A program made the position numbers and the translations under genes. The notes beneath the pieces are model-generated. The model saw only the letters and a list, made by a program, of their open reading frames with translations. It was not told where the DNA came from and did not search any database. This document shows positions 1 through 12,743 of a stretch of 12,743 nt of DNA, piece by piece (within the stretch, counting starts at the first letter, position 1; each line of letters begins with the position of its first letter). This DNA is from Chloroflexota bacterium. GTDB taxonomy: Bacteria; Chloroflexota; Anaerolineae; UBA4142. Where the stretch lies: positions 1-12,743 of the forward strand of contig JBBIUF010000101.1 in NCBI GenBank assembly GCA_037440365.1, written 5' to 3'.

Positions 1-641
1 CAAGCGCGGCGGCGCTCACATTGCCGCCGCCGTTGCTTGATCCGGTTGTGGCGAATGTGGTGCGGGTGGATGAGCGCACGGCGGAGCAGGAACGTTTGCC
101 GCGTCAGCAAGTCTGGCGTGTGGTGCCGACCGCGCACAAGCCCACTGCGCCGCGTTGGGTGATCGGTTCGCTGGTGCATGAGGCGCTTGCCGCGTGGCGT
201 TTTCCCGATGCGGGTTTCGCGGTTTGGGCAGAAGCGCGTGCACGCGGGCATGGGGTCACGGATCACGCGCAACTCAAGGATGCCGTGAATGAATCGCAAA
301 AATTGTTGGCGCGTTTTCAAGCCACGCGATTGTACCAAGAGATGGCGACGGCGACGCGGCGTCTTGCCGAAGTGCCGTATAGCTACTGCGTTGACGGGCG
401 ACCTGAGAATGGCATTATGGATGCGCTCTTTGAGCGTAACGGTGAGTGGACGATTGTCGAGTTCAAGACAGATCGTCTGCGGCATGACGCTGACCTGGAG
501 AAAATGTTGCGCGAAAAGGATTATCGCGCGCAAGCTGAACGCTACCGGCGCGCGATCACACGCTTGCTCAATGTAACCCCGCGCGTGGTGCTTTGCCTGC
601 TTGATTATGCGCATGGTGTGCGGGTGGAAAAAACAGAATGA
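1..641 (+). CDS. PD-(D/E)XK (RecB-like) nuclease domain protein, 5'-truncated by window edge (reading frame opens at nt 3)
   Basis: Frame 3 is open from the window edge to TGA at 639-641. Motifs seen: GSLVHEALA (nuclease motif I GxxxHxxLE-like), GIMDALFE...WTIVEFKTD (D...E.K catalytic core) and QAERYRRA (QxxxY motif of RecB/AddA/Cas4-type nucleases). Only one Cys near the C-terminus, so no AddB-type Fe-S cluster. Confidence 0.6.
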   Translation, partial: SAAALTLPPPLLDPVVANVVRVDERTAEQERLPRQQVWRVVPTAHKPTAPRWVIGSLVHEALAAWRFPDAGFAVWAEARARGHGVTDHAQLKDAVNESQKLLARFQATRLYQEMATATRRLAEVPYSYCVDGRPENGIMDALFERNGEWTIVEFKTDRLRHDADLEKMLREKDYRAQAERYRRAITRLLNVTPRVVLCLLDYAHGVRVEKTE

Positions 642-657
642 CGGGACATGGGTACAC

Positions 658-688
658 AAAAACGAGAGGTACACGCCTCTCGTTTTTT
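658..688. terminator. bidirectional rho-independent terminator between convergent genes
   Basis: Stem CGAGAGG (663-669) pairs with CCTCTCG (676-682), with a 6-nt loop TACACG. The stem is flanked by AAAAA (658-662) upstream and TTTTTT (683-688) downstream, giving a U-tract on both strands. It sits 17 nt after the + gene stop and 20 nt after the minus-strand gene stop at 708. Confidence 0.7.
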
Positions 689-707
689 ATGTACCAGCGG
701 AAATTGT

Positions 708-1220
708 TTAGCGTGGACGAAACAAACCTTGGAGCAAGGTGACCACGCCAAGCGCGATCAACAGGATGGGCCAATAGACACCGAGCAAATTGGGACCACC
801 GAGGAATGAGCCGAAAATTAAAAATAGTATCGCGCTGATCACGATGAGCCAGCCACCGGCGGTTAACGCTTCGCGCACTTTGCCGCGCAATCCACTCGAA
901 AAGAAAACGCCGACGCCAATAAAGCCGGGAATAAGCGTCCACGCATACGCCCAACTTTGCCAATTGTGCGTTGTGTTTTGCCAATAGAGTAATCCACCAA
1001 TGCCACCAACAATGCATGCCGGGACGAGCATCTCTGGCACCCAGGTCACAATGCCGATCACAGCAAGCGCAATGCCGATGGCAACGATGATGAGCGGCCA
1101 AGTGAGTTCATTGATGCCGAACGCTTGCAATGCCGGGACATACTGGACGGCCAAGAACCATGCCCCAACCAAGATCAAAACGAGCGCAAACGCGATTCGC
1201 GAGCGATCCATTCGATTCAT
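708..1220 (-). CDS. small multi-pass integral membrane protein, LiaI/LiaF-TM-like (DUF5668-type repeats of Gly-rich TM helices)
   Basis: 171 aa starting MNRMDRSR at ATG 1220-1218, preceded by GGAGGA with 5-nt spacing. The longer ORF start at 1250 lacks an RBS. Five hydrophobic segments of the type WPLIIVAIGIALAV / YWPILLIALGVVTLL are present and there is no soluble domain. The family call rests on pattern similarity only. Confidence 0.55.
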   Translation of the reverse strand: MNRMDRSRIAFALVLILVGAWFLAVQYVPALQAFGINELTWPLIIVAIGIALAVIGIVTWVPEMLVPACIVGGIGGLLYWQNTTHNWQSWAYAWTLIPGFIGVGVFFSSGLRGKVREALTAGGWLIVISAILFLIFGSFLGGPNLLGVYWPILLIALGVVTLLQGLFRPR

Positions 1221-1231
1221 TGTGTCCTCCT

Positions 1232-1266
1232 GGTTCTGATTGTAACACAAGCCGACGGTGCGACAA
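1232..1266 (-). promoter_or_regulatory. sigma70-like promoter for the membrane-protein gene (minus strand: TTGTCG -35, 16-nt spacer, TGnTACAAT extended -10)
   Basis: The reverse complement of 1239-1266 reads TTGTCG-caccgtcggcttgtgt-TACAAT. The TG lies one nucleotide upstream of the -10. The predicted TSS is about 10 nt upstream of the GGAGGA RBS. Confidence 0.35.
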
Positions 1267-1272
1267 ATTGCG

Positions 1273-3444
1273 TTATCGATCGACTAGGGGCAAGTAGGCA
1301 TTACTGGGAACCGAGTTGCCGGCTGGCGGCATCACAATCAACGTGATCGAATTTGCCGGGAACGTTGCGTTGAATCCGCCGGGGCTGATCGCTTGGTCGG
1401 CTTGCCGCACGATGGCGTTGAGATTGGTGGCGTCGTAACGATATACTGTCGCAATGTTGAAAGGGGTGAACCCAATTAACGCGATGTTGCTCGTGAGTGC
1501 GCCATTTGTTTTATTGATGACGATGAGGGTGAGTGCGCTATCGCGTGATCTCTGCGCGGCATAAATCGCGAGTTGACCTTGATCGGTGCTATTGGCGCGA
1601 ACGCTGGTTTCGCCGAACGCGCCGCCTGCGCCGTCATAGTTGCGAAACATGCGAAATGCGAATGCGCCGGGTTGCGCGGCGGTTGGTGGATCCCACAGCG
1701 CGGCGAGGTCAACGCCTTCGCGTCCCAGGATGCCAAGGATGTCGGCTTGCGCGAGTGCGCCGTTGATGTGATCGAGCGCGCCCCAGTTGTATTCGCCGAG
1801 TGCAATTTTCGTGCCGGGGTAATTGGTGTTCACCCAATCGCGCATGCGCGGAATCAAACGAACGTAGGGACCTTCGGCGGTTTGCGCAATCCAGCTTTCA
1901 TCGGCATAGGTTGGATCCCATAAAGCGCGGGTTGAGCGCAAACGCAATGCTTGCGTCGTTGCGTCACCTGCTGGCGCAAGCGCGATCCCATTCGCTTGCG
2001 GATAAAAATGGATGTCGAGATAATCCAAGATGCGTGTATGATTAGTTTGCTCATACGCGCGCATTTGTTGCAGATACCAATCGAGAAACGGCGTGTTGCC
2101 GTGCGCAAGCCGATCCGAGTTGTTGGTAGCATTATCGAGTGCGGAATAAAAATAGGCTGACCAACCCCATAGTACGGGACCAAGAATTTTTGCGTTTGGA
2201 TCAATGGTCTTGATCGCGGCGGCATACTGATCCGTGCGATCCCGGATTTCGTCATAGCTGGTTGGGTTTGGATGCACATCGCGGTGCGATGAATTCCACA
2301 GCATCGGTTCGTTATCGAGATTGTAAAATTGTACGCCGCCATTGGTCGCGTTGCCGTAATTGCCAATCAGGTGGCGCATCCAATCTTGCGCGAACGCGGG
2401 CGTGATCGCCACGCTGGTGTCAGTCGGATCGTTGCCGGTGATCAGTGTCTTGCCATCCGGACGTATCCCATTTCCACAATCGGTTTGATAAGGATCCGTG
2501 CTTTGCTGTGCGCCATATTTCGCCACGCTAAAACCACACGCCACCGCCCGCGCTTTCGGTGTCCAACCGATCAGCGGAATCGTCAACAAGGTTTGCGAAC
2601 CAGTGCGCCGATTTTGCTCGACGAATTGATCCGACGCCGAGCCATTCGGCAAGAGTTCAGGATGCGCGTTCGCGTTCGGGATGTTTTCAAAGTACCAATC
2701 AAACGCGCGATTGTTGGTGTCGTTTTGCCAATTGTACCGCGTCTCGGCGTTCCCGCCCCGACGATTGATCGGCAAGCGCAATTCCGCCGCGAGTGATTCG
2801 CTTGCCCAGTTCATGCCATAGATGTACGGACTGATCGCATGGCGATCCAGCGCGGCGTTCACGCTCAACGCGAGACCTGGTTCAGGTGTTGGCGTTGGCG
2901 CGCCGGCGCCGATGAACGCAATATCGTCGAGATAAAACGTTGCCGGTGGATTTGCTGACCAATTTTGCCAAACGAGCAAGGTTGCTTGGCGTGGACTCAA
3001 CGCGGTCAACGACACGTTCACCTGGACCCAGGTGTTGGCGGTCGCCGTGATTATTTGGCTAGTGCTGGTGACGCCGTTAAAAACTTGAACCTGAATCACT
3101 TGACCACCCGTTGTGCCGCCGTGAATCCAAAATTGCAGGGTATCATAGCCGACCAGACTCTGTGCGGTGTTGCGCCCGAATTGTAAACCGCTCCAGCCTT
3201 TGGTAGACGTTACGGCCATGGATTGCGCGCCGGTGTGAACGGGCGTCGTATTATTCAGTTTGACGGTTGTGTCCCACGACCAATCACCCCAGCCCGCGGC
3301 GAGTGCATCGTCGAAGATTGGCAGAGTGGCAAGCGCGGCGCGAGCCTGGGTTGGCATGTGTGCCGAGATTGAGATCGCGCTGGCGCGCATCAGCGCAATC
3401 AGCATGACGATGCCCGCCGCGAGTAAATGCAAGCGCTTGCTCAT
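1273..3444 (-). CDS. secreted glycoside hydrolase, GH44-like catalytic domain with N-terminal CBM-like beta-sandwich, Pro/Thr linker and C-terminal beta-sandwich
   Basis: 723 aa from ATG 3444. GGGAGG lies 4 nt upstream, and the upstream ATG 3459 would overlap this RBS. N-terminal signal peptide MSKRLHLLAAGIVMLIALMRASA. A CBM-like segment (WGDWSWDT...FYLDDIAF) is followed by the linker GAGAPTPTPEPG. Catalytic-domain motifs: RRGGNAETRYNW, YNLDNEPMLWNSSHRDVHP (clan GH-A NEP acid/base, GH44-like) and ALGEYNWG (candidate nucleophile). Confidence 0.7.
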   Translation of the reverse strand: MSKRLHLLAAGIVMLIALMRASAISISAHMPTQARAALATLPIFDDALAAGWGDWSWDTTVKLNNTTPVHTGAQSMAVTSTKGWSGLQFGRNTAQSLVGYDTLQFWIHGGTTGGQVIQVQVFNGVTSTSQIITATANTWVQVNVSLTALSPRQATLLVWQNWSANPPATFYLDDIAFIGAGAPTPTPEPGLALSVNAALDRHAISPYIYGMNWASESLAAELRLPINRRGGNAETRYNWQNDTNNRAFDWYFENIPNANAHPELLPNGSASDQFVEQNRRTGSQTLLTIPLIGWTPKARAVACGFSVAKYGAQQSTDPYQTDCGNGIRPDGKTLITGNDPTDTSVAITPAFAQDWMRHLIGNYGNATNGGVQFYNLDNEPMLWNSSHRDVHPNPTSYDEIRDRTDQYAAAIKTIDPNAKILGPVLWGWSAYFYSALDNATNNSDRLAHGNTPFLDWYLQQMRAYEQTNHTRILDYLDIHFYPQANGIALAPAGDATTQALRLRSTRALWDPTYADESWIAQTAEGPYVRLIPRMRDWVNTNYPGTKIALGEYNWGALDHINGALAQADILGILGREGVDLAALWDPPTAAQPGAFAFRMFRNYDGAGGAFGETSVRANSTDQGQLAIYAAQRSRDSALTLIVINKTNGALTSNIALIGFTPFNIATVYRYDATNLNAIVRQADQAISPGGFNATFPANSITLIVMPPAGNSVPSNAYLPLVDR

Positions 3445-3902
3445 GATTCCTCCCAGCATTGCAATTCGATCACATTGCCTTCTGGATCAGTCACGTAAAC
3501 AAAATGAATCTCGCCTGCGCCGGGGATGTTGGTTGCAATGGTTGCGCCGACCAGCCGACCACCCGCCTCAAGCACGGCATCACGCGCCGCGTCCACGTCA
3601 GCTACCGCGAACGCAATGTGCGTGAACCCAGGACGGTTGACGGCGAGTTCGCCACGCGGCAATTCCGCGTCATACTGGAAAATTTCGAGCGTGGGTCCGG
3701 CGTTGCCATAGCCAGGCAAACGCAAATGCGCGCCGCGAATGTGTGCGTGCGGTAAACTCGTGGCGGCGTCCAGCCACGCGCCGGATAAATCGCGTTCGGG
3801 TGGAACCAGGACACAGCCGAAGACGTTCGTATAAAACGCGGCGAGCCGTTTCCAATCGTGCGCGATCAAGTTGGTGTGTGCATATTTCGCGTCCAGTGTC
3901 AT
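3441..3902 (-). CDS. VOC family protein (glyoxalase/bleomycin-resistance/dioxygenase fold)
   Basis: 153 aa. GFTHIAFAVADVDAARDAVLEAGG and DPEGNVIEL are typical of the VOC beta-alpha-beta-beta-beta module. Its stop overlaps the hydrolase start as ATGA at 3441-3444. Confidence 0.8.
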   Translation of the reverse strand: MTLDAKYAHTNLIAHDWKRLAAFYTNVFGCVLVPPERDLSGAWLDAATSLPHAHIRGAHLRLPGYGNAGPTLEIFQYDAELPRGELAVNRPGFTHIAFAVADVDAARDAVLEAGGRLVGATIATNIPGAGEIHFVYVTDPEGNVIELQCWEES

Positions 3903-3951
3903 TTTTTTCCTCGTAACAATTTTGATCGTTTGCCGTAGATAATGGTAATGG

Positions 3952-3981
3952 CAAAGTACGCCGATAGTGCCAAGTTGTCAA
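3952..3981 (-). promoter_or_regulatory. candidate sigma70-like promoter for the VOC/GH operon (minus strand TTGACA -35, 18-nt spacer, TACTTT -10)
   Basis: The reverse complement of 3976-3981 is a perfect TTGACA. TACTTT lies 18 nt downstream on the minus strand, about 45 nt upstream of ATG 3902. Confidence 0.3.
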
Positions 3982-4000
3982 TGGGGCTTGGTTCTAACAT

Positions 4001-4029
4001 TTGCCGCGAATCAAGACTAAACGTATAAT
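4001..4029 (+). promoter_or_regulatory. sigma70-like promoter for the regulator gene (TTGCCG -35, 17-nt spacer, TATAAT -10)
   Basis: TTGCCG at 4001-4006 and a perfect TATAAT at 4024-4029, separated by 17 nt. The predicted TSS is near 4036, giving a very short leader with GAGGTG (4041-4046) ahead of ATG 4050. Confidence 0.45.
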
Positions 4030-4049
4030 TCAGCCCACGTGAGGTGAAC

Positions 4050-5381
4050 ATGACATTGCTTTCGACACTCATTGGTCGGCAAGCGGATTTGGACGCGGTG
4101 CGGCGTATTGCACTGGGCGGCGCAAGTGTTTCGCTCATTGGCATCAGCAACCTGGGTAAGACAGCGTTTTTGCGCCAATTGTGCAATGAGCAATCTTCCC
4201 ATGGCCCATTTGTCTATGTGGATTGCAATCAAATGGGCGAGCGCACCCTGCGCGCGTTTCTCACGACCACCTGGCACGCGCTTGCCAATTTGCTCGAAGC
4301 GCGCAAGCCGGAGTGGGGCGCGCGCGCTCACGCGCTCTATGATGAGATGATCCATGCGCCCAGCGCGGAATCGGTGGCATTGCATTTTGCGCAGGGATTT
4401 GAATTTGCGTTCGAGCTGATTGCGCACCCCATTGTTTTTTGTTTTGATGAATTCGACGAAGTGTATCGCCATCTTGAGCCGCAAACTTTTTTGAACCTGC
4501 GCGCGCTCAACGATCGCTATGCGGGCGCGCTCGCCTATATTGCCGCGACGGAGCGTGAACTGGCGCGGCTGACCGAATCGCGCGAGCAAGGCGAATTTCT
4601 CGAATTGCTTGCGCCGCACAGTTATTATTTGCATCCGATGGAATCCGATGACACGCGCAAGTTTTGTGCGGCGTTTGCCGCGCGCGAAGGCGTCACGTTC
4701 AGTGCGGCGGATTTTGCGTTTGTGCGCGACAACGCCGATGGTCATCCGGGTCTTGCGCTCGCGGTCTGTTATGCGCTCGGCGCGGCGACGGGCGCGCCAG
4801 TGCGCGGCACGCCGAGCGATCGCGTGATTCAGCAACTCGTTCAGCAAAATTTGGCGAGCGATGGTAACGTGCAGAGCGAGTGCGCAAAAATCTGGGACGA
4901 TCTCGATGATGCCGAGCGTGAGGTATTGTTACATTTTTCGCGCAATCCATCGGTCGGGAATGGCGGCGCGCAAAAAAGTTTGCGCGCAAAATTTCTAGTG
5001 CGCGATGGCGCGGATGGCACGGAAATTTTTTCGCGCTTGTTTGCCGAGTATGTGCGGCGTCAACAATTTACGCAACAGCCGAATGAGCGCGGTGTCGCGG
5101 TGGACGCGGATGCAGGTACCGTGTGGGTGGATGGCACAACCATTGGCGATCTAACTGATCTCGAATATCGTTTGCTCTTGTTTTTGTATGGGCGCCTGGA
5201 TCGCGTGTGTGACAAGTATACGATCGTGCAATCGGTGTGGGGCGAAGAGTACGTGGACAAGGTAGACGACGCGCGCATTGAAAAACTCGTCAGCCGCGTG
5301 CGCGCTAAAATCGAAACCGATCCAGCGCGTCCGCGTTATTTGGTGAGCGTGCGCGGACGCGGGTACAAGTTGGTGCGATAA
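4050..5381 (+). CDS. transcriptional regulator: N-terminal P-loop NTPase (AAA_16/STAND-like) fused to C-terminal OmpR/PhoB-type winged-helix DNA-binding domain
   Basis: Walker A GISNLGKTAF preceded by GRQADLDAV (AAA_16 pattern). Walker B IVFCFDEFDE. C-terminal LTDLEYRLLLFLYGRLDRVCDKYTIVQSVWGEE...ARIEKLVSRVRAKIE...RPRYLVSVRGRGYKLV matches the trans_reg_C winged helix. No receiver domain. Alternative GTG start at 4044. Confidence 0.75.
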   Translation: MTLLSTLIGRQADLDAVRRIALGGASVSLIGISNLGKTAFLRQLCNEQSSHGPFVYVDCNQMGERTLRAFLTTTWHALANLLEARKPEWGARAHALYDEMIHAPSAESVALHFAQGFEFAFELIAHPIVFCFDEFDEVYRHLEPQTFLNLRALNDRYAGALAYIAATERELARLTESREQGEFLELLAPHSYYLHPMESDDTRKFCAAFAAREGVTFSAADFAFVRDNADGHPGLALAVCYALGAATGAPVRGTPSDRVIQQLVQQNLASDGNVQSECAKIWDDLDDAEREVLLHFSRNPSVGNGGAQKSLRAKFLVRDGADGTEIFSRLFAEYVRRQQFTQQPNERGVAVDADAGTVWVDGTTIGDLTDLEYRLLLFLYGRLDRVCDKYTIVQSVWGEEYVDKVDDARIEKLVSRVRAKIETDPARPRYLVSVRGRGYKLVR

Positions 5382-5385
5382 AAAT

Positions 5386-5420
5386 TGGACGTGGACTAAC
5401 GCGGACAAACACGGATAAAA
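5386..5420. repeat. three to four tandem about 10-bp direct repeats (TTGGAC / GTGGACTAAC / GCGGACAAAC / ACGGATAAAA)
   Basis: GGAC/GGAT cores at 5387, 5393, 5403 and 5413 with 10-bp periodicity, each followed by A-rich spacers. The array begins 5 nt after the regulator stop (TAA 5379-5381). Confidence 0.5.
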
Positions 5421-5498
5421 CAAACGATGATTGATCAAGCGTTGCCCGCAAAATACCTTCCTTTTTTGGAACGTGTGCTCACTTGACCACGATTGCAA

Positions 5499-5555
5499 CA
5501 TTCGATTGATGTGATGAGGCTAGATCGTTTGCCCGCATTCGGTTTGATTCGAATC
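5499..5555. promoter_or_regulatory. direct repeats CATTCG-RTT(T)GAT (5499-5510 and 5536-5549) and a perfect 10-bp palindrome GATTCGAATC (5546-5555) upstream of pspA
   Basis: Read directly from the sequence. These are candidate operator elements. A TTGACC -35-like hexamer lies at 5483-5488. Confidence 0.3.
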
Positions 5556-5611
5556 CAAATCGGATGTTCAGGCGCAGTTCGTCAGAGAAATGTCAGGATT
5601 TTTAGCTCGTC

Positions 5612-5623
5612 TTGCGGTATAGT
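5612..5623 (+). promoter_or_regulatory. candidate -10 element (TATAGT) for pspA operon
   Basis: TATAGT at 5618-5623, 62 nt upstream of ATG 5686. No convincing -35 at 17 +/- 1 nt. An A/T-rich stretch lies upstream. Confidence 0.25.
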
Positions 5624-5685
5624 ATTGCCAACATCAGTTCAGAGCGCGCTACGCGCATCTCGAACCACACTTTTGGAGGATCACC

Positions 5686-6363
5686 ATGGCTAGCTTACTT
5701 GAAAAAGTTCAAACGTTGATTGCGGCAAACATGCACGCGCTTGTGGATCAGGCGCTCAAGGCGAATTCACTCGCCGTGATTGACGAGTACATTCGCCAGG
5801 TCGAAAACAATCTGGACAATCTCGAAGAGGCGACGGCGACGATTGGTGGCGAGGTGAAAACACTCAATCGCAAGTACGCCGATTATGCCGACAAATCGGC
5901 GGAACTTGACCGCAACATTGACTTGATGCTGAAAGAAGGCAAGGAAGATTTGGCGGTTGCCGCGCAGAGCAAATTGAATTCGATGCAACGATTGGCGGAA
6001 ACGTACAAAGCGCAGTATGATCGTCAGCAAGCCGAGTATCAGAATTTGCTCAATGCAAAATTGAAACTCGAAGCAAAACTCACGACTGTCAAGCAAGAGC
6101 GCGAAGAAATGCAAGCGTTGCTGGATTTAGCCAAGTCGAAAGAGCTGACGGCGAAGACGATGCAATCGCTCGACAACTTGATGGGCTCGGGTGATCAAGA
6201 TGTCGCGCGCATGGCGGATAGCATCCGCGCTCGCCTTGACAAAGCGTCCGCACGTTCCGAGATGCAATCGTCGCGGCTCGACAACCAGATGGATGACCTG
6301 CTCGAACGTCACACACTGGACACGCAGTTGGCGGAACGCAAACAAAAGCTCGGCTTGGCATAA
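5686..6363 (+). CDS. pspA: PspA/IM30/Vipp1 family (ESCRT-III-like) membrane-stress protein
   Basis: 225 aa, GGAGGA RBS 6 nt upstream. The N-terminus [23 protein letters not shown] aligns with PspA [37 protein letters not shown] matches KEREDLARAALIEK. The whole protein is predicted coiled-coil. Confidence 0.85.
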   Translation: [225 protein letters not shown]

Positions 6364-6371
6364 CGCTAGAA

Positions 6372-6417
6372 GGCAGAAAGCACAAAGCAGTCAGCAGACT
6401 GCCGAGTGCTTTCTGCC
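6372..6417 (+). promoter_or_regulatory. strong nested stem-loop immediately after pspA stop (possible partial terminator, attenuator or mRNA-stabilising element)
   Basis: Outer perfect 12-bp stem GGCAGAAAGCAC (6372-6383) pairs with GTGCTTTCTGCC (6406-6417). Inner 6-bp stem GCAGTC (6387-6392) pairs with GACTGC (6397-6402), with loop AGCA. No U-tract follows, so read-through into the downstream genes is expected. Confidence 0.5.
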
Positions 6418-6444
6418 GATGGCCTTCTTCTGAAGGATACTCTT

Positions 6445-7623
6445 ATGAATCGCACTCGAATCATTTTCTTTGCTGTCGTTTTGCTTGCGCTGATTATCGT
6501 CGGCGTTTCGTTTTTGGCGTCGCAACTGTCCGGGAATATCCCAAACCCAACCGCGCAACCGATCCAGGTGCGCGTGGTCAGCGCGTTGCCCATCGAACCC
6601 TGGGTGAGCGAAGCGGCGCAAAAATTCAACGCCGAAAAACACACCGAAGACGGGCGAACGATTATTATCACGGTGACGCCGATGGACAGCGTGACCGCAC
6701 TCGGCAAATGGGATCGCGGCGAGTTCAACCCGATTCCGACGGTGTGGATTCCCGACAGCCGCTATCTCGTCGAATTGGTCAACGCAACGTATAGCGCCAA
6801 GTTGGGACGCGATGTGTTCCTGACCGACGGCGAATATCGCGCGCGCCCATTGGCGACCTCGCTGTTTTCCTGGGGCATTTACGATAGCCGCTACCAGGTG
6901 TTGACCAAAAAGTTTAACACGGTGGATTGGAAAGTGATCCACGATGCGGCGACTGCCAAAGGCGGCTGGCCCGACCTGGGTGGACAATCGGCGTGGGGCT
7001 ATTTCAAATTGATTGTGCCGAATCCGCGCAAAAATGCGGCGGGTTTGCTAGCGATGGTATCTGCCGCGGGCGAGTACTATGACAAGGCGGCGATCACCAC
7101 TGAAGATGTCACGAATCCAAAATTTCAAACCTGGCTGAAAGAGTTGATGGGGTCGGTCACCGATTTCTCGTCGCTGTCGGCGTACTCGGTGGAAGACCTG
7201 GCACTGTTCGGCTATTCGGTTGGCGATGGCGGGCAATTGCTGGAAAGCGATTTGCTCGTGAACATGAACGGGATTCAAACACGCTGGGCGGATCCTCTAC
7301 GGATTGTCTATCCCAAATATCTGACCTGGTTTGATTTTCCGTTTACAACATGGATGGGACCGGAAACGAGCGCGTCGGAAAAGAATGCCGCGTTACAATT
7401 TGAAAAATTCTTGTTGACCGCGCCGATTCAAACGGCGGCGGCGGCGCGCGGTTTTCGTCCCGCGAACACGGACGTTTCGATTTCCGGTGCTGATAGCTTG
7501 TTTGTGAAATGGCAAGGACAGGGTGCGCAACCCAAAGTTGCCAGTACCGCGCGGATGCGTCCGCCGGATCGCGAGACTCTGCAAGCGTTGTTGCGTTGGT
7601 TTGATCTGAACGTGGCCAAGTGA
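6445..7623 (+). CDS. membrane-anchored extracytoplasmic substrate-binding-protein-like (SBP_bac_11-like) domain protein
   Basis: 392 aa from ATG 6445, AAGGA 8 nt upstream. The longer ORF start at 6406 lies inside the hairpin. N-terminus MNRTR plus TM helix IIFFAVVLLALIIVGVSFLA, N-in. The remainder is paralogous to the N-terminal two-thirds of the next gene, with the conserved post-TM FLASQxS. Confidence 0.65.
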   Translation: MNRTRIIFFAVVLLALIIVGVSFLASQLSGNIPNPTAQPIQVRVVSALPIEPWVSEAAQKFNAEKHTEDGRTIIITVTPMDSVTALGKWDRGEFNPIPTVWIPDSRYLVELVNATYSAKLGRDVFLTDGEYRARPLATSLFSWGIYDSRYQVLTKKFNTVDWKVIHDAATAKGGWPDLGGQSAWGYFKLIVPNPRKNAAGLLAMVSAAGEYYDKAAITTEDVTNPKFQTWLKELMGSVTDFSSLSAYSVEDLALFGYSVGDGGQLLESDLLVNMNGIQTRWADPLRIVYPKYLTWFDFPFTTWMGPETSASEKNAALQFEKFLLTAPIQTAAAARGFRPANTDVSISGADSLFVKWQGQGAQPKVASTARMRPPDRETLQALLRWFDLNVAK

Positions 7624-7631
7624 GGCGCGCA

Positions 7632-9302
7632 ATGAAACAGAAACGAAATCCCGCTTTCAATTGGGCGAATGGTTGCGCGCTCACCGCCGTCCTCGGCGTT
7701 GTGTTTGCGCTCGTTGCGGTTTTGTGCGGCGTCACATTCCTCGCGTCGCAGTTTAGTTCGCCGACCCCTGCGCCCGCGCCGTTGAATGCGAAACTTGACC
7801 TGGCTTACTCGCCGGAAAAAGACGCGCTGATGCAAGACTTGGTGGCGCGCTTTAACCAGGCGAATTACAAAACGCCGTCCGGCTTGCCAATGCAGATCGT
7901 TGCAACCAAAATGGACGCGGCAGACATAGTGGATGCGGCGCGCGCGGGCAAATTTACCGCGATTAGTCCTGACTCATCGCTGTGGCTCGCGCAAGTGGAT
8001 GCTGGGCGTGACACTCCGCTCGTGGGCGAATCCACGCGCTTTGCGGTGACGCCGATCGTGATCGCAACTTGGAACGATGTTGCGCAGTCGCTCGGCTATC
8101 CGCAGAAACCAATTGGCTGGCAGGATATATTGACCCGAGCCAAGACCGATTCGAATTTCAAATGGAGCCACCCCTCGTCGAGCACGGCGAGCGGCGTGCT
8201 GGCAACACTCGCCGAATTTTACGCGGGCGCGGGCAAGACGCGCAACCTCACGGACGATGATCTGAAAAATCGCGCGACGCTGGATTATGTTGCCGCGCTT
8301 GAAAAAACGGTGCGCTCTTACGGCGAAGGCGAACAGGCGACGATTGATCAAGTCAGCGCGCGCGGACGCACATACCTCGATGCGTTCGTGGTCTCTGAGC
8401 GCATGGTGATTTATTACAATAGCAAGTCGGCGCAAAAGTTGGTGGCGATCTACCCGGCGGAAGGCACGCTGTGGCAAGATCATCCGCTGGCATTGCTTGA
8501 GCAACCTGGGTTGACGGATGATCAGCGTTTGACCTATCGCAAGTTCCGCGATTTTCTGCTTTCGGCGCAAGTTCAGAAATTAGTGTTGCAAGCCGGGTAT
8601 CGTCCGGTGGATTTGAATTTGCGCTTGGCTGATCCTGCATCGCCGATCAAAACGGCGAATGGCGTTGATCCCGCGCAACCGCAGACGACGTTGCAAATGC
8701 CGAGCGCGGCAATTCTTGCGCAAGTGCAATCGGCGTGGTACCTCACGAAACGCGCGGCAAACATTTACCTTGTCGCCGATACATCGGGCAGTATGGCAGA
8801 CCAGGACAAGTTGAAACAAGCCCAGGACGCGCTGAACACATTTCTCGATCAAGTGCAAGGCAACCAAGATCGCGTTGGCTTGGTGCCATTTGCGAACAGC
8901 GTCTATGGCACGGTCGCGTTGACGGATGTGAGCACGCAACGCGATGCGCTCAAGCGCCAAGTTGGCGCGCTCGCGGCGAACGGGCGCACGGCGTTGTACG
9001 ATGCCGTCTCGTTTGCCTATGACGATTTGCAAAAGCGCGGCGACCGCGACCGCATCAATGCAATTGTGGTGATGACTGATGGCATTGAAAACGCTTCGAC
9101 CATTTCGCAGAGCGCGTTGATCCAAAAAATCAAGCAAGGCAATCAGCGCGGCGTGCCGGTTCTGATCTTTTGCATTGGCTATGGCAATGACGCGGATTTC
9201 AGCATCTTGAACGCGCTTGCGGATGCGACTGGCGGACAAGCGCGCCGCGCTGACCCGGAAACAATTCAAAAGCTGTATAAAATTCTTTCGACGTACTTCT
9301 AA
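7632..9302 (+). CDS. membrane-anchored extracytoplasmic SBP-like domain fused to C-terminal von Willebrand factor A (VWA) domain with complete MIDAS
   Basis: ATG 7632 with GAGG 7 nt upstream. A GTG at 7620 overlaps the previous stop as GTGA. N-terminal KQKR plus a TM helix. The SBP-like region (VAIYPAEGTLWQDHPLALL, PIVIATWNDVAQSLGY) precedes a VWA domain with MIDAS DTSGSM (DxSxS). Downstream MIDAS residues are T in GRTALYDAV and D in MTDGIEN. Confidence 0.75.
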   Translation: MKQKRNPAFNWANGCALTAVLGVVFALVAVLCGVTFLASQFSSPTPAPAPLNAKLDLAYSPEKDALMQDLVARFNQANYKTPSGLPMQIVATKMDAADIVDAARAGKFTAISPDSSLWLAQVDAGRDTPLVGESTRFAVTPIVIATWNDVAQSLGYPQKPIGWQDILTRAKTDSNFKWSHPSSSTASGVLATLAEFYAGAGKTRNLTDDDLKNRATLDYVAALEKTVRSYGEGEQATIDQVSARGRTYLDAFVVSERMVIYYNSKSAQKLVAIYPAEGTLWQDHPLALLEQPGLTDDQRLTYRKFRDFLLSAQVQKLVLQAGYRPVDLNLRLADPASPIKTANGVDPAQPQTTLQMPSAAILAQVQSAWYLTKRAANIYLVADTSGSMADQDKLKQAQDALNTFLDQVQGNQDRVGLVPFANSVYGTVALTDVSTQRDALKRQVGALAANGRTALYDAVSFAYDDLQKRGDRDRINAIVVMTDGIENASTISQSALIQKIKQGNQRGVPVLIFCIGYGNDADFSILNALADATGGQARRADPETIQKLYKILSTYF

Positions 9303-9307
9303 GTCTA

Positions 9308-9328
9308 GCGCGAGCCGCTGGCTCGCGT
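9308..9328 (+). promoter_or_regulatory. GC-rich hairpin between VWA gene and flotillin gene
   Basis: CGCGAGCC (9309-9316) pairs with GGCTCGCG (9320-9327), 3-nt loop, no U-tract. It lies between TAA 9300-9302 and the AAGGA RBS at 9330. Confidence 0.35.
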
Positions 9329-9338
9329 AAAGGAAAAA

Positions 9339-11324
9339 ATGTCCAACCTATTAATTTCGATGATTGTCTTGGTCCTCGTCGTGCTGGTCATTGTTGCCGT
9401 ATTGATCGCGCTTTCGGGATTTCGCTTTATCCCAAACAATCGGATCGGCATCGTCGAAAAAAGAGTGAGCGGCAAAGGTTCGATTAAAGCTGGGTTTATC
9501 GCGCTCGCCGGTGAAGCGGGCTTTCAGCCGAATGTGTTGCGCGGTGGCTTGCATTACTTGATGCCGATTCAGTATGCCGTTCACGTGATGCCGTTAGTCA
9601 CGATCACCCAGGGCAAGATCGGTTACGTGTTTGCGCGTGACGGCAAGCAACTCGATGCGACCCAGGTGCTGGCGTCGAACTTGACGGTTAGTGATTTTCA
9701 AGATGTGGAAGCATTCCTCGCGAATGGGGGTCAGCGCGGTCCGCAACGCCGCATTTTGCGTGAAGGCACGTATGCGATCAACTTGTTGCAGTTCGTTGTC
9801 ATCACTGAAGAGCGCGTCTTTTCTTTGCCGCTCAACCGCGACGAAGCCGAGACGATTCGCAAAATGGCAGATGTCATTGCCGAACGGAACGGTTTCCGTC
9901 CGATCGTGATCAAAGACACGGATGATAATGTCGGCATCGTCACGGTGCATGATGGTCCGTCGCTGGCGCAAGGCGAAATCATCGCGTCAATTGTGGGTAC
10001 GACGGTGGCGAACACCGATACCTATCACAACAATTTCCAAGACGCCGATAAATTTTTGACGGCGGGCGGATCACGTGGGCGCCAGCTCCAAGTGCTCGTC
10101 GAAGGCACGTACTATATCAATCGTTTCTTTGCGACGGTCGAAATGATCAAAAAGACGATTGTCGAAGTGGGCACGGTGGGCGTCGTCGTGTCGTATACCG
10201 GTGAACAAGGCGAGGACTTGTCCGGCAAGGAATACCGGCACGGCGAGATGGTGGAAAAGGGCAAACGTGGTGTGTGGAGCGAGGCGTTGATGCCGGGCAA
10301 GTACGCGTTCAACACGTACGCCGGCAAAGTGATTATTGTGCCGACGACGAACATTATTCTGAAATGGATTCGGAATGAGGTTGGCTCGCACCGGCTCGAC
10401 GAAAACTTGTCGGAAGTGTCGCTCATTACCAAAGACGCGTTCGAGCCATCACTGCCGTTGTCGGTGGTGATTCATATTGATTATCAAAAAGCGCCGTTGG
10501 TCATTCAACGCTTTGGCGATATTAAACGGCTCGTCGAGCAAACGCTCGATCCGATGGTGTCGGCGTATTTCAAGAACATTGGGCAGACGCGCACGTTGAT
10601 TCAACTCTTGCAAGAGCGGAGTGTGATTCAACAAATTGCCAGTCAAGAAATGAAGGACAAGTTTTTGCACTATAATCTCGAACTGGAAGAAGTGCTGATC
10701 GGCACGCCGACTTCATTGGCGGGCGATCAACAGATCGAAACGATCTTGACCCAGTTGCGTTCGCGCCAAGTGGCGACCGAACAGGTTGAGACGTATGCGC
10801 GGCAAGAGACGGCCGCGGTCAAGGAACGTGAGTTGCGCGAGGCGCAATCACGCGCGCAAATGCAACAGCACATTACCGAGTCCGAGTTGAGCATCACGGT
10901 TCAATCGAACCAGGGTAAAGCCGAATATCAACGCGCGGTGCAACAAGCGGCGCAGATTCGTACGCTCGCCGAAGCGGAATCGGAAAAGGTGGCGCGCATC
11001 GGTATCGCGCAAGCGTTGGCGATTGAAGAACAAGTGCGCGCATATGGCGGACCGCAATACCAAGTTACCCAGACCGTGCTCAATCGTTTCGCCGAAGCAA
11101 TTCAACAATCGGGCGTGGATGTGGTGCCGCGTGTGTTGATCAGCGGCGGCGACGACAAGCAAGGCGGCAGTGGGAATGTGATGGAAGGTTTGCTCACGCT
11201 CTTGCTGTCGGAACGCATGGGCGTCTCGGCGACCCAGGATGCGCAACGCTCGCCGGAAGCCGAAGCCTTGCGTGAACAAATCAAGGCAAGTATGAAAGCG
11301 GAAAAGAAAGACGAAACCAAGTAG
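9339..11324 (+). CDS. flotillin-like SPFH/Band-7 family protein (FloT/YqiK-type, extended N-terminal region)
   Basis: 661 aa. N-terminal hydrophobic hairpin MSNLLISMIVLVLVVLVIVAVLIAL. SPFH region. Long Glu/Ala/Gln-rich coiled coil. C-terminal ...GIAQALAIEEQVRAYGGPQYQVTQTVLNRFAEAIQQSGVDVVPRVLISGGDDKQGGSG aligns with the B. subtilis FloT C-terminus (...ITVVDTGGSG). Confidence 0.85.
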   Translation: MSNLLISMIVLVLVVLVIVAVLIALSGFRFIPNNRIGIVEKRVSGKGSIKAGFIALAGEAGFQPNVLRGGLHYLMPIQYAVHVMPLVTITQGKIGYVFARDGKQLDATQVLASNLTVSDFQDVEAFLANGGQRGPQRRILREGTYAINLLQFVVITEERVFSLPLNRDEAETIRKMADVIAERNGFRPIVIKDTDDNVGIVTVHDGPSLAQGEIIASIVGTTVANTDTYHNNFQDADKFLTAGGSRGRQLQVLVEGTYYINRFFATVEMIKKTIVEVGTVGVVVSYTGEQGEDLSGKEYRHGEMVEKGKRGVWSEALMPGKYAFNTYAGKVIIVPTTNIILKWIRNEVGSHRLDENLSEVSLITKDAFEPSLPLSVVIHIDYQKAPLVIQRFGDIKRLVEQTLDPMVSAYFKNIGQTRTLIQLLQERSVIQQIASQEMKDKFLHYNLELEEVLIGTPTSLAGDQQIETILTQLRSRQVATEQVETYARQETAAVKERELREAQSRAQMQQHITESELSITVQSNQGKAEYQRAVQQAAQIRTLAEAESEKVARIGIAQALAIEEQVRAYGGPQYQVTQTVLNRFAEAIQQSGVDVVPRVLISGGDDKQGGSGNVMEGLLTLLLSERMGVSATQDAQRSPEAEALREQIKASMKAEKKDETK

Positions 11325-11352
11325 TTGATTGATGCAGAGGTGCATTGGAGCG

Positions 11353-11399
11353 GAGGAGCAAGGGAGCGTCTCCTCTGCGCCTCTGCACCCTTGCTCCTC
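11353..11399 (+). promoter_or_regulatory. 12-bp-stem hairpin with repeated CCTCTGC motifs between flotillin gene and next CDS
   Basis: GAGGAGCAAGGG (11353-11364) pairs with CCCTTGCTCCTC (11388-11399). The 23-nt loop contains CCTCTGC twice (11372-11378, 11380-11386), complementary to GCAGAGG at 11333-11339. Not followed by a U-run. Confidence 0.4.
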
Positions 11400-11410
11400 T
11401 GCTGAAAATT

Positions 11411-12220
11411 ATGAAGTCACCCGACATTAGAAACCGCGCCTGGTCCGCCATTCTCGCATATGCAATTTTTCGCTGGGAGAGCGCGGCAACCATCGCGTTT
11501 ACAATTCTGCTTGCGTATTTTGTCCCGCGTCCGTTTGAGTGGTTCCAGTGGTGGTACTGGCTCGTGATCGGCTTGGTCGCCGAGTTATTGATCATTTGGA
11601 GTAGCATCGGCGATGTGAACACCGGTGCGCAAGTGGTCGCCGATATGTTTCGGCAGGAATTTAATCCTGGGGCGATCAAGAGCCAAAAGTATCGCGCTCT
11701 GGTCGAACGCGCGCTCGACTATCGCACGCGCATCGAAGAGATGATTCGCAAAAGCGAAGCTGGGATCTTGCGCGATCACTTGCAATCGTCCACGGCGGGC
11801 ATTTCGGATTGGATCGCGCAAATTTTTCGCCTGGCGCAACGGCTCGATGCGTTCGAGAGTGACACGGTGATCAAACAGGATGCCGCCGCCACGCCGCGCG
11901 AAATCGCCGACTTGACGACGCGCGTGCAACGCGAGCATGATGCGACAGTGCGCGCGCAAGCGCAGCGCACGCTCGATTCCAAAAAAGAACAATTGGCGAA
12001 TATTGAAAAATTGACGAACACGATGGAAAACGCCGATTTGCAACTCGACGCGACGCTCACGGCGTTGGGCACGGTCTATTCGCAGTTGATGTTGATTCAC
12101 TCAAAAGATGATATTGAGGATAGTCGATCGCAACGATTGCAGAGTGACATTGCAGAGCAGATTTCGCAGTTGAATGATTTGCAGGGATCAATGGACGAGG
12201 TGTATCAACGTAAAACCTGA
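11411..12220 (+). CDS. membrane-anchored coiled-coil protein (two N-terminal TM helices plus about 190-aa cytoplasmic helical domain); family unassigned, XpaC-like architecture
   Basis: ATG 11411 (MKSPDIRNR...) with no clear SD. The alternative TTG 11345 would add a 22-aa extension encoded by the hairpin. TM helices ATIAFTILLAYFVPRPF and WWYWLVIGLVAELLIIWSSI. The rest is a charged, Q/E/R-rich helical region. Stop TGA at 12218-12220. Confidence 0.5.
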   Translation: MKSPDIRNRAWSAILAYAIFRWESAATIAFTILLAYFVPRPFEWFQWWYWLVIGLVAELLIIWSSIGDVNTGAQVVADMFRQEFNPGAIKSQKYRALVERALDYRTRIEEMIRKSEAGILRDHLQSSTAGISDWIAQIFRLAQRLDAFESDTVIKQDAAATPREIADLTTRVQREHDATVRAQAQRTLDSKKEQLANIEKLTNTMENADLQLDATLTALGTVYSQLMLIHSKDDIEDSRSQRLQSDIAEQISQLNDLQGSMDEVYQRKT

Positions 12221-12261
12221 TACGTGATACGTGGGTAGAAAAGGCGATAAGGTAAATTAAA

Positions 12262-12743
12262 ATGAGCGGTAAAATTTTGGTCACGTATGCAAGTAAAACC
12301 GGATCGACAGCTGGGGTTGCCGAAGCGATTGGCAAAACTCTAGCCGAAGGCGGCGCGCAGGTGGATGTTCTGCCAATGCAAGCGGTAAACGATCTAGATT
12401 CGTACGGTGCGGTGGTGGCGGGGAGCGCGATCCGTGATCGCAAGTGGTTGCCCGAGGCGATGCAATTTGTGCGGACGCATCAAGCGACGTTGGCGCGCAA
12501 ACCATTCGCCACGTTTTTGGTCTGCATGACGCTGGCGATGCCGAACGGAGAAAAGTACCGTGATTTTGTAGTAGACTTGGCGCAACCTGTGCGCGCGCTG
12601 GTCAAACCCGTGCGCGAAGGTCAATTTGCGGGCGCGCTCGACATTAGCAAATTATCGTCGTGGGGTGATCGGCTGAAATTTCGGATGAGCGTGGCGCTGG
12701 GCGTTTGGAAGGAAGGCGATCACCGTGATTGGAATGCGATTCG
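12262..12743 (+). CDS. flavodoxin-like fold protein (Flavodoxin_5/HemG-like), 3'-truncated by window edge
   Basis: Manual translation of frame 1 from ATG 12262 is open to the window end. It reads MSGKILVTYASKTGSTAGVAEAIGKTL..., the flavodoxin FMN-binding loop pattern. GDHRDWNAI near the end is typical of this subfamily. The ORF is absent from the supplied track because no stop falls inside the window. Confidence 0.65.
   Translation, partial: MSGKILVTYASKTGSTAGVAEAIGKTLAEGGAQVDVLPMQAVNDLDSYGAVVAGSAIRDRKWLPEAMQFVRTHQATLARKPFATFLVCMTLAMPNGEKYRDFVVDLAQPVRALVKPVREGQFAGALDISKLSSWGDRLKFRMSVALGVWKEGDHRDWNAI

Follow-up and report, generated by a model that had tools for sequence, protein, structure and literature searches.

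A conserved pspA gene string of Chloroflexota, with SBP-like, VWA and two-helix membrane proteins, as a candidate envelope-stress module

To our knowledge, every known Psp system has a regulator of its own and small membrane proteins that partner PspA. Here we ask which genes belong with pspA in a Chloroflexota bacterium in which it is followed by genes for two membrane proteins resembling solute-binding proteins (SBPs), one of them with a VWA domain, then by a flotillin-like gene and a gene for a helical membrane protein. The DNA analysed, hereafter the window, is a stretch of 12,743 nucleotides (contig JBBIUF010000101.1, assembly GCA_037440365.1). ORF calls on the window gave these five genes as co-directional + strand ORFs, in agreement with an earlier note made from the sequence alone, and the spacing given there (81 bp, an overlap, 36 bp and 86 bp) was found again. 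With starts backed by orthologue alignments (ATG 6445 for sbp1, ATG 7632 for sbpvwa and ATG 11411 for cc2tm) the gaps are 81, 8, 36 and 86 bp in gene order; the overlap, of 4 bp, arises at the sbp1/sbpvwa junction when GTG 7620 is taken as the start. The domains that the note had assigned, PspA_IM30, SBP_bac_11-like, SBP_bac_11 plus VWA, and Band_7, were all confirmed in HMM searches, and the MIDAS motif of the VWA domain is complete.

Conservation was assessed in 80 species-level Chloroflexota loci, each with an orthologue of the SBP-VWA gene, and the denominators in the counts of neighbouring genes are evaluable loci. The sbp1 gene adjoins the SBP-VWA gene in 75 of 76 loci, pspA lies upstream of it on the same strand in 66 of 69, and cc2tm lies downstream in 69 of 71. 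The order pspA-sbp1-sbpvwa-cc2tm is held in more than 95% of loci, down to 38% SBP-VWA identity, and the four-gene core is retained at 38-41% identity (L083, at 38%, and L086); the distant SBP-VWA proteins of L081, L088 and L089 (~30-33% identity) do not adjoin pspA. This recurrence in dozens of species-level genomes is an arrangement far beyond chance, and the doubt raised in the earlier note, that SBP-VWA homologues might never be found near pspA in other genomes, is thereby answered. The conserved Chloroflexota unit is pspA, sbp1, the SBP-VWA gene and the gene for a 2-TM protein, in most cases together with a regulator gene upstream and a candidate operator for it.

Pfam found no ABC permease or ATPase in the window, and none is conserved in the gene string across the 80 loci, whose neighbourhoods also held no further conserved structural, secretion or sortase genes around the core. 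Against PADLOC defence models the PspA protein gave only background-level coiled-coil matches, at E 2.5e-4 or worse, and the other proteins gave none. In individual loci, an insertion of ABC-2 transporter genes separates pspA from sbp1 (L043, L046), Peripla_BP_6 genes come after the core (L083, L085), and tatABC lies directly upstream of pspA (L083).

The flotillin-like gene (9339..11324, + strand) has a different history. It encodes an SPFH/Band-7 protein, YqiK-like by some sources, whose relatives are named “flotillin family protein” or “YqiK”; it matches Band_7 (PF01145) with 52.8 bits (cut-off 23.6) over residues 274-482, and matches neither a flotillin-specific model nor any solved chain. 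An N-terminal TM helix (residues 5-23) with an uncharged N-tail and positive residues behind it would place the body inside by the positive-inside rule. The gene occurs in only 2 of 68 evaluable loci (L003, L006), plus the contig-cut L010 and the window, all close relatives. In three further Chloroflexota genomes (L090-L092), orthologues with 77-80% identity stand by themselves amid unrelated genes. In most loci the slot is empty; it holds a PLD-like gene in L002 and L004 and a TPR protein in six loci. Flotillin is thus a recent, local, lineage-specific insertion into a variable slot and not part of the conserved core. The framing of the locus as a “PspA-flotillin operon”, adopted in the earlier note, is refuted by these locus counts as a description of the conserved unit, although a functional role in the sub-clade could still hold; as a conserved fifth partner flotillin gives way to the 2-TM helical protein.

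The pspA gene itself (5686..6363, + strand, with GGAGGA before its ATG) encodes a cytoplasmic, ESCRT-III-like protein of the PspA/IM30/Vipp1 family. Its match to PspA_IM30 (PF04012), at 63.3 bits against a cut-off of 33.9, runs the full length of the family profile (2-216 of 220), and the profile of its orthologues matches solved PspA and Vipp1 chains over the full length at ~1e-13. It is neither an E. coli PspA equivalog (NCBIfam TIGR02977, 36.9 bits against a cut-off of 243) nor a LiaH equivalog (NCBIfam LiaH, 23.1 bits against 380), and by these profile scores it is a family member but of a distinct clade. No TM segment was found in it, which together with the orientation predicted for the flotillin body agrees with the cytoplasmic placement proposed earlier for both. 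Directly 3' of the pspA stop codon lies a long stem-loop (6372..6417, + strand) with a 12 + 6 bp stem and no T-run, which folds at -40.9 kcal/mol (z = -5.9), equalled by none of 200 shuffles. Related loci have a comparable hairpin whose sequence is not conserved (median z -4.0; z < -3 in 30 of 49). It could act as a terminator splitting pspA from the downstream genes; what speaks against this is that the hairpin and the sbp1 ATG are only ~27 nt apart, too close for a promoter of sbp1's own.

The two genes that follow encode paralogous single-pass proteins. The product of sbp1 (6445..7623, + strand, ORF from 6406) has a divergent SBP-like ectodomain of the periplasmic-binding-protein type; it matches SBP_bac_11 over the full profile (1-227 of 227) with 23.0 bits, under the 25-bit cut-off, and it aligns with the SBP domain of sbpvwa with an hhalign probability of 98.5% (E 2.9e-15, 321 columns). 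An SBP fold is suggested by the sub-threshold Pfam match taken with this paralogy, and sbp1 orthologues share a mean column identity of 71%. In sbpvwa (7620..9302, + strand, likely start ATG 7632) an SBP-like domain (SBP_bac_11, 51.5 bits, cut-off 25) precedes a VWA domain (PF00092, 65.2 bits). Across 13 orthologues the MIDAS residues D387-x-S389-x-S391, T457 and D487 do not vary, and sbpvwa has a VWA domain with a full predicted metal site; its SBP domain has the invariant Ser/Gly-rich motifs PDSS-W, WSHPS..ASG and YGEGE. The AF2 model is good for the VWA part (block-mean pLDDT mostly 83-95) and poor for the SBP part, and profile searches against solved structures matched the VWA domains of ITIH, TRAP and CLCA1, as well as BatB with an A6 profile, and found no informative SBP relative. 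In each of the two proteins an N-tail rich in K/R precedes a single TM helix (residues 6-24 in sbp1, behind the tail MNRTR). From hydrophobicity and the positive-inside rule they are predicted to be N-in, with the SBP-like and MIDAS-VWA domains outside the membrane, as the earlier note had also read them.

For the last core gene, cc2tm (11411..12220, + strand, ORF from 11345), the start at ATG 11411 follows from the orthologue alignments, which set in at residue 23 of the ORF. From hydrophobicity and the positive-inside rule, its product is predicted to have two hydrophobic helices and to keep both ends inside, and it has a cytoplasmic all-helical domain of ~190 residues; the AF2 model is all-helical (pLDDT 70.5, with most block means at 80-90 beyond about residue 90). 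No family in Pfam, NCBIfam or PADLOC matches it, nor has it detectable homology to PspA or any known family. It has 998 homologues, nearly all of those with names being “hypothetical”, and it is retained in L083 (E 1e-30). Judged by these comparisons, it is a new protein family and the conserved fifth partner in place of flotillin.

Upstream of pspA the earlier note mentioned neither a regulator gene nor an operator, nor did it mention the hairpin 3' of pspA. The regulator (4044..5381, + strand, likely start ATG 4050) combines an N-terminal AAA_16 P-loop NTPase domain (33.8 bits, residues 9-139; Walker A GISNLGKT, Walker B FCFDEFDE) with a C-terminal OmpR/PhoB-type winged helix (Trans_reg_C, 58.7 bits, residues 369-443) that matches the DNA-binding domains of RegX3, WalR, KdpE, OmpR and PhoB in the PDB. 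The P-loop domain stands in the place of a receiver domain, which is absent. The gene lies upstream on the same strand in 40 of 60 evaluable loci and is missing from the neighbourhood in the other 20 of 60. It is preceded by a promoter-like site, TTGCCG-17-TATAAT (4001..4029, + strand), a consensus match only (10 of 12 positions), at which no GTC repeats were found.

The OmpR/PhoB class of DNA-binding domains recognises direct repeats that lie near the -35 position with a spacing of roughly one helical turn. A candidate operator of this design, GTCAG-N6-GTCAGGA with an 11-bp period (5581..5598, + strand), abuts the -35 position of the predicted pspA promoter; the motif occurs once in the window, where 0.03 matches would be expected, and the design is identical in 14 of 14 close loci. 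A putative -10-like hexamer, TATAGT (5618..5623, + strand), read from the sequence, lies 19 nt 3' of the operator and 62 nt 5' of the pspA ATG, and related loci have a TAnnAT element at an equal distance. The wider pattern GTC-N8-GTC occurs upstream of pspA in 48 of 65 loci, in 30 of them as three copies; shuffles average 3.2 (0.05 at three copies), and the reverse strand gives none. In 2.6 Mb scanned, 50 of 173 motif clusters fall within the 0.56% of sequence upstream of pspA. The repeat is present in 34 of 41 loci with an adjacent regulator and in 15 of 26 without one, a correlative link that suggests the regulator as the protein acting there.

How does this arrangement compare with known systems? 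It resembles E. coli PspF-PspABC(DE) in having a gene for an NTPase-containing activator, here a putative one, before pspA, small membrane-protein genes after it and, directly upstream of it, a promoter that is here predicted to depend on the regulator. The regulator here, however, joins AAA_16 to an OmpR-type winged helix, whereas that of E. coli is a sigma-54 AAA+ enhancer-binding protein; the membrane partners carry large ectodomains (SBP-like, VWA); PspA falls far below the equivalog cut-off, as scored above; and among the scanned window proteins of at least 150 aa, Pfam and NCBIfam gave no match to PspB, PspC or Sigma54_activat. The order regulator, PspA, lineage-restricted 2-TM protein recalls ClgR-PspA-PspM-PspN of M. 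tuberculosis, in which PspM (Rv2743c) is a 2-TM protein confined to mycobacteria and corynebacteria (PMC11237479); cc2tm is likened to it by position and architecture alone, ClgR is a Cro-like HTH protein, and the mycobacterial system is without SBP or VWA proteins. PspA-YdjGHI of B. subtilis, and the PspA/Band-7/flotillin operons described by Ravi et al. 2024, likewise join PspA with SPFH/flotillin and with membrane proteins that have extracytoplasmic parts, and the PLD-like genes of L002 and L004 recall the PLD (HKD) hydrolase of some proteobacterial PspA-flotillin operons (PMC11237479). In contrast to both, flotillin here is a rare insertion and not a conserved partner, and there are no YdjG (zinc ribbon), YdjH (TPM) or CesT/Tir partners.

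B. subtilis LiaIH-LiaGFSR, too, has a PspA homologue, with a response-regulator-type DNA-binding protein for its induction and a small membrane protein for its anchoring, and comparable roles are predicted here for the regulator and cc2tm; but the core here has no histidine kinase or receiver domain and the operon no LiaI-LiaF-TM or Toastrack. The only Lia-like signal in the window, a LiaI-LiaF-like_TM1 match of 22.1 bits (cut-off 27), is in an ORF at 708-1250 on the - strand that has no homologue in any of the 80 related loci. The TM-anchored MIDAS-VWA domain is shared with BatA/BatB, YfbK and TelA-linked VWA clusters: solved BatB and an “aerotolerance-related membrane protein” are among the best sbpvwa profile matches, and distant SBP-VWA or VWA paralogues adjoin TelA (PF05816) in L084 and L085. 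Unlike those clusters, the module has no MoxR ATPase, TPR Bat partners or TelA, and both the SBP-like domain at the N-terminus and the association with PspA are peculiar to this Chloroflexota clade.

Based on these observations, we think it somewhat probable that the string forms an envelope-stress module of the Psp type, specific to Chloroflexota lineages (Anaerolineae, Ardenticatenia, Caldilineae, Thermoflexales), with a mechanism read from its parts. The two SBP-like ectodomains, paralogues of which one is joined to a metal-dependent VWA domain, would sense an envelope ligand, or an ion, outside the cytoplasm. Within the membrane they may contact the 2-TM protein, whose cytoplasmic helical domain would recruit or release PspA, as do PspB/C, LiaI or PspM elsewhere. 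The winged-helix regulator would bind the direct repeats as a class-II-type activator and induce pspA, possibly being held in check by PspA like PspF in E. coli, and the hairpin would allow PspA to be produced at a higher level than its membrane partners. The trans-envelope assembly suggested in the earlier note is a hypothesis too. In the window's sub-clade the inserted housekeeping flotillin may add a membrane-microdomain scaffold. A coupling of surface proteins to membrane dynamics through PspA operons has already been proposed by Ravi et al. 2024 (PMC11237479), and the module is consistent with it. The module would bring new partner families to Psp and is absent from the Psp surveys searched, that one among them; these mention no VWA partners, and the one solute-binding protein that PMC11237479 names alongside PspA, a PBPB-OmpA protein in an ABC-transporter operon, is a different protein, in line with the earlier view that no described Psp module has such parts.

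The same proteins could serve other ends. They might build an extracytoplasmic metal-dependent adhesion or wall structure (e.g., a sheath or the cell-cell contacts of filamentous Chloroflexota), with PspA as its membrane protector, as for mislocalised secretins in enterobacteria, and with ectodomains that are not sensors. VWA-MIDAS domains typically mediate protein-protein adhesion, the nearest solved relatives being those of ITIH, TRAP, integrin I-domains and BatB; sbp1 is as unusually conserved as would be expected of a structural partner; and PspA relieves export stress, which bears on the tatABC genes beside pspA in L083. We consider this unlikely, since a dedicated regulator and an operator placed on pspA, not on the membrane genes, fit a stress-inducible effector, and since no further genes for structural proteins, secretion or sortases are conserved in the neighbourhoods. 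A module for oxyanion or metal stress, in which the SBP_bac_11-like domains bind an oxyanion or metal (cf. ModA, CysP, FbpA-type), a toxic ion is detected or buffered at the membrane and PspA stands where related clusters have TelA, would suit the Pfam family matched, the invariant motifs, whose Ser/Gly-rich pattern occurs in oxyanion binders, and the paralogues beside TelA. It is less likely still: the poor model of the SBP part offers no ligand pocket, solved structures gave no informative SBP relative, the string lacks a conserved transporter or efflux gene, and the TelA link comes from two distant loci only.

Ordinary transport, with the SBP-like proteins as subunits of an ABC importer encoded elsewhere that stand beside pspA without shared function, seems to us improbable. 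Membrane-anchored SBPs are common in monoderm-type bacteria, and the ABC-2 and Peripla_BP_6 genes noted above would fit; against this, gene order is kept to 38% identity without a conserved permease or ATPase, a MIDAS-VWA fusion is not known from importer SBPs, and the genes are closely packed (8 bp apart, or overlapping by 4 bp). Hardest of all to sustain is a core in which flotillin recruits PspA as an integral partner and the SBP/VWA genes are add-ons. PspA-Band-7 links are documented, through YdjI in B. subtilis (PMC9239133) and in Band-7 operons (PMC11237479), and flotillin is in the operon in the window and its three close relatives; yet it is absent from 66 of 68 evaluable loci, with the slot otherwise empty or holding PLD-like or TPR genes and the orthologous flotillins alone elsewhere.

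Within the envelope-stress module that we favour, a more specific scheme is possible, and we offer it tentatively as a new Psp signalling class. An extracellular heterodimer of the SBP-like proteins, one member using its MIDAS-VWA metal site, would read the state of the envelope and, via the 2-TM adaptor, gate both the recruitment of PspA to the membrane and its polymerisation, and PspA would control a STAND-like P-loop/winged-helix activator on the GTCAG repeats. If true, an ESCRT-III protein would have a sensory route of its own that leads all the way from the outside of the cell to the inside, made of parts unseen in described Psp systems.

Six genes, all in one direction, occupy positions 4044 to 12220 of the forward strand. 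Domain calls with Pfam and NCBIfam identify, in order, a regulator that has an AAA_16 P-loop domain at its N-terminus and an OmpR/PhoB-type winged helix at its C-terminus (4044/4050-5381); a PspA/IM30 protein matched over its full length (5686-6363; 63.3 bits); sbp1, a single-pass protein whose divergent SBP_bac_11-like domain scores slightly under the cut-off (6445-7623; 23.0 bits); SBP-VWA, a single-pass protein with an SBP_bac_11 domain (51.5 bits) followed by a VWA domain (65.2 bits; 7632-9302); flotillin, our name for an SPFH/Band-7 protein that has a transmembrane helix at its N-terminus (9339-11324); and cc2tm, 269 residues long, which has two hydrophobic helices and belongs to no known family (11411-12220). 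The MIDAS residues of SBP-VWA (DxSxS...T...D) are invariant across orthologues. With start codons backed by orthologue alignments, the gaps from pspA to cc2tm measure 81, 8, 36 and 86 bp; an alternative GTG start of SBP-VWA at 7620 would turn the 8-bp gap into a 4-bp overlap with sbp1. From hydrophobicity and the positive-inside rule, the VWA domain and the two SBP-like domains are predicted to lie outside the membrane, with the body of flotillin and the two ends of cc2tm inside. The domain assignments, gene spacing and topology proposed in an earlier note on this DNA are thus upheld. The regulator is unusual in architecture, combining AAA_16 with Walker A and B motifs and the winged helix with no receiver domain, and its gene has a promoter-like site of its own at 4001-4029.

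One genome per GTDB species was scanned with an alignment of SBP-VWA orthologues, yielding 80 loci whose SBP-VWA proteins are 48-78% identical to that of the window. Chloroflexota names are borne by 79 of these (Anaerolineae/Anaerolineales, Ardenticatenia, Caldilineae, Thermoflexales), and the sole locus labelled otherwise, L012, is assigned to Acidobacteriota. Neighbours were counted by tblastn with the window proteins, the denominators being loci long enough to judge. We found sbp1 immediately 5' of SBP-VWA in 75 of 76 loci, a same-strand pspA upstream in 66 of 69, cc2tm downstream in 69 of 71 and the AAA_16/winged-helix regulator upstream in 40 of 60. At greater distance, L083 (38% identity in SBP-VWA) retains pspA, sbp1, SBP-VWA and cc2tm (E 1e-30 for the last), and L086 (41%) holds sbp1, SBP-VWA and the beginning of cc2tm; at about 30-33% identity the linkage to pspA is gone (L081, from a Gaiellaceae MAG; L088; L089). 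Chance adjacency of pspA and the SBP/VWA genes was rejected on these comparative locus data.

Several local variations accompany this core. In L083 (4330-10537), the most distant locus to keep all four genes, tatA, tatB and tatC stand directly 5' of pspA in the regulator's place. Three loci (L063:6550-7227, L065:7871-8548 and L077:1502-2179) have an additional pspA paralogue inserted ahead of sbp1, directly after pspA, a divergent copy with 36-38% identity to the PspA of the window. The module in the window is flanked by a PD-(D/E)XK nuclease-like ORF (21-641, + strand), a secreted GH44 glycoside hydrolase (1273-3459, - strand; 267 bits), a glyoxalase-family protein (3441-3902, - strand) with a 19-bp overlap between its 3' end and the start of GH44, and a flavodoxin-domain protein (12262-12743, + strand) that continues past the window end. 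None of these four is kept beside the module in related loci, and the flanking genes are unrelated to it.

The earlier note had framed the locus as a PspA-flotillin operon and proposed a neighbourhood check of SBP-VWA homologues. Given the locus counts and the distant loci L083 and L086, the association stands for pspA and fails for flotillin, which is present in two of 68 evaluable loci plus L010, where the contig ends within the gene. The slot between SBP-VWA and cc2tm is empty in most loci, with gaps of 5-150 bp; six loci have a TPR protein there, two near relatives of the window (L002 and L004) have a PLD-like gene, and flotillin fills the slot in L003, L006, L010 and the window itself. 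Since flotillins, like PLD (HKD) hydrolases, are reported to occur in proteobacterial PspA operons as optional members (PMC11237479), the slot seems to gather membrane-lipid-related accessory genes. Flotillin itself is highly conserved in the phylum, its best 120 relatives all being at least 75% identical and named “flotillin family protein” or “YqiK” by their sources. In three other genomes (L090-L092) its orthologue, 77-80% identical, is solitary, in unrelated context and with no pspA near. Flotillin is an insertion and not an organising partner, and its adjacency is a fortuitous, local feature of the gene order. Within flotillin, a motif of the form G-x-RG-x5-L-x-(E/P)G-(T/K)Y-x-(I/F)N occurs three times over residues ~28-270 (window 9420-10150), one copy lying within the SPFH domain. 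The N-terminal 240 residues ahead of Band_7 have no Pfam match, and an SPFH duplication there was rejected, the short motif recurring alone with no significant alignment.

Upstream of pspA we identified a candidate operator at 5581-5598 on the + strand, GTCAGAGAAATGTCAGGA, with two GTCAG half-sites 11 bp apart (GTCAG-N6-GTCAGG). Because the half-sites end 19 nt ahead of a -10-like TATAGT (5618-5623, + strand), the operator would occupy the -35 position of a pspA promoter. This design is common to 14 of the 14 closest loci. More broadly, GTC-N8-GTC in two or three repeats precedes pspA in 48 of 65 loci, against 3.2 in shuffles, and on the reverse strand upstream of pspA in none of the 65; the locus sequences, 2.6 Mb in all, contain 173 such clusters, 50 of which fall within the 0.56% lying 40-260 nt upstream of pspA. 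Where a regulator is adjacent, 34 of 41 loci have the motif; where none is, 15 of 26 do. The usual site of an OmpR/PhoB winged helix is made up of direct repeats at -35 that are spaced by one helical turn, and the regulator adjoining the operator has a winged helix of this type; the operator is probably its site. The 304-bp leader has no notable repeats besides the operator, and Rfam has no match to a structured RNA or riboswitch anywhere in the window. Just 3' of the regulator stop codon, three tandem 10-mers (CGTGGACTAA CGCGGACAAA CACGGATAAA) occupy 5390-5419. Other short oligomers are repeated in tandem in this intergenic region of related loci, so such repeats may be a general trait of intergenic DNA in these genomes.

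Directly past the pspA stop, a stem-loop with a 12 + 6 bp stem (6372-6417, + strand; -40.9 kcal/mol, z -5.9) lacks a T-run and leaves only ~27 nt to the sbp1 start. Hairpins of comparable strength, unrelated in sequence, stand at this place in most of the other loci as well (median z -4.0; 30 of 49 below -3). We read the structure as a candidate attenuator or stabiliser that would set PspA above its membrane partners, and not as a full terminator. Many of the post-pspA hairpins in related loci are made of short tandem oligomers, e.g., GTGACAAGG or CAGTGAACAGT.

The two ectodomain proteins are related: sbp1 and the SBP domain of SBP-VWA are paralogues (hhalign probability 98.5%, E 2.9e-15, 321 columns), and sbp1 is under strong constraint, with a mean column identity of 71% across orthologues. 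A search for ligand class with the two family profiles against solved structures gave marginal SBP C-terminal matches or VWA matches alone, and in an AF2 model of SBP-VWA built from 13 sequences the SBP part is poor (pLDDT ~30-60). Invariant motifs of the SBP domains include PDSS-W, WSHPS..ASG, YGEGE and DHPL. At two more distant loci (L084:8001-15316 and L085:1357-11048), TelA (PF05816, toxic anion resistance) is encoded in a cluster with distant SBP-VWA or VWA paralogues, some of which reach at least 1,000 aa and are extended at the N-terminus, and a SARP-like BTAD + AAA_16 regulator is also close by in L084; these clusters may represent a parallel theme of VWA/SBP proteins with a membrane-stress protein. 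In L088 (2115-8656) a distant VWA homologue stands beside a Band_7 gene transcribed divergently, a Pkinase-VWA fusion and an FHA + Trans_reg_C regulator.

The cc2tm family numbers ~1,000 proteins, the named members being nearly all “hypothetical”. Its model is all-helical, with a pLDDT of 70.5 overall and block means mostly of 80-90 in the cytoplasmic domain (residues ~70-269), and resembles generic helical bundles only; homology to PspA/ESCRT-III was rejected (hhalign probability 1.7%). The protein is similar in position and architecture to PspM, the mycobacterial 2-TM partner of PspA.

With slightly better than even confidence, we propose that the SBP-like/VWA ectodomains would sense an envelope ligand or ion and signal within the membrane to cc2tm, whose cytoplasmic helical domain would engage PspA, and that the P-loop/winged-helix regulator would activate the pspA promoter via the GTCAG repeats. 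The regulator might be negatively controlled by PspA, on the model of the E. coli pair in which PspA negatively controls PspF, a relationship established for E. coli only. We infer this regulator/PspA/membrane-partner mechanism wholly from comparison.

Alternatively, the SBP/VWA proteins could form an extracellular assembly with PspA as its dedicated protector, a possibility we entertain tentatively. An oxyanion or metal stress module appears rather unlikely, even with SBP_bac_11 family membership, Ser/Gly-rich invariant motifs and the TelA-linked paralogues of L084 and L085 in its favour. That these are plain transport genes strikes us as quite improbable: the gene string holds no conserved permease or ABC ATPase, sbp1 and SBP-VWA are therefore not ordinary importer subunits, and the plain ABC-transporter reading was rejected on the comparative locus data. 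A module centred on flotillin, suggested by adjacency in the window, is scarcely credible in light of the slot's contents elsewhere. Anti-phage defence was also considered and rejected, PADLOC giving no match.

PspA/Vipp1 proteins are bacterial relatives of ESCRT-III. To our knowledge, the signals that set where and when they act are understood in only a few model lineages (PspBC/PspF, LiaFSR/LiaI, ClgR/PspM). Psp systems generally share a layout of regulator, PspA and membrane partners, and the module follows it. The defining partners of PspFABC, Lia, ClgR-PspAMN and PspA-YdjGHI were sought among window proteins of at least 150 aa with Pfam and NCBIfam and not found, and the module therefore falls outside these types; its PspA is of the same family as E. 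coli PspA and LiaH and an equivalog of neither. A 180-aa multi-TM protein (708-1250, - strand) shows sub-threshold matches to the LiaI-LiaF-like TM domain, a known PspA-partner domain (22.1 and 19.8 bits vs a cut-off of 27), and none of the 80 related loci yielded a homologue. The earlier note knew of no described Psp module with SBP-like or MIDAS-bearing VWA domains. This is borne out by two Psp surveys, PMC11237479 (main text and supplement) and PMC9239133 (main text), which make no mention of VWA partners, the sole SBP of the former being another kind of protein, PBPB-OmpA, from Snf7/AAA+ transporter operons; a targeted literature search, where absence is no proof, likewise returned no paper joining PspA to a VWA or SBP partner of this kind.

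Based on these observations, a widespread and poorly studied phylum gains its own set of PspA partners: two ectodomain proteins, for which a ligand pocket is plausible and a metal-dependent adhesion site predicted, a new, putative 2-TM adaptor family with ~1,000 homologues, and a non-canonical regulator with a recognisable, tractable candidate operator. A tempting over-reading of the flotillin adjacency is corrected, flotillin not being the organising principle. The operator, the regulator and the MIDAS residues offer clean experimental handles, and the route by which an extracytoplasmic cue may reach an ESCRT-III-like membrane-repair protein becomes a directly testable question.
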